In this document: positions 1-50,150 of the stretch, piece after piece
How positions within the stretch are numbered: the stretch's first letter is position 1
Layout of the letters: each line of letters starts with the position of its first letter
Origin: a virus
Taxonomy: Duplodnaviria > Caudoviricetes
Virus record (IMG/VR): IMGVR_UViG_3300025070_000055
Span: 1-50,150 of that record
DNA: 50,150 nucleotides
Strand: one strand, 5' to 3'
Notes under the pieces: generated by a model
What the model was told of the DNA's origin: nothing
Seen by the model: the letters and a program-made list of their open reading frames with translations, nothing else
The model's database searches: none
Translations under genes and position numbers: made by a program

Positions 1-1051
1 AATCTGTACTTGCAGGTTGAATACCTTTTAGCTTAGCAAACTCATAACCTTGAGCTTTTCTTACTGCAATAACTCCAGATGTCTGTGCCTGTGTTTGATT
101 ATTTGGTTTAGAAAAGAAAATACGATACTGTGTTTTATCGGGTATAACTAGACTGTTAAAATCATTAACTGTAGTTTCACCTTCAAATAATTCTTGGATA
201 GGTCTACTAATTGTACCAAGCTCAACGTCATTAATCTTAGCTGTACCAGCAACAGTCCTTAAACCATCTCTACCTAAAAAGATTATTTCACCAGCAACTT
301 CCTGTACGGTAAAACCGTTAAGGCAACCAATGTCTCTTGTTACAGGTTGCATCACAAAGTCTGCAATAGTATTACCTATAAGTTTATAAATGCGTTCTTC
401 TGCAAAAATATAAAGCTCATCACGGAATGGAAACAGTGCAGTGATCTTACTATCTACTCGTATTGAACCTGCACCATTAGCTGCACTAAAGTCGTTATCG
501 GTGTACGGTGCAGTAAACACAACTTCTTCTGGTGAAGCTGACATACCTGCAAAAAACAAAGCATTTTTAAAATGTTTTACAAACTTAGGATTAGCTGGTG
601 CACCTGTGGCACTAAGATCAGTTACTGTTGTACCATCATACTTAGTAGCATTGTTGGCACCATCAGCCCATACAATAAGCTCTGTACCGGCTAAGTTATA
701 TCTGTCAAAAGAATAACGTATGGCATTGCTTCTACCAGTATCTATTTGTGTCCAAGAACCGCTACCACTAGCAGCCTCAAATACTTTTTCACCCCTAGCA
801 GCAATTACTTTACTGTTTCCAGAAAAGTATGCAGACATTAACACAGGTTCTGTAGCACTAGCTGTTTGTGGAACTATATTAGTATTCCACTTTTCGTAAC
901 CGTTAATTCTTCTGTAACCACCACCAACATCAGGTTCAAAGTTTTCTAACTCAAGAGCCATTCCTGGTTCCATAGCAAAGGTAGAACGGTCAAGAACTAA
1001 ACCACCTTGTAAAGGAAATACAAAAGGATTAAGACCAGATTGATCTGCCAT
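1..1051 (-). CDS. Tail tubular protein B / nozzle-like virion protein (partial, runs off window start)
   Basis: Not in ORF track. ATG at 1051 with GGTAGGA RBS; reads MADQSGLNPFVFPLQGGLVLDRSTFAMEPGMALELENFEPDVGGGYRRINGY; follows capsid and tube A genes in podovirus order. Confidence 0.7.
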   Translation of the reverse strand, partial: MADQSGLNPFVFPLQGGLVLDRSTFAMEPGMALELENFEPDVGGGYRRINGYEKWNTNIVPQTASATEPVLMSAYFSGNSKVIAARGEKVFEAASGSGSWTQIDTGRSNAIRYSFDRYNLAGTELIVWADGANNATKYDGTTVTDLSATGAPANPKFVKHFKNALFFAGMSASPEEVVFTAPYTDNDFSAANGAGSIRVDSKITALFPFRDELYIFAEERIYKLIGNTIADFVMQPVTRDIGCLNGFTVQEVAGEIIFLGRDGLRTVAGTAKINDVELGTISRPIQELFEGETTVNDFNSLVIPDKTQYRIFFSKPNNQTQAQTSGVIAVRKAQGYEFAKLKGIQPASTD

Positions 1052-1060
1052 ATTCCTACC

Positions 1061-1771
1061 TTATATAAATGTACTGGTTGATTTTGAAGCGCCTTGAAGA
1101 ACAGTAGATCTAACGTATATAGTTCTATTTACAAGTAAACTTCTCATGTGTTTTATACCAGATTCAAATCTCTGAAAGTTTAATTGATACTGGCTAGTTT
1201 CTCCACGATACTGATAACCATAAGCAGTAGCACCGTCTAAGATAACAGAGCGATACTGTTCAGGAATAGTGGGTACATCACCTGCCTCAGTTAGTGTAGT
1301 AGTATTTGCATAATATTCGTATGTTAATGCGTATGCTTTATCTGGATATGGATATAGTCCATATTTATTGTCTGGAGTTCTAAATACATATAAAGGTACA
1401 CCACCTACTTCTGAGGTATTTTCTTGGGCTACATATTTATTTAAATAAGATTTATAGTCAATCTCTTTCAAACTCCTACCAGAGCAACCTAATGAATCAT
1501 CTTTAATTACTCTGAATGTATCATAGTCCACGTGTTTAGCTGTCGTGTCTATAGCATAACGTGTAGTACCAGTTACAAGTGTTTCAGTTTTACTAGCATG
1601 ATTAAAGGGCCATGAGTATTCACTTGTATTTATATAATCAATTGCATCATTAATTGCGTTTTTACATTGAACTTGAAAACCCCTTGCGGATGAAAACCCA
1701 CCAGAAGATAATGTAACTTCATTAAAACGAGATATGACTTCGTTTGTAAGATCAAGATACGTGTATGCCAT
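1061..1771 (-). CDS. Tail tubular protein A / head-tail adaptor
   Basis: 236 aa; YSWPF, LYPYPDKAY and DVPTIPEQY motifs; directly downstream of capsid gene. Confidence 0.75.
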   Translation of the reverse strand: MAYTYLDLTNEVISRFNEVTLSSGGFSSARGFQVQCKNAINDAIDYINTSEYSWPFNHASKTETLVTGTTRYAIDTTAKHVDYDTFRVIKDDSLGCSGRSLKEIDYKSYLNKYVAQENTSEVGGVPLYVFRTPDNKYGLYPYPDKAYALTYEYYANTTTLTEAGDVPTIPEQYRSVILDGATAYGYQYRGETSQYQLNFQRFESGIKHMRSLLVNRTIYVRSTVLQGASKSTSTFI

Positions 1772-1794
1772 AAGATGCTTTCAGGTTAAATGTA

Positions 1795-1826
1795 ACTAAA
1801 GGGCCACCCGAAAGCAGCCCTTCAGT
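1795..1826 (-). terminator. Stem-loop after capsid gene (probable intrinsic terminator or attenuator)
   Basis: Minus strand ACTGAAGGGCTGCT-TTCG-GGTGGCCCTTTAGT; UUCG loop about 10 nt after the capsid stop. Confidence 0.75.
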
Positions 1827-1836
1827 ATTAGTTAGT

Positions 1837-2907
1837 TTACGCCAAGTTATACTTAGCTGTAACCAATGCTTCTGGACGCAAGATTTTGCGACCGTATAGA
1901 TGCATACCACGAACAATGTCAGCGAATGAATCTGGATCACGATATGTTTCAGTTTTGTTGATCTGCTCTGCAGTTGCAACGGCTGAATCGTGTCCACCAA
2001 CAATCACACCATAGTTAGTGTTTTGGTTTGCTGTACCTGTTGTTGATGCGCCTGTACCAACTGAAGGAAGGTTATTTGAAACGTACACACGGAAACCGTG
2101 GAAGTTGTTTAATACCATTCCATTCTGAAGACCAGAACCACCGAAGTCGGCGTTCAACAAACGTGAATCTTCATCACGAAGAACTTCCATCATTACTGGA
2201 TCAATTACCAGCCAACGACCTTGAGTGTCTACGTTTTGAATATCCATCAAACGGCTCATACGAGCTACAACCATTGCTGGTGAAACAGTAGCTGTTGGCA
2301 GTGCAGTAGCACCTGGCAAACGAGCAGCAACTGGGATTGAGTGATCAGCAGCACTTGTAGTAGTGATGTTGCCGAAGTCACCTTTTTTCAGTTTGTTAGC
2401 TGTAAGCAGTTCGTCTGAACCAGCAGCAGTGTTTGCTTTAGTACCATTAACCACATCATTTACTGCACTTGCATTTGCATGTAATGCAGCTTGTTTGTAG
2501 CCTGACAAATATCCAAGTACATCTTGGTCATACTGATCAGCCAAACGATAGGCTGCACGATCAGATGCAAGACTTTGGAAATTAACGTGGGAGTGCGCTT
2601 CCTCAATATCATCGACCTTGAAAGCAAAATAATTGGCTTTGTCGATTGTCAATGAAAAATCATTATCTGAAAGATCTTGAGTTGAGATAGTAGTACCACG
2701 TAGGTACGCTGTTACCGAAATCTCAGGTTCTTTAATAATTTTTACTGAGTCACCCATTTGAGCGATTTCCCCGAAATAATCGGAGTTAGTGATAGCTTCA
2801 CAGACTGCAGATTTGCGAAATGCAAGTTGCACCTGTTTGCTATAGATTACAGGCGAGAAGTTACCATTGGGTAAGTTTGTGTAGCCTGAAGCCTTTCCAA
2901 ATGCCAT
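1837..2907 (-). CDS. Major capsid protein
   Basis: 356 aa; FSPVIYSKQVQLAFRK, NSDYFGEI..GDSVKI, DSFADIVRGMHLYGRKILRPEAL typical of marine podovirus capsids; strong AAGGAG RBS. Confidence 0.93.
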   Translation of the reverse strand: MAFGKASGYTNLPNGNFSPVIYSKQVQLAFRKSAVCEAITNSDYFGEIAQMGDSVKIIKEPEISVTAYLRGTTISTQDLSDNDFSLTIDKANYFAFKVDDIEEAHSHVNFQSLASDRAAYRLADQYDQDVLGYLSGYKQAALHANASAVNDVVNGTKANTAAGSDELLTANKLKKGDFGNITTTSAADHSIPVAARLPGATALPTATVSPAMVVARMSRLMDIQNVDTQGRWLVIDPVMMEVLRDEDSRLLNADFGGSGLQNGMVLNNFHGFRVYVSNNLPSVGTGASTTGTANQNTNYGVIVGGHDSAVATAEQINKTETYRDPDSFADIVRGMHLYGRKILRPEALVTAKYNLA

Positions 2908-3120
2908 TTTAATTCTCCTTTAGCATTAAGATACAGATACAAACCGTCAATCGTTTATACAGAGGCTAACTCTACTAGGGTGCGTTATTGTAAGCATTGG
3001 CCTATGCTTAGTCTAACGGGCCATGAGACATTAGGTTGTCCGAAAGCGTATTGTTGTTTGCGGAAGATAGTACATTAGAGTAGGTAATCCATACTGTGGG
3101 GCTACTCTAATACACATTAT
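2908..3120 (-). promoter_or_regulatory. Long structured 5' leader of capsid gene
   Basis: About 210 nt non-coding; stems ATTAGAGTAG/CTACTCTAAT, TAAGCAT/ATGCTTA and CGTTA/TAACG. Confidence 0.55.
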
Positions 3121-3153
3121 ATATAGTTATATCATATTTAAATATGTTGTCAA
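3121..3153 (-). promoter_or_regulatory. Sigma70-like promoter upstream of capsid gene
   Basis: TTGACA-N16-TATAACTATAT. Confidence 0.7.
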
Positions 3154-3159
3154 TAGTTT

Positions 3160-4026
3160 TTATCGTGCATTTCCAGACATATCATAAATAAACTTACCAG
3201 AACGAATGGCTTCCATGATTTGATCAGAGTATTTTTCGTACTCGTGAGTGGTCATGCTATTTACGTCAGACTCTTTGAACGTCATACCATCCTTGCTAAC
3301 ATCAGGGTTACTACCACCACTACGTGTGTTTACAGATCGTGCAGCATCTTTATTGTTAGCTGGTTTTTTAGTTTTAATATTTTTATCAGCTTTATATAAA
3401 TCAATAGCCCTAGATGCAGAACGTGCATCGTCATCATTTTCATATAAAGCATCTTGTACCCACTTAGGCTGTTGATCTGCCCACTCATGAAAATCATCGC
3501 TATCACGAATTTCACCAAAATCAGGATGGGCTTGCATAAGTTCTACTTCAGCTTTTTCACGAGATGCTACAGCTTTCATCTCATCAATTTCTTTTACACG
3601 ATCTTCTAATCCTGCAGCTTGCTCACGTGCTTTTTTAATCGCAATTGTTTCTACGATAGCTGCTACATCAGGATACTGTGTAGCCCAAGCCTCAATATCT
3701 TCATCAGACTTAGGTAGTTTAATTTCTTTTTGAGTTACTTCTTTTAACTGACTTTCAAGTTGCTTAAACTTGTCTTCCCAAGATTTTTCTTTATCTTGCA
3801 TATGTCGGCGTAAATCACCATAACGTTTTTTAAAACTCTTTTCTTCGGCACCAGCAGGTTCAACTTCTTGTTGATTAGTATCTTCAACTTCACCCTTTTG
3901 TTCTGCCATAAGCTGTTCTAGCTCTTCTTCTTCTTTCTTTAATTTCTCTTCATTGCTGTATTTACGATTAGCAAATGCAACTTTCTTTTCGGGCTTCATT
4001 TCTTCAGCCATAATTGTATCGGACAT
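3160..4026 (-). CDS. Capsid scaffolding protein
   Basis: Acidic coiled coil; FKKRYGDLRRH, HPDF..IRDSDDFHEW, C-terminal IMEAIRSGK; immediately upstream of capsid gene. Confidence 0.8.
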   Translation of the reverse strand: MSDTIMAEEMKPEKKVAFANRKYSNEEKLKKEEEELEQLMAEQKGEVEDTNQQEVEPAGAEEKSFKKRYGDLRRHMQDKEKSWEDKFKQLESQLKEVTQKEIKLPKSDEDIEAWATQYPDVAAIVETIAIKKAREQAAGLEDRVKEIDEMKAVASREKAEVELMQAHPDFGEIRDSDDFHEWADQQPKWVQDALYENDDDARSASRAIDLYKADKNIKTKKPANNKDAARSVNTRSGGSNPDVSKDGMTFKESDVNSMTTHEYEKYSDQIMEAIRSGKFIYDMSGNAR

Positions 4027-4097
4027 TGTATTTCCTTAACTGGGGCCACCGTAGCCTAGTGTTGGTAGGGGGATGAGTAGCCAGCGTATCTAGCAAT

Positions 4098-4301
4098 TTA
4101 ACGTGTTGCTAGTCCACGTTTTTTAACAACTGGTTTTTTAGCTTTACCTAAATTAATATCAGTCATTACTTCTGGGCCTAGTACCTTACCAAGTACACGG
4201 CCTTGTGATGTACCCATTAAACTACGAATAACATCTTTATCATCTTCCTGTAAGCCGTTAAAACGTTTAGCTACAAGTTCGGTATACTGTGAAAATTCCA
4301 T
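4098..4301 (-). CDS. Hypothetical protein
   Basis: 67 aa, 1 nt after upstream gene stop; basic C-terminus KKRGLATR. Confidence 0.65.
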   Translation of the reverse strand: MEFSQYTELVAKRFNGLQEDDKDVIRSLMGTSQGRVLGKVLGPEVMTDINLGKAKKPVVKKRGLATR

Positions 4302-4302
4302 A

Positions 4303-7176
4303 TTAAATTCCTGTAATTGTTCTAAACTTACCCACGGTATATACTAAGGGTTCTAGGATAGATCTGTATATACGCCCTAAAGTATCTCGTTTTTTATTTT
4401 GCATAGACGCTCTAAGATCAGCAGTACGATGACGTGCAATATGCTCTAGTGCGGTACGTACAAATTTATTATTTTTATTGTACCCTAAGTCTACTAAAGG
4501 TAAGAACAGTGTATGATAACCTAGCTCATGTTCTTTTGTCAAGTGGTCTTTAGAGTAGGACAACCATATAGCTTGACGGTACGAGCCAAAGCCGTATGAG
4601 TTATTCATGGCAGTGCATACGATTTTATCACTAGAATCTGAAGCCTCATTAGCGGAATCTGTATTAGAAGTATCTCCTGCAGCGGCTTCATTAGCACGTC
4701 TATTTGCTGTAGCTGTATAGTGATCTGCTAACTCTGGATTAGCTTTTAAGGATTCTTTTTCTCTATTAGATAAATGTGCAGTAATGTTTTTGTTTGTGTT
4801 GGGATTACTTGAATCTAACCGTGTTGATTTATCATTACTTCTTTCAGGTGACTTGGGCTTAGCTGCAGGCTTAGCTGCAGGTTTAGCTTTTGGTCTAGCC
4901 TTCGGTCTAATAGAAGTTGTAGGAGCACCAGAACCTGTTCTTTCTGCTGTACCTGTTGCGGCAAGTGTTTCTTTATAACGTTTATCTTCTGCTGCTCTTC
5001 TTGCTGCCTCTGCATCACTTTTAGCTTTGGCGTCAGCAATTCTTTTTCTTTCAGCGTCTGCAACTCTTTTAGCTTCTTCTTCTGCTCTTTTAGCTTCTGC
5101 TAGTGCTATACGTTCAGCTTCTGCTCTACCTACTACTCCAAGCTTTTGAAGGGCTTCTAATTTTTTAGTTTGATCTGCACGTATTTTTGCAATATCTCTA
5201 TTGTATCGTGCGTCTGCAGCAGCATTAGCTGTAGCTATATCTGCAGCGGATATTACCTTTTGTTCTGCCAAACGTTTTTCAGCATCAGCAAATGCACTTT
5301 TTTGTTGCTCTAATAAATTTTGAGTATCTAATAATGCTTGCTCTTGTTCAGCCTTAATACGTTGAGCTTCTTTTGCTTGAAATACTTCAGCCTGTTTTGG
5401 GCCTTGCTGTCTACGAGGATCGACATTTAATCCTGCTTCATCGTAACTACCTGTTGGACCTACTGGTACAGGAGATGGCTGCACACCTCTTCCTACTTCG
5501 CCATACATAGGATCGGTATAAGGTTTAGCAGTAAGACCCGCAGTAAACTCAGGATCTATAACTTGTAAACGTTGTTGCTGTCTTTCTTCTGTCATTCTAC
5601 GCATTTGCTCTGCTGCGCTTAATCCTGCAGTTTGCTCCACAGAACCTTCATAAGGGGTAATTTCCACTTTAGCCGCAGTAGGAGAAGGTTGCCCGTATGC
5701 AATAGGGGCCTCTAACTGACCTAGTATTTCAGCGCCTTGCATTATGGGTTGTTCATCGTAACCACCCGTCCCTGTCAACGCAAGTGCACCTTGCTGTCCT
5801 GCAGCCATAGGTGAAGGTGTCGGTAATACAGGCGGTGTATATTGAGTAGAATCAAATTGCGTAGCGTCTTGCATAGACTGCATCTGCTGCGCCAAAGAAG
5901 ATTGTATAGGCATAGGTGCAGCAGTAACTGGTTGTTGCATTAATCTTTCTTCAGGTGTTGCCGTAACAGTTTGTTGCATTAACGTTTCTTCAGGCGTAGG
6001 TGCAGTTTCTATAGGAGCTATAGGTACAACTTCTTCTTGCTCTACTTTTGTTTTTGCTTCTGTTGCTTTAGTTTCGGATAGCCCAAAAGCTCCTGCAACG
6101 CCATCTACAATTCTACCTAAAATACTTTTACTTTCTGGGCCTACAGATTTACCTAAAGTTTCTATGTATGCAGTTAGTTCTGCTCTTTCTTCTGATGTTA
6201 AGTTACCAGCGTTTAGTTTAGCAACCGCTGCAGCATAGGCTTTCTTATCTTGATCACGCATTGCTGCGTATCCTAGCGCACCAATAGGACCAAATAAAAG
6301 CATAGCACCGTTAGCAATAGTACGGCCTGTTCCAGTAATGCCTCCCAACTCTGTTAAAAGATCTTCTGTACTTAATGTATCCCAATTAATAGGAGCAGGA
6401 GCGTTATCAAACTCCGCTTGTATTTCAGCCGCAATATCTCTATCGGGGCCACCGTCACCTCGTGACGCTTCATTTATTTCTCTTATTGCTTCGCCTTCTT
6501 CTGTATCAGAGTTTTCTACAGAGTCTTCATTATTAGCGGAGTAGATAGTATATCCTTCAGGAATAGGAAACGCAGGAACGCCACCAATATGAGGTATCAT
6601 CATATTAGCACCGGCTTCATTGCGGTACTCTACATACGTAATACTAGCTTCACCCATTAATTCTTTAAAGTTAATTTCTGCTTTTTGTGGACGTTCAATC
6701 TCAGGTGTAAGTCTACGTACTGTAGAAGTTTGTGTAGTTGCGGGTTCTTGTGGAGCAGGTGTATATGTAGGTTGCTGTACGGTACGTGTAACTGTAGTAG
6801 GACGTGTTACAAAACCACCTTCTTGCATTTCTAGTTCTTCACCACTATCTCCTGCTACAATAACAAGATCAGCCATACCAAATGGCATATCATCTGGGAT
6901 AGTAGCTTCATCACCATTGCCCATTTGACCCATAGCTTCCATACGTTTTAAACCCATTTTAGCTTCTTGTCGCATTTGCATAAGTTTATCTAATCCAATG
7001 TAGCGTGTTACATCTTCAGGAAAAACAAACTCACCCTCACTTACCATAGCAGATACGTCATCACGTACACCCTTTTTAGTGCCACCAATTGGAACTTCGT
7101 TTCCAGATACTTCATCTATTGTGCCACCCTCATCCTTGAGGCCACCGTCTTCAAAAAGTTCCATTTGATCTTTCAT
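4303..7176 (-). CDS. Large virion-associated protein
   Basis: 957 aa between portal and scaffold; N-terminal DDVSAMVSEGEFVFP motif, low-complexity and coiled-coil middle, C-terminal KIVCTAM domain. Confidence 0.7.
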   Translation of the reverse strand: MKDQMELFEDGGLKDEGGTIDEVSGNEVPIGGTKKGVRDDVSAMVSEGEFVFPEDVTRYIGLDKLMQMRQEAKMGLKRMEAMGQMGNGDEATIPDDMPFGMADLVIVAGDSGEELEMQEGGFVTRPTTVTRTVQQPTYTPAPQEPATTQTSTVRRLTPEIERPQKAEINFKELMGEASITYVEYRNEAGANMMIPHIGGVPAFPIPEGYTIYSANNEDSVENSDTEEGEAIREINEASRGDGGPDRDIAAEIQAEFDNAPAPINWDTLSTEDLLTELGGITGTGRTIANGAMLLFGPIGALGYAAMRDQDKKAYAAAVAKLNAGNLTSEERAELTAYIETLGKSVGPESKSILGRIVDGVAGAFGLSETKATEAKTKVEQEEVVPIAPIETAPTPEETLMQQTVTATPEERLMQQPVTAAPMPIQSSLAQQMQSMQDATQFDSTQYTPPVLPTPSPMAAGQQGALALTGTGGYDEQPIMQGAEILGQLEAPIAYGQPSPTAAKVEITPYEGSVEQTAGLSAAEQMRRMTEERQQQRLQVIDPEFTAGLTAKPYTDPMYGEVGRGVQPSPVPVGPTGSYDEAGLNVDPRRQQGPKQAEVFQAKEAQRIKAEQEQALLDTQNLLEQQKSAFADAEKRLAEQKVISAADIATANAAADARYNRDIAKIRADQTKKLEALQKLGVVGRAEAERIALAEAKRAEEEAKRVADAERKRIADAKAKSDAEAARRAAEDKRYKETLAATGTAERTGSGAPTTSIRPKARPKAKPAAKPAAKPKSPERSNDKSTRLDSSNPNTNKNITAHLSNREKESLKANPELADHYTATANRRANEAAAGDTSNTDSANEASDSSDKIVCTAMNNSYGFGSYRQAIWLSYSKDHLTKEHELGYHTLFLPLVDLGYNKNNKFVRTALEHIARHRTADLRASMQNKKRDTLGRIYRSILEPLVYTVGKFRTITGI

Positions 7177-7394
7177 TATTTTAATACCTCATCTCTAAGT
7201 AATTTTAATCTACGCAGTTGATATATAGCACCTTGTGCTCTATACATAACCTTGTCGTTATCTGTTTGCTCCATAGCACGATGCTGTTGTGCAATTACTT
7301 CATCTAAATAGTTACTGAACTGGTCCCACTGCTGCTGGTTGTTCACCAGCCCCTTGAGCTTCTTGAGGTGCTCCTTGTCCTTGATCATTTCCAC
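7176..7394 (-). CDS. Small protein downstream of portal
   Basis: 72 aa, MYRAQGAI..LRRL motif; stop overlaps next start (TAATG). Confidence 0.7.
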   Translation of the reverse strand: MEMIKDKEHLKKLKGLVNNQQQWDQFSNYLDEVIAQQHRAMEQTDNDKVMYRAQGAIYQLRRLKLLRDEVLK

Positions 7395-9435
7395 TAAATC
7401 CTTGTTCTTGAGGTGTAGGTACTTGTCCTGTACCTATGTTACCACCCCCTGCTCCTGTGGGGTCCATTGGGCTTGCTTCTGCTGCTGGCTGTTGAAAGCC
7501 CTTCATTAGCTCCGCTTGAATGGCAGCTTCATCCATATTGTTAGTTACTTTGTCTGGATCTAACTCAAGAGATTTTGCAATCTCTCGTATGATGTATTGA
7601 AACTTTGCAAAGGGCGCAAGTGCTGGGCTAGAAGATATCTGCATAAACTGCATAAGACGTTGACTACGTACTTCATTGGCCATAAGGCTTTCTGTACCAC
7701 GAGCCTTAACCTCAAGATCCCCCTTAATATTGGGGTCAAAGTCAAACTGCATGTTAAATCTAAATAAACCTTCACCTAAAGGGCGAAGTAAGTAGTCATC
7801 AACATTTTTAATTACGTTCTTTATACCGCCCTGTGCGGCACCCATAAGCATAGAAATACCAGAAGCAGTACGACCCACACCCGATACCCCTGTTTGACCA
7901 TGAGCAAAAGATGGAAATCCAGTAGACTCATCTGCTAATACCCTCGCTTTATCAAATAGCTGCAAGTTTTCTGCGGCAACATTCGGGAACTTAGTACCGA
8001 AGATAGCTTGCCCTGGAGCACCACCTTGGCGTCTAAATACTTTCCCAGGATATACTGATAGATCTTGGCCTGGGACTAAGTTAGTTTCATCGACTTCAAT
8101 TAAAAGATTACCAGATAATACAGCATTGTCAACTGCCATTCTCATAAAACCATTCATTAAAGTTTGGGTATCGTCCATATTTTCTGCAATACCTACACCA
8201 AAGAATGAGTACGGGTTTAATTCATACGGAGCAGCCATGTAAGGAATACGAGCAGGTTTAAACGGATTAAGTACCATTCGCAGTAGTTTGCCATTACAAA
8301 TCCATACGTTGGCCTGTAGTTCATCGACTTCACTTAACTCATCGGGAATATCTACACCTTGCTCTACAAGCATATCGGTATCTACCATACCCCAATACTC
8401 TAGTACTTCATAGCGTTCTACACCATGCTCTGGTGCATAGTCAGATAGATCATCTTCCCAAGATTCTTTACTGTAGTTTTCACCTAACTGTACTGCTTCA
8501 TCAATTACAGAACTTCTAAAGTAAGGACGCCGTTTTAAATTACGCAGTTGAGTACGTGACATTTTATGGCGCTCAATTACAAATTGGGCTTCTTCAATAT
8601 TATTTGCATCTGGGTCAGGATAAAAGTTCCATACAGATACATGAGATACTTGTGGAATAGTTTTAATTACAGGCGAATACTCGCCATCTTCATTCCAGTT
8701 AGGGTATTCTTTATCTACAGCAAATGGACCTTTCATTACACCAGTACCAAAAAGTGCCATTTCAAATGCTGTACTACGTAGGTGTTTACTGGCACTTGAC
8801 TCTTCTAACTGATCGTGTATTTTCTTTTGCATCATTTTAGCAGCAATCATAGCTGGACTAAATGTAATTGCAGTAGGTGTTTTACCCACACCTTCACGTA
8901 CACCTTCAATGTCTTGTAACTTATCTTTTACTGGACCTAAACTCTCTGCAAGTGTTTTAGCTGTAGCGCCAGCAGGTAACTCTTTACCATCGCCAGCAAA
9001 GCCATACGGATTTACAATTTCATCCATACCAGATTGTTTTAGTTGCTCAGGTTCTTTAGGATCAAAGTTTACATCTGCAACAACACCATCAGGAAGCTCT
9101 GTAGGATCTACAGTAAGAGGGAACTTTTGACCTGCAAATAATACATCAACAATTTGACCATAGGCAGCTAGTGTTTTTGTTTTAGTTACTTTAATAAATA
9201 CCCTAGACTTCTCTGCTTCTGTAAACTGTACGTCTGACCCATACAAACCACGATAGTTACGATAGGCACGTAACCAACGATCTTCATCCTGTTGCCTATA
9301 ATCGTCTGCACGATTGTACTTTTCCATAATAAATGGAATAATTTTAGAAGTATCTGCATCATCAATAGTAGAGTCTTCGCTATCTGCTAGTACAATAGCG
9401 TCATCTTCAATAAAGCCTTCGTTTTCTTCTGCCAT
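7312..9435 (-). CDS. Portal protein
   Basis: 707 aa; ALFGTGVMKGP, WNFYPDP, FFGVGIAE, RTASGISMLM motifs; follows terminase. Confidence 0.92.
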   Translation of the reverse strand: MAEENEGFIEDDAIVLADSEDSTIDDADTSKIIPFIMEKYNRADDYRQQDEDRWLRAYRNYRGLYGSDVQFTEAEKSRVFIKVTKTKTLAAYGQIVDVLFAGQKFPLTVDPTELPDGVVADVNFDPKEPEQLKQSGMDEIVNPYGFAGDGKELPAGATAKTLAESLGPVKDKLQDIEGVREGVGKTPTAITFSPAMIAAKMMQKKIHDQLEESSASKHLRSTAFEMALFGTGVMKGPFAVDKEYPNWNEDGEYSPVIKTIPQVSHVSVWNFYPDPDANNIEEAQFVIERHKMSRTQLRNLKRRPYFRSSVIDEAVQLGENYSKESWEDDLSDYAPEHGVERYEVLEYWGMVDTDMLVEQGVDIPDELSEVDELQANVWICNGKLLRMVLNPFKPARIPYMAAPYELNPYSFFGVGIAENMDDTQTLMNGFMRMAVDNAVLSGNLLIEVDETNLVPGQDLSVYPGKVFRRQGGAPGQAIFGTKFPNVAAENLQLFDKARVLADESTGFPSFAHGQTGVSGVGRTASGISMLMGAAQGGIKNVIKNVDDYLLRPLGEGLFRFNMQFDFDPNIKGDLEVKARGTESLMANEVRSQRLMQFMQISSSPALAPFAKFQYIIREIAKSLELDPDKVTNNMDEAAIQAELMKGFQQPAAEASPMDPTGAGGGNIGTGQVPTPQEQGFSGNDQGQGAPQEAQGAGEQPAAVGPVQ

Positions 9436-9445
9436 TTATTTTTCC

Positions 9446-11035
9446 TTAATAACCAAAGGTAGCATCTGCTACTCGCATACCACCTTGTGAACTTACGTTT
9501 GGATCGTAATCAAATATACTAAATCGTGGTCTTGACATAATACCATACCTCAAAGCATCGTACAAGTGATCTTCGGAGGTAGTGTCAATATCTTCTGGGT
9601 TTCTTTTGTCGATTGGTAAGGCGGGTAATTGAGCAACAATATTGGTACAATTATTAAAGAACACCATACGAGGCTCTTCTGTATATTCGTCAACCTGTAA
9701 CCTTCTATGTATTTCGTTTTTACCAGCTACACGTGAGCCTTTGGATCTATCTGAAGGACGCCAACGACACCCACGCTGAATCATTTGTTCAGCCAGTGAT
9801 GGGCCAGTATCACCACGCTTGTGCCATAAAGAGCTATCAAGAACGCCATACTTAATATTTCCATCTTCAGCCTCTAAATCTAATACCATATCTGCTAAAT
9901 CAGCAGCTAATACTTTACTTACGTACAACTCTCTATAAATAAACAATTGCTCATTAGGAGCTACGGCAAACCAAATTACTCCAGACTTACTTCCATAGCC
10001 GTAGTCACATGCTCTAAACTTTACCCAATTACTAGGGATATCAAAAGGATCAACTACGTGTATGTTTCTATCAAACTCTGTAAAAGCTGCGCCTTCTTTA
10101 ATATCCCAATCACCATCTAGTAACTGTCTACGCTGCTGTTCAGGTAAAGATAGAAGCATTGCTTCGTAATCACCTTGTTCAGCTAGGTAAGGATTATCGG
10201 AAAGACGGGCAGGTATAAACCTACGTTTGAATAAAGGCTTACCAGCTTTGGCATGTCCAGCAGGATAAGATAGTACCTCAGTCGTTTCAATATCTGTAGC
10301 ATTAAACGCTTCACCATATGGCGCAGGGTCAATAAACATTTTCTTAACCCAATGATGCCCTCTACCTCCTGGGTTGGTAGTAGCTCTCATATATACAGGT
10401 AAGTCAGAGGCGGTAGATCTCAAGCGACTTCGCATGTAGTTCCAAGCGAATGGGGTAGGCCACTGAGTCAATTCGTCAAAACCAATCCAGCTAAACGCAA
10501 GGCCTTGGTATCTTAATACATCATCTTCTTTATCTAAGTAAGACATCCACAGTCTAGCACCAGAGGGTGCAGTCCATTGCATCTTACGTTCTGACCACTT
10601 AATTCCAGGCCATATCTTAGGATACATTTCCTGTGACTTAAAGATAAGTTCTCTTAGTTCTTCTGTAGTATGTCGTAGGAGCAATCCTGAGAAGGCTGGG
10701 TGGCCCATAAAGCGTAAAGGGTCAGCGAGCATTGCATATGACTTACCCCCACCTGCAGAGCCACCATATAGAACCTCACGTTCACCTGCAGCTAAGAAGT
10801 CTGTTTGTGGTCCAGCATTAGGTTTAAATATTACATTATGCTGTTCTTCTATAGGTGCTAATTCAGGTTCTACTATTTTAGCTGGTTTAGGCTGCGCTTG
10901 TTTCTTGGCTGTCGTTGTCTTGCGCTTTTGCCCCGATGCGGTTGCGTTCAATTTCTTCCGCTTTGGCGACTGCCTTTTTCGCATAGTCTGCCCATCTGCG
11001 TAGGCTTCCAGCTTTGTTTTTTCTTCTTCGCTCAT
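9446..11035 (-). CDS. terL: Terminase large subunit (start uncertain)
   Basis: Walker A YGGSAGGGKS, Walker B IGFDELT, ATTNPGG, nuclease motifs DYGY and DHLYDALRY. Confidence 0.95.
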   Translation of the reverse strand: MSEEEKTKLEAYADGQTMRKRQSPKRKKLNATASGQKRKTTTAKKQAQPKPAKIVEPELAPIEEQHNVIFKPNAGPQTDFLAAGEREVLYGGSAGGGKSYAMLADPLRFMGHPAFSGLLLRHTTEELRELIFKSQEMYPKIWPGIKWSERKMQWTAPSGARLWMSYLDKEDDVLRYQGLAFSWIGFDELTQWPTPFAWNYMRSRLRSTASDLPVYMRATTNPGGRGHHWVKKMFIDPAPYGEAFNATDIETTEVLSYPAGHAKAGKPLFKRRFIPARLSDNPYLAEQGDYEAMLLSLPEQQRRQLLDGDWDIKEGAAFTEFDRNIHVVDPFDIPSNWVKFRACDYGYGSKSGVIWFAVAPNEQLFIYRELYVSKVLAADLADMVLDLEAEDGNIKYGVLDSSLWHKRGDTGPSLAEQMIQRGCRWRPSDRSKGSRVAGKNEIHRRLQVDEYTEEPRMVFFNNCTNIVAQLPALPIDKRNPEDIDTTSEDHLYDALRYGIMSRPRFSIFDYDPNVSSQGGMRVADATFGY

Positions 11036-11321
11036 TATCTAACCGTTTCTTTAATCCTACGTGAGATATGGTTCTGCCAGTGTTTCGGGTTAGCCAGTTG
11101 GCAACCTCACGATACGAGTACTGCTTTAAGTACTTCTTGGCTTTCACAAGCATATCAAGTTCGTTATCAATTGGCAAGAGTATTCCGTCATCTTCTGGAT
11201 CTAATTCATATCCAAATGGTACTGTTCTTGCTACACGTGGAATAGGAACCCATTCATTGTCTTCTTGTAGGTCAGTCGGTTGTGGTAGTTTCCATTGTCC
11301 TAATGGCTTAGTCATCGTCAT
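10887..11321 (-). CDS. Putative HTH DNA-binding protein
   Basis: VPFGY followed by SYREVANWL..TGRTISHVGLKKR, resembling a recombinase-type DNA-binding domain; overlaps terL 5' end. Confidence 0.65.
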   Translation of the reverse strand: MTMTKPLGQWKLPQPTDLQEDNEWVPIPRVARTVPFGYELDPEDDGILLPIDNELDMLVKAKKYLKQYSYREVANWLTRNTGRTISHVGLKKRLDNERRRKNKAGSLRRWADYAKKAVAKAEEIERNRIGAKAQDNDSQETSAA

Positions 11322-11682
11322 CCTGTGCTTGTTTAGCTGGCATTAACATAACGCCACCCTTAGCTTCTACCTGCATCTTCTCAGTTTTAACTAAACCAGT
11401 ACGATCTAGTAATTCTTTAGCGGCAGACATTTTATCACGAATACCTAACTCAGTAGGATCATATAAAGCACTAACCATAGCCATTGCAGCTTTAGGTACG
11501 TTACGTGCTAAGTAGCTGTGTGTTACATCAATAATCTCTTCTTTAAGACTATTGGTTATTTCACGGTTAGGTGTATTGGGCGAATACCCAGCAAGTTTCT
11601 TAGCCATAGTAACATCGCCACCTGCCTCATCCATAAGTACATCTAAAAACTTTTGTTGACGTTCTGTTAATTCACGAGCCAT
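11308..11682 (-). CDS. Putative terminase small subunit
   Basis: LTERQQKF..AKKLAGYS HTH pattern and AAKELLDRTG; upstream of terL. Confidence 0.65.
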   Translation of the reverse strand: MARELTERQQKFLDVLMDEAGGDVTMAKKLAGYSPNTPNREITNSLKEEIIDVTHSYLARNVPKAAMAMVSALYDPTELGIRDKMSAAKELLDRTGLVKTEKMQVEAKGGVMLMPAKQAQDDDD

Positions 11683-11683
11683 A

Positions 11684-12136
11684 TTACATCATTTCAAAAT
11701 GTGGGGCATCAATAAAAGGTCTACGTCCTTGTGACCTACGGAGATCTACATATGCGTTCATTGCATCTTCTGCAGTACCAGCATACTCTCTAATGTCTCC
11801 TTCACTCCATGCAGCACCCCATTTAATTGCTACATCATTCTTTCTAGCGGCTTCAGCCATAGCATCACAGATGTCATCATAGACATTGAGTTCCCAAGAA
11901 ATGTCTGAACCAAAGTATGCAACTAGATCTACAGCACGACCCTCAAGATGCTTAGACTTCATAGTCTGTGATCTACCAGATTCGTACAGTTTCTTTTGTT
12001 CTTCTAGTGTACGTAGTCCAAAGGTAACACCAAAGTCTACTTTTGTAATACCAATAGCGTCCTTTACGACTGCTACAATACCTTCGTCTACACCATCTAG
12101 TTTCTTTAAACTTCTACTGCTTAATTTAAATGCCAT
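11684..12136 (-). CDS. Endolysin, M15 family peptidase
   Basis: GLRT..EQ, SKHLEGRAVD, WG..W and DAPHFE zinc-peptidase motifs. Confidence 0.9.
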   Translation of the reverse strand: MAFKLSSRSLKKLDGVDEGIVAVVKDAIGITKVDFGVTFGLRTLEEQKKLYESGRSQTMKSKHLEGRAVDLVAYFGSDISWELNVYDDICDAMAEAARKNDVAIKWGAAWSEGDIREYAGTAEDAMNAYVDLRRSQGRRPFIDAPHFEMM

Positions 12137-12489
12137 TACTTCTTCCCAAAAAACTTACTTACAGAACGAATACCAATGCTGGCACTGACAATTCCACCTA
12201 GTGAATACTGATACCATGCTGGCATAGTTTCCAATGCAGCAAAGCCAGCTTGTACTATACTGTTACCCCAATCACCACAGAACGCTAGAATTAGTGGTAT
12301 TGAGAAGAGTAAAGTAATCCATTCATCTTTCCATGAGTTCTGAGTAGCATTAATAGCTGCTAGATCCCAGTCAATCTCACCAGTAGCTTGTTTTACTTTG
12401 ATTTCAGCATTAGCTTTCTGTACTGCTACTTTACCATCAAGGTACGTAGTTGCTAGTCCACCTACTGCTCCTAAGATCTGACCAATCAT
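12136..12489 (-). CDS. Putative holin
   Basis: Hydrophobic segments, SWKDEW motif, basic C-terminus; coupled to endolysin. Confidence 0.65.
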   Translation of the reverse strand: MIGQILGAVGGLATTYLDGKVAVQKANAEIKVKQATGEIDWDLAAINATQNSWKDEWITLLFSIPLILAFCGDWGNSIVQAGFAALETMPAWYQYSLGGIVSASIGIRSVSKFFGKK

Positions 12490-12692
12490 TTCTCATGCCC
12501 CAGCCAAACGGCAAATGCACCAGTCATAGCACCAGTTACAGTGGCAGTAAGTGCTGTAGCCTGTGATGTCATATCACCAGAAGACAAAGACATAAACCAA
12601 AACAAAACTTCAATGTACATCCACGTCATTACTAACATCATTAGTCTTGGCATAATCTTCCAAGCTAACACACGTTCCATTGCTATAGTCAT
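12486..12692 (-). CDS. Small two-TM membrane protein (lysis module)
   Basis: Two hydrophobic helices; ATGA overlap with next gene. Confidence 0.6.
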   Translation of the reverse strand: MTIAMERVLAWKIMPRLMMLVMTWMYIEVLFWFMSLSSGDMTSQATALTATVTGAMTGAFAVWLGHEK

Positions 12693-12938
12693 TTAAGTTC
12701 TCCTGAATCTTGAGGTTTTCTTTGCAATTTTCTTAGGCTGAGCCACAAACTGCTGACCTGCCTTCGTGCCTCTTCGTTTAGCTCTGGTTGTAGCGGCATA
12801 CTCACTGCTGCTAAGAGACTTAATAGCCTTAGCAGGTAGATACCGCTCACCAGTTTTAGCACTAGGCTTCCCACTTTTAGTTCGCCAATCTTGCTTAGTC
12901 CATTTCTTTAAAGACTTTTGAGATTTAGAGAGAGCCAC
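12693..12938 (-). CDS. Small basic protein
   Basis: 81 aa Lys/Arg-rich; SLKKWTKQDWRTKSGK..ERYLP; GTG start overlaps upstream TAG. Confidence 0.7.
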   Translation of the reverse strand: MALSKSQKSLKKWTKQDWRTKSGKPSAKTGERYLPAKAIKSLSSSEYAATTRAKRRGTKAGQQFVAQPKKIAKKTSRFRRT

Positions 12939-13123
12939 TACCTGTAGCCCCCACCTTTTGCTTTGTATTGTTTTGCGACCATTTGTGCCTTACGTGCGCT
13001 CCACTGTCCAGCTTTTCCACCTTTGCTGCCAGCCTTAACGGATGCAACAAGACGTTTGCGCATAGTAGGCTTAGTATAATTTCCTGCCGCATTAACCGTA
13101 GACTTTTTGCCTGATTTCGCCAC
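12938..13123 (-). CDS. Small basic protein, DUF5872-like
   Basis: YTKPTMRKRL..SKGGKAGQWSARKAQMVAKQYKAKGGGY; probable GTG start at 13123. Confidence 0.7.
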   Translation of the reverse strand: MAKSGKKSTVNAAGNYTKPTMRKRLVASVKAGSKGGKAGQWSARKAQMVAKQYKAKGGGYR

Positions 13124-13232
13124 GACTGATCCCCATGTCATGCAGTTCCTTATCACTTAGATTCATAAGAATCCAATAGTCGGCTCTGCGTTGCTGATTT
13201 TCTTGTAGTTTCTTAAACATACGTTTAAACAT
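13092..13232 (-). CDS. DUF1127-family small protein (46 aa, not in ORF track)
   Basis: Manual translation MFKRMFKKLQENQQRRADYWILMNLSDKELHDMGISRGEIRQKVYG; LSD.EL.D.GISR signature; AAGGAG RBS and upstream promoter. Confidence 0.8.
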   Translation of the reverse strand: MFKRMFKKLQENQQRRADYWILMNLSDKELHDMGISRGEIRQKVYG

Positions 13233-13283
13233 ATTCTATCTCCTTTACAAATACAAAGGTAAGAAATACTTACCCTTATGGAG

Positions 13284-13330
13284 ATAGTTATATCATACTT
13301 AGTTATAACATAGTATAGATAAGATTGCAA
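13284..13330 (-). promoter_or_regulatory. Sigma70-like promoter upstream of DUF1127 gene
   Basis: TTGCAA-N17-TATAAC followed by a second TATGATATAACTAT. Confidence 0.6.
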
Positions 13331-13342
13331 CCCCGTTATGCA

Positions 13343-13711
13343 TTAAGTGCGATTCGGGTCAAAGTACTCTTCTACAGAAACAAGTACTTCCATAGTGTTA
13401 GTAGTTTCACCGTACACTAAAATTTTATCGCCTGAGTGTAAGTTAAAGTATCCACCATTAACTAGGTTAGCTACAGAGTGTCCTGCCATACTAAGTCCAT
13501 TAGCTATGTAATGGTACTCGTTATCGTCAGCATGGTAAAACTGAACAAACACTTTCTTAGTAGAAGTAGAACTGTTACTAATGTGTAGATACCTAGTAAT
13601 GGCACTAAAGTTAGCAGGGCAAGTATACACAGCGGTAGCACTAGCATCTGCCGAAGTAGATGCAATAGTGTACCCTTGTGTGTGAAACTTTGACTTACTT
13701 AGATCAGGCAT
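13343..13711 (-). CDS. Hypothetical beta-rich protein, possibly virion
   Basis: 122 aa; VYTCPA..L.ISN..L.SGDKI pattern; AGGAAG RBS. Confidence 0.65.
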   Translation of the reverse strand: MPDLSKSKFHTQGYTIASTSADASATAVYTCPANFSAITRYLHISNSSTSTKKVFVQFYHADDNEYHYIANGLSMAGHSVANLVNGGYFNLHSGDKILVYGETTNTMEVLVSVEEYFDPNRT

Positions 13712-13720
13712 GTAGCTTCC

Positions 13721-13963
13721 TTATGCTATAATAAAATCTACGATCTGCCCATCAGGTGTACGTAGTTTGTTTGGATTAGGGTTGTATGCATACATCTGAT
13801 TTACTAGCTTTAGGTCTTCTATTGGTGTATCAGGCGTAATTCGATTAGGTTCTTTTTTATCTGTTTGTTTCTCAACTGGTTCACCTACACCATTCTCAAA
13901 CACAATATTTACATGTGTTTGAAATGGCATGTTGGGTAATGGTAAATGAGAAATAAGAGACAT
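13721..13963 (-). CDS. Hypothetical protein
   Basis: 80 aa, TAATG coupling with upstream mini-gene; C-terminal GQIVDFII. Confidence 0.6.
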   Translation of the reverse strand: MSLISHLPLPNMPFQTHVNIVFENGVGEPVEKQTDKKEPNRITPDTPIEDLKLVNQMYAYNPNPNKLRTPDGQIVDFIIA

Positions 13964-14109
13964 TACTTCTTTTTCTTAGTTGCCATGCCACCACGCATCA
14001 TTTTCTTTTTGGGTGCCATACCGCCCCCACGCATCATGGTTTTCTTTTTAGCCATACCACCACCACGCATAGGTGTTTTCTTTTTCATTGCTCTAGGTTT
14101 CATTGCCAT
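13963..14109 (-). CDS. 48-aa Lys/Met/Gly-rich repeat peptide (not in ORF track)
   Basis: MAMKPRAMKKKTPMRGGGMAKKKTMMRGGGMAPKKKMMRGGMATKKKK; GGAG RBS; overlaps both neighbours. Confidence 0.7.
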   Translation of the reverse strand: MAMKPRAMKKKTPMRGGGMAKKKTMMRGGGMAPKKKMMRGGMATKKKK

Positions 14110-14627
14110 TGTTTCTGTCTCCGTTTTCTTCTATCTAACACGAGTGCTTCATACTCGTCTTTAGGATACACATCATAATATCCTAACTTTTCTAAACGTA
14201 AACTTGCGTCATCTACTTTACTTAAAGACTGAATAAACAACATAGCGTATTCATCTTCTATGTCAGACTCCCACTCATGCTCATACAAAAAGTCTAAGTC
14301 TGCATCTTCTGCACCGTAGTCAGGATGAAACTCCATTATGTGTAAATCTCTAGGTGTATAAAGATCATTTAAAAACATAGTAAACTCTTTAAGGTGTACT
14401 GGAGAAGGATAATAGTACGAAGCAACAATAACTAAGTCATACGTATTGTCAAAACTATTGGCTTGTGTAATGGCTTCAATACCAAGATGCTTAGTTTCTA
14501 TTACATTTACTTTGTTTTGTTTCCAAGCTTGCTGTGCATACGGACATGCGGGTAGGCCACCTAAAGTGTCGTTAGGTACTTCTAATACTTTACGTGACCA
14601 ATCCCGTATATCACTTTCTATGCTCAC
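14100..14627 (-). CDS. Hypothetical protein, DUF1415-like
   Basis: PACPYA, MEFHPDY and LFIQ motifs. Confidence 0.6.
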   Translation of the reverse strand: MSIESDIRDWSRKVLEVPNDTLGGLPACPYAQQAWKQNKVNVIETKHLGIEAITQANSFDNTYDLVIVASYYYPSPVHLKEFTMFLNDLYTPRDLHIMEFHPDYGAEDADLDFLYEHEWESDIEDEYAMLFIQSLSKVDDASLRLEKLGYYDVYPKDEYEALVLDRRKRRQKQWQ

Positions 14628-15460
14628 TAGCGGAACAAGCCACCCTTACGCATATCTACGTGACCCTTAGTAACTTTGCCACCACTCTTCATGTAGCCCA
14701 TTTTGTTACGTACAGCAGTAGGCAGTTTCTTTAAGCCAGCTTGATCTGCGGCAGGTTTAGTGAGTCCACCACGTTTGTAGCCTCGTTTGGATTTAAATTT
14801 ATCAGCTACTTTTTTACCTTCTTCTTCTTGCTTCTTAACGTAAGCTGCTAATTCAGCTTTAGTCATGTTACGAGGATCTTTTTTACCAGAAGGCTTGCTA
14901 GTTTCTGCTTTACGAGAGGGAAGGGCATCAGGCAACGTTATTTTCTTTTTACCCGTAGCACCTGCTTGTGCTTTACGAGAAGCTGCTACCGCCGCTGCTT
15001 TATCTGCCGCATCAACTTTCTTTTCGATAGCATCAAATTCTGCTTGTGTAATTTTATTAGCACGTAAATTTTTACCTGCTTCAACTAAAACATCTGCACG
15101 TTGCTTATCAGTAAAGGAACGATACACGCCCATAGATAACGGCTTATTGCCTGCTTGCGTTGTTATAGCTGACATGCTACCAGTAGCAGAAGAGCTTCGT
15201 TCTTTTTCTGACTGCCTACGTTTGTCAGGATCTTTAGGTAATTGACCTTTAGGTTTCTTCGCAGCAGCGTCTGCTTTTTTCATAGCATCAATTTGTTTAT
15301 TTGCCAAAGCATTAATTTCTGCTAATGCATCCTTTTCAGCCTCGCCTTTAAGTTTAGGATTATCTAAAACTTTTTGACGAATCTCGCTCTTTACACTACG
15401 TACACCACCAGGTGTCTTAGGTTTCATTAATTTTTGTAGTAACGTTTTTATTCCAGCCAT
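14627..15460 (-). CDS. Lys/Ala-rich basic protein
   Basis: Likely start ATG 15460 (AAGGAA RBS); three xxGG motifs near C-terminus. Confidence 0.7.
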   Translation of the reverse strand: MAGIKTLLQKLMKPKTPGGVRSVKSEIRQKVLDNPKLKGEAEKDALAEINALANKQIDAMKKADAAAKKPKGQLPKDPDKRRQSEKERSSSATGSMSAITTQAGNKPLSMGVYRSFTDKQRADVLVEAGKNLRANKITQAEFDAIEKKVDAADKAAAVAASRKAQAGATGKKKITLPDALPSRKAETSKPSGKKDPRNMTKAELAAYVKKQEEEGKKVADKFKSKRGYKRGGLTKPAADQAGLKKLPTAVRNKMGYMKSGGKVTKGHVDMRKGGLFR

Positions 15461-15473
15461 TGTTTGGTTTCCT

Positions 15474-15767
15474 TTACCATTTAACTTTATGCGACCAATA
15501 TCTCGCACTTAGCTTACTAGGCTTAGAGTCTTGAGCATTGTGTCTTGCGTAATAACTCTTCTTACGAGCTTTGTCTTTTGCAGTTGTAGGACTCTTACCA
15601 GCACCCTTTACACCCTGCTGTCCGAATCTAATAAATTTATACGTGTCACCTTCTTTAGCCATTACGCAGTGTGACTTCTTAGGATGCTTAGGTGTCCTCT
15701 TAGGTTTGTTAACACCAGAGAGTCCTTCCTCTTTCATTTTAGTTTTAACTCTTTCAGGTACGCTCAT
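15474..15767 (-). CDS. Small basic protein
   Basis: IRFGQQG..RKKSYYARH..KLSARYWSHKVKW; likely start 15767. Confidence 0.7.
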   Translation of the reverse strand: MSVPERVKTKMKEEGLSGVNKPKRTPKHPKKSHCVMAKEGDTYKFIRFGQQGVKGAGKSPTTAKDKARKKSYYARHNAQDSKPSKLSARYWSHKVKW

Positions 15768-15966
15768 CGGTCCATCCTTCTTCACGCATAGCCCACTCTA
15801 CATGCTCTAACGTAAATTTACGACCGTAGTGGGCTTCCACTGCAGTCTTTACATAGAATACATCACTATGGGGAATATGTAAGTCTTCAAGATTACCATC
15901 TAATACGTGTCGGTAAAATTCTTCAAGAACATTATCTGTATATAGTTTTACTGATTTCTTTGCCAT
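15754..15966 (-). CDS. Hypothetical protein, first gene of late arm
   Basis: HIPHSDVFYV..AVEAHYG; overlaps next gene; start 15966 or 15972. Confidence 0.65.
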   Translation of the reverse strand: MAKKSVKLYTDNVLEEFYRHVLDGNLEDLHIPHSDVFYVKTAVEAHYGRKFTLEHVEWAMREEGWTDERT

Positions 15967-16179
15967 TGTCAATACTTTATTTGTACAAATATGAAAGTCC
16001 TCGCCTACAGCGATATTTCATTTACAAGTATACCTTCGGAGATATTCATTTAAGTGTATCACTGTACGTGTATACTTAAAGTATATTTATAGTTACTGTA
16101 TATTTAAGAGATTAGTATATGTGATTGTAAGTGTGTACTGTACGTGTATCACTTATAGTGACCCTACCCTAACTAACAT

Positions 16180-16212
16180 ATATAGTTTTACACATTATAT
16201 GATACATGTCAA
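16180..16212 (-). promoter_or_regulatory. Sigma70-like promoter for late arm
   Basis: TTGACA-N16-TAAAACTATAT; same architecture at 15940-15972. Confidence 0.6.
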
Positions 16213-16909
16213 CCCCTAATCGTACTATTGTAACATTATGTGATATACTGAAACATTCCGTTACCTAGTGATAGCACGTACTGTGTTATAATATAACGTA
16301 CCTACGAGTATGTAAACCACCTTCTGTGTATAGTGGTTAACAGTGCATTTTACTGATCTGTGTAGAAGTACATGTATATATAACGTATACCCCCCGCATG
16401 GCCCCTGCCCGCCCTCTCTCAACACGCAATTGCACGTATCATGCAACGTCATGACCTGTGTTGACAGCAATCAATGCCTCACCATCCACCGACATATCAA
16501 AGATATGAATGATATCAACAGCTTATTTGTCTACGACAACTGTTATGCAATCAGTTGCCATACTAAAGTATGAAAAAACACAGCACATTTTCACACCTTT
16601 GGTGTGTTGCAGTGCCGATGCTCATTATAACACCACCCACCATCTGTGATGGTCATGCGCATCATCACATAGCATATCCACGAGCCGCATGTAGCTCTGC
16701 CAATGGATCACCAACCGTCCAACATTGGACACTTCACATCTTTGATGTGGCAATTAAGCAACAGTTTCAGTGACCCAACCCAAACTTGGCTTGTGAGTTT
16801 AGCGCACGAACTTCACTACGTAGTTAGTGCTAACTACTACGTTGCAGTCATACGGGAAACGACAGGCGCAGAGGATCACGAGGCAACTTTTCTCTGGACA
16901 AACTCTATA

Positions 16910-16991
16910 CTATCTTCTAATAGTTTTATAAGAGAATTATATCTCACTTCTTGTGAGAGATATAAGTTCTCTTTTATAAAACAGAAGATAG
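16910..16991 (+). repeat. Long bulged inverted repeat upstream of first early gene
   Basis: CTATCTTCT..GTTTTATAAGAGAATTATATCTC pairs with GAGATATAAGTTCTCTTTTATAAAAC-AGAAGATAG. Confidence 0.85.
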
Positions 16992-17005
16992 ATAGGAAAA
17001 CGAAA

Positions 17006-17578
17006 ATGGCAAACTCAACAGCAACAACCGGTACTTCAATAGACGCTTTAGTGAAAGAGGGCAAAGCCCTTGGTTCAATTTGGCGTCAAGTGAACAGCCT
17101 CAAGCAAACCATCAAAGAGAATGGTTTTGATACAAGGTTGGGTAAATTGCTACAGCAATTGAAAGCGTCATCTACTGTAGACAGCGGTCAAATACCAACA
17201 CATGTTCTTCGAACACATGGTATTCAGCAGATTGATCGTCGCCGTCGTTCAGAAGCTTTGTGGTTCGTTGAAAACGAAAAAGAGTGTCGTGAGTTTATTG
17301 CCAATGGCAATTTCAAAGGTTCATCACTGACAGCTTTACAAGCTGCAATGCGTAAAGCTGCTAAAGCAGATGACGCTGAAACCACCGAAGGTGAAGTGTC
17401 CAATGTTGGACAGTCTGAGCCTACTGAACAGCCAAAGGCTGATGCACCTAAGCCTCGTATCACTCACAAGGTGATGGTGAATACCATCCTTGCTCAAGCT
17501 GAACTCAATGGCTTGGATCTTGAAAAGATCATTGAAGATCTGATGGCTGCTGTTCCTTCACAGCAAGTGGCAGCATGA
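17006..17578 (+). CDS. First early protein, putative helical DNA-binding protein
   Basis: Likely start MANSTAT at 17006 (AGGA RBS), not 16703; LGKLLQQLK..IDRRRRSEALWF. Confidence 0.75.
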   Translation: MANSTATTGTSIDALVKEGKALGSIWRQVNSLKQTIKENGFDTRLGKLLQQLKASSTVDSGQIPTHVLRTHGIQQIDRRRRSEALWFVENEKECREFIANGNFKGSSLTALQAAMRKAAKADDAETTEGEVSNVGQSEPTEQPKADAPKPRITHKVMVNTILAQAELNGLDLEKIIEDLMAAVPSQQVAA

Positions 17579-17775
17579 GGTACAAAGTACCTAACACCAA
17601 AGCCAGCGTTGAGCAATCACAGCTTGACGCTGCTATGGCACAGTTCTGCGAACTCGCAGACGATATGAACCGTCCAACATTGGACACTTTGATTGCTAAC
17701 ACATTAACTCCTAAAGAGTTAAAGAAACGTGAACCAACACTTATCTACGATAGTGGATGGAAGGATGCATCATGA
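17575..17775 (+). CDS. Hypothetical early protein
   Basis: 66 aa, ATGA overlaps at both ends. Confidence 0.65.
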   Translation: MRYKVPNTKASVEQSQLDAAMAQFCELADDMNRPTLDTLIANTLTPKELKKREPTLIYDSGWKDAS

Positions 17776-17972
17776 ATTACTCTGTAATTGTATTAAATGC
17801 TGATGGTGAAACCATCTTTGAAACCAAACCATATGATGGTGACTGTGAACTGGCTGGGAAAGCTATGGGCAGATGCGCTGACAGATGGGAAAAACGTGGC
17901 TACGAAGTAGAGTTTCGTGAAACAAAAGACGCTGCTGTGGATTTACATTTGCATGGGTGGCACAATGATTAA
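17772..17972 (+). CDS. Hypothetical early protein
   Basis: AAGGA RBS; ATGA coupling. Confidence 0.6.
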   Translation: MNYSVIVLNADGETIFETKPYDGDCELAGKAMGRCADRWEKRGYEVEFRETKDAAVDLHLHGWHND

Positions 17973-18135
17973 AATCATTCTCGCCATTGCTTGGTCTGTA
18001 ATACTTGTATTACTTACCTATTTGACCATTGCTGTTGTGTCACTCAATGGTCACTTGCACATACTCATTGGCATTGCGGTTCCCGTTGCAATGTTGGGGT
18101 TTATCACAATTTGTGAAAGGCCGCTTGACAAGTAG
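17965..18135 (+). CDS. Small two-TM membrane protein
   Basis: Two hydrophobic stretches; overlaps upstream stop. Confidence 0.55.
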   Translation: MIKIILAIAWSVILVLLTYLTIAVVSLNGHLHILIGIAVPVAMLGFITICERPLDK

Positions 18136-18200
18136 TATTACATAGTTATATAAACACTTGATACTTTAGTGAAAGTGTTATATAACATATGTATAATACT
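18134..18200 (+). repeat. Long bulged inverted repeat overlapping a possible promoter
   Basis: AGTATTACATAGTTATATAAACACTT pairs with AAGTGTTATATAACATATGTATAATACT; TTGACA at 18125. Confidence 0.75.
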
Positions 18201-18249
18201 AAAGATAACTGAAACCGTCCAATGTTGGACACTTTAAACGGAGTTTACT

Positions 18250-18513
18250 ATGTTCTATCAAGATCTCTGCCAAACATACTCAGATGTATACAAAGACTTT
18301 CATGGTGTACGTCCACCATCAGGCCATAACATGTCCGTTGTAGAGTTGCTAGAGCAAATTGATATGTACCAAAAGTACATAGAAGAAGATCTAGCACAAG
18401 AACGTGCCATTGAGGATGCAAGCATCAATGCTTGTATGGATCATGGTGCTCCTGACATAGACACTGCCATGCGGTGGCTTGAACAAGCTAACATCCATGC
18501 TCAATGGGTGTAA
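18250..18513 (+). CDS. Hypothetical early protein
   Basis: 87 aa; YSDVYKDFHGVRP motif; GGAG RBS. Confidence 0.75.
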   Translation: MFYQDLCQTYSDVYKDFHGVRPPSGHNMSVVELLEQIDMYQKYIEEDLAQERAIEDASINACMDHGAPDIDTAMRWLEQANIHAQWV

Positions 18514-18620
18514 GCAGATATAAGTACACTTGGAAGTTATATTTAACTTTCACTATACATAATCAATGGTGTGGAGATAGGCCGTCCAGTCTACAACCCA
18601 AGTGTATTTTTATCTGCTTA
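18511..18620 (+). ncRNA. Candidate structured RNA (multibranch stem-loop)
   Basis: 23-bp closing stem 18511-18533/18598-18620 with 2 differences, enclosing three small hairpins. Confidence 0.4.
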
Positions 18621-18663
18621 ACTGAAACCGTCCAATGTTGGACACTTTTACGGAGTAACCGTT

Positions 18664-19293
18664 ATGACTAAACCTGCAGTACACATTTCAACCATGACAG
18701 GCAAGCTGGATGGATTTCGTGCCATCAGCACAAACACTCGTACAAATACATATTGCCTTGAGCAACATGAACGTGCAGTAGAGCACAAGACTGACAATAT
18801 TTGTGGTGATTGCTATAGCCATGCTATGCTCAAGGGCTATCGTAAAAACATGGCTCCTGCCTTACAACGTAACAGTGATTTGTTGGCTACCCGTCCATTG
18901 GAACCGTATGAAATACCACGCATTAATGATGCAGTATTTCGTTTCAATGCTCATGGTGAATTGATCAACATGCAGCATATGGAAAACCTTATGGCTATTG
19001 TCCTTGACAATCCTTGGTGCACATTCGCCCTATGGACGAAACGTGTGGACCTAGTATTCCGTTGGCTACGTAACAATGCCAAGCCATCCAATTTGAATTT
19101 GATTTACTCAAATCCTAAGAAGTCGCATATCATGTCAAAGCCACCAAAACATTTTGACAAGACGTTCAACAACGTGCTAGAACATGAGCATGTAGATCAA
19201 CAAAACTGCACTGGGCAGAAGTGCAAAGACTGTCGTATCTGCTACACTATGAACGACATATTCACCATTGTAGAGAAGGTTAAAAAGTATTAA
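18664..19293 (+). CDS. Gp88-like Cys-rich protein (radical-SAM-like fold suspected)
   Basis: ICGDCY, FRFNAHGEL, FALWTKR, CTGQKCKDCRICY. Confidence 0.65.
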   Translation: MTKPAVHISTMTGKLDGFRAISTNTRTNTYCLEQHERAVEHKTDNICGDCYSHAMLKGYRKNMAPALQRNSDLLATRPLEPYEIPRINDAVFRFNAHGELINMQHMENLMAIVLDNPWCTFALWTKRVDLVFRWLRNNAKPSNLNLIYSNPKKSHIMSKPPKHFDKTFNNVLEHEHVDQQNCTGQKCKDCRICYTMNDIFTIVEKVKKY

Positions 19294-19457
19294 TGAAGAA
19301 ATCTGTAACATACCGAAACCCTGTGGCAAAGGCTATGTTGCAGGAGCGTAAATCACCACAAGTCGTGCCGCCTAAGAAAGGTGGCAAGGCTAAACGCAAC
19401 CGAAGAAAGGACAATCTCAATGCGATACGAGATGCAAAACTTTATCAAGATGACTAA
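19293..19457 (+). CDS. 54-aa basic protein, ArfA-like pattern (not in ORF track)
   Basis: MKKSVTYRNPVAKAMLQERKSPQVVPPKKGGKAKRNRRKDNLNAIRDAKLYQDD; TAATG coupling. Confidence 0.6.
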   Translation: MKKSVTYRNPVAKAMLQERKSPQVVPPKKGGKAKRNRRKDNLNAIRDAKLYQDD

Positions 19458-19578
19458 ACGAAAACCGTCCAATGTTGGACAGTCTGGCGACAGACAAAAA
19501 TCTACTCGTGATGAGTGGAAACGTGCTCGTAAAATTGCACGTCAAACTAAACTTAACCTTCGTAAAAAAGTAGCATAG
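19420..19578 (+). CDS. Small basic hypothetical protein
   Basis: Likely start 19420 (AAGGA RBS); contains a palindrome copy encoding SNVGQS. Confidence 0.55.
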   Translation: MRYEMQNFIKMTKRKPSNVGQSGDRQKSTRDEWKRARKIARQTKLNLRKKVA

Positions 19579-19589
19579 GAGCTAACACA

Positions 19590-19928
19590 ATGACAAACTC
19601 AAACGTAAATGCACCCGTAGTAAAAACTTCTCACCCAGAATTGTATGCAGAGCATACGTTCCACATGAGCAAAGCACGTAAGTATACCTACAACTACGTG
19701 GTAATTGACGAAGTTATTCGTGAGCTTTGGGGCGAAATGACTATGGAAGAAATTGCAGAAGCAATGAATGAGTACCCCAACCGTATCAAATATCGTGTGA
19801 GAGTTCTCAAAGAGCTTGGTGTAATCAAAAACAAATACAACATGGAACGTGCCAACCTTATGCGGCAGCGTAAAGAGGCAGCTACATGGTTGAAAGAGAT
19901 TGACGCAGAGCTTGCGAAAGTAGGCTAA
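19590..19928 (+). CDS. HTH DNA-binding protein
   Basis: MTMEEIAEAMNEYPNRIKYRVRVLKELGVI winged-HTH pattern; AGGAG RBS. Confidence 0.7.
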   Translation: MTNSNVNAPVVKTSHPELYAEHTFHMSKARKYTYNYVVIDEVIRELWGEMTMEEIAEAMNEYPNRIKYRVRVLKELGVIKNKYNMERANLMRQRKEAATWLKEIDAELAKVG

Positions 19929-20113
19929 TGCTCTACCTATTGTTCACACCTTTCGCTGGCTACTTTGCTATGCTAATTACTATTGTAATCATGCACAGCG
20001 TAGGCTATGACGTGAGAGGTGTGGACACCTTCACTATCTGGTGTGTATACATTCAGATATACGTATACTTATTTGTGATAACAAAACTGAAAGGTAAAAC
20101 CGATGAGAGTTGA
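19928..20113 (+). CDS. Small membrane protein
   Basis: Two hydrophobic segments; TAATG coupling. Confidence 0.55.
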   Translation: MLYLLFTPFAGYFAMLITIVIMHSVGYDVRGVDTFTIWCVYIQIYVYLFVITKLKGKTDES

Positions 20114-20474
20114 AGTATACTTCAATCTACATAAGAAAACATTCTCTGTTCGTTCATGTGAGACAGGTAGAGTTATACATCACACTGACGAAATACACAT
20201 TGTAAACCCTGAGTTTGTAGTGCGTCAGTCAGGGCGTAACCGTGTGCTCAGTGAGGGCAGGAAGAATGTTCATGCCTTTGTGCGAGGTAATTGCCCTTTT
20301 TACCGTCTTAATCCAAGGAACGCAACATTGGACACGATAACCTACAATCCATACAAGTATGTATCTTTTGTTGACAAGCAGACAGAAGAACCTGTATACG
20401 AAGCAAGTCGGGCATGGCTAACTGTGACCGACAAGATACCAACAATACAAGCAGAAGGAGTACAATATGACTAA
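20103..20474 (+). CDS. Hypothetical phage protein
   Basis: VYFNLHKKTFSV, EGRKNVHAFV and ITYNPYK motifs common in phage early genes. Confidence 0.75.
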   Translation: MRVEVYFNLHKKTFSVRSCETGRVIHHTDEIHIVNPEFVVRQSGRNRVLSEGRKNVHAFVRGNCPFYRLNPRNATLDTITYNPYKYVSFVDKQTEEPVYEASRAWLTVTDKIPTIQAEGVQYD

Positions 20475-20739
20475 GCTAAAAACAAAACTAACTCGTGACG
20501 AAGTACAGAAACTATGTGACTTGTACAACGCAATGGATAGCATCCTAGATGGCGCAGGTGAAACGTTTGACGTTAGCCTAAGTGATCTACATAGCTTGCG
20601 TAATGAGGCATGGAAGCTACGTGGCATGTTTGAGTTCAGAAGTCAGAAGCATGACGAAGATCCAAACAGACCTGCACACTGGATGCCGCAGGTATTACCT
20701 GACGATGATCGTGCATGGTATTACAATGCCGAGCATTAA
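20467..20739 (+). CDS. Hypothetical protein
   Basis: AAGGAG RBS; 90 aa. Confidence 0.65.
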   Translation: MTKLKTKLTRDEVQKLCDLYNAMDSILDGAGETFDVSLSDLHSLRNEAWKLRGMFEFRSQKHDEDPNRPAHWMPQVLPDDDRAWYYNAEH

Positions 20740-20965
20740 GGCATACGAAATTGTCTTAGAGATTGATGGACAGGAGAGTTGTATCACACTTGATGATACC
20801 TTTCCTGCCATTGATAGCTGGGCAAGTGCTTGCAGCATGGCAGTCCTGATGGCAAAGCACATTCACCCCGACAAGGAAGTAGAGTTCGTATCATGTGCAG
20901 AATACGAAGCAGACGAGTATGCAGACATTGGTTATGTCTATGATGCACCAGTAGTATTGCAATAG
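20726..20965 (+). CDS. Acidic hypothetical protein
   Basis: Likely start MPSIKAYE at 20726. Confidence 0.55.
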   Translation: MPSIKAYEIVLEIDGQESCITLDDTFPAIDSWASACSMAVLMAKHIHPDKEVEFVSCAEYEADEYADIGYVYDAPVVLQ

Positions 20966-20974
20966 GAGAAAGCA

Positions 20975-21361
20975 ATGGCAGCTAAGATTAAACTAACTAA
21001 AACGATGCTTGATAAGAGCATCATTGACGCCAACAAAACTGTGCAAACTTTTTTGCTAGAGGACTTTGGTATGGACTATACCGACAAGTTTTTTACTGAA
21101 ACAATCTTCAACGCTGAGAAAGATAAGTGGGAGCGTAACAAGTTCACTGTCACAGGTGAATACATTGATGGCACAGAAGCTGTCATCACATTCTATCGCA
21201 GCGGCAAGCGTGGTGATAGACGCATTAGCATCCAGAAGCTAAGGCAATATGCAGATGCAGGTAATGAAGTACGCCTCATCTCAGACAGCGAAAGCGATGG
21301 CGATGGTACACGTATATTCATATCAGTCTACACATCTGGATCAGAAACCGATGCCGCCTGA
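20975..21361 (+). CDS. Hypothetical protein
   Basis: AGGAG RBS; LTKTMLDKSIIDAN..RGDRRISI. Confidence 0.7.
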   Translation: MAAKIKLTKTMLDKSIIDANKTVQTFLLEDFGMDYTDKFFTETIFNAEKDKWERNKFTVTGEYIDGTEAVITFYRSGKRGDRRISIQKLRQYADAGNEVRLISDSESDGDGTRIFISVYTSGSETDAA

Positions 21362-21412
21362 TGATCCATGTGATGATTGGTCAGGTACACCTTTACCTAA
21401 GAGGAAAGACAA

Positions 21413-21808
21413 ATGATTGAAGCAGCATTGATGTGCCTTGCACTTAACGTGTACTTTGAGGCACGTAACGACAGTATGGTTGGACAGTATGCCGTAGCAC
21501 AGGTAGTCATGAACCGTGTGCAGTCCAGCAAGTTTCCCAATGACGTGTGCTCTGTGGTTAAGCAGTCACGTAATGACGGTACATGCCAGTTTAGTTGGTA
21601 CTGTGACGGTAAAAGTGACAGGCCACGTGAGGCATATGCATGGGCTTATGCTCAGATGGTTGCAGCAGATACCTTGATAGGTCAGGGTATTGATGTGACA
21701 GACATTACACAAGGTGCAACGCACTATCATGCAAACTATGTACGTCCATATTGGGCTGACAAACTAGAGTACACTGTGACTTATGGGTCACACCTGTTCT
21801 ACAAATAG
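21413..21808 (+). CDS. Cell wall hydrolase, SleB/Hydrolase_2 family
   Basis: CLALNVYFEAR, VAQVVMNRV, CQFSW, GATHYHA, GSHLFY. Confidence 0.92.
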   Translation: MIEAALMCLALNVYFEARNDSMVGQYAVAQVVMNRVQSSKFPNDVCSVVKQSRNDGTCQFSWYCDGKSDRPREAYAWAYAQMVAADTLIGQGIDVTDITQGATHYHANYVRPYWADKLEYTVTYGSHLFYK

Positions 21809-21889
21809 CTAACGCCCCTTAGTAGGGTATTGTATAGCTTACATAACTATGGCACAGTTGCCGCATACTTAACACAAGGAGAAAATAGT

Positions 21890-22738
21890 ATGGCTTTTGA
21901 TTTTAATCACCCAGATATCGTACCTGATTACATGGACTTTGACGTAGCCTTTGAGCCAACCAAGGTGAAAGACAAGAAGTACGTCATCAATGCTTCATCA
22001 GGTGAATACCTTGGCGTAGTAGGTAACACGTTTACTTGTGCGTCACACGGTGACTTTTACCGTGGTGTCCTTGACACAGTGACAGAAGAACTGTCTGACC
22101 ATGAGTTAGCAAATGCCAATACACATTGGCGTACTGCACGTAATGGTGCATGGGCTATGCTTGACATCACCCTGCCCAACATGAAGACTGTCATTGAGAC
22201 AGACAAACACAGCACTGAGATTGGTAATCGTATCATATCATTACATGGTATTGACGGATCGTGCAGCAATCAGGTGTACTTTGGTGCCATTGATTTCTTT
22301 TGTACCAATGGAATGATTAGAGGGGAGTATGACAAAGTGCGTAAGAAAAACACATCTAACTTTACTATGGAAAGTTTCATCTATGAACTGACACGGGCAC
22401 GTAAGGACTTCTACGAAGAAGCCAGCAAGATGCAAGTGTGGGCACAGACTGACCTCAAGTATGTAGATGTAAGCTCACTGCTTGACAGCATGATTGCATC
22501 TAAGCGTAAGTCTGAGAAGATGTACAGCTTGTACATGCAAGAGGCTTCACAACGTGGTCACAACAAGTGGGCACTGTATTCTGCCTTCACCAACTATGCC
22601 AGCTATGCTGATGAGCGCAATGGGTTCAACCTGCGTAACACTGGCAATGACACACAGGCTGTAAGCATGTGGTCACGTGAGCAAGAGGTATCTAAGTGGG
22701 TATCTGATGACAAGTTCATCACCTTGGAAGCGGCTTAA
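21890..22738 (+). CDS. DUF932-family protein
   Basis: YLGVVG, HGIDGS, FCTNGM, NKWALYSAFTNYAS; start 21890 with AAGGAG RBS. Confidence 0.75.
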   Translation: MAFDFNHPDIVPDYMDFDVAFEPTKVKDKKYVINASSGEYLGVVGNTFTCASHGDFYRGVLDTVTEELSDHELANANTHWRTARNGAWAMLDITLPNMKTVIETDKHSTEIGNRIISLHGIDGSCSNQVYFGAIDFFCTNGMIRGEYDKVRKKNTSNFTMESFIYELTRARKDFYEEASKMQVWAQTDLKYVDVSSLLDSMIASKRKSEKMYSLYMQEASQRGHNKWALYSAFTNYASYADERNGFNLRNTGNDTQAVSMWSREQEVSKWVSDDKFITLEAA

Positions 22739-22992
22739 TGCGTATGTCAAGTAATGATTGGTGGGAGTATCTCAAGTGGGCTTCTTCCCACCACCTTACG
22801 GAAACATTTCCAGATGCGGTTTTATCTGACTCAGAAACTGATGAGTATGAAATGCATGAGGAACGTTTAACATGGATAGATCTTCATGTTACAGAACGTA
22901 ACGAAAACAGGGATAGAGATGATATTTTTGATGAGATACATGTGCTTGCTGTAAGCGCATATGAATTGGTAAAGGAAAAACTTAATGCCTAA
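22738..22992 (+). CDS. Acidic hypothetical protein
   Basis: 84 aa, coupled to both neighbours. Confidence 0.6.
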   Translation: MRMSSNDWWEYLKWASSHHLTETFPDAVLSDSETDEYEMHEERLTWIDLHVTERNENRDRDDIFDEIHVLAVSAYELVKEKLNA

Positions 22993-24109
22993 ACTACCAC
23001 GCTATGTACAAGAACGAGCTTCACCCTCTGGGGTGATCTCATACCGCTTTAACCCGCCACAGAACCTTGTTGATGAGGGTGTGGTCAAACGTGAGGAATA
23101 TGGTACAGACTTAAAACAAGTACGCAAGATTGTTCGTGATCACAATAAGGCGATTGATACGTGGCGTGAAGAACAATCACAGATTGTACGAATAAAGTCT
23201 AGCAGCAAGGTTACTGATCTCATTAACTATTACTATATGTCTAATGATTTCAATGCGTTACGTCATACAACTAAGGTTGACTACAGGTACTTTCTGACTG
23301 TGCTGCACCAGACTATGGGGTGGCGTAAGTATGAACACGTTACCTCTAAGGTTGCAAAGCAAGCATATGAAGAGTGGGTCAAACGTGGCATCAGTTTCGC
23401 TAATCATGCGGCAACATGTGCCAGTAGGGTGTACAACTACGCAATACAAATGGAGCATACCACGTACAATCCTTGGGCAAACATTAAGCGTAAGTCACCA
23501 CAACAGCGTAAGGTAGTGTGGACACATGATGATGTTGTCAAGTTTCTTGACGTAGCATACAGTGACTTTGAGTATCGTAACATTGGCCTGATTGTTCAGA
23601 TGGCATACGAGTGGTGCCAGCGACTAGGTGACATGCGTATGTTGACGTGGGATAACATTGACTTTCGTACTCAGAAGCTCACACTTGAGCAGAGTAAACG
23701 TAGGGCTGACGTAGAGCTACCAATATCAGAGGATCTATTGCACATGTTGAATGAACAGCGTACCGACTTTGGTTTTCAAGACTACGTTGCCCCACATCCT
23801 AGACCTACGGATGGTTCGTATAACCCCTATGCTATGGAGAGACTATCCAAAGTGGGTAGAAGGGTAATGCGTCTAGCTAAACTACCCGAAGAGTTACGTC
23901 TTATGGACTTACGTAGGACAGGTGTAACACAGATGGTGGATGCTGGTGTACCATTGCCCCAAGTTATGGCAGTGACAGGACACAATCATGTGTCTTCTGT
24001 GAAACCATATATGAAACATACTTACACAAGTGCAAATAGTGCCTTGACACAGAGAAACGTAAGTGTATCCTTGAGTGGAGCGAACAGCATAGAAAGTGAT
24101 ACAGCATGA
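22985..24109 (+). CDS. int: Tyrosine recombinase / integrase
   Basis: CQRLGD (R), QSK (K), MDLRRT, VTGH, KPY (catalytic Y). Confidence 0.9.
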   Translation: MPKLPRYVQERASPSGVISYRFNPPQNLVDEGVVKREEYGTDLKQVRKIVRDHNKAIDTWREEQSQIVRIKSSSKVTDLINYYYMSNDFNALRHTTKVDYRYFLTVLHQTMGWRKYEHVTSKVAKQAYEEWVKRGISFANHAATCASRVYNYAIQMEHTTYNPWANIKRKSPQQRKVVWTHDDVVKFLDVAYSDFEYRNIGLIVQMAYEWCQRLGDMRMLTWDNIDFRTQKLTLEQSKRRADVELPISEDLLHMLNEQRTDFGFQDYVAPHPRPTDGSYNPYAMERLSKVGRRVMRLAKLPEELRLMDLRRTGVTQMVDAGVPLPQVMAVTGHNHVSSVKPYMKHTYTSANSALTQRNVSVSLSGANSIESDTA

Positions 24110-24870
24110 ATATGAATGATCTTATACGTGATTTAGAATTGTCTAATGGTCAAACTAAACGTATGACATGTCCATCATGTAATACTAAGAATACATTTAC
24201 TATTACTAATAATATGGGTAAGATCATATGGAACTGTTACAAGGCTGGGTGCAGTGTGTCGGGTGGCACACGTACTCAACTGACTGCTGATGACATACGT
24301 AAGTCATTGGGTAGTGTTGCAGAAGAGACACATGTATCAACATTCTCAAAACCAGATTGGTTTGTACGTGATGATGCAAAGATCAGAGACTTCTGTGACC
24401 AGTGGGAGCTAGACCCACAAGATTTAGGCTTGTTGTATGACGTTAAGGAACATCGTGTGGTGTTCCCTGTTGTACACAATGGAGTTACAGTCGATGCCAC
24501 AGGCAGATCACTGGGTAAACGTATACCTAAGTGGAAAAGATATGGTAAAAGTGACTTGCCATACGCTGCTGGACGTGGTAAAACGGCTGTAGTTGTTGAG
24601 GACTGCGTAAGTGCTGCTATTGTAGGTGATGGTGGTGTATATGTCGGGGTCGCAGTGTTGGGTACATCATTGTCCAATGGACACAAGAGGTACTTATCGC
24701 AGTTCTCAACAGCAATAATTGCGTTAGACCCCGATGCGTTACCCAAGACACTGCAGTTTGCAAGAGAACTACGTCAGTACGTGGACACTATCAAGATCCT
24801 GTACTTGCGTGACGATTTGAAATACCGTAACCCTACCGACTTTGAAAACCTTACAACACTAGGAGACTAA
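24106..24870 (+). CDS. DNA primase (Zn finger plus TOPRIM)
   Basis: CPSC..CYKAGC; VVEDCVSA, LGT, ALDPDA. Confidence 0.9.
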   Translation: MNMNDLIRDLELSNGQTKRMTCPSCNTKNTFTITNNMGKIIWNCYKAGCSVSGGTRTQLTADDIRKSLGSVAEETHVSTFSKPDWFVRDDAKIRDFCDQWELDPQDLGLLYDVKEHRVVFPVVHNGVTVDATGRSLGKRIPKWKRYGKSDLPYAAGRGKTAVVVEDCVSAAIVGDGGVYVGVAVLGTSLSNGHKRYLSQFSTAIIALDPDALPKTLQFARELRQYVDTIKILYLRDDLKYRNPTDFENLTTLGD

Positions 24871-24873
24871 CAC

Positions 24874-26097
24874 ATGGAATTATCATTGATACGTAGTCTG
24901 ATGGACAAAGACTTCTATGACGAGCATCGTGGTGCACGTTGTCCAGACAGACTATTCAGTAAAGATGTACGCAAGATCAAGCAGTCTATTGACACTGCTA
25001 TGGATCGCTATGAGCGTACAGTTACACCAGCAGAGATTGAGGCATTGTTCATGGCGAACAACCCTACTCTCACAACCGCACAGAAGACTGCCTACAGCCA
25101 CCTGTTTGGGCAGGTAAGCAAGGAGCAGCCAATGGGCAGTGACGTAGCACAAGAGGTGCTGTCTAAGCTGTTCCAACAGGTAATCGGTGAAGACATTGCC
25201 AACCTTGGCTTTGATTATGTAAATGGTAGCAAGTCTACACTAGAGCCATTACGTCAGATGCTTGAGCAGTATGGAGATGACTTCACACCCAACCTACGTA
25301 TTGATTGGGAAGACATTGACCTTGATACTATCCTTGCCATGACTGACCTTGAGTCACAGTGGACATTCAACATCCCTACGTTGACACGTAAAGTTGAGGG
25401 CATTAATGCCGGTCACTTGATTGAGGTAGGTGCACGTCCTAACACAGGCAAGACATCCTTTCATGCCTCACTTGTGGCTGGGCCTAACGGCTTTGCATGG
25501 CAGGGTGCCCGTGTTGTTGTGTTGTGTAACGAAGAAGGCTACCACCGTGTGGCTCATCGCTACATCACGGCAGCTACAGGCATGGACAAGTTTGAGATTG
25601 TTAAGAACAAACAGGAAGCCATGCGTGTCTTTGGTCAGATACGTGACAAGATCATGTTCAAGGATGCAACAGGACGTGACATGAACTGGGTGGAGTCTGT
25701 GTGCAAGTCATACAAACCTGACGTAGTTATCTTAGACATGGGCGACAAGTTTGCCCGTACCGCTGGCTTCTCACGTCCTGATGAGGCACTCAAGGCTAAC
25801 GCCATACAAGCACGTCAGATTGCCAAGCAGCAAGAGTGTGCTGTGTTCTATATGTCTCAGCTATCTGCAGAGGCAGAAGGTAAGGTTGTACTCAACCAAG
25901 CCATGATGGAAGGCTCACGTACAGGTAAGGCAGCAGAAGCTGACCTTATGATTATGATCTCCAAGAACCCTACAGTTGAGGGTCAAGAGGAAGAAGACAA
26001 CCAACGCCACATCAATGTGGTCAAAAACAAATTGTCTGGGTGGCACGGCATTGTTCACACAGATCTTGAATACAAGATAGCGAGGTACGTATCATGA
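24874..26097 (+). CDS. Replicative DNA helicase, DnaB/SF4
   Basis: GARPNTGKT, ILDMGD, MSQL, VVKNK. Confidence 0.92.
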   Translation: MELSLIRSLMDKDFYDEHRGARCPDRLFSKDVRKIKQSIDTAMDRYERTVTPAEIEALFMANNPTLTTAQKTAYSHLFGQVSKEQPMGSDVAQEVLSKLFQQVIGEDIANLGFDYVNGSKSTLEPLRQMLEQYGDDFTPNLRIDWEDIDLDTILAMTDLESQWTFNIPTLTRKVEGINAGHLIEVGARPNTGKTSFHASLVAGPNGFAWQGARVVVLCNEEGYHRVAHRYITAATGMDKFEIVKNKQEAMRVFGQIRDKIMFKDATGRDMNWVESVCKSYKPDVVILDMGDKFARTAGFSRPDEALKANAIQARQIAKQQECAVFYMSQLSAEAEGKVVLNQAMMEGSRTGKAAEADLMIMISKNPTVEGQEEEDNQRHINVVKNKLSGWHGIVHTDLEYKIARYVS

Positions 26098-26642
26098 TGT
26101 ATGAGGATACATTAGAGGCAGTGTGCACTACGTGTTCCACAAAGCTGACGATAGATAACTGGGCACAGTCTTGGCGTAACATTGGTAGAAAGCAATGCAC
26201 CAGTTGTTCTAGAGATTACAACGTGTCCAGTAATCAAAATCGCATGTGGGTAAACGGTAAGTATATACCCCAATCACACCCCTTGTACAAGGCAGGTAGA
26301 TATAAGTCCTTTGGTGACGCTGCATTTAGCTCCTTACAGAAAGACAAGCAGATCAGTGAGGGCTATGTGTACGCAATACAAAATACTGCATGGCCTGAGT
26401 GGGTGAAGATTGGTAAGGCTGTTGATGCAGAAGACAGGCTTAATGGATACCAGACAAGCTCACCCATGCGTGACTACACTCTGTTGTACTACAGATACTT
26501 TGATGATCGTAATACAGCAGAAAAGAAAGCGCATATCTTAGCTGCGACACAAACGACACACCCTTGGAACAAACATGACAACGGTGAATGGTTTAAGCTG
26601 ACACAACAGCAAGCAATAGATATAATAAAGGAGATACAATGA
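26094..26642 (+). CDS. T5orf172/GIY-YIG-like nuclease with N-terminal Zn finger
   Basis: CTTC..CTSC; GYVY..VKIGKA..RL..YQTSSP..E...H..GEWF. Confidence 0.8.
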   Translation: MMYEDTLEAVCTTCSTKLTIDNWAQSWRNIGRKQCTSCSRDYNVSSNQNRMWVNGKYIPQSHPLYKAGRYKSFGDAAFSSLQKDKQISEGYVYAIQNTAWPEWVKIGKAVDAEDRLNGYQTSSPMRDYTLLYYRYFDDRNTAEKKAHILAATQTTHPWNKHDNGEWFKLTQQQAIDIIKEIQ

Positions 26643-27286
26643 TACAAACATTTTACGTAGACCACATGGGTACAGACTTATCTGTAGCTAATGCAGCACG
26701 AGTAAGTTTTGGTAAGCGTAGTGAGATGGATACGAGTGACGTATGGGGGCCACCCAAGTTGAAAGACAAGGATGCCAAGCTCATACGTTACTTAGCCAAG
26801 CACAAGCACATCAGCCCATTTGGGCATTGCTTTGCCAGCTTCCACGTTAAGGCACCTGTGTTTGTTGCACGTCAGCTAGTCAAGCACAAGTTCCTACGTT
26901 GGAATGAAATCAGCCGTAGGTATGTAGACCATGAGCCTGAGTTCTATCAGCCTACAGAATGGCGTGGACGTAGTGCTGACAAGAAGCAGGGCAGTGAGGG
27001 TGTGGTTGACGTAGGTGATTGGGGCGATACAAACTGGGCCTGTCTTATTGCCTACAAGGATTTACTTAATCATGGTGTATGCCCTGAGCAAGCACGTATG
27101 GTACTGCCACAGTCTATGATGACTGAGTGGTACTGGTCAGGTAGCTTGGATGCATTTGCTGACATGTGTAATCTACGTTGTAAGCCTGACACACAGTACG
27201 AGACACAGGTTGTGGCTGGTCATATTGACACAGAGATGGCTAAGCTGTTCCCTGTATCATGGAAAGCATTAAGGGAGAATGAATGA
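26639..27286 (+). CDS. thyX: Flavin-dependent thymidylate synthase
   Basis: VANAARVSF, HISPF, VARQLVKH, NEISRRY, EQARMVLP. Confidence 0.95.
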   Translation: MIQTFYVDHMGTDLSVANAARVSFGKRSEMDTSDVWGPPKLKDKDAKLIRYLAKHKHISPFGHCFASFHVKAPVFVARQLVKHKFLRWNEISRRYVDHEPEFYQPTEWRGRSADKKQGSEGVVDVGDWGDTNWACLIAYKDLLNHGVCPEQARMVLPQSMMTEWYWSGSLDAFADMCNLRCKPDTQYETQVVAGHIDTEMAKLFPVSWKALRENE

Positions 27287-27441
27287 TGAGAGGTAACATT
27301 GACGGTGCAATCAAGGCGTCTGCTATTGTAGCTTTATTGATAGCTGCGCCACCCGTACTGATAGCTATGACATACGATGACTACCCAAAATATTGCAAGC
27401 TATCTATCCTGCTACCATGTGTAGGTGTAAGCAATGAATGA
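27283..27441 (+). CDS. Small membrane protein (52 aa, not in ORF track)
   Basis: MMRGNIDGAIKASAIVALLIAAPPVLIAMTYDDYPKYCKLSILLPCVGVSNE; GGGAG RBS; overlaps both neighbours. Confidence 0.55.
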   Translation: MMRGNIDGAIKASAIVALLIAAPPVLIAMTYDDYPKYCKLSILLPCVGVSNE

Positions 27442-27649
27442 GATAAAAGTGACAGAGGTAGAAGAACACGAGGATGGCAGTGCTACACTACAAGTAGAGT
27501 GTGACCCTAAAACATTCGCAGCCATATTCAACGTAGGCTTTGTGACATTAGTAAAGAGGGGTCTGGAAGATGAGAAGTGGCAGACCTGCGTAAGTTGTGG
27601 TGGCCCAGCGCAGAACGATACCTGCGGATTTTGTTTAGAGGAAGAGTAG
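27434..27649 (+). CDS. Hypothetical protein with C-terminal CxxC..CxxC
   Basis: EHEDGSAT; CVSC..CGFC. Confidence 0.65.
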   Translation: MNEIKVTEVEEHEDGSATLQVECDPKTFAAIFNVGFVTLVKRGLEDEKWQTCVSCGGPAQNDTCGFCLEEE

Positions 27650-27650
27650 T

Positions 27651-27902
27651 ATGATTAGACCTATGACACAAGAAGAAAGAGAACGTGCAACTGAGAGGAG
27701 CCTTAGTAATATGACTACATCAAAATCGATATGTGAGATACGCCTACACAATGCTATGATACGTAACAACTTGACACTAGAGGAGTGTATAAATGCCATA
27801 GATACATATGCAGAAGATAAAAAGTTTCACGAGCATCTTGACAGCCTGTACAATGTGGAACAAGATACATGGGATGATTGGCACGATGGAGATATAAAGT
27901 AG
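27651..27902 (+). CDS. Hypothetical protein
   Basis: 83 aa; GAGG RBS. Confidence 0.55.
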   Translation: MIRPMTQEERERATERSLSNMTTSKSICEIRLHNAMIRNNLTLEECINAIDTYAEDKKFHEHLDSLYNVEQDTWDDWHDGDIK

Positions 27903-27910
27903 GAGACAAT

Positions 27911-29953
27911 ATGATACTGACCCTTGACGTAGAAAACACAGTAACTAAACGCAACGGCAAGATGCACCTTGATCCGTTTGAACCAGACAACACACTTGTA
28001 ATGGTGGGCATGTTAGATGACAACGATAACGAAACTATTGTAACATTTGATCACGCAGAACATCAACCCACCACAGATGGGCGGCGTATTGTTCAGGATG
28101 CACTGGACTCTACCCGCCTGTTGGTTGCACATAATGCCCCTCACGATCTTGTATGGTTGTGGGAGTCAGGCTTTACTTATGACGGTGACATCTTTGATAC
28201 CATGCTAGGCGAGTACGTACTGCAGCGTGGGCAGAAGGAAGCACTGTCACTTGAGGCATGTGCAGAACGCTATGAGCTTGACACTAAGAAGCAGGACACT
28301 CTCAAAGAATACTTCAAGCAAGGCTTGTCTACTCGTGACATACCGCATGACGAGTTGTCGGAGTACTTGTCACATGACTTACATGCTACGCAGCAATTGT
28401 TCAACCGTTTGCAGACGAAGTACGAGGAGTGCAGTTCACTGGAGCCAACGATCACTCTGACCAACCAACTTGCAATACACCTTGCACGTATCTATCAGCG
28501 TGGTTTTCAAGTGGACATGGATGCTTTGATGAAGGTGCGTGATGAGTTTGAGCAAGAACGTAATGTCCTTTCAATTGCACTAGAAGAACAGGTTGCAGAT
28601 CTTATGGGTGACAGACCCATCAATCTTAACAGCCCAGAGCAGAAGTCATGGGTAATCTACAGCCGTAGACCACATGACAAGAAGGTGTGGGCAGATTTAT
28701 TTGATGAACGTATGTCTGACACAGAGTACCGCAGTACAGTACGACTACACAGTGACAGGTTGTACAAGCAGAAGGCACACCAGTGCAAAGAGTGTTACGG
28801 AACAGGACAGGTAAGGAAGGTAAAGAAAGATGGTACTCCATTCGCTAGGACAAATAGATGCACTGCTTGTAACGCTGCTGGCTTTGTATATACTGATACC
28901 ACTACTCTGGCAGGACTAAAGTTCTCACCACCTACAGCCAAATGGGTAAGCTCCAATGGCTTTGGTACAGATAAAGGTAACTTGCTGTACCTTGAGGGCA
29001 TTGCCCGTTCCAAGGGCATGAAAGAGGCAGAGCTATTCCTACAGAACCTACGTAGATTGTCTGCAGTAGAAACATATCTCAGCAGCTTTGTAGAGGGCAT
29101 ATCAACGCATGTAAAGAATGACGGTAGGCTGCATGTACGTTTACTGCAACACCGCACTGGCACAGGCCGTTTATCAGGTGCAGACCCTAACATGCAGAAC
29201 ATGCCACGTGGCGGTACATTCCCAGTCAAGCGTGTGTTCACATCACGTTGGGAAGGCGGTCAGATTATGGAAGCGGATATGGCCCAGCTTGAGTTCAGAG
29301 TTGCTGCGTTTCTTGCACAAGATGCTACTGCCATTGAGGAAGTGTCTACAGGCTTTGATGTACATGCTTACACTGCACAGGTTATCAGCGATGCAGGTCA
29401 GCCTATGTCACGTCAAGAGGCTAAGGCACACACCTTTGCTCCATTATATGGTGCCAGTGGTTTCGGTAGGTCACAAGCAGAAGCGACATACTATCAGCAG
29501 TTTACGACAAAGTATTCTGGTATTGCCAAGTGGCATGAGGCACTAGCCAAAGAAGCACTAAACACAGGCAAGATCACTACGCCATCTGGACGTGAGTTCG
29601 CTTTCCCTGACGTTGTACGTAGACGCTTTGGGGGTGTGACATTTTTCACACAGATCAAAAATTATCCAGTGCAATCGTTTGCAACCGCTGACATTGTACC
29701 CATATCTTTGATATACATAGATAGGTTACTAACAGCAAACAGGCTACACAGTTGTGTAGTAAACAGTGTACATGACTCAGTTGTGATTGATGTACACCCA
29801 GATGAGAAGGACAAAGTACTAAAGGTTATTAGCACAGCTAATGACAAACTAATCGCAATCGTCAACCGCAAGTGGAACATAGATTTCAATGTACCTCTAT
29901 TATTAGAGGCAAAGATTGGTCCGAATTGGCTTGACGTAAAAGATGTAATATGA
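27911..29953 (+). CDS. polA: Family A DNA polymerase with DnaJ-like zinc-finger insertion
   Basis: Exonuclease LDVE, HNAPHD, DLHAT; TGRLS..PNMQN, DMAQLEFR, AKAHTFAPLYG, NYPVQS, VHDS; insertion CKECYGTG..CTACNAAG. Confidence 0.96.
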   Translation: MILTLDVENTVTKRNGKMHLDPFEPDNTLVMVGMLDDNDNETIVTFDHAEHQPTTDGRRIVQDALDSTRLLVAHNAPHDLVWLWESGFTYDGDIFDTMLGEYVLQRGQKEALSLEACAERYELDTKKQDTLKEYFKQGLSTRDIPHDELSEYLSHDLHATQQLFNRLQTKYEECSSLEPTITLTNQLAIHLARIYQRGFQVDMDALMKVRDEFEQERNVLSIALEEQVADLMGDRPINLNSPEQKSWVIYSRRPHDKKVWADLFDERMSDTEYRSTVRLHSDRLYKQKAHQCKECYGTGQVRKVKKDGTPFARTNRCTACNAAGFVYTDTTTLAGLKFSPPTAKWVSSNGFGTDKGNLLYLEGIARSKGMKEAELFLQNLRRLSAVETYLSSFVEGISTHVKNDGRLHVRLLQHRTGTGRLSGADPNMQNMPRGGTFPVKRVFTSRWEGGQIMEADMAQLEFRVAAFLAQDATAIEEVSTGFDVHAYTAQVISDAGQPMSRQEAKAHTFAPLYGASGFGRSQAEATYYQQFTTKYSGIAKWHEALAKEALNTGKITTPSGREFAFPDVVRRRFGGVTFFTQIKNYPVQSFATADIVPISLIYIDRLLTANRLHSCVVNSVHDSVVIDVHPDEKDKVLKVISTANDKLIAIVNRKWNIDFNVPLLLEAKIGPNWLDVKDVI

Positions 29954-29959
29954 TATAAC
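29931..29959 (+). promoter_or_regulatory. Sigma70-like promoter
   Basis: TTGACG-N17-TATAAC with the TATGATATAAC shared with 3126 and 13287. Confidence 0.65.
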
Positions 29960-29991
29960 CACCATTCGTCTAAAATAAAAGGAGACTTAAT

Positions 29992-30885
29992 ATGAATCAA
30001 GTATCAACAATCGACACAAACAATTTCTCAGCAATGGCCCAAGCGATGGGCATGAACGCAGATGCTGCACAGCAGTCATCCAAAGCAAGTACACTTGCAC
30101 GTTTACGTATTCATCACTCACCTATCATGGGTCAGCAAGAGATCAATGGTAAGATGAAAAACGTAGAAGTTGTAAGTGGTGGTACGTACAAACTGGAAGT
30201 ACCAGATGGGCCAACGTACTACGCTGAGAGTGTGTCTATTCGTCCTTACTTACAACGCTTCATGCATAAGAAGTTTGTTATGGGTAATGACTCAAGACCA
30301 AACCGCTATGTCAAAACTGTCATGGGTAATGATCTCAACCATGACATGAAAGACAACGATGGTGGCTTCAACTGTGGTAAACCTGCTGGCTTTATCAAAG
30401 ATTGGGCTGCACTACCAGACAACATGAAGGACTTGATAAAATCAATCAAGCGTGTTCGTGCTTTGTTTGGTGTCGTTGAACTGGTCAATCCTACAGATGA
30501 TCAAGGTAACTCTGTTGATGTAGAGTCCACCCCATTCATCTGGGAGATTGACAACCGTGACGCATTTAAAACAGTAGGTGAAGTATTTACTAAGCTGTCA
30601 AAGATGCGCCGCTTGCCACCACAGCACTACGTGTCAATGACCACAACAGAAGTACCGTTACCAAATGGTAGCAGCTTCTATGTGCCTAACACTTCACTGG
30701 ACTTGAACAATACGTTGGACATGGACAATGAAGCACAGGAGAACTTTGCTAACTTCATTGCATGGATTGAGAATTACAATACGTATATCCTCAATTCATG
30801 GGATGAGAACATGCACAAGAATGAAGAGGTTGACACAAACACTGTGGAAGAGTTCGTAGACATTGACGCAGAGGATTTTGTCTAA
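29992..30885 (+). CDS. Putative ssDNA-binding / recombination protein
   Basis: 297 aa after polymerase; acidic tail ending DIDAEDFV; strong RBS. Confidence 0.55.
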   Translation: MNQVSTIDTNNFSAMAQAMGMNADAAQQSSKASTLARLRIHHSPIMGQQEINGKMKNVEVVSGGTYKLEVPDGPTYYAESVSIRPYLQRFMHKKFVMGNDSRPNRYVKTVMGNDLNHDMKDNDGGFNCGKPAGFIKDWAALPDNMKDLIKSIKRVRALFGVVELVNPTDDQGNSVDVESTPFIWEIDNRDAFKTVGEVFTKLSKMRRLPPQHYVSMTTTEVPLPNGSSFYVPNTSLDLNNTLDMDNEAQENFANFIAWIENYNTYILNSWDENMHKNEEVDTNTVEEFVDIDAEDFV

Positions 30886-31739
30886 TGAACCATCCTGCTG
30901 AACTGGCGATCAATCAGTATCTTGAAGATGCTACATCTGGTAAATCAACAATGTCGGAAGAAACAATCAAACAGATTGGTGCAGATGTAATGGATGCTGT
31001 TCGACGCCAGTTTGGTGGGGGCAATAAGCGTGACAAGTTTCGGTTGCGTATGTCCAATGTGGGCAGACCGACTTGTCAGCTTTGGTTTGAGAAGAATAAA
31101 CCAGAGAAGGCATTGCCTAAACCAACAACATTCGTAATGAACATGCTGATGGGAGACATCGTAGAAGCAGCGTTCAAGGGTATCATAACAGAAGCGGGAG
31201 TTAAGTACGAAGACGATGACAACTTTGTTGAGCTACAGTTAGGTGACACTACAGTAAAGGGATCATATGATCTTGTGATGGATGGGGCAGTCGATGACGT
31301 TAAGTCTGCATCGGACTGGTCATACAGAAACAAGTTTGAATCTTTCCAAACACTGAAAGACAGTGATCCATTTGGTTACGTAGGTCAACTGGCTGGCTAC
31401 GCTAAGGCTGCAGGTAAGAAAGCAGGTGGCTGGTGGGTAGTCAACAAAGCCAACGGTGGAATTAAATACGTTCCAGCAGAGGGTATTGACATTGACGCAG
31501 AAATTACTACATTAGAAGATACTGTTGACACAGTAAACGCTAACGAGTTTAAACGTTGCTTTGAGCCTGTGCCTGAAACATTCAGGGGTAAAGTATCGGG
31601 TAACAAAGTATTGAATAGTAATTGTAAGTTCTGTGACTACAGGTTTGAGTGTTACCCTACGCTACAAGAGTTACCATCTAAAGTATCTCAGGCTAAGGTA
31701 AAACCCATTGTACCATACATAGAAGTAAAGGAGTATTAA
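30885..31739 (+). CDS. PD-(D/E)XK exonuclease (Cas4/RecB-like)
   Basis: RMSNVGRPTCQLW, GSYD..DDVKS, GQLAGY, CKFCDY...C. Confidence 0.85.
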   Translation: MNHPAELAINQYLEDATSGKSTMSEETIKQIGADVMDAVRRQFGGGNKRDKFRLRMSNVGRPTCQLWFEKNKPEKALPKPTTFVMNMLMGDIVEAAFKGIITEAGVKYEDDDNFVELQLGDTTVKGSYDLVMDGAVDDVKSASDWSYRNKFESFQTLKDSDPFGYVGQLAGYAKAAGKKAGGWWVVNKANGGIKYVPAEGIDIDAEITTLEDTVDTVNANEFKRCFEPVPETFRGKVSGNKVLNSNCKFCDYRFECYPTLQELPSKVSQAKVKPIVPYIEVKEY

Positions 31740-31967
31740 ATGTTAGGTGATGATGAAATAAAAGAAATGCAAGAGCAGATCAATGCTATGGAACAGGATC
31801 TTCTTGAGCGTAAGAAAGCCTTGCATGAGGCTAAGTATGCAGGGTTACGTTCAGCTATGGAAGCACGTAAGGCAGCAGAAGCAGCAGTACGAGAAGAACT
31901 ACGCACACTGGGTGTAGCTACTGTAAGTAGTTTGCCTAGTCCTTGGAACGGGTTGTGGCGTATCTGA
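31740..31967 (+). CDS. Coiled-coil hypothetical protein
   Basis: AAGGAG RBS; 75 aa. Confidence 0.65.
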   Translation: MLGDDEIKEMQEQINAMEQDLLERKKALHEAKYAGLRSAMEARKAAEAAVREELRTLGVATVSSLPSPWNGLWRI

Positions 31968-32419
31968 TGAATGGCAAGCAGTTTGCCGCTGCTCTGAAAC
32001 ATGGGTATAGGAGTGGGCTAGAGATCAAAGTAAAGGACTACTTGATAGAGCGTAATGTTCGTGTCAAGTACGAAGCCATCAAGATTGAGTGGGAAGATCT
32101 TATGTACCGCACCTATACCCCAGACTTTGTGTTACCTAATGGGATCATAATAGAAACTAAGGGTAGGTTTACAGCAGATGATAGACGTAAACATGCCGCT
32201 ATTAAGAAACAGCATCCAAAGCTAGACATTAGGTTTGTGTTTGAAAGTAGTAGACGTAAGCTGAGTAAGGGTGCTAAGACAACCTACGGTCAGTGGTGTG
32301 AAAAGAATAAGATCCCGTACTATGACAGGATCATCCCAGAAGATTGGTTAAATGAAAAGGGTAAGGACATGCATCCTGATCTAATACATTTCCCATACAA
32401 AAAAGTGAAGAGGAAATAA
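31967..32419 (+). CDS. Endonuclease I (T7 gp3-like junction resolvase)
   Basis: YRSGLE, YTPDF, IETKGRF, LDIRFVF, TTYGQWC. Confidence 0.92.
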   Translation: MNGKQFAAALKHGYRSGLEIKVKDYLIERNVRVKYEAIKIEWEDLMYRTYTPDFVLPNGIIIETKGRFTADDRRKHAAIKKQHPKLDIRFVFESSRRKLSKGAKTTYGQWCEKNKIPYYDRIIPEDWLNEKGKDMHPDLIHFPYKKVKRK

Positions 32420-32420
32420 T

Positions 32421-32750
32421 ATGACAGAAGAGAAAGTATTCATGGACTTTGATCCAAACGATTTCATTGTACGTATCACACCCTTCCTAGACCAGAAGGG
32501 TAACTGGACAGGGGAGTTGATGGTAGGTACTGTGACTACAGGAGAGAACACTACTACAGATGATGACTACGTAAACTTAATGCGCTTGTGTCATATGGTT
32601 TGTGCATCTATACCAGCTATGGAAGATAACAATAATATACGAGACACACTTGCCAAGTACGCCAATGATGTGTTAGAAGAAGAAGAGGCCACACCAAAAG
32701 CTACAGTGGAGAGTGTAGAAGACAATGTGGTTCAAGTGAAGTTTAGGTAA
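32421..32750 (+). CDS. Hypothetical protein
   Basis: 109 aa; GAGG RBS. Confidence 0.7.
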   Translation: MTEEKVFMDFDPNDFIVRITPFLDQKGNWTGELMVGTVTTGENTTTDDDYVNLMRLCHMVCASIPAMEDNNNIRDTLAKYANDVLEEEEATPKATVESVEDNVVQVKFR

Positions 32751-32761
32751 AGGAGATACAT

Positions 32762-32989
32762 ATGTCAGACAAAGATATGGTAAACTCACCAGAGCATTAC
32801 AACTTTGCAGGAGTAGAATGTATTGATGCTATTCGTGCAGCAACTGGTGAAGAAGGTTTTCAGTATTACCTGCAGGGTAACATTATGAAATACTTATGGC
32901 GGTACAGATACAAGAATGGTGTAGAAGACTTACAGAAAGCACAGTGGTATCTGAACCAGTTAATTGAGGAAGAGAACGGTGATAGTTAA
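32762..32989 (+). CDS. DUF3310-family protein (T7 gp1.7-like)
   Basis: VNSPEHY..ECIDAI..GNIMKYLWR..KNGVEDLQKAQWYL. Confidence 0.88.
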   Translation: MSDKDMVNSPEHYNFAGVECIDAIRAATGEEGFQYYLQGNIMKYLWRYRYKNGVEDLQKAQWYLNQLIEEENGDS

Positions 32990-33137
32990 AGTCTTCCTAA
33001 CACTTAACCTAGACGAAGATGAATATCCTATTCCTGTGGATGGCTTTGTCGATGAAGAAATAAAGGACGCACTACAGGAATTTATCTACGATGTAGATGG
33101 CATGGAAATTAAATCAATTAAACTAATTACGGAGTGA
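32979..33137 (+). CDS. Acidic 52-aa protein (not in ORF track)
   Basis: GTG start; MIVKVFLTLNLDEDEYPIPVDGFVDEEIKDALQEFIYDVDGMEIKSIKLITE fills the gap before RNR. Confidence 0.6.
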   Translation: MIVKVFLTLNLDEDEYPIPVDGFVDEEIKDALQEFIYDVDGMEIKSIKLITE

Positions 33138-33142
33138 TATAT

Positions 33143-35044
33143 ATGGACAATTATTTACCAACAGACTATCAATCTTTCATTCACAAGTCACGTTATGCAC
33201 GATGGCTTGATGAAGAAGGCAGACGTGAGGCATGGTCTGAGACAGTTGAACGTTACATGGATAACGTTGTACGTACAAAAGCTGGTGATGACAGCTACGT
33301 AAACAAAATACGTGACGCTATTGTGTCACTAGAGGTTATGCCCTCTATGCGAGCTATGATGACCGCTGGTAAGGCACTAGAGCGTGACAACACTGCAGGA
33401 TACAACTGCAGTTACCTACCCGTAGATGACCCTAAGTCCTTCGATGAGGCTATGTTCATCCTCTTGTGTGGTACTGGTGTTGGCTTCAGTGTTGAACGTC
33501 AGTTCATAAGTAAGCTCCCTGAAGTTCCTGAGTTGTTCGACAGTGATACCACAGTCGTTGTCAAAGACAGTAAGGAAGGTTGGGCTAAAGCGTTCAGACA
33601 AGTTCTTGCTCTCCTATGGGCTGGTGAGATCCCTAAGTGGGATGTTTCTAAGGTACGTCCTGCAGGTGCACGACTAAAGATCTTTGGTGGTAGAGCCAGT
33701 GGCCCTGCTCCATTGGTGGAACTGTTTAACTTTGCTGTAACTACATTCAAAGGTGCACAAGGACGTAAGCTGTCTAGCCTAGAGTGTCACGATCTTATGT
33801 GCTTTATTGGACAGATCGTAGTTGTAGGTGGTGTACGTAGGTCAGCTATGATTTCATTAAGTAATCTGTCTGATGATCGTATGCGACACGCTAAGTCAGG
33901 TCAATGGTGGGAGACTGCAGCACATCGTGCATTAGCCAATAACAGTGTTAGTTATACAGAGAAGCCAGACATGGAAACATTCATGCGTGAGTGGCAAGCA
34001 TTAGTTGAAAGCAAATCAGGAGAACGTGGTGTATACAATAGGCAAGCAGCTAAGAACCAAGCTAAAAAGTTTGAGCGTAGAGATCCAAATTACGAGTTTG
34101 GAACTAATCCTTGCAGCGAAATCATCCTTCGTCCATATCAGTTCTGCAATCTTACGGAAGTTGTTGTACGTGCTACAGACACTCTGGAAGATCTGGAGCG
34201 TAAAATCCGTTTGGCAACGATTCTGGGAACCATACAATCCACCTACACCAAGTTTCCGTACTTGCGTAAGGTGTGGTCTACCAATACAGAAGAAGAACGA
34301 CTGCTCGGTGTGTCACTCACGGGGATAATGGACAATCCCCTTATGACATTAAATAATAAAGGATTGGAGAGTACTCTTGAACATCTTCGTGGGATCGCTG
34401 TATCTACTAATGCTGAATGGGCTGACCGTCTTGGTATACCTGTTGCTGCTGCAATTACATGCGTCAAACCGTCAGGCACAGTCTCGCAATTGGTGGATAG
34501 TGCCAGTGGCATACATGCTCGCCACAGTCCCTATTATATCCGTACTGTGCGTGGTGATAATAAAGATCCGTTGACACAGTTTATGGTTGATCAGGGTATA
34601 CCCAATGAGCCATGTGTGATGAAAGGTGATACGACTACAGTGTTTAGTTTTCCTGTTAAGTCACCAACAAAGTCAGTTACACGCAATGATATGTCAGCGA
34701 TTGAGCAGCTAGAGATGTGGCTTATGTATCAACGACACTTCTGCGAACACAAACCTAGCGTTACAATCTCTGTACGTGAGGAAGAGTGGATGGAAGTAGG
34801 TGCATTTGTGTACAAGTACTTTGATGAGATGTCAGGTGTGTCATTTTTACCACACTCCGAACATACATATCAGCAAGCACCTTATCAAGAGGTAGACAAA
34901 GAAGCTTACAACGTGCTACTAAAGTCTATGCCTAAGAAGATTGATTGGGCTGGGCTGTCTGAGTACGAGAAAGACGATAACACTGTAGCAATGCAAACTA
35001 TGGCTTGCTCTGGTGACGTATGTGAAATAGTAGATATAACATAA
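33143..35044 (+). CDS. nrdJ: Class II (B12-dependent) ribonucleotide reductase
   Basis: YNCSY, GTGVGFS, TNPCSEI, CVKPSGTVS, C-terminal CSGDVCE; no beta subunit gene nearby. Confidence 0.92.
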   Translation: MDNYLPTDYQSFIHKSRYARWLDEEGRREAWSETVERYMDNVVRTKAGDDSYVNKIRDAIVSLEVMPSMRAMMTAGKALERDNTAGYNCSYLPVDDPKSFDEAMFILLCGTGVGFSVERQFISKLPEVPELFDSDTTVVVKDSKEGWAKAFRQVLALLWAGEIPKWDVSKVRPAGARLKIFGGRASGPAPLVELFNFAVTTFKGAQGRKLSSLECHDLMCFIGQIVVVGGVRRSAMISLSNLSDDRMRHAKSGQWWETAAHRALANNSVSYTEKPDMETFMREWQALVESKSGERGVYNRQAAKNQAKKFERRDPNYEFGTNPCSEIILRPYQFCNLTEVVVRATDTLEDLERKIRLATILGTIQSTYTKFPYLRKVWSTNTEEERLLGVSLTGIMDNPLMTLNNKGLESTLEHLRGIAVSTNAEWADRLGIPVAAAITCVKPSGTVSQLVDSASGIHARHSPYYIRTVRGDNKDPLTQFMVDQGIPNEPCVMKGDTTTVFSFPVKSPTKSVTRNDMSAIEQLEMWLMYQRHFCEHKPSVTISVREEEWMEVGAFVYKYFDEMSGVSFLPHSEHTYQQAPYQEVDKEAYNVLLKSMPKKIDWAGLSEYEKDDNTVAMQTMACSGDVCEIVDIT

Positions 35045-35056
35045 AGGAGATATAAT

Positions 35057-35149
35057 ATGTTTGAAGTAATAACATTCTTAGCAGGTGCAGTAGTGGTAGT
35101 AGATTTGATTGTTCCAACGGTATTGGATATTACGTCAGGGCTGTTCTAA
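35057..35149 (+). CDS. 30-aa hydrophobic peptide (not in ORF track)
   Basis: AAAGGAG RBS; MFEVITFLAGAVVVVDLIVPTVLDITSGLF; TAATG coupling. Confidence 0.55.
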   Translation: MFEVITFLAGAVVVVDLIVPTVLDITSGLF

Positions 35150-35337
35150 TGTATGTGTTGGTGCTCATTATGACCTTCCAAGGTGAGATGAAGATACAGA
35201 CTTATCATTCATTGTTTGCCGACTACGCTAGCTGTAGAAAAGTAGCAGCACCAATGGAAGAAAGATTAGTGAGCACTAAACCCTCACCAGAAGCAACCGC
35301 AGTTACGTACTGCATACAGTTACCAACAGCTACATAA
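35149..35337 (+). CDS. Small hypothetical protein
   Basis: Hydrophobic N-terminus and two Cys. Confidence 0.55.
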   Translation: MYVLVLIMTFQGEMKIQTYHSLFADYASCRKVAAPMEERLVSTKPSPEATAVTYCIQLPTAT

Positions 35338-35348
35338 GGAGAAGTAAC

Positions 35349-35549
35349 ATGGCAATATTAACACTAGACGCTGTGGAGTATGAAACAGATAACTTCACAG
35401 AAGAGCAGACTAAAATGTTACAAGAGATTACGTATAATAATAATATACAATCTCAATTAAACTATCAATCTAACAGCTTGCAGGTAGCAAGTGAGTTACT
35501 GGTAGGTAAACTAAAGGCAACATTAGAAACACCAACAGAATCGGAGTAA
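35349..35549 (+). CDS. Hypothetical protein
   Basis: AAGGAG RBS; 66 aa. Confidence 0.65.
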   Translation: MAILTLDAVEYETDNFTEEQTKMLQEITYNNNIQSQLNYQSNSLQVASELLVGKLKATLETPTESE

Positions 35550-35552
35550 GAC

Positions 35553-35987
35553 ATGGCTTACAGAAAACCTTTCTCACGTGACCTTTACGCTAAGTATGAC
35601 GAAGCTGCGAAGCAAACATTGATCACTCACCTTATTGGTGAGGGTCACGAACTTGTGGACAGTACAGAGTCATACGATGCAGACGTTGTAACTCAAAAAG
35701 ATGGAGTAAAATACTACAGTGAAGCAGAAGTAAAGACTGCGTGGGTAGGTGACTGGCCTACCTCTTGGGCAGAGATACGTATACTTGAACGTAAGAAGAA
35801 GTTACTATCTAAGCATGATAATCTACAGTTCTATATATTCAGCAATGACATGGACAAATGCTGGTGTATAGATAGTTCACTACTAACAGATGACAAGCTA
35901 CGTGAAGCACGTGGACGTAACATCTATGCCGGTGAACAATTTTACCACGTGCCCTACACCGAAGCAACATTAATCAACGTAGCATAA
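35553..35987 (+). CDS. Putative PD-(D/E)XK nuclease-fold protein
   Basis: DADVV..EAEVK motif. Confidence 0.55.
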   Translation: MAYRKPFSRDLYAKYDEAAKQTLITHLIGEGHELVDSTESYDADVVTQKDGVKYYSEAEVKTAWVGDWPTSWAEIRILERKKKLLSKHDNLQFYIFSNDMDKCWCIDSSLLTDDKLREARGRNIYAGEQFYHVPYTEATLINVA

Positions 35988-35997
35988 GGAGTTTCTT

Positions 35998-36255
35998 ATG
36001 ATAAAAAAGACTAGCAGAAAAGACCGTGGCCTTGGTAAGTATGACGCACCATTGCGCTTTCAATATGATCAAGGTTACTCAGCCTTCAAACGTGGGAAAA
36101 CAATTAATCCCTTTCACAAAGATACAATGCAATGCAGAGAGTGGGAGAGGGGATTCAGTAAAGCCTACTTTGAACAACTAAAAAGAGTATTAAAGTATGA
36201 ACAAACTAAAGCAGGAAGCAGAGCAGTTTCTACAGGAGAAGTACAACATGTCTGA
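35998..36255 (+). CDS. Ribosome modulation factor (Rmf)-like protein
   Basis: YDQGYSAFKRG..NPF..REWERGF matches the Rmf pattern GY.A..G..PY..W..GW. Confidence 0.5.
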   Translation: MIKKTSRKDRGLGKYDAPLRFQYDQGYSAFKRGKTINPFHKDTMQCREWERGFSKAYFEQLKRVLKYEQTKAGSRAVSTGEVQHV

Positions 36256-36577
36256 TTTTAATTCGTATCAACGTAATGCATCTAAGACTGCTATCTATCC
36301 TGATCAACACAAGATCCTTTATCCTGCATTGGGTCTTGCTGGTGAGGCAGGTGAAGTAGCCAACAAAGTAAAGAAGCTTGTACGTGATGGGCCTGACAAA
36401 CGTCCTGAGACATGGCGAGAGGACATAGCCAGTGAGATAGGTGACGTACTGTGGTACTGTGCTGCACTTGCTACTGACCTCAACCTTACCTTGGGCATGA
36501 TAGCTGGTCAGAATGAAGCAAAGCTAAGTGCTAGGAAAACCGCTGGTACAATAGGTGGCAGTGGAGACACACGATAG
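36197..36577 (+). CDS. mazG: MazG-like nucleotide pyrophosphohydrolase
   Basis: LGLAGEAGEVANKVKK, EIGDVLWY, GSGDTR. Confidence 0.9.
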   Translation: MNKLKQEAEQFLQEKYNMSDFNSYQRNASKTAIYPDQHKILYPALGLAGEAGEVANKVKKLVRDGPDKRPETWREDIASEIGDVLWYCAALATDLNLTLGMIAGQNEAKLSARKTAGTIGGSGDTR

Positions 36578-36579
36578 AC

Positions 36580-36612
36580 AAAAATAAAGGGGGCTTAATC
36601 GCCCCCTCTTTT
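36580..36612. terminator. Bidirectional intrinsic terminator
   Basis: AAAAATAAAGGGGGC-TTAATC-GCCCCCTCTTTT between convergent arms. Confidence 0.9.
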
Positions 36613-39600
36613 ACATTGCATCATCCGATAATTCGATTAGTTGAAGTAGGTCTGGTAAGGATCGTGGATCAGGGTTCCTGCCATCATTGAGTTTCTTAAA
36701 CATAATTTGTGCGTACTGCCTATCATCATACGGAACACGTGATAGATCATCTACAGCAACAGCATAAGGGGATGCATAACCATCTGTAAGGAACTCCTGT
36801 TTAGCATCGGCTAACAAATCCTTAACATACTTACGTGCAATTTTATGTTGTTCACTCTTGGTGTCACCCATATCACTTGCTAAATCTTTAGATACTTCTG
36901 TTATAAGTGGTAATATAGCTGATAGATACTGGTTTTCTGCACGTTTCTCTGACGGTATTTTAGACCTGCTACCTAGCTCATACGTAGGATCTTCAAAGCC
37001 TATCTCTAATAGGTATTCTGTTATATCGTTATCTGCTTCTTTAATATTAAGACCAAGAAATAGTTTCTTTAGAGGATCATATCGTTTGATGTCACCTGTA
37101 TCAATAGCTACACGATTGGGTAAATTTTCTTCATAAGAAGGGGCTGCAAGACCACGTTGTATCAGTGATCTGCTAAACCCAGAACCGAAGGATGTACCCC
37201 AATCATCATTGAGCGTTGGTTCAGTAGCTGCATCTACATATACGTCACTCTTAATACCCGCAGCACGTTGACCTTCTACACCTTGAAACAGTGGCGTTAA
37301 AAAGGTGTTTACATACTGACCTACAGCACCACCAATTGCTTTGGCACGTCTGTTCTCATCTACAATATCTTCTGTATTAACAATTATATCACGTATTTCG
37401 TCTATCATTACGTTGCCTACACCAGTACGTGCAGACGTACCTAACCATGTTTCCGCAATGTGATCCATGTCAGAGCCATACCAAGTGTCCAATGTATCTT
37501 CATTGTAACGTTTGCTAAACTCAGCTACCCAACCTACTTGACGCATAGGGTATGTACCCGTTAAGTCTACCTGCTGATCCTCAAACTCCATTGATTCATA
37601 ACGCTCACCTGCATCATCAGATGTTCTGTATAAATACATACCTGTTATAGCGGCAATGCCAACGAGGTTACGAGTTATGTCTTGTCTGTCTCTTGGAGTC
37701 ATAACCCCACGAGCGTCTTTAAACATAGCTTTACGTGCAGCCATAATACCAATGCCACCCACATTCTGCGCCATGTACTCCATAGAGTTAAACATAAAGC
37801 GAGGAAAGGGAACAATAACAGTAAGACCAGATTTAGTAATAGTATCAGATATAACTTTGAAGGGGTAGAAGTCAGGCTGCTTGGCATATGTAACATCTAA
37901 TGCCTTTGTAGTAGCTTCGTCCATTATATCAATAAAAGATCTACCATTAGCACCCCGTAGTTCTGGTGCGTCATTTATTACGTCTTTAATTCTACCTTCA
38001 TCTAATGTTTTACGTAGGTCAATGCCCCACTCTGCATTAGTCAAACGTTCTACTTCACTAAAGAATGTAGTATGTCGTAGCATCATTTCTTGCCAACGGT
38101 TAGGCGTATTTAAAAATGCAACACCGTCTTCTAATTGTGATGCCATCTTATCTAAGCCTTGACCCACACGAGTAGTGGCCTGTCCTCTTCCAGTTAACTC
38201 TTGCAGTTCGGCAATGTTACTGCTTAGTCTATCAAAGTGTTGAGACAGTTCGGGTCTATCTAAAATATACTTAGTGTATTGTTCAGCAGTATTTTGATCT
38301 GCAAACATGTATTTCATCTGACGAAATGCGCCCGTATACGTTCCATCCCGCACAAAAGGCATAATGTTTTTTGTGGCACCTACTATGCCGCCTACCCTAT
38401 CGCCTTCTTGAGCAGCCCTTGCATATGTAATTAATGCCGTATCTAAAATATTACCCAGACCTTCTGCAGGCGCTCTTACAACACCTGACTGAAGGTTACG
38501 TGCAGCAGTAGCTAGTGACGATACCATTAAACCCCTACGTATATTTTCAGTACGTAGCACTGTGTTAGACCAGAACTTAGAAAGACCTTTTTGTGTGGCT
38601 TGATTAGCTTTCTCAGCTTGCCGTTCTTTAATGCCTTTAGGTTTGAAACGAGACATCTGACTTACTCTATTAAGTAAGCGTCCAGCTTGTGATGCTGACC
38701 CGACAACCCCTAACATATATTCTTCATAAGACATACCGTGTTTATTTAATATATTATATAAAGTCTCATTTGCTATTAAGTCTTCTGATACAGTTAATTC
38801 AAACAACTGATCTACTAGAGGTTTAGCACGTTTTAGTTCACCTTTACGTTTACCTTTGGCTACTTTTACTGTAGGTGTCTTTAGTAGATCGGGGAAAGCT
38901 TCTCGCAAGTCAGCAACCACACCAACTAATGCATCCAGTTTTTCGGGATTAAGCATGGGTATTGCTAATACATCTTCATCATTTATAGCTAGTTCATCTA
39001 ATGGATTTATTGACTTGTCAGCATTATTACCTTGGTACACATCATCAATGTAGTATTCTTTTAATTTAGCCTTACCTGCAGCACGAACTTTAGTAGGATC
39101 AATAGACAAATTACCTGCATCATTTTGCACAGATATATCTACATTGTTACGATCTTGAAAGTTAAGAATTAATTCATTTTTAATTTCAGTATTAGCTTTA
39201 GCTTTCTCTTTATTCTGTTTCTTTATCTGTTCACCAAGCTTACTTTCGTTAAGCATTGCGTCTTGCACACGATTATATTCACCACCATTGCCTACGGCTT
39301 TCCATGTCTTTGTGATACCACCTGCTATTGCACGTGCAAAAGGTATAGATGTAACAACATCAACACCCAGCCAACCAACGTCAGCTACTGCAGAGCCATA
39401 CTCACCTTTAGCTACGTGTTCTTGTATGCTTTCTAGGTGCACAGGTATTTCTGCTAAAGTTGTAACTGGATTAGCAATTTCGTCTGCGAATACTATGAGA
39501 TTTATTTCATCTATACTTAGACCACTATTAAGCAATCTATCTGTTAATCCACTGGTTATGTAGTTTTTACTATTTAAACGTGACTTTAATAAATCTCTAT

Positions 39601-40111
39601 TGGCCTCTTGTTTTGTTTCGTAAGCTTTAATATTAGCTAAACCAAACTGTGCTGACTGAGGTTTAGGAACCATTAATGCTCGTTGACCGCCTGTAATTTC
39701 ATCTTCTTTTTCTGCTTGTGCGACACGTTCATAATAAGTATTCCATTCATCTGTTATAACAGTAGCTCTAGTACCTTTTTCAGTCTCACGTTTATCTCTA
39801 CCTGCAGCAAACAAATCATCAATGCGTGTGTCTACATCTTCTTTAGACAATATATTAGGTTGATCTGTAGAAATAATAGGCTCTTCAACAGCAGGATCAA
39901 CTGACATGTCAAAGTCTTCGTCTGTTTCTACATCATCAAACAACGAAGAAGCACCACCCTCTTGCGAAGGCAGTGTTGTTTTTGGAGGAACATATGTAGG
40001 TTCATCTTCTAGGTCATTGAATAGTGAAGTAGGTTCTGCTTGTTCGGGTAATGTAGTTTCTGTAGTTACCTCTTCTTCTTCAATGTCGTTAAACAAAAAA
40101 GTATTTTCCAT
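36611..40111 (-). CDS. Large internal virion (ejection) protein
   Basis: 1166 aa, helical, acidic N-terminal LF.D.E repeats; last gene of late arm. Confidence 0.65.
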   Translation of the reverse strand: MENTFLFNDIEEEEVTTETTLPEQAEPTSLFNDLEDEPTYVPPKTTLPSQEGGASSLFDDVETDEDFDMSVDPAVEEPIISTDQPNILSKEDVDTRIDDLFAAGRDKRETEKGTRATVITDEWNTYYERVAQAEKEDEITGGQRALMVPKPQSAQFGLANIKAYETKQEANRDLLKSRLNSKNYITSGLTDRLLNSGLSIDEINLIVFADEIANPVTTLAEIPVHLESIQEHVAKGEYGSAVADVGWLGVDVVTSIPFARAIAGGITKTWKAVGNGGEYNRVQDAMLNESKLGEQIKKQNKEKAKANTEIKNELILNFQDRNNVDISVQNDAGNLSIDPTKVRAAGKAKLKEYYIDDVYQGNNADKSINPLDELAINDEDVLAIPMLNPEKLDALVGVVADLREAFPDLLKTPTVKVAKGKRKGELKRAKPLVDQLFELTVSEDLIANETLYNILNKHGMSYEEYMLGVVGSASQAGRLLNRVSQMSRFKPKGIKERQAEKANQATQKGLSKFWSNTVLRTENIRRGLMVSSLATAARNLQSGVVRAPAEGLGNILDTALITYARAAQEGDRVGGIVGATKNIMPFVRDGTYTGAFRQMKYMFADQNTAEQYTKYILDRPELSQHFDRLSSNIAELQELTGRGQATTRVGQGLDKMASQLEDGVAFLNTPNRWQEMMLRHTTFFSEVERLTNAEWGIDLRKTLDEGRIKDVINDAPELRGANGRSFIDIMDEATTKALDVTYAKQPDFYPFKVISDTITKSGLTVIVPFPRFMFNSMEYMAQNVGGIGIMAARKAMFKDARGVMTPRDRQDITRNLVGIAAITGMYLYRTSDDAGERYESMEFEDQQVDLTGTYPMRQVGWVAEFSKRYNEDTLDTWYGSDMDHIAETWLGTSARTGVGNVMIDEIRDIIVNTEDIVDENRRAKAIGGAVGQYVNTFLTPLFQGVEGQRAAGIKSDVYVDAATEPTLNDDWGTSFGSGFSRSLIQRGLAAPSYEENLPNRVAIDTGDIKRYDPLKKLFLGLNIKEADNDITEYLLEIGFEDPTYELGSRSKIPSEKRAENQYLSAILPLITEVSKDLASDMGDTKSEQHKIARKYVKDLLADAKQEFLTDGYASPYAVAVDDLSRVPYDDRQYAQIMFKKLNDGRNPDPRSLPDLLQLIELSDDAM

Positions 40112-41305
40112 TTAGATGTTACCTGCATCAATAAAATTACTATGTCTAGAATTTATATATATACCTGTATATACCTGCAACCGTGTAACAGGAATACCAT
40201 TTTCCATTACTGTTGTATAAACAATATCACCTATTTTGTATTTACCTTGTTGCGCATTTTGTTGTAACACATCTAGCTGTTGTCCGTTAGAACCTGTAGT
40301 AAATCTTTCAAAGGGTGCATCGGGATTTAAACGACGATCACCAGCGGCTATTGTTGATGGAGATGTATGTTGTTGCCGTGCATCTAATTGTATTTTCTTA
40401 ATAGCTTGGGTTACATTATCTCTAGTTAATGCGTGTAGTTGTGGACTCATAAATTGACCATCTTCACCAGTATTTAAGGTACGCATTTTAGTGTTTGCTT
40501 GTATAACAGCTACATTGTACTGAGGTACTTTGTTGCCTATTTTTTCTGCTAATCTACCTTCCATATCTACAGCAAAATCATTTTCTTCTAGTGCAATTTT
40601 CATCTGTGTTTTTTGCATGGCCTCTAGGCTAGATTTACTAAATGGGCTAGAGTCAGTATCTTCAGTCGCAAGTGCGGCATCTTTCTTTTTAATTTCTTTG
40701 AGTAGTTGTTCTGATAACTTTTTATTTTTATTACGGATATCCGAAGTTTTACCCGATAAAGATTTTTGAACAGCTACTGCATATGCGGCATCTAACGTTG
40801 CTTGCTCATCGTCGGCAGGAGCATTAATTTTTCCTAGATAATCTAAGTTAAGTAAACCTGAAGAAGGTTGAGTAGTTTGTTCTAAATCCATTACAGACGT
40901 TTTTATTTCAGGTACATCTTTTGTTGTTGATATTACCTCATCAGTAAAATCTGTAGTTTCTTGATCCGTAAGATCTGCCGCAGAACTCATATTAAGTAAC
41001 GGTGCAACGGCATAACCATTAGATGCAGCTACTTGTGCTTGAGAAAGTATTTCTTTACCTGCTCCCGTACCTTTACCCATAATATCTGCAACTTGCTTAT
41101 CGTCAAAATATACGCTAAGAGAACCTGCAAGTTCTTCTGCAATACGTTTTTCTTCATCACGTTTAGCTTGTTTAGCTAATCGTTGTCTAGTGGCAATACT
41201 TGTTGCTTCATCTTGTAACTTTTCTTGACGAGTACGTTCTTCATCTAAACGATCAGTAAGTTTACTGGCAAACCCTGCACCAAATCCTTGTAAACTAAAA
41301 GCCAT
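40112..41305 (-). CDS. Putative internal virion protein
   Basis: Gly-rich N-terminus FGAGFA then coiled coil; synteny. Confidence 0.6.
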   Translation of the reverse strand: MAFSLQGFGAGFASKLTDRLDEERTRQEKLQDEATSIATRQRLAKQAKRDEEKRIAEELAGSLSVYFDDKQVADIMGKGTGAGKEILSQAQVAASNGYAVAPLLNMSSAADLTDQETTDFTDEVISTTKDVPEIKTSVMDLEQTTQPSSGLLNLDYLGKINAPADDEQATLDAAYAVAVQKSLSGKTSDIRNKNKKLSEQLLKEIKKKDAALATEDTDSSPFSKSSLEAMQKTQMKIALEENDFAVDMEGRLAEKIGNKVPQYNVAVIQANTKMRTLNTGEDGQFMSPQLHALTRDNVTQAIKKIQLDARQQHTSPSTIAAGDRRLNPDAPFERFTTGSNGQQLDVLQQNAQQGKYKIGDIVYTTVMENGIPVTRLQVYTGIYINSRHSNFIDAGNI

Positions 41306-41820
41306 TATACTCTCCTTGCCATAAGACCACTAGGTTGTGGCGTATCTTCTTCCATTGCCTCTGGTTCTTCTGGCATTTCTTCACGATCATCTAATTCTTC
41401 TGGTAATCTTTCACGCATACGTTTCATTGCCAGTGCAATTTTAGTATCACTAATCTTGTCTTCATCAATAGGCTTATCCATACCTAGATTATATTCAATA
41501 CCAGCGTCATCACCAATGTATGCAAGCATCTCAATAATTACAGGCATAGCTAAGATACCTACATCAATGGTGTGTAACCCCTGCATAACGGCTATAGACT
41601 GCATAGAATCAGCCATAATGGTTAGAGGTATACCTAGCTCCATACTGTCCAGCAGTGATTCATATACATCGTCTGACACAAGGCGAGGAATGTAGAACTC
41701 AAGCGCCTGTTCAACAGTTGTATACTGTGGTGGATTTTGCCAAGGTCTACTACCAACTTCAGCAGTCATACCTTGTCCTGCAATAGGATAGTTTAATGTT
41801 TCTCTAGGAGTTTCTGCCAT
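41305..41820 (-). CDS. Hypothetical protein
   Basis: PIAGQGMT..RPWQNPPQY; C-terminal GLMARR. Confidence 0.7.
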   Translation of the reverse strand: MAETPRETLNYPIAGQGMTAEVGSRPWQNPPQYTTVEQALEFYIPRLVSDDVYESLLDSMELGIPLTIMADSMQSIAVMQGLHTIDVGILAMPVIIEMLAYIGDDAGIEYNLGMDKPIDEDKISDTKIALAMKRMRERLPEELDDREEMPEEPEAMEEDTPQPSGLMARRV

Positions 41821-42016
41821 CTGTCACTTGCTTTCTTGCTTTACGAATACGTGCAACATACTGTCGTACACGATCACGAGGTTCATTTAGTTCTTCTTTA
41901 GGTTTAGACATACCCATAGGAGACAGTAAGCCCATGCCTTTATTGGGTTTAGTTTCTAAAGTATCTTCTGTAATACCTAGATTTGTATACGCTTTATATG
42001 CTGGGTTAATGTCCAT
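41804..42016 (-). CDS. Hypothetical protein
   Basis: 70 aa; AGGA RBS; fills the gap. Confidence 0.6.
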   Translation of the reverse strand: MDINPAYKAYTNLGITEDTLETKPNKGMGLLSPMGMSKPKEELNEPRDRVRQYVARIRKARKQVTDGRNS

Positions 42017-42019
42017 AAC

Positions 42020-43945
42020 TTATCCTACTCCTAATGCACTTAAACCTCTACCAAGTAGTGTATCACCTCCAAGAGGAGTTGTAAACATAGTAGCCATAAG
42101 ACCACCCCATGATGCACTACTTTGATAGTCTGCCTTTAGTGCGGCAATGTCTGCATTTGCATCTATCTGTAATTTAACAGAAGCAAGATCTACAATACGT
42201 TGACGTTCATTTTCAGCACTATTCCATGCCCACTCCATACTGTCTTGATAGTACGACCACAAATCATTATATGCATTGTTGGAAATGTCTAATACACTTT
42301 GTGCATTAATTTCGTTAGCACGATTAATGGCAGCAGTATCTGCAGTAGCTACCTGTCTACGCCATTGTGCGTTGTTCTGATCAATAACTAATCTATTTTG
42401 TGCATTAAACTGATCACGTTGATTCATCATCTCTGCAGCAAATCTATTCATTACGTTAGACTCACCTGCATTAAACTGTGCTTGGGCATTAGCTTGTGCC
42501 GTATTAAATTGTGATGCTTGTGTTTGCAAGTTAGCAAAGAATTGATCAGTTTGATTTTGACTACTGGCATTAAACTGACGTGCTGCATTTTCAGCAGCTT
42601 GATCTGTAAATAATGATTGTACTTGCTGTTGAGCTTTAAACATTTCTGTTTGTTGCTGGTTAGATAAATTAGCCATGTCAGTTTGTAAGAATGTTTGTGC
42701 GTTCATTACAGCAGCTTGTTGCCTATTGTTTAAGTTAGCTATATCCATGTTAGCTAATGCAGCAGCTTCAGACATTACAAGAGCTTGACGATTACCTAAG
42801 TTAGCTAGATTCATTGTGTTAGCTGCACGAGAGTTTTCTAAAGCTACCTGTTGCTCTGCAGTAAAGTTCATATTAGCAATGTCGCTAATCTTACTTGCAT
42901 TAATTACACGAGCTTGAAAGGCTTGATCAAACTCTTGACCAATAAATGTTGCACGTTGTTCTGCCGCAAGCATAGCACGTTGCTGACGGTTTGACAAGTT
43001 CTGTGCCTCAAAAGATGCAATAACACTTGCGTCTGCTTGAGCTACAGGTATGGCACTTTCCATTGCTGCTTGTACAAGAGCTTGACCAGCAACACTACTT
43101 GCACCTAAACCACGTGCAGCCATAGTAGCTGTAACATTACGCATTGCACCAGCAGCCCATGCAGGTGTAGCACCACCCTCAAACTGTTGCATTAATGTCT
43201 CAAGTTGTCCTTGAACTGTAGCCTGTTTAGTTGGAGTGGCTTGCGCCGCCTGTACTTCTTCAGTAAACTTAGCAGCGGTAGCGGCGTTAGAAACAGAACT
43301 TACTAATTCACCTGCCTCTACCTTACGCTGTACAGGATTATCCATTAATACAGCTTTACCTTGAGCAGCTTCAAGCTCACTTACACTACTTGATGTAGCT
43401 TGTTGTGCGTCTACAATAGCTCTAGGATCTACTTCACCTTGTGCAGCAGTTGTTTGTGCAACAACACTAGCGACTTGGTCAGATGCTTTAGCCGCATCAA
43501 CTTTAGCGGCATCTGTATCTTCTGGCATAGCAGCTTGTGCAGTTGTTGTTGTCGTAATAGGCGTAGTTATATCACCTACAACCTGACCAGATGTAGGTTG
43601 AATAACCTGCTCTTGTGTAACTTCTGTACCAACTGGTTGTACAGTTGCGCCATAAGCCAATGCAGGATCTAATGCACGTTGAGCTTGTAATTCAGTAATC
43701 GACTCACCACTGTACTGAGGTGTCTGTGGTGGTGTAACAGATCCACCTTGTTGCATTTTAACAAGACCACCCTGTAACATTTGTACAGCTTTGTTTTGAT
43801 ACATATCCATCTGTTGTTTTTTATCAGGATTCTGATTAAGATAATCGTTAAAGCCAGACATGTCTCCCTGATACCCTAGAGTACCAGCTATACGCTGCAT
43901 GGCTTGTGGTTTAAATCCTTTGAATTGTATCATTGTGTTATCCAT
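42020..43945 (-). CDS. Gln/Ala/Asn-rich internal virion protein
   Basis: Repeated ANL.NRQQA and QFNA coiled-coil units; hydrophobic Gly-rich C-terminus. Confidence 0.7.
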   Translation of the reverse strand: MDNTMIQFKGFKPQAMQRIAGTLGYQGDMSGFNDYLNQNPDKKQQMDMYQNKAVQMLQGGLVKMQQGGSVTPPQTPQYSGESITELQAQRALDPALAYGATVQPVGTEVTQEQVIQPTSGQVVGDITTPITTTTTAQAAMPEDTDAAKVDAAKASDQVASVVAQTTAAQGEVDPRAIVDAQQATSSSVSELEAAQGKAVLMDNPVQRKVEAGELVSSVSNAATAAKFTEEVQAAQATPTKQATVQGQLETLMQQFEGGATPAWAAGAMRNVTATMAARGLGASSVAGQALVQAAMESAIPVAQADASVIASFEAQNLSNRQQRAMLAAEQRATFIGQEFDQAFQARVINASKISDIANMNFTAEQQVALENSRAANTMNLANLGNRQALVMSEAAALANMDIANLNNRQQAAVMNAQTFLQTDMANLSNQQQTEMFKAQQQVQSLFTDQAAENAARQFNASSQNQTDQFFANLQTQASQFNTAQANAQAQFNAGESNVMNRFAAEMMNQRDQFNAQNRLVIDQNNAQWRRQVATADTAAINRANEINAQSVLDISNNAYNDLWSYYQDSMEWAWNSAENERQRIVDLASVKLQIDANADIAALKADYQSSASWGGLMATMFTTPLGGDTLLGRGLSALGVG

Positions 43946-44405
43946 TTACTACTTCGTTAAGACCCCAGATCATGGCACCTGTACCACCTAAGAATAATAA
44001 TACTCCAATAGTCAGTGATATGCCCCAGAATAATTTGTCTCTTGCTTTAGCTTGTGCCTCTAGTGCTTCTTTTTGTCTTACCCTAGCAGCAGCTTGTTCC
44101 TTAACTACTAAGTCCCACATCCCTGGTGGTCCATACAGTCTACACACTTCACGAAGTTCGTTCTGTGCTTCTTTGTGCTTCATCTTAGCTTGGGCTATAG
44201 CAAAGCCTTCTTCTTCAGATGAGGTAAGTCTACCTAGTGGGCCTTTGTGTCTACCCTGTTCAGCTAAACCTATGTCAGCTTCTAGTTTTGCTAACTTACC
44301 AAAGTGAGGCAGTAAGTCTGCTACGTCACCACCAGCTTTAACTGCAGAGCTAACTGCACCAGCTATCTTAGTAACTGCACCTGCTAAAGCTAATACTTCT
44401 ATCAT
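43938..44405 (-). CDS. Membrane protein
   Basis: Hydrophobic N- and C-terminal segments. Confidence 0.65.
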   Translation of the reverse strand: MIEVLALAGAVTKIAGAVSSAVKAGGDVADLLPHFGKLAKLEADIGLAEQGRHKGPLGRLTSSEEEGFAIAQAKMKHKEAQNELREVCRLYGPPGMWDLVVKEQAAARVRQKEALEAQAKARDKLFWGISLTIGVLLFLGGTGAMIWGLNEVVNG

Positions 44406-44422
44406 TATGGCAAACCTTATTG

Positions 44423-44683
44423 TTATTCATTTGCCATCTTTTCTACTGATGATCTTATTGCTTTTATGTTTTCGTCTATACGTGCTAGTGATATTGCTTG
44501 GTTTTGTACGGACACTTCTATGCGTCCAATACGTTCCTCTAATACGATGATTTCTTCTCTGTTATTCTCTATGTCAGACATCATCATACTGACTGTCCAT
44601 ACGATAGCTGCTCCCTGAACAAGTAGGCCAAAGATCAGTGTAATCGGTACAGACTTGCTCAAGTGCCAGCTATCCTCAGACAT
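44423..44683 (-). CDS. TM plus coiled-coil protein
   Basis: WHLSKSVPITLIFGLLVQ then LARIDENIKAI. Confidence 0.65.
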   Translation of the reverse strand: MSEDSWHLSKSVPITLIFGLLVQGAAIVWTVSMMMSDIENNREEIIVLEERIGRIEVSVQNQAISLARIDENIKAIRSSVEKMANE

Positions 44684-44868
44684 CAGTCTGCCTCTGCAAT
44701 CGTTAGCTCGCCAGCCTCAACCTGCCGCATGATTTCAAAGTAGTGGCGATTGGCTAAGTCAAGGGGAACTGACATTTCAGTGCCGTCTATGGTGGCCTCT
44801 ATAGATACGTTAGTTGCCGTAATCTCGTCCCTGACATATGTAGCATGTGTGATGCTAAACTGATTCAT
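44683..44868 (-). CDS. Small tail-fibre-associated protein
   Basis: VPLDLANRHY..I..QV..G..IAEAD; ATGA coupling to upstream fibre gene. Confidence 0.6.
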   Translation of the reverse strand: MNQFSITHATYVRDEITATNVSIEATIDGTEMSVPLDLANRHYFEIMRQVEAGELTIAEAD

Positions 44869-45917
44869 AGCTCTGCGTCCCCAATAAACTCACCCCCCGT
44901 TAAATAAAAAATCTCATTAGCCGACATCCCATTTGTAGTTCTTACGGTAACACCCGTAACTTTAGAATTTTGATATGTTGGGTTGCCCCCGTATCCCGAA
45001 CCCGAGTTCCATGTTCCTGAGTGAGACATAGAAGGGGCGGCTCTCATATTAACGGGATGGCTCATCCAAGCGTAACCTGTTCCAGCCCCGCTATCTAACC
45101 TGCCTACGTTAAAATGAGTTATTGAGCTTGTTTTATAATAATACCTCTGGCACTTCGCCAATGTATCCCCGTAGCTTTCATGCGGGAAGTCGATAGCGCT
45201 GTCGCCAACGTTCAGGCAGACGCCTGTGAGGTAGAAGGCATCATTGTTAGACGCTACACTATTGACCTGACCTACCGCACGATTTGCTGCGGTATAAGAA
45301 CCCCAAGCTGTTTGCAAAGTTCCAGAAGTAAAATTAGAACCAGCACCTATCCACCACTGAGCAGTCAGACCGCTTCCATTGTCATTGTTAATAGTGCCAG
45401 AAACATCACCGTCTATTGTGATAATTTTCTTTTCCCATGTATTGCTTGTAGATATTGTGTAGGCTGTTGATATTGTGCGGTTGCTGTCATCACCATAAAG
45501 TTCAAAGATATAAGTTCCTGTAACTGTTGCTTTAACCCAGAAAGAAACAGTTACAGTAACAGCATTAGAAGAGCCGTACATAAGGTGTTGTAAATTTTGA
45601 GCCTCAATAGAAGTAGCAATTTTAGCGCTGGCGGCAGCCGTAGGTGAAGAAAATCCTGTTGGGGCAAGTGCCTTAAATGACTTGTCAAAACCAGAGCCGC
45701 TAGGCGCATCTGATACTTGCTCCAACGTAAAGCTACCGCCCATAGTTCCACTTAGTTGAAAGCGATCTACAGTTTGATAACCGCCAGAGGCATTGGTAAA
45801 AGGTCCAGCCCCCCGCTGTGCCACGGTCATACCGCCGTTCACCACCATGTTGGAGCCAGTTATAGACCCATCGTCAACCTGATTGCCAAGATCGGCTAGT
45901 TGCCTTGCCTTGCTCAT
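44865..45917 (-). CDS. Tail fibre / receptor-binding protein with carbohydrate-binding-like domain
   Basis: MSKARQLADL, NMVVNGGMTVAQRG, TVSFWVKA, NTWEKK, LAKCQRYY. Confidence 0.7.
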   Translation of the reverse strand: MSKARQLADLGNQVDDGSITGSNMVVNGGMTVAQRGAGPFTNASGGYQTVDRFQLSGTMGGSFTLEQVSDAPSGSGFDKSFKALAPTGFSSPTAAASAKIATSIEAQNLQHLMYGSSNAVTVTVSFWVKATVTGTYIFELYGDDSNRTISTAYTISTSNTWEKKIITIDGDVSGTINNDNGSGLTAQWWIGAGSNFTSGTLQTAWGSYTAANRAVGQVNSVASNNDAFYLTGVCLNVGDSAIDFPHESYGDTLAKCQRYYYKTSSITHFNVGRLDSGAGTGYAWMSHPVNMRAAPSMSHSGTWNSGSGYGGNPTYQNSKVTGVTVRTTNGMSANEIFYLTGGEFIGDAEL

Positions 45918-45918
45918 G

Positions 45919-46266
45919 TTATTCTCCCAACAGGGTAGCCAAATCCAATGCCTTCAGCGCATCAGGGTCTGCCGCAGCATCAATGCGAGCATCGTCTGTG
46001 ATGTCACGCAGCGTTGCCTTCTGTGCAGCAATAGCATCTGCGCCAGTGCCAGCCTCCAGAGCCTTCATGTACTGCACATCTAGGTCAGCCAAGCGAGGCG
46101 CACGTTCTGCCCGTAGGTTATCCTTGTGGATGGCCTTAGCCGCTGTCATGTCTACTTCGACAACTGCTTCATTAAATGTCCACGCACCACGAAAGGTACG
46201 ATCTGTTGGTACTGTAAGAGATGATGCCTCACGGACATCACCGTTGATATTGATGTAAGTGGTCAT
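45919..46266 (-). CDS. Tail fibre assembly-like protein
   Basis: PTDRTFRGAW, LRAERAPRLADLD, KATLRDIT. Confidence 0.65.
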   Translation of the reverse strand: MTTYININGDVREASSLTVPTDRTFRGAWTFNEAVVEVDMTAAKAIHKDNLRAERAPRLADLDVQYMKALEAGTGADAIAAQKATLRDITDDARIDAAADPDALKALDLATLLGE

Positions 46267-46694
46267 GCTGCCATCTCCATTTCTTGGTTAATCTTCCACG
46301 CATTGCGGAAACTACGATCGCTAGGGATCAGTTCAACAGGTACAATCTTCATGATGCATCTGTTACCTTGGTAGTCCCGCCAGATTGACGGATCTATGTC
46401 TTTCATTACTAAGTATTCTATGGCTTCTTCTTCGCTCATAGCACCAATAGGCTCCGCATATGGATGCTCTTTAGGCTGTCCATCTGGCACCAAGCGGTCA
46501 CGCTGGTAGGTATCAATGGGTGGCAATACGTTGCCAGCAAGAGCCGCAGCCATGAAGTTAGGGTCAGGCACAAGCACCTTCGCTGGTTCATCTGGTGTGG
46601 CTGGATCTTCAAACAGCACACGATACTTAGACTGCACTGGTGCAAGGCGTGACTTAGCTTCAGCTAGACGATCCCAGAGATGTCCGTGGGTCAT
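46263..46694 (-). CDS. Tail-associated protein
   Basis: Start 46694 (ATGA overlap); C-terminal PSDRSFRNAW echoes the motif in the next gene. Confidence 0.65.
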   Translation of the reverse strand: MTHGHLWDRLAEAKSRLAPVQSKYRVLFEDPATPDEPAKVLVPDPNFMAAALAGNVLPPIDTYQRDRLVPDGQPKEHPYAEPIGAMSEEEAIEYLVMKDIDPSIWRDYQGNRCIMKIVPVELIPSDRSFRNAWKINQEMEMAA

Positions 46695-47068
46695 GCTAGG
46701 TCTCCCATGACACCACAACCAACATTCTCTTTGTCAACGCCGCCAGTGCCTTGCTGATAGCTTTCAAAGTTTTGATAAGTTGAAGCCCTGTTTCCACCGT
46801 TGTTGGGGCCAGATACCCTAATGTTTGCGCCGCTTGTTGAGACTTGCCCGCCAAAGGATAAAAAGTCATCATTAGCCATTCCAGACGAAAAGTTTATTCG
46901 GTAGTTTCCTGTTGTATTATCCACAACGCTTGACGCATTAAAACTTTCAAGGACTGCAAATCCAGACGCATTTGCATTAACCCAAGCCTTTGCAGACCCA
47001 TTGACCACATAGCTGGTGCCGACTGTTGTTGTGCCATCGGTGATGTTGCTTACATTCAAGGTACTCAT
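46691..47068 (-). CDS. Tail-fibre-type paralogue 3
   Basis: SAKAWVN..SFNASSVVD..TGNY; ends GDLA. Confidence 0.7.
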   Translation of the reverse strand: MSTLNVSNITDGTTTVGTSYVVNGSAKAWVNANASGFAVLESFNASSVVDNTTGNYRINFSSGMANDDFLSFGGQVSTSGANIRVSGPNNGGNRASTYQNFESYQQGTGGVDKENVGCGVMGDLA

Positions 47069-47445
47069 GCTAGGTCTCCGTGGGTTGTAGTGTAAATTCT
47101 AGTTACATCCTGACCGCCAAAACTTTCACTAGCCGTTCTTACCCTAAAGTCGGAAGATACAGGAACTTTAGAGTTATCGTATACTGCGCACTGGTTATCT
47201 CCTGTAGTTCCTGCGCTTCTTCCTGAAAGAATTTGTATTGAATAATTCGCACTAGACATGTTGTTGGAGAAATTCTGATCGTATGTTCCAGTTCCAACAT
47301 CTGTTATGGAAGAAACGTTTAGACTGTCATTTATCGCAACAGTACCTGTCCCTTGAAAAAAACACCAAGCCGCAGCAACCCCTGACACCGCACGACTAGC
47401 TGTTTCACCCGTGGCTTGGATGTTTGTGACCTTTAGTGTACTCAT
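47065..47445 (-). CDS. Tail-fibre-type paralogue 2
   Basis: AAAWCFFQGTGT..SLNVSSITDVGTGTY; ends HGDLA; start 47445. Confidence 0.7.
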   Translation of the reverse strand: MSTLKVTNIQATGETASRAVSGVAAAWCFFQGTGTVAINDSLNVSSITDVGTGTYDQNFSNNMSSANYSIQILSGRSAGTTGDNQCAVYDNSKVPVSSDFRVRTASESFGGQDVTRIYTTTHGDLA

Positions 47446-47822
47446 GCTAGGTCTCCGTGGATAGACACACACACCAGAGCGACGTTATCTGCCGAACCAC
47501 CTACGGTATACGTGTTTGCGTAGGAAGCTGACGCCGTTAGTGTACTAGGGGTGAACATTCTGTTTCGGGCGGTAGCATCAGTTTCATTATCTGCACTGCT
47601 TCCAGTAGAAGAGTAGTCTGCGCTAGACATATTTGAGGTGTAGTTGAGAGTATAAAGTCCTGTGCCACGGTCTGTAAGACTAGCGACATTCACGCTATCC
47701 CGAATAGCAGGTGTCCCTGTGCCATTAAAATTAACCCAAGCCTTCGCAGCACTCTGTTTGTGCAACTCAATCGGCCCAGTGCCAGCCGCATCACTTATTG
47801 TATTTGCTCTAATCTCGCTCAT
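47442..47822 (-). CDS. Tail-fibre-type paralogue 1
   Basis: AAKAWVNFNGTGT..SVNVASLTDRGTGLY; ends HGDLA. Confidence 0.7.
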   Translation of the reverse strand: MSEIRANTISDAAGTGPIELHKQSAAKAWVNFNGTGTPAIRDSVNVASLTDRGTGLYTLNYTSNMSSADYSSTGSSADNETDATARNRMFTPSTLTASASYANTYTVGGSADNVALVCVSIHGDLA

Positions 47823-47846
47823 GAGTGAGCCTCCGTATTGAAAATA

Positions 47847-48308
47847 CTAGACAATGCTCAAGTTCCCCCCTGATGTGACGGTCAGTGTAACGCCAGATGC
47901 CACGGCCAATGGGCCAGTAGCAGAGGCATTTTCATCTGCGTCAATTGTTACGTTAGTGTTAAGGGTTTGCTCATTGACACGAAAGATGTCACCAGAACCT
48001 GCTGTTGCACCAACAGTACCACGTTCACCTTTGTATAAACCACCACCAGCATTTACAGCTTCATAAGTAGTAAAGGCTACAACCTCAACAATATCTCCTG
48101 TAGAAGCACCAGTAGCTAAGACTACATCACTACCATTACTTGCAGTGAAGTCATCACCATTCTTTAACTTAACACCATTCATGTACACATCTAGGAAGTT
48201 AGGTGTGTAACCACTTGTAGCAAAACTTGTTTGACCAGAGGTAGCAGTGAATACATCTCTGGCCTGTGTTGCCTGTGGTACTGGCTGTGTGCCTATGTAT
48301 CCTGCCAT
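47847..48308 (-). CDS. Tail fibre component
   Basis: MAGYIG..VFTATSGQTSF..VYMNGVKL..D.TA.NG domain shared with 48618-49808. Confidence 0.7.
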   Translation of the reverse strand: MAGYIGTQPVPQATQARDVFTATSGQTSFATSGYTPNFLDVYMNGVKLKNGDDFTASNGSDVVLATGASTGDIVEVVAFTTYEAVNAGGGLYKGERGTVGATAGSGDIFRVNEQTLNTNVTIDADENASATGPLAVASGVTLTVTSGGNLSIV

Positions 48309-48312
48309 AAGT

Positions 48313-48564
48313 TTATACCTCTTGTGATTCTAAGTGTGCGGCGTAAGCATCCTTAACCGCTTGGGTGTGAACTGCGTTACAGATAGCTTGTACCTCTGCG
48401 CTTTCACCTGTGATGTCATCGTTAGGTGCAACGACATGGCGTGAGAAGCTGCGGCTGATCTCTACGCCATCACGCTTGATGACCGTGGCTGTACGCACTT
48501 GAACGTGCTTGTAGTCGCCTACGATCTCGATTTTGTCTTGTACTGTTTCTTCTGTTAGTGCCAT
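48313..48564 (-). CDS. Small tail-fibre-associated protein
   Basis: MALTEETVQDKIEIV..VQVR..SRSFSRHV..VQAICNAVHT; AGGAG RBS. Confidence 0.7.
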   Translation of the reverse strand: MALTEETVQDKIEIVGDYKHVQVRTATVIKRDGVEISRSFSRHVVAPNDDITGESAEVQAICNAVHTQAVKDAYAAHLESQEV

Positions 48565-48617
48565 CGTTTTTCTCCTGTGATGGTTGGACTGACTACCCTG
48601 TGATCCAACAGGGGTGG

Positions 48618-49808
48618 TTAAGCTCTATAAGTTATTGTAAATGACACATCTCCAACGCCACTTGTTATGTTGCCAACAGTGGTATTTGTATCCAAGCCGT
48701 TATCGTTAATTTGCTTTATTATAAGGCTTGTAGAATTATTACCCACTTGACATACCAAGTAACTATTTGAGGCTTGAAAATTGATGCTATCCGCTCTAAC
48801 CGTACCATGCGAACCCGTTCCAGATGCATCACAAGTAAAAGGCAATCCAGTAAAACTTGCAACATTGCCAGATGTTAAACCTGATGTGCTAATGTTTCCT
48901 ATAGCCGCATGGATGGTTACGTTCCTTCCAACTTTAATATAATAACCAGTTCCAGTGGTACTTGATACATTACCCCCCGAACCAGCATCAGCGACCCTCA
49001 AGGTAAAAGTCCCCTCCTCATAGTCATCTAGCTTATTAGCCGACCCAGTCCCGCCAAGGTAAACACCGCCAGACAGGTAGAGGTTTTTGAAGCGGATTGT
49101 GTCTGTGCCTAAGTCAATAGCAGCATCTCTACCTGTATTGTCAGAAGTGCGTGGCGTAATCTCGTCGCTGCTATCATTAAAACGAAGCCGAACATCCCCG
49201 TTACCTATGGTCAAGTCGTTGTTTATTGAACCTATGCTACCAACAGTAGTAGCGTCTGAGTCTACAAAGGTAACGATGTCCCCATACGTTGTATTTCTGC
49301 GGAACTGAGCCACAGAACCTGAGTTAGCAGTGCCTTGAGATACAGTGGAGGCAAGAAAACCAGAAGAAAATACTATTGTGCCATCTATTGCACTGCTAGA
49401 ATTTGTCTTACCCACCAGCAAGTTACCGCTGCTGTCCAGTGTCATAGCAGTAGATGTGGCGTTATCGTCAATGCCTTGCGAGGTGAACGCACCAGTAAAG
49501 TTTACATCTCCAGCAAATGTACCACCAGTACTAGCTGATACAGTGTCACTTGTCTGGAAGGTATTGTAAGACACAACAACAACTTGGTCATCTGCTGCAG
49601 CCCCTACTGTAAGTGTAATACTATTACCATTAGTAGCTGTATAGTCTGTACCATCTACAAGACGTACACCATTCTGAAACACATGTACATTATTTACAGT
49701 ATAGCTAAGACCAGTGAAGCTAGTCTGTCCTGATGTAGCAGTAAAGACTTTCTTACGTTCTGCACCAGAGCTTACTACAGCAACTTTAGATCCAATATAT
49801 CCAGCCAT
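48618..49808 (-). CDS. Tail fibre protein
   Basis: Ser/Thr/Gly-rich; LDSSGNLLVG, ANKLDDYEEGTF, YIKVGRNV, GLPF. Confidence 0.8.
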   Translation of the reverse strand: MAGYIGSKVAVVSSGAERKKVFTATSGQTSFTGLSYTVNNVHVFQNGVRLVDGTDYTATNGNSITLTVGAAADDQVVVVSYNTFQTSDTVSASTGGTFAGDVNFTGAFTSQGIDDNATSTAMTLDSSGNLLVGKTNSSSAIDGTIVFSSGFLASTVSQGTANSGSVAQFRRNTTYGDIVTFVDSDATTVGSIGSINNDLTIGNGDVRLRFNDSSDEITPRTSDNTGRDAAIDLGTDTIRFKNLYLSGGVYLGGTGSANKLDDYEEGTFTLRVADAGSGGNVSSTTGTGYYIKVGRNVTIHAAIGNISTSGLTSGNVASFTGLPFTCDASGTGSHGTVRADSINFQASNSYLVCQVGNNSTSLIIKQINDNGLDTNTTVGNITSGVGDVSFTITYRA

Positions 49809-50150
49809 TATAAAGCTCCTATAATAAACGCTAGTAGCTCGCTGTAGCGAACCCCAAGCCTAGTGCGCTCTGTAGCACCCTCTGGCGCTTCTTCTTGTGT
49901 GTCATATGTGTCTGTGCGGGTGTAGGCATCAACGGCTTCTACAGCCTCAGTTACTACGTTACCGTCTTCGTCAAGCACCTCTGCCACAGCTTCTACCGCT
50001 GGCACCTCTGTCTGTGTTTCCCACCAAGTTGTAGAAATAAACATAGCGTATTCACCAGCGTCTAATCCTTCAGTCGCAAATGCTGCTTGCAGGTCTTGTG
50101 CAATGATACCGAAGTGTGTTCTGGCTTCATCACCCTTAGCTTCTACTGCA
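49808..50150 (-). CDS. Tail fibre C-terminus with intramolecular chaperone (peptidase S74-like), partial
   Basis: Reading frame extends to window end: ARTHFGIIAQDL..GLDA..YAMF..RLGVRYSELLAFI. Confidence 0.8.
   Translation of the reverse strand, partial: AVEAKGDEARTHFGIIAQDLQAAFATEGLDAGEYAMFISTTWWETQTEVPAVEAVAEVLDEDGNVVTEAVEAVDAYTRTDTYDTQEEAPEGATERTRLGVRYSELLAFIIGAL

Follow-up and report, generated by a model that had tools for sequence, protein, structure and literature searches.

The window, an entire IMG/VR virus record of 50,150 bp with an estimated completeness of 91%, is the genome of a ~50-kb podovirus of the HMO-2011/CRP-1 type. Its early region carries six perfect copies of the palindrome GTCCAA-NN-TTGGAC (Table 1), for which the chance expectation was 0.00 in 100 dinucleotide shuffles. 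A scan of the whole 50,150-bp record yielded no extra copies with two or fewer mismatches, in agreement with the preliminary description, which had reported six perfect copies within 16717 to 19480 and had noticed none elsewhere. The core symmetry of the palindrome is 6+2+6, and the flanks at ±1 to 2 are asymmetric. The earlier account had also placed sites 1, 4, and 5 between genes and sites 2, 3, and 6 inside ORFs, read the encoded peptides as SNVG (twice) and PTLD, and listed the flank and center combinations as aacc-CA-actt (two sites), aacc-TG-actt (two sites), aagt-TG-agtc, and aacc-TG-agtc; all of this holds. The 21-bp perfect inverted repeat that it noted between 16717-16737 and 17391-17411 is real and was recovered in a repeat search with 24-nt arms that are 96% complementary.

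Table 1. Coordinates of the palindromes and of the neighboring genes and elements in the window
Feature	Position	Strand	Remarks
Site 1 (class a)	16717..16730	.	In ~1-kb noncoding control region, ~290 bp upstream of first early gene
gp01-like gene, 190 aa	17006..17578	+	Helical N-domain, acidic linker, small C-terminal helical domain
Site 2 (class b)	17398..17411	+	Inside gp01-like gene, variable linker; encodes SNVG
Site 3 (class c)	17672..17685	+	Inside 66-aa ORF 17575-17775, other frame; encodes PTLD
Promoter-like element	18144..18197	+	Own inverted repeat; directly upstream of the site 4 unit
Repeated leader unit around site 4	18206..18247	+	First 30 nt identical to 18619-18648
Site 4	18217..18230	+	Leader-type; 19 nt before ATG of ORF 18250-18513
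Repeated leader unit around site 5	18619..18660	+	Repeat family shared with the site 4 unit
Site 5	18630..18643	+	Leader-type; 20 nt before ATG of GP88-family ORF 18664-19293
Two overlapping small basic ORFs (54 aa, 52 aa)	19293..19578	+	Co-occur with arrays, HMO-2011 included
Site 6 (class e)	19467..19480	+	Inside basic 52-aa ORF 19420-19578; encodes SNVG
HTH protein, 112 aa	19590..19928	+	
Tyrosine integrase	22985..24109	+	Considered as actor on the sites

The array adjoins a divergent control region, and site 1 is upstream of the predicted gp01 promoter. Site 4 is located just upstream of a Shine-Dalgarno sequence and downstream of the promoter-like element, in which GTGAAA-17-TATAAT scores 10/12 and the fold z-score is -3.2. 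This element is 88 to 96% identical in phages whose genes are ~65 to 70% identical, and it is found in HMO-2011 too. Among 143 unique site contexts, 44 are positioned 19 to 22 nt ahead of a start codon (19 to 21 nt in 39 of them), behind promoter-like -10 hexamers; such hexamers are found upstream of many units, not all, and promoter calls are consensus matches whose frequency is no higher than in shuffles. At these leader-type sites, the first center base is T (86%) or C (14%), and the second is G in 98%. Terminator-like hairpins lie between early genes. In an intrinsic terminator, a U tract follows a G+C-rich stem, and the palindrome itself, with a 5-bp stem, a 4-nt loop, no sense-strand T run, and weak consensus hits only, is not of this kind.

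The palindrome array is a family trait and is conserved in position. The motif scan of related genomes proposed in the preliminary description confirmed the positional clustering and showed that the place of the array is maintained among relatives. In the window and 47 related contigs, we counted 231 perfect sites, all of them between -443 and +4811 relative to the gp01 start; the 197,093 bp on the late-gene side contain none, and neither do 41,797 bp further downstream. The exact motif is present in 44 of the 47 related loci, and the remaining 3 have GTCCGA-NN-TCGGAC six times, at places identical to those of the A-type sites. Only one site with a single mismatch was detected in 436,385 bp. 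Genomes have from 4 to 9 copies, all within an early-region stretch of ~5 kb. Classes a, b, c, and e keep a constant order and orientation in all relatives; the site 1 ortholog is found at about -280, and flips of its orientation and center were recorded among relatives. The whole isolate records of CRP-1, CRP-345, and HMO-2011 contain both the array and a gp01-like gene, and those of CRP-2 and CRP-207 contain neither, with GTCC-N6-GGAC counts of 0 or 1 per whole record, which is chance level.

Across 127 loci, 425 14-mers of the form GTCC-N6-GGAC belong to only three classes: AA..TT (386), GA..TC (30), and GA..TT (9). The stem sequence is invariant; the center dinucleotide varies (TG, CA, CG, TA, and GG) and flips at orthologous places, for example, between site 61 of HMO-2011 and L174. 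Sites evolve in concert within a genome. Because all copies switch together in the GTCCGA lineages, where SNVG has become SDVG in two proteins along with the change in the noncoding copies, it is the DNA of the intragenic copies that is under selection and not the peptide. In the variable linker of the gp01-like protein, residues S132, V134, and G135, encoded at site 2, form the sole invariant island. In the L030 lineage, the flanks are altered in every copy, which results in a P-to-T replacement and a synonymous CAG-to-CAA change in both proteins. In HMO-2011, the counterpart of the 52-aa ORF is without the insert. The preliminary description had suggested that selection acts on the DNA, and the linker island and the concerted switch to SDVG both sustain that claim.

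The gp01-like protein, which is the product of the first early gene and accompanies the array in isolates, is the best candidate and most likely reader of the palindrome. Modeled as a homodimer, it has an ipSAE of 0.72, compared to 0.00 for the best control; the model is symmetric, with pLDDT values of at least 74 and a contact agreement between runs of 91%, and of the proteins in a benchmark, 20 of the 30 solved as pairs attained the dimer-score mark, as did 1 of the 23 solved as single chains. The top VIA fold match among 48,161 chains was 1r71_A, the KorB DNA-binding domain with operator, which is a weak match below the tool's caution line for helical proteins (Z 5.0, rmsd 3.4, 86 aligned residues); Spo0J (Z 3.4) and a second KorB entry (Z 3.3) are further weak matches. 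Foldseek gave no match, no family reached the cut-off in a Pfam scan, and Pfam KorB was hit by 1 of 17 gp01-like members at E 0.099. No ParB N-terminal (CTP-binding) domain was found in gp01-like with Pfam or PHROG, and a scan of 61 window proteins turned up no ParA-type ATPase. The HTH protein was also considered as the binder and was demoted; it is absent from the array-bearing L109, L110, and HMO-2011.

Site type is associated with gp01 residue 109 within a few independent contrasts. This residue, which is located in the helix spanning positions 108 to 123 (SLTALQAAMRK), is T in all 38 unique sequences from A-only genomes and S in all 12 sequences from genomes that have sites with G at position 5, 7 of these 12 sequences having been recovered by searching for hybrid sites. 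On the tree, the same five changes are required for the residue and for the site type; well-supported branches give 3 of 3 independent contrasts, and all branches together give 5 (sign test, p = 0.25). Hitchhiking by recombination could have linked the two because the residue-109 codon is only ~70 nt from the internal site. Members of the HMO-2011 group have K (three genomes) or T (one genome) at the aligned position and identical sites, so no simple residue-to-base code holds across groups.

We lean toward the explanation that the palindromes are dispersed operators for a symmetric dimer of a phage protein, likely gp01-like, that controls early transcription in the manner of KorB or of stoperators. 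An operator or parS-like array for a phage protein was among the readings offered in the preliminary description, and it is supported by positional conservation, concerted evolution, and covariation with one residue of the product of the gene at 17006, a protein that the same description had put forward for testing. We infer that gp01-like may bind the sites, read duplex DNA, and act as a repressor. As it accumulates, the protein would occupy the site upstream of its own gene and the site inside that gene, and it would also occupy the sites that lie downstream of promoter-like elements and upstream of the ribosome-binding sites of subsequent early genes. This occupancy would set the level of rightward early transcription or switch it off, as KorB does on OB or a repressor on stoperators. 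The sites sit within repeated 30- to 40-nt leader units that evolve in concert within a genome and would double as cassette-swap junctions.

KorB, the ParB-family protein of the IncP plasmid RK2, likewise acts on many identical short palindromes spread over kilobases, some of them at promoters and others elsewhere. In RK2, OB is present in ~12 identical copies, and Thr/Arg contacts outside the HTH set the specificity of KorB. The layout found here, identical palindromes in the 13- to 16-bp range over kilobases and in genes too, is of the KorB/ParB type. However, gp01-like has 190 aa, no CTPase domain was detected in it, it has no ParA/IncC or KorA partner, its sequence similarity to KorB is insignificant, and KorB is plasmid-borne whereas this array belongs to a lytic or temperate podovirus. 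The stoperators of Cluster A mycobacteriophages (L5 gp71-type) are repressor sites that also lie beyond the promoter and are oriented with transcription, and two studies describe coevolution of the stoperator consensus and the repressor between lineages (PMC6550527; PMC9283540). Core and flank variants in the present array are similarly lineage specific and track residue 109. Stoperators are asymmetric 13-bp sites that are read by a monomer and number 20 to 30 genome-wide, whereas our array is palindromic, has a reader modeled as a homodimer, and is restricted in copy number and range, which places it outside the stoperator class.

One observation is unexpected for such operators because a symmetric dimer on duplex DNA predicts no sense-strand bias: in each of the 23 unique hybrid sites, the sense strand reads G in its 5' arm and T in its 3' arm (G·T), and the reverse (A·C) never occurs. 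Nearly all of these hybrids are one shared 14-mer with a CG center, and for this reason a single founder spread by recombination could explain the one-sidedness. A sense-strand hairpin would explain the G·T(U) wobble of every A-T/G-C intermediate, and the constant orientation of the hybrids keeps viable the idea that the sites are sense-strand hairpins, likeliest in nascent early RNA, that serve as nut/boxB-like antitermination signals or as translational or processing operators immediately upstream of the ribosome-binding site. The phage protein involved would be gp01-like itself or one of the Arg/Lys-rich 54-aa and 52-aa proteins. We regard this as unlikely, though by no means negligible, and we are a shade more doubtful that the palindromes are read as sense-strand hairpins, in nascent RNA or extruded DNA, and not as ordinary duplex operators. 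The sole varying stem pair follows the RNA path A-U, G·U, G-C; coding copies show nonsynonymous A-to-G changes without the synonymous T-to-C change on the opposite arm; and the fixed spacing and biased center of the leader-type sites, the co-occurring basic ORFs, and the terminator-like hairpins would all suit a hairpin. Against it, the stem and loop are short, leader folding z-scores are unremarkable (0.15 and -0.99), and the site 1 region has no supported promoter upstream. Across the 425 sites, covariation is never seen in five of the six stem pairs while the loop varies, and an invariant stem with a varying loop is the reverse of the usual structural-RNA pattern; the inversion of the center at orthologous sites and in classes a and c would also change the loop. 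Rfam returned no match. The lambda nut site, whose boxB hairpin is read by the arginine-rich N protein, is comparable in that a short inverted repeat occurs in early leaders, with basic proteins nearby and intergenic terminator-like hairpins, but lambda has two copies, the loop in the present array is not conserved and its stem is invariant, no boxA was established, and no homology to N was found. If the sites were hairpins, abundant marine podoviruses would time their early genes by a multicopy, nut-like elongation-control code, and the specificities (A-type, G-type, and HMO-type) would be incompatibility groups among coinfecting phages. A DNA hairpin would also tolerate the sense-strand G·T pairs if the sites were N4-like promoters for an unrecognized phage or virion RNA polymerase, and ~20 nt before start codons suits very short leaders; large virion-module proteins (1166 and 957 aa) have no assigned family. 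Nevertheless, PHROGs, Pfam, and a PDB sequence search with the 1166-aa protein gave no RNA polymerase signal, sigma-70-like elements precede many sites, and three conserved copies inside genes would be odd as promoters, so that we consider such promoters extremely improbable.

The weak fold matches to KorB and Spo0J also fit a parS-like centromere or condensation array on which gp01-like loads to organize or segregate the genome, for example, in a carrier state. It would agree with the clustering beside the divergent control region and with identical palindromes partly in genes, including the gene of the binder; parS sites are known to lie partly inside genes. We find it improbable, given a 190-aa protein in which no ParB N-terminal domain was detected, no ParA-type ATPase among the 61 proteins scanned, a phage that carries an integrase, and the many sites precisely between promoter-like elements and ribosome-binding sites. 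Quite improbable, in our view, is a box for a host regulator or nucleoid protein that the phage exploits. GTCCG-N4-CGGAC with TA flanks is arrayed on 64-kb and 42-kb viral contigs without a gp01-like gene, as a host factor would allow, but core and flanks switch in concert between close phages, and the switch tracks a residue of a phage protein. HMO-2011 (host SAR116) and CRP-1 (host in the Roseobacter RCA lineage) have their own versions, and no genome in a set spanning 185,579 species contains the extended 20-base form. As for recombination, the integrase gene does lie 3.5 kb downstream of the array, as the gene coordinates bear out, but the accompanying suggestion that it shuffles early genes through the sites fared poorly. 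Because the symmetry is 6+2+6 with asymmetric flanks, the proposed 6-bp spacer leaves arms of 4 bp, whereas tyrosine-recombinase core sites (att, lox, and dif) have inverted arms of ~9 to 13 bp around an overlap region of 6 to 8 bp, and the CRP-2 and CRP-207 integrases (41 to 42% identity) occur without the array. We judge it very improbable that early cassettes are excised, inverted, or reshuffled at the sites in an integron-like fashion, whether by this integrase or by a different site-specific recombinase. Variable small genes between the sites, homology junctions at the repeated units, a relocated cassette, and a palindrome copy within the CRP-1-clade integrase gene speak for it; the constant order and orientation of the site classes speak against it. 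The integrase-internal copy is A-type in L100 despite a G-type array, and the window integrase has no internal palindrome and encodes the same LSKVGR peptide through other codons. A contig-level comparison of assembled contigs from four runs revealed no reliable inversion or deletion joints at the sites; the joints that did appear have short sides (21 to 55 nt) and may derive from relatives or repeats.

Among ocean viruses, HMO-2011-type phages have been described as one of the most abundant groups (PMC9038755; PMC6918029). In these two papers, the words "promoter" and "inverted" are absent and "repeat" never denotes a DNA repeat, and neither paper is among those retrieved by a full-text search on palindromes; a literature search on promoters of the SAR116 phage HMO-2011, whose scope did not include the original HMO-2011 paper, matched papers on other phages. 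The array amounts to a concrete regulatory code, with a 14-bp site, natural specificity variants of it, and a candidate reader in which a single residue is the candidate determinant of specificity, and it provides a first handle on gene control in this abundant group. It is also a DNA signal that has been forced into coding sequence, where it gives rise to "passenger" peptides.

The 30- to 40-nt units most likely mark junctions at which early gene cassettes are swapped by recombination between repeats. Small genes between the sites are variable, and gene cassettes differ among relatives, with junctions at the repeated units. Short matches to the leader units in distant relatives have 90 to 100% identity, and the boundaries of long matches between relatives coincide with the units. 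Homologous exchange between the repeats would explain these cassette differences equally well as a recombinase. Studies of the PeSL (promoter-early stem-loop) cassettes of T4-type phages describe composite regulatory motifs, short and conserved, that flank variable early ORFs and act as exchange points between sequences that are otherwise unrelated (PMC4122927; PMC2839356). The unit reported here is of this type, a repeated regulatory unit flanking variable early ORFs at exchange junctions, although it belongs to another phage family, differs in sequence, and has as its core a 14-bp palindrome that also occurs in three conserved genes. PeSL elements combine a promoter with a terminator; in the palindrome units, promoter-like hexamers are often present and the 14-mer is not terminator-like. 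The copies inside genes and the covariation with a phage protein argue for a trans-acting reader here, beyond a role in recombination. In L043, the GP88 cassette is found together with its unit at another position, and we speculate that the repeated leader units may drive early gene turnover.

The window contains six perfect copies of GTCCAA-NN-TTGGAC where 0.00 are expected by chance, and allowing up to two mismatches added no further copies. The positions of these sites in the preliminary description were confirmed, as were their flanks, centres and frames, along with the 21-bp inverted repeat; scanning related genomes showed the clustered motif to be a family trait with fixed positions. Using the gp01-like protein (190 aa, the product of the first early gene) as a query, we gathered 47 related viral loci. 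Forty-four of these have 1 to 9 perfect copies of the same form (A-type; 207 in total), and the other three (L047 to L049) have GTCCGA-NN-TCGGAC (G-type) six times in equivalent relative places. All 231 A-type and G-type sites in the window and the 47 loci lie between -443 and +4811 from the gp01 start; neither the 197,093 bp toward the late genes nor the 41,797 bp farther downstream contained a site, and only one single-mismatch site was present in 436,385 bp. A second set of 80 loci, retrieved with a DUF932 protein as the query, agreed with the first. Across the 127 loci we counted 425 GTCC-N6-GGAC 14-mers, with inner pairs AA..TT (386), GA..TC (30) or GA..TT (9; hybrid), although some contigs occur in both sets and the counts are thus not fully independent. 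Among isolates, perfect copies number five in CRP-1, where they are at orthologous places, and six in CRP-345; in HMO-2011 a related site, TA-GTCCG-NNNN-CGGAC-TA, is present five times. The palindrome array is real and more general than first noticed.

In genome contigs searched for host or prophage copies, a 20-base extended site had 0 matches, and a gp01 profile matched 113 pattern stretches, with no relative among them. Arrays of related palindromes, AGTA-GTCCG-NNNN-CGGAC-TACT (centre free) and GTCCGA-GT/AC-TCGGAC, were seen on a 64-kb viral contig (L166/L167) and a 42-kb viral contig (L151 to L153). We detected no gp01-like gene in the analysed portions of these contigs, and the ORFs beside the arrays had no PHROG match.

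The window is the entire IMG/VR virus record (50,150 bp; completeness estimate, 91%), and a PHROG scan of its 61 ORFs revealed a podovirus layout, with integrase, primase, DnaB-like helicase, family-A DNA polymerase, ribonucleotide reductase and MazG genes in the early arm. By DNA polymerase identity, the nearest isolates are Roseobacter phages CRP-345 (79%) and CRP-1 (77%) and Puniceispirillum phage HMO-2011 (68%), all of which PMC6918029 places in HMO-2011-type subgroup I. The DNA of the control region is kept in relatives. An ORF within it was considered as a conserved regulator and rejected: tblastn matched 40 loci, but in relatives the reading frame is interrupted or its length varies, and this stretch is probably conserved non-coding DNA. 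The region also contains a conserved GCTCTGCCAATGG box 5' of site 1 and, 3' of site 1, a small stem-loop that keeps its pairing while its arm sequences vary between relatives. PHROG and Pfam scans and a PDB sequence search with a 1166-aa protein gave no phage RNA polymerase, and an Rfam search of 15500-20500 returned nothing at E ≤ 1.

Features of the window and classes of palindrome site in the family
Feature	Position	Direction	Remark
Structural and lysis arm	1-16 kb and 36.6-50 kb	leftward	PHROG scan
Early and replication arm	17-36.6 kb	rightward	PHROG scan
Control region	15973-17005		between divergent arms; ~1 kb, non-coding
Rejected ORF	16343-16573		
Large imperfect palindrome	16903-16996		immediately 5' of gp01 start codon
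gp01-like gene	17006-17578	+	190 aa
Promoter-like element	18144-18197		precedes leader unit 4
Leader unit 4	18206-18247		around site 4
Inverted repeat	18511-18620		between ORF 18250-18513 and leader unit 5
Leader unit 5	18619-18660		around site 5
GP88-family gene	18664-19293		
Basic ORF pair	19293-19578		54 aa and 52 aa
112-aa protein gene	19590-19928		
Integrase gene	22985-24109	+	
Sites 1 to 6 (starts)	16717, 17398, 17672, 18217, 18630, 19467		
Class a sites	~280 bp upstream of gp01		
Class b sites	within gp01 linker		
Class c sites	within next small gene after gp01		
Class e sites	within conserved 52-aa basic ORF		
Leader-type sites	interspersed among classes a, b, c and e		

A start codon lies 19 to 22 nt 3' of the site in 44 of 143 unique site contexts (19 nt, n = 19; 20 nt, n = 15; 21 nt, n = 5; 22 nt, n = 2). 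These 44 sites are embedded in a conserved unit, tAAcTGAAACC-site-ACTTTaAa-GGAG, with -10-like hexamers 18 to 21 nt ahead of many units, and the two leader units of the window have 30 identical nucleotides in common. The promoter-like element before unit 4, which occurs twice in HMO-2011, is 88 to 96% identical between phages with genes only ~65 to 70% identical and is probably the main early promoter plus a second operator. It contains its own 14-nt inverted repeat (GTTATATAAACACTT / AAGTGTTATATAAC).

Comparison across lineages indicates selection on the nucleic acid and concerted evolution of the copies. The site (S132, V134 and G135) is the sole invariant island of a variable linker in the gp01 alignment. 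L047 to L049 have the same two substitutions in every copy, coding and non-coding, changing SNVG to SDVG in both host proteins, and the L030 lineage has AAAC...AAT flanks in every copy, with a P-to-T replacement and a synonymous CAG-to-CAA change in both proteins. Other lineage-specific flanks are CG...ACT in L041 to L043 and TAA...CTAA in L055. The insert is absent from the HMO-2011 homologue of the 52-aa ORF.

The gp01-like protein is a better candidate reader of the site than the 112-aa helix-turn-helix protein because of its co-occurrence with the array, its structure, a dimer model, a fold match and other weak signals. In whole isolate records, array and gp01-like gene are both present in CRP-1, CRP-345 and HMO-2011 and both absent from CRP-2 and CRP-207; in HMO-2011-like contigs, a 23%-identical gp01 homologue adjoins the sites. 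In the AF2 model (pLDDT 71.9), a disordered linker joins a helical N-domain to a C-domain of two helices. Modeled as a homodimer, the protein reached an ipSAE of 0.72 versus 0.00 for the best control (partner pLDDT at least 74; run-to-run contact agreement, 91%), a mark attained by 20 of 30 proteins with solved pair structures and by 1 of 23 whose solved structures are single chains. The predicted interface involves residues 15-77 and 151-183 and leaves helices 78-125 free. This model, having passed its controls, supports self-binding of the gp01-like protein short of proof. Foldseek found no match (best E, 0.23). An exhaustive aligner run over 48,161 chains ranked the KorB DNA-binding domain with operator first (Z 5.0, rmsd 3.4, 86 residues aligned), a score under the cautionary threshold that the tool sets for helical proteins, and Spo0J and another KorB entry followed at Z 3.3 to 3.4. 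Other weak signals were a Pfam KorB match in 1 of 17 members (E 0.099), a resemblance of the C-domain to the N-terminal helices of an HU-family protein (E 0.63) and, as a lead only, Atlas look-alikes in DUF3102 clusters (0.92; 150 shared features). The 112-aa protein was demoted as binder because it is missing from the array-bearing loci L109 and L110 and from HMO-2011. Its HTH_24 match is weak (E 0.0021, below the cut-off), its AF2 model (pLDDT 74.6) shows a helix-turn-helix and a long C-terminal helix, and its best Foldseek matches were Lrp/AsnC helix-turn-helix domains (E 0.36).

Residue 109, within the conserved gp01 helix SLTALQAAMRK, covaries with site type. It is Thr in 38 of 38 unique sequences from genomes with A-type sites only and Ser in 12 of 12 from genomes with G at site position 5 (L100, L120, three from the L085 clade and seven identified later via hybrid sites, so that the sample is partly ascertained by site type). 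On the gp01 tree, residue state and site type each require the same five changes, and L100 is placed among A-type relatives of CRP-1 (support, 99/95) rather than as the sister of L120. Independent pairs, three on well-supported branches and five on all, agree without exception; given that the phylogenetically controlled sign test on three pairs yields p = 0.25, the association has no exception yet falls short of formal significance. It is further qualified by the closeness of the codon for residue 109 to the gp01-internal site (~70 nt), by the mosaic nature of gp01 and by the HMO-2011 group, where the sites are identical but three genomes have K and one has T at the aligned position.

The evidence best supports an array of dispersed operators, with the first early gene encoding their predicted dimeric reader. 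The earlier proposal of an operator or parS-like array for a phage protein is supported to that extent. The array would work in a KorB/OB-like or stoperator-like manner, but it does not qualify as a member of either family. Its sites sit on mobile leader units.

The main rival is that the site acts as a hairpin rather than as a duplex operator. The only variable stem pair shows A-T, G·T and G-C, never A·C; in all 23 unique hybrid contexts among the matches listed, G is in the 5' arm and T in the 3' arm of the sense strand (orientation set by genes in 28 family loci of the 369 fetched), and coding copies show the non-synonymous A-to-G change without the synonymous T-to-C change on the opposite arm. 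No A·C-type hybrids occurred among the matches listed, an absence that is confined to the 369 loci fetched. One 14-mer with a CG centre accounts for nearly all the hybrids, so a single origin followed by recombination among collinear genomes could mimic the G·T bias. A duplex operator is favored by five of the six stem pairs, which never vary, by the centre, which varies and may flip at orthologous sites, and by the outer flanks, which are symmetric again at ±3 to 5 (AAA/TTT); moreover, the RNA stem would be only 5 bp, and leader folds are unremarkable. Given the possible mimicry and the reach of the listed matches, we keep the hairpin as the main rival to the operator array.

The integrase had also been proposed to shuffle early genes through the sites, an idea that the analysis did not support: nothing ties the sites to integrase-driven exchange, their geometry is wrong for a tyrosine recombinase, and CRP-2 and CRP-207 carry integrases without arrays. 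A palindrome, GTCCAAGGTTGGAC, does occur within the gene in a single clade of integrases (peptide LSKVGR; CRP-1 record 6868, CRP-345 record 7079, L100:10647 and ~20 other loci), but this copy remains A-type even in genomes with a G-type early array and does not track array type in L100, and the window integrase encodes LSKVGR with other codons and has no internal palindrome. Logan contigs from two DNA and two RNA-library runs had no position with many molecule starts or ends and no dependable rearrangement joints; RNA-library contigs span parts of the region, coverage that is not evidence of transcription.

Short unit-like matches, 90 to 100% identical, occur in phages that otherwise align at 65 to 75% or not at all, and several of the long matches begin or end no more than ~20 nt from a unit (for example, L012 at 18648, L017 at 18247, start of the L043 match at 18620). 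The GP88 gene with its unit lies 3' of the 112-aa gene in L043 and 5' of it in the window. This pattern resembles the PeSL-mediated shuffling that PMC4122927 describes in T4-type phages. The GP88-family protein of the window (Pfam PF17338, E 1.3e-07) belongs to a cassette that only one of the 47 related loci shares, in another location. At L237:1649, the leader unit is a standard AACC-GTCCAATGTTGGAC-ACTTT, and the other five sites of that genome are G·T hybrids with ACG...CC flanks; this unit has the look of a recent cassette import from a phage of the A-type.

The large imperfect palindrome before gp01, with arms of ~40 nt, folded as DNA at -22.1 kcal/mol (z-score -7.4; 0 of 200 shuffles were as good). 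The inverted repeat ahead of leader unit 5 has 23-nt arms, 91% complementary, around 64 nt (fold z-score -5.8), and its 3' arm is conserved 5' of leader units in several relatives. Finally, the two very basic small ORFs share 38 nt, read in different frames, and have been kept together from the window phage to HMO-2011.
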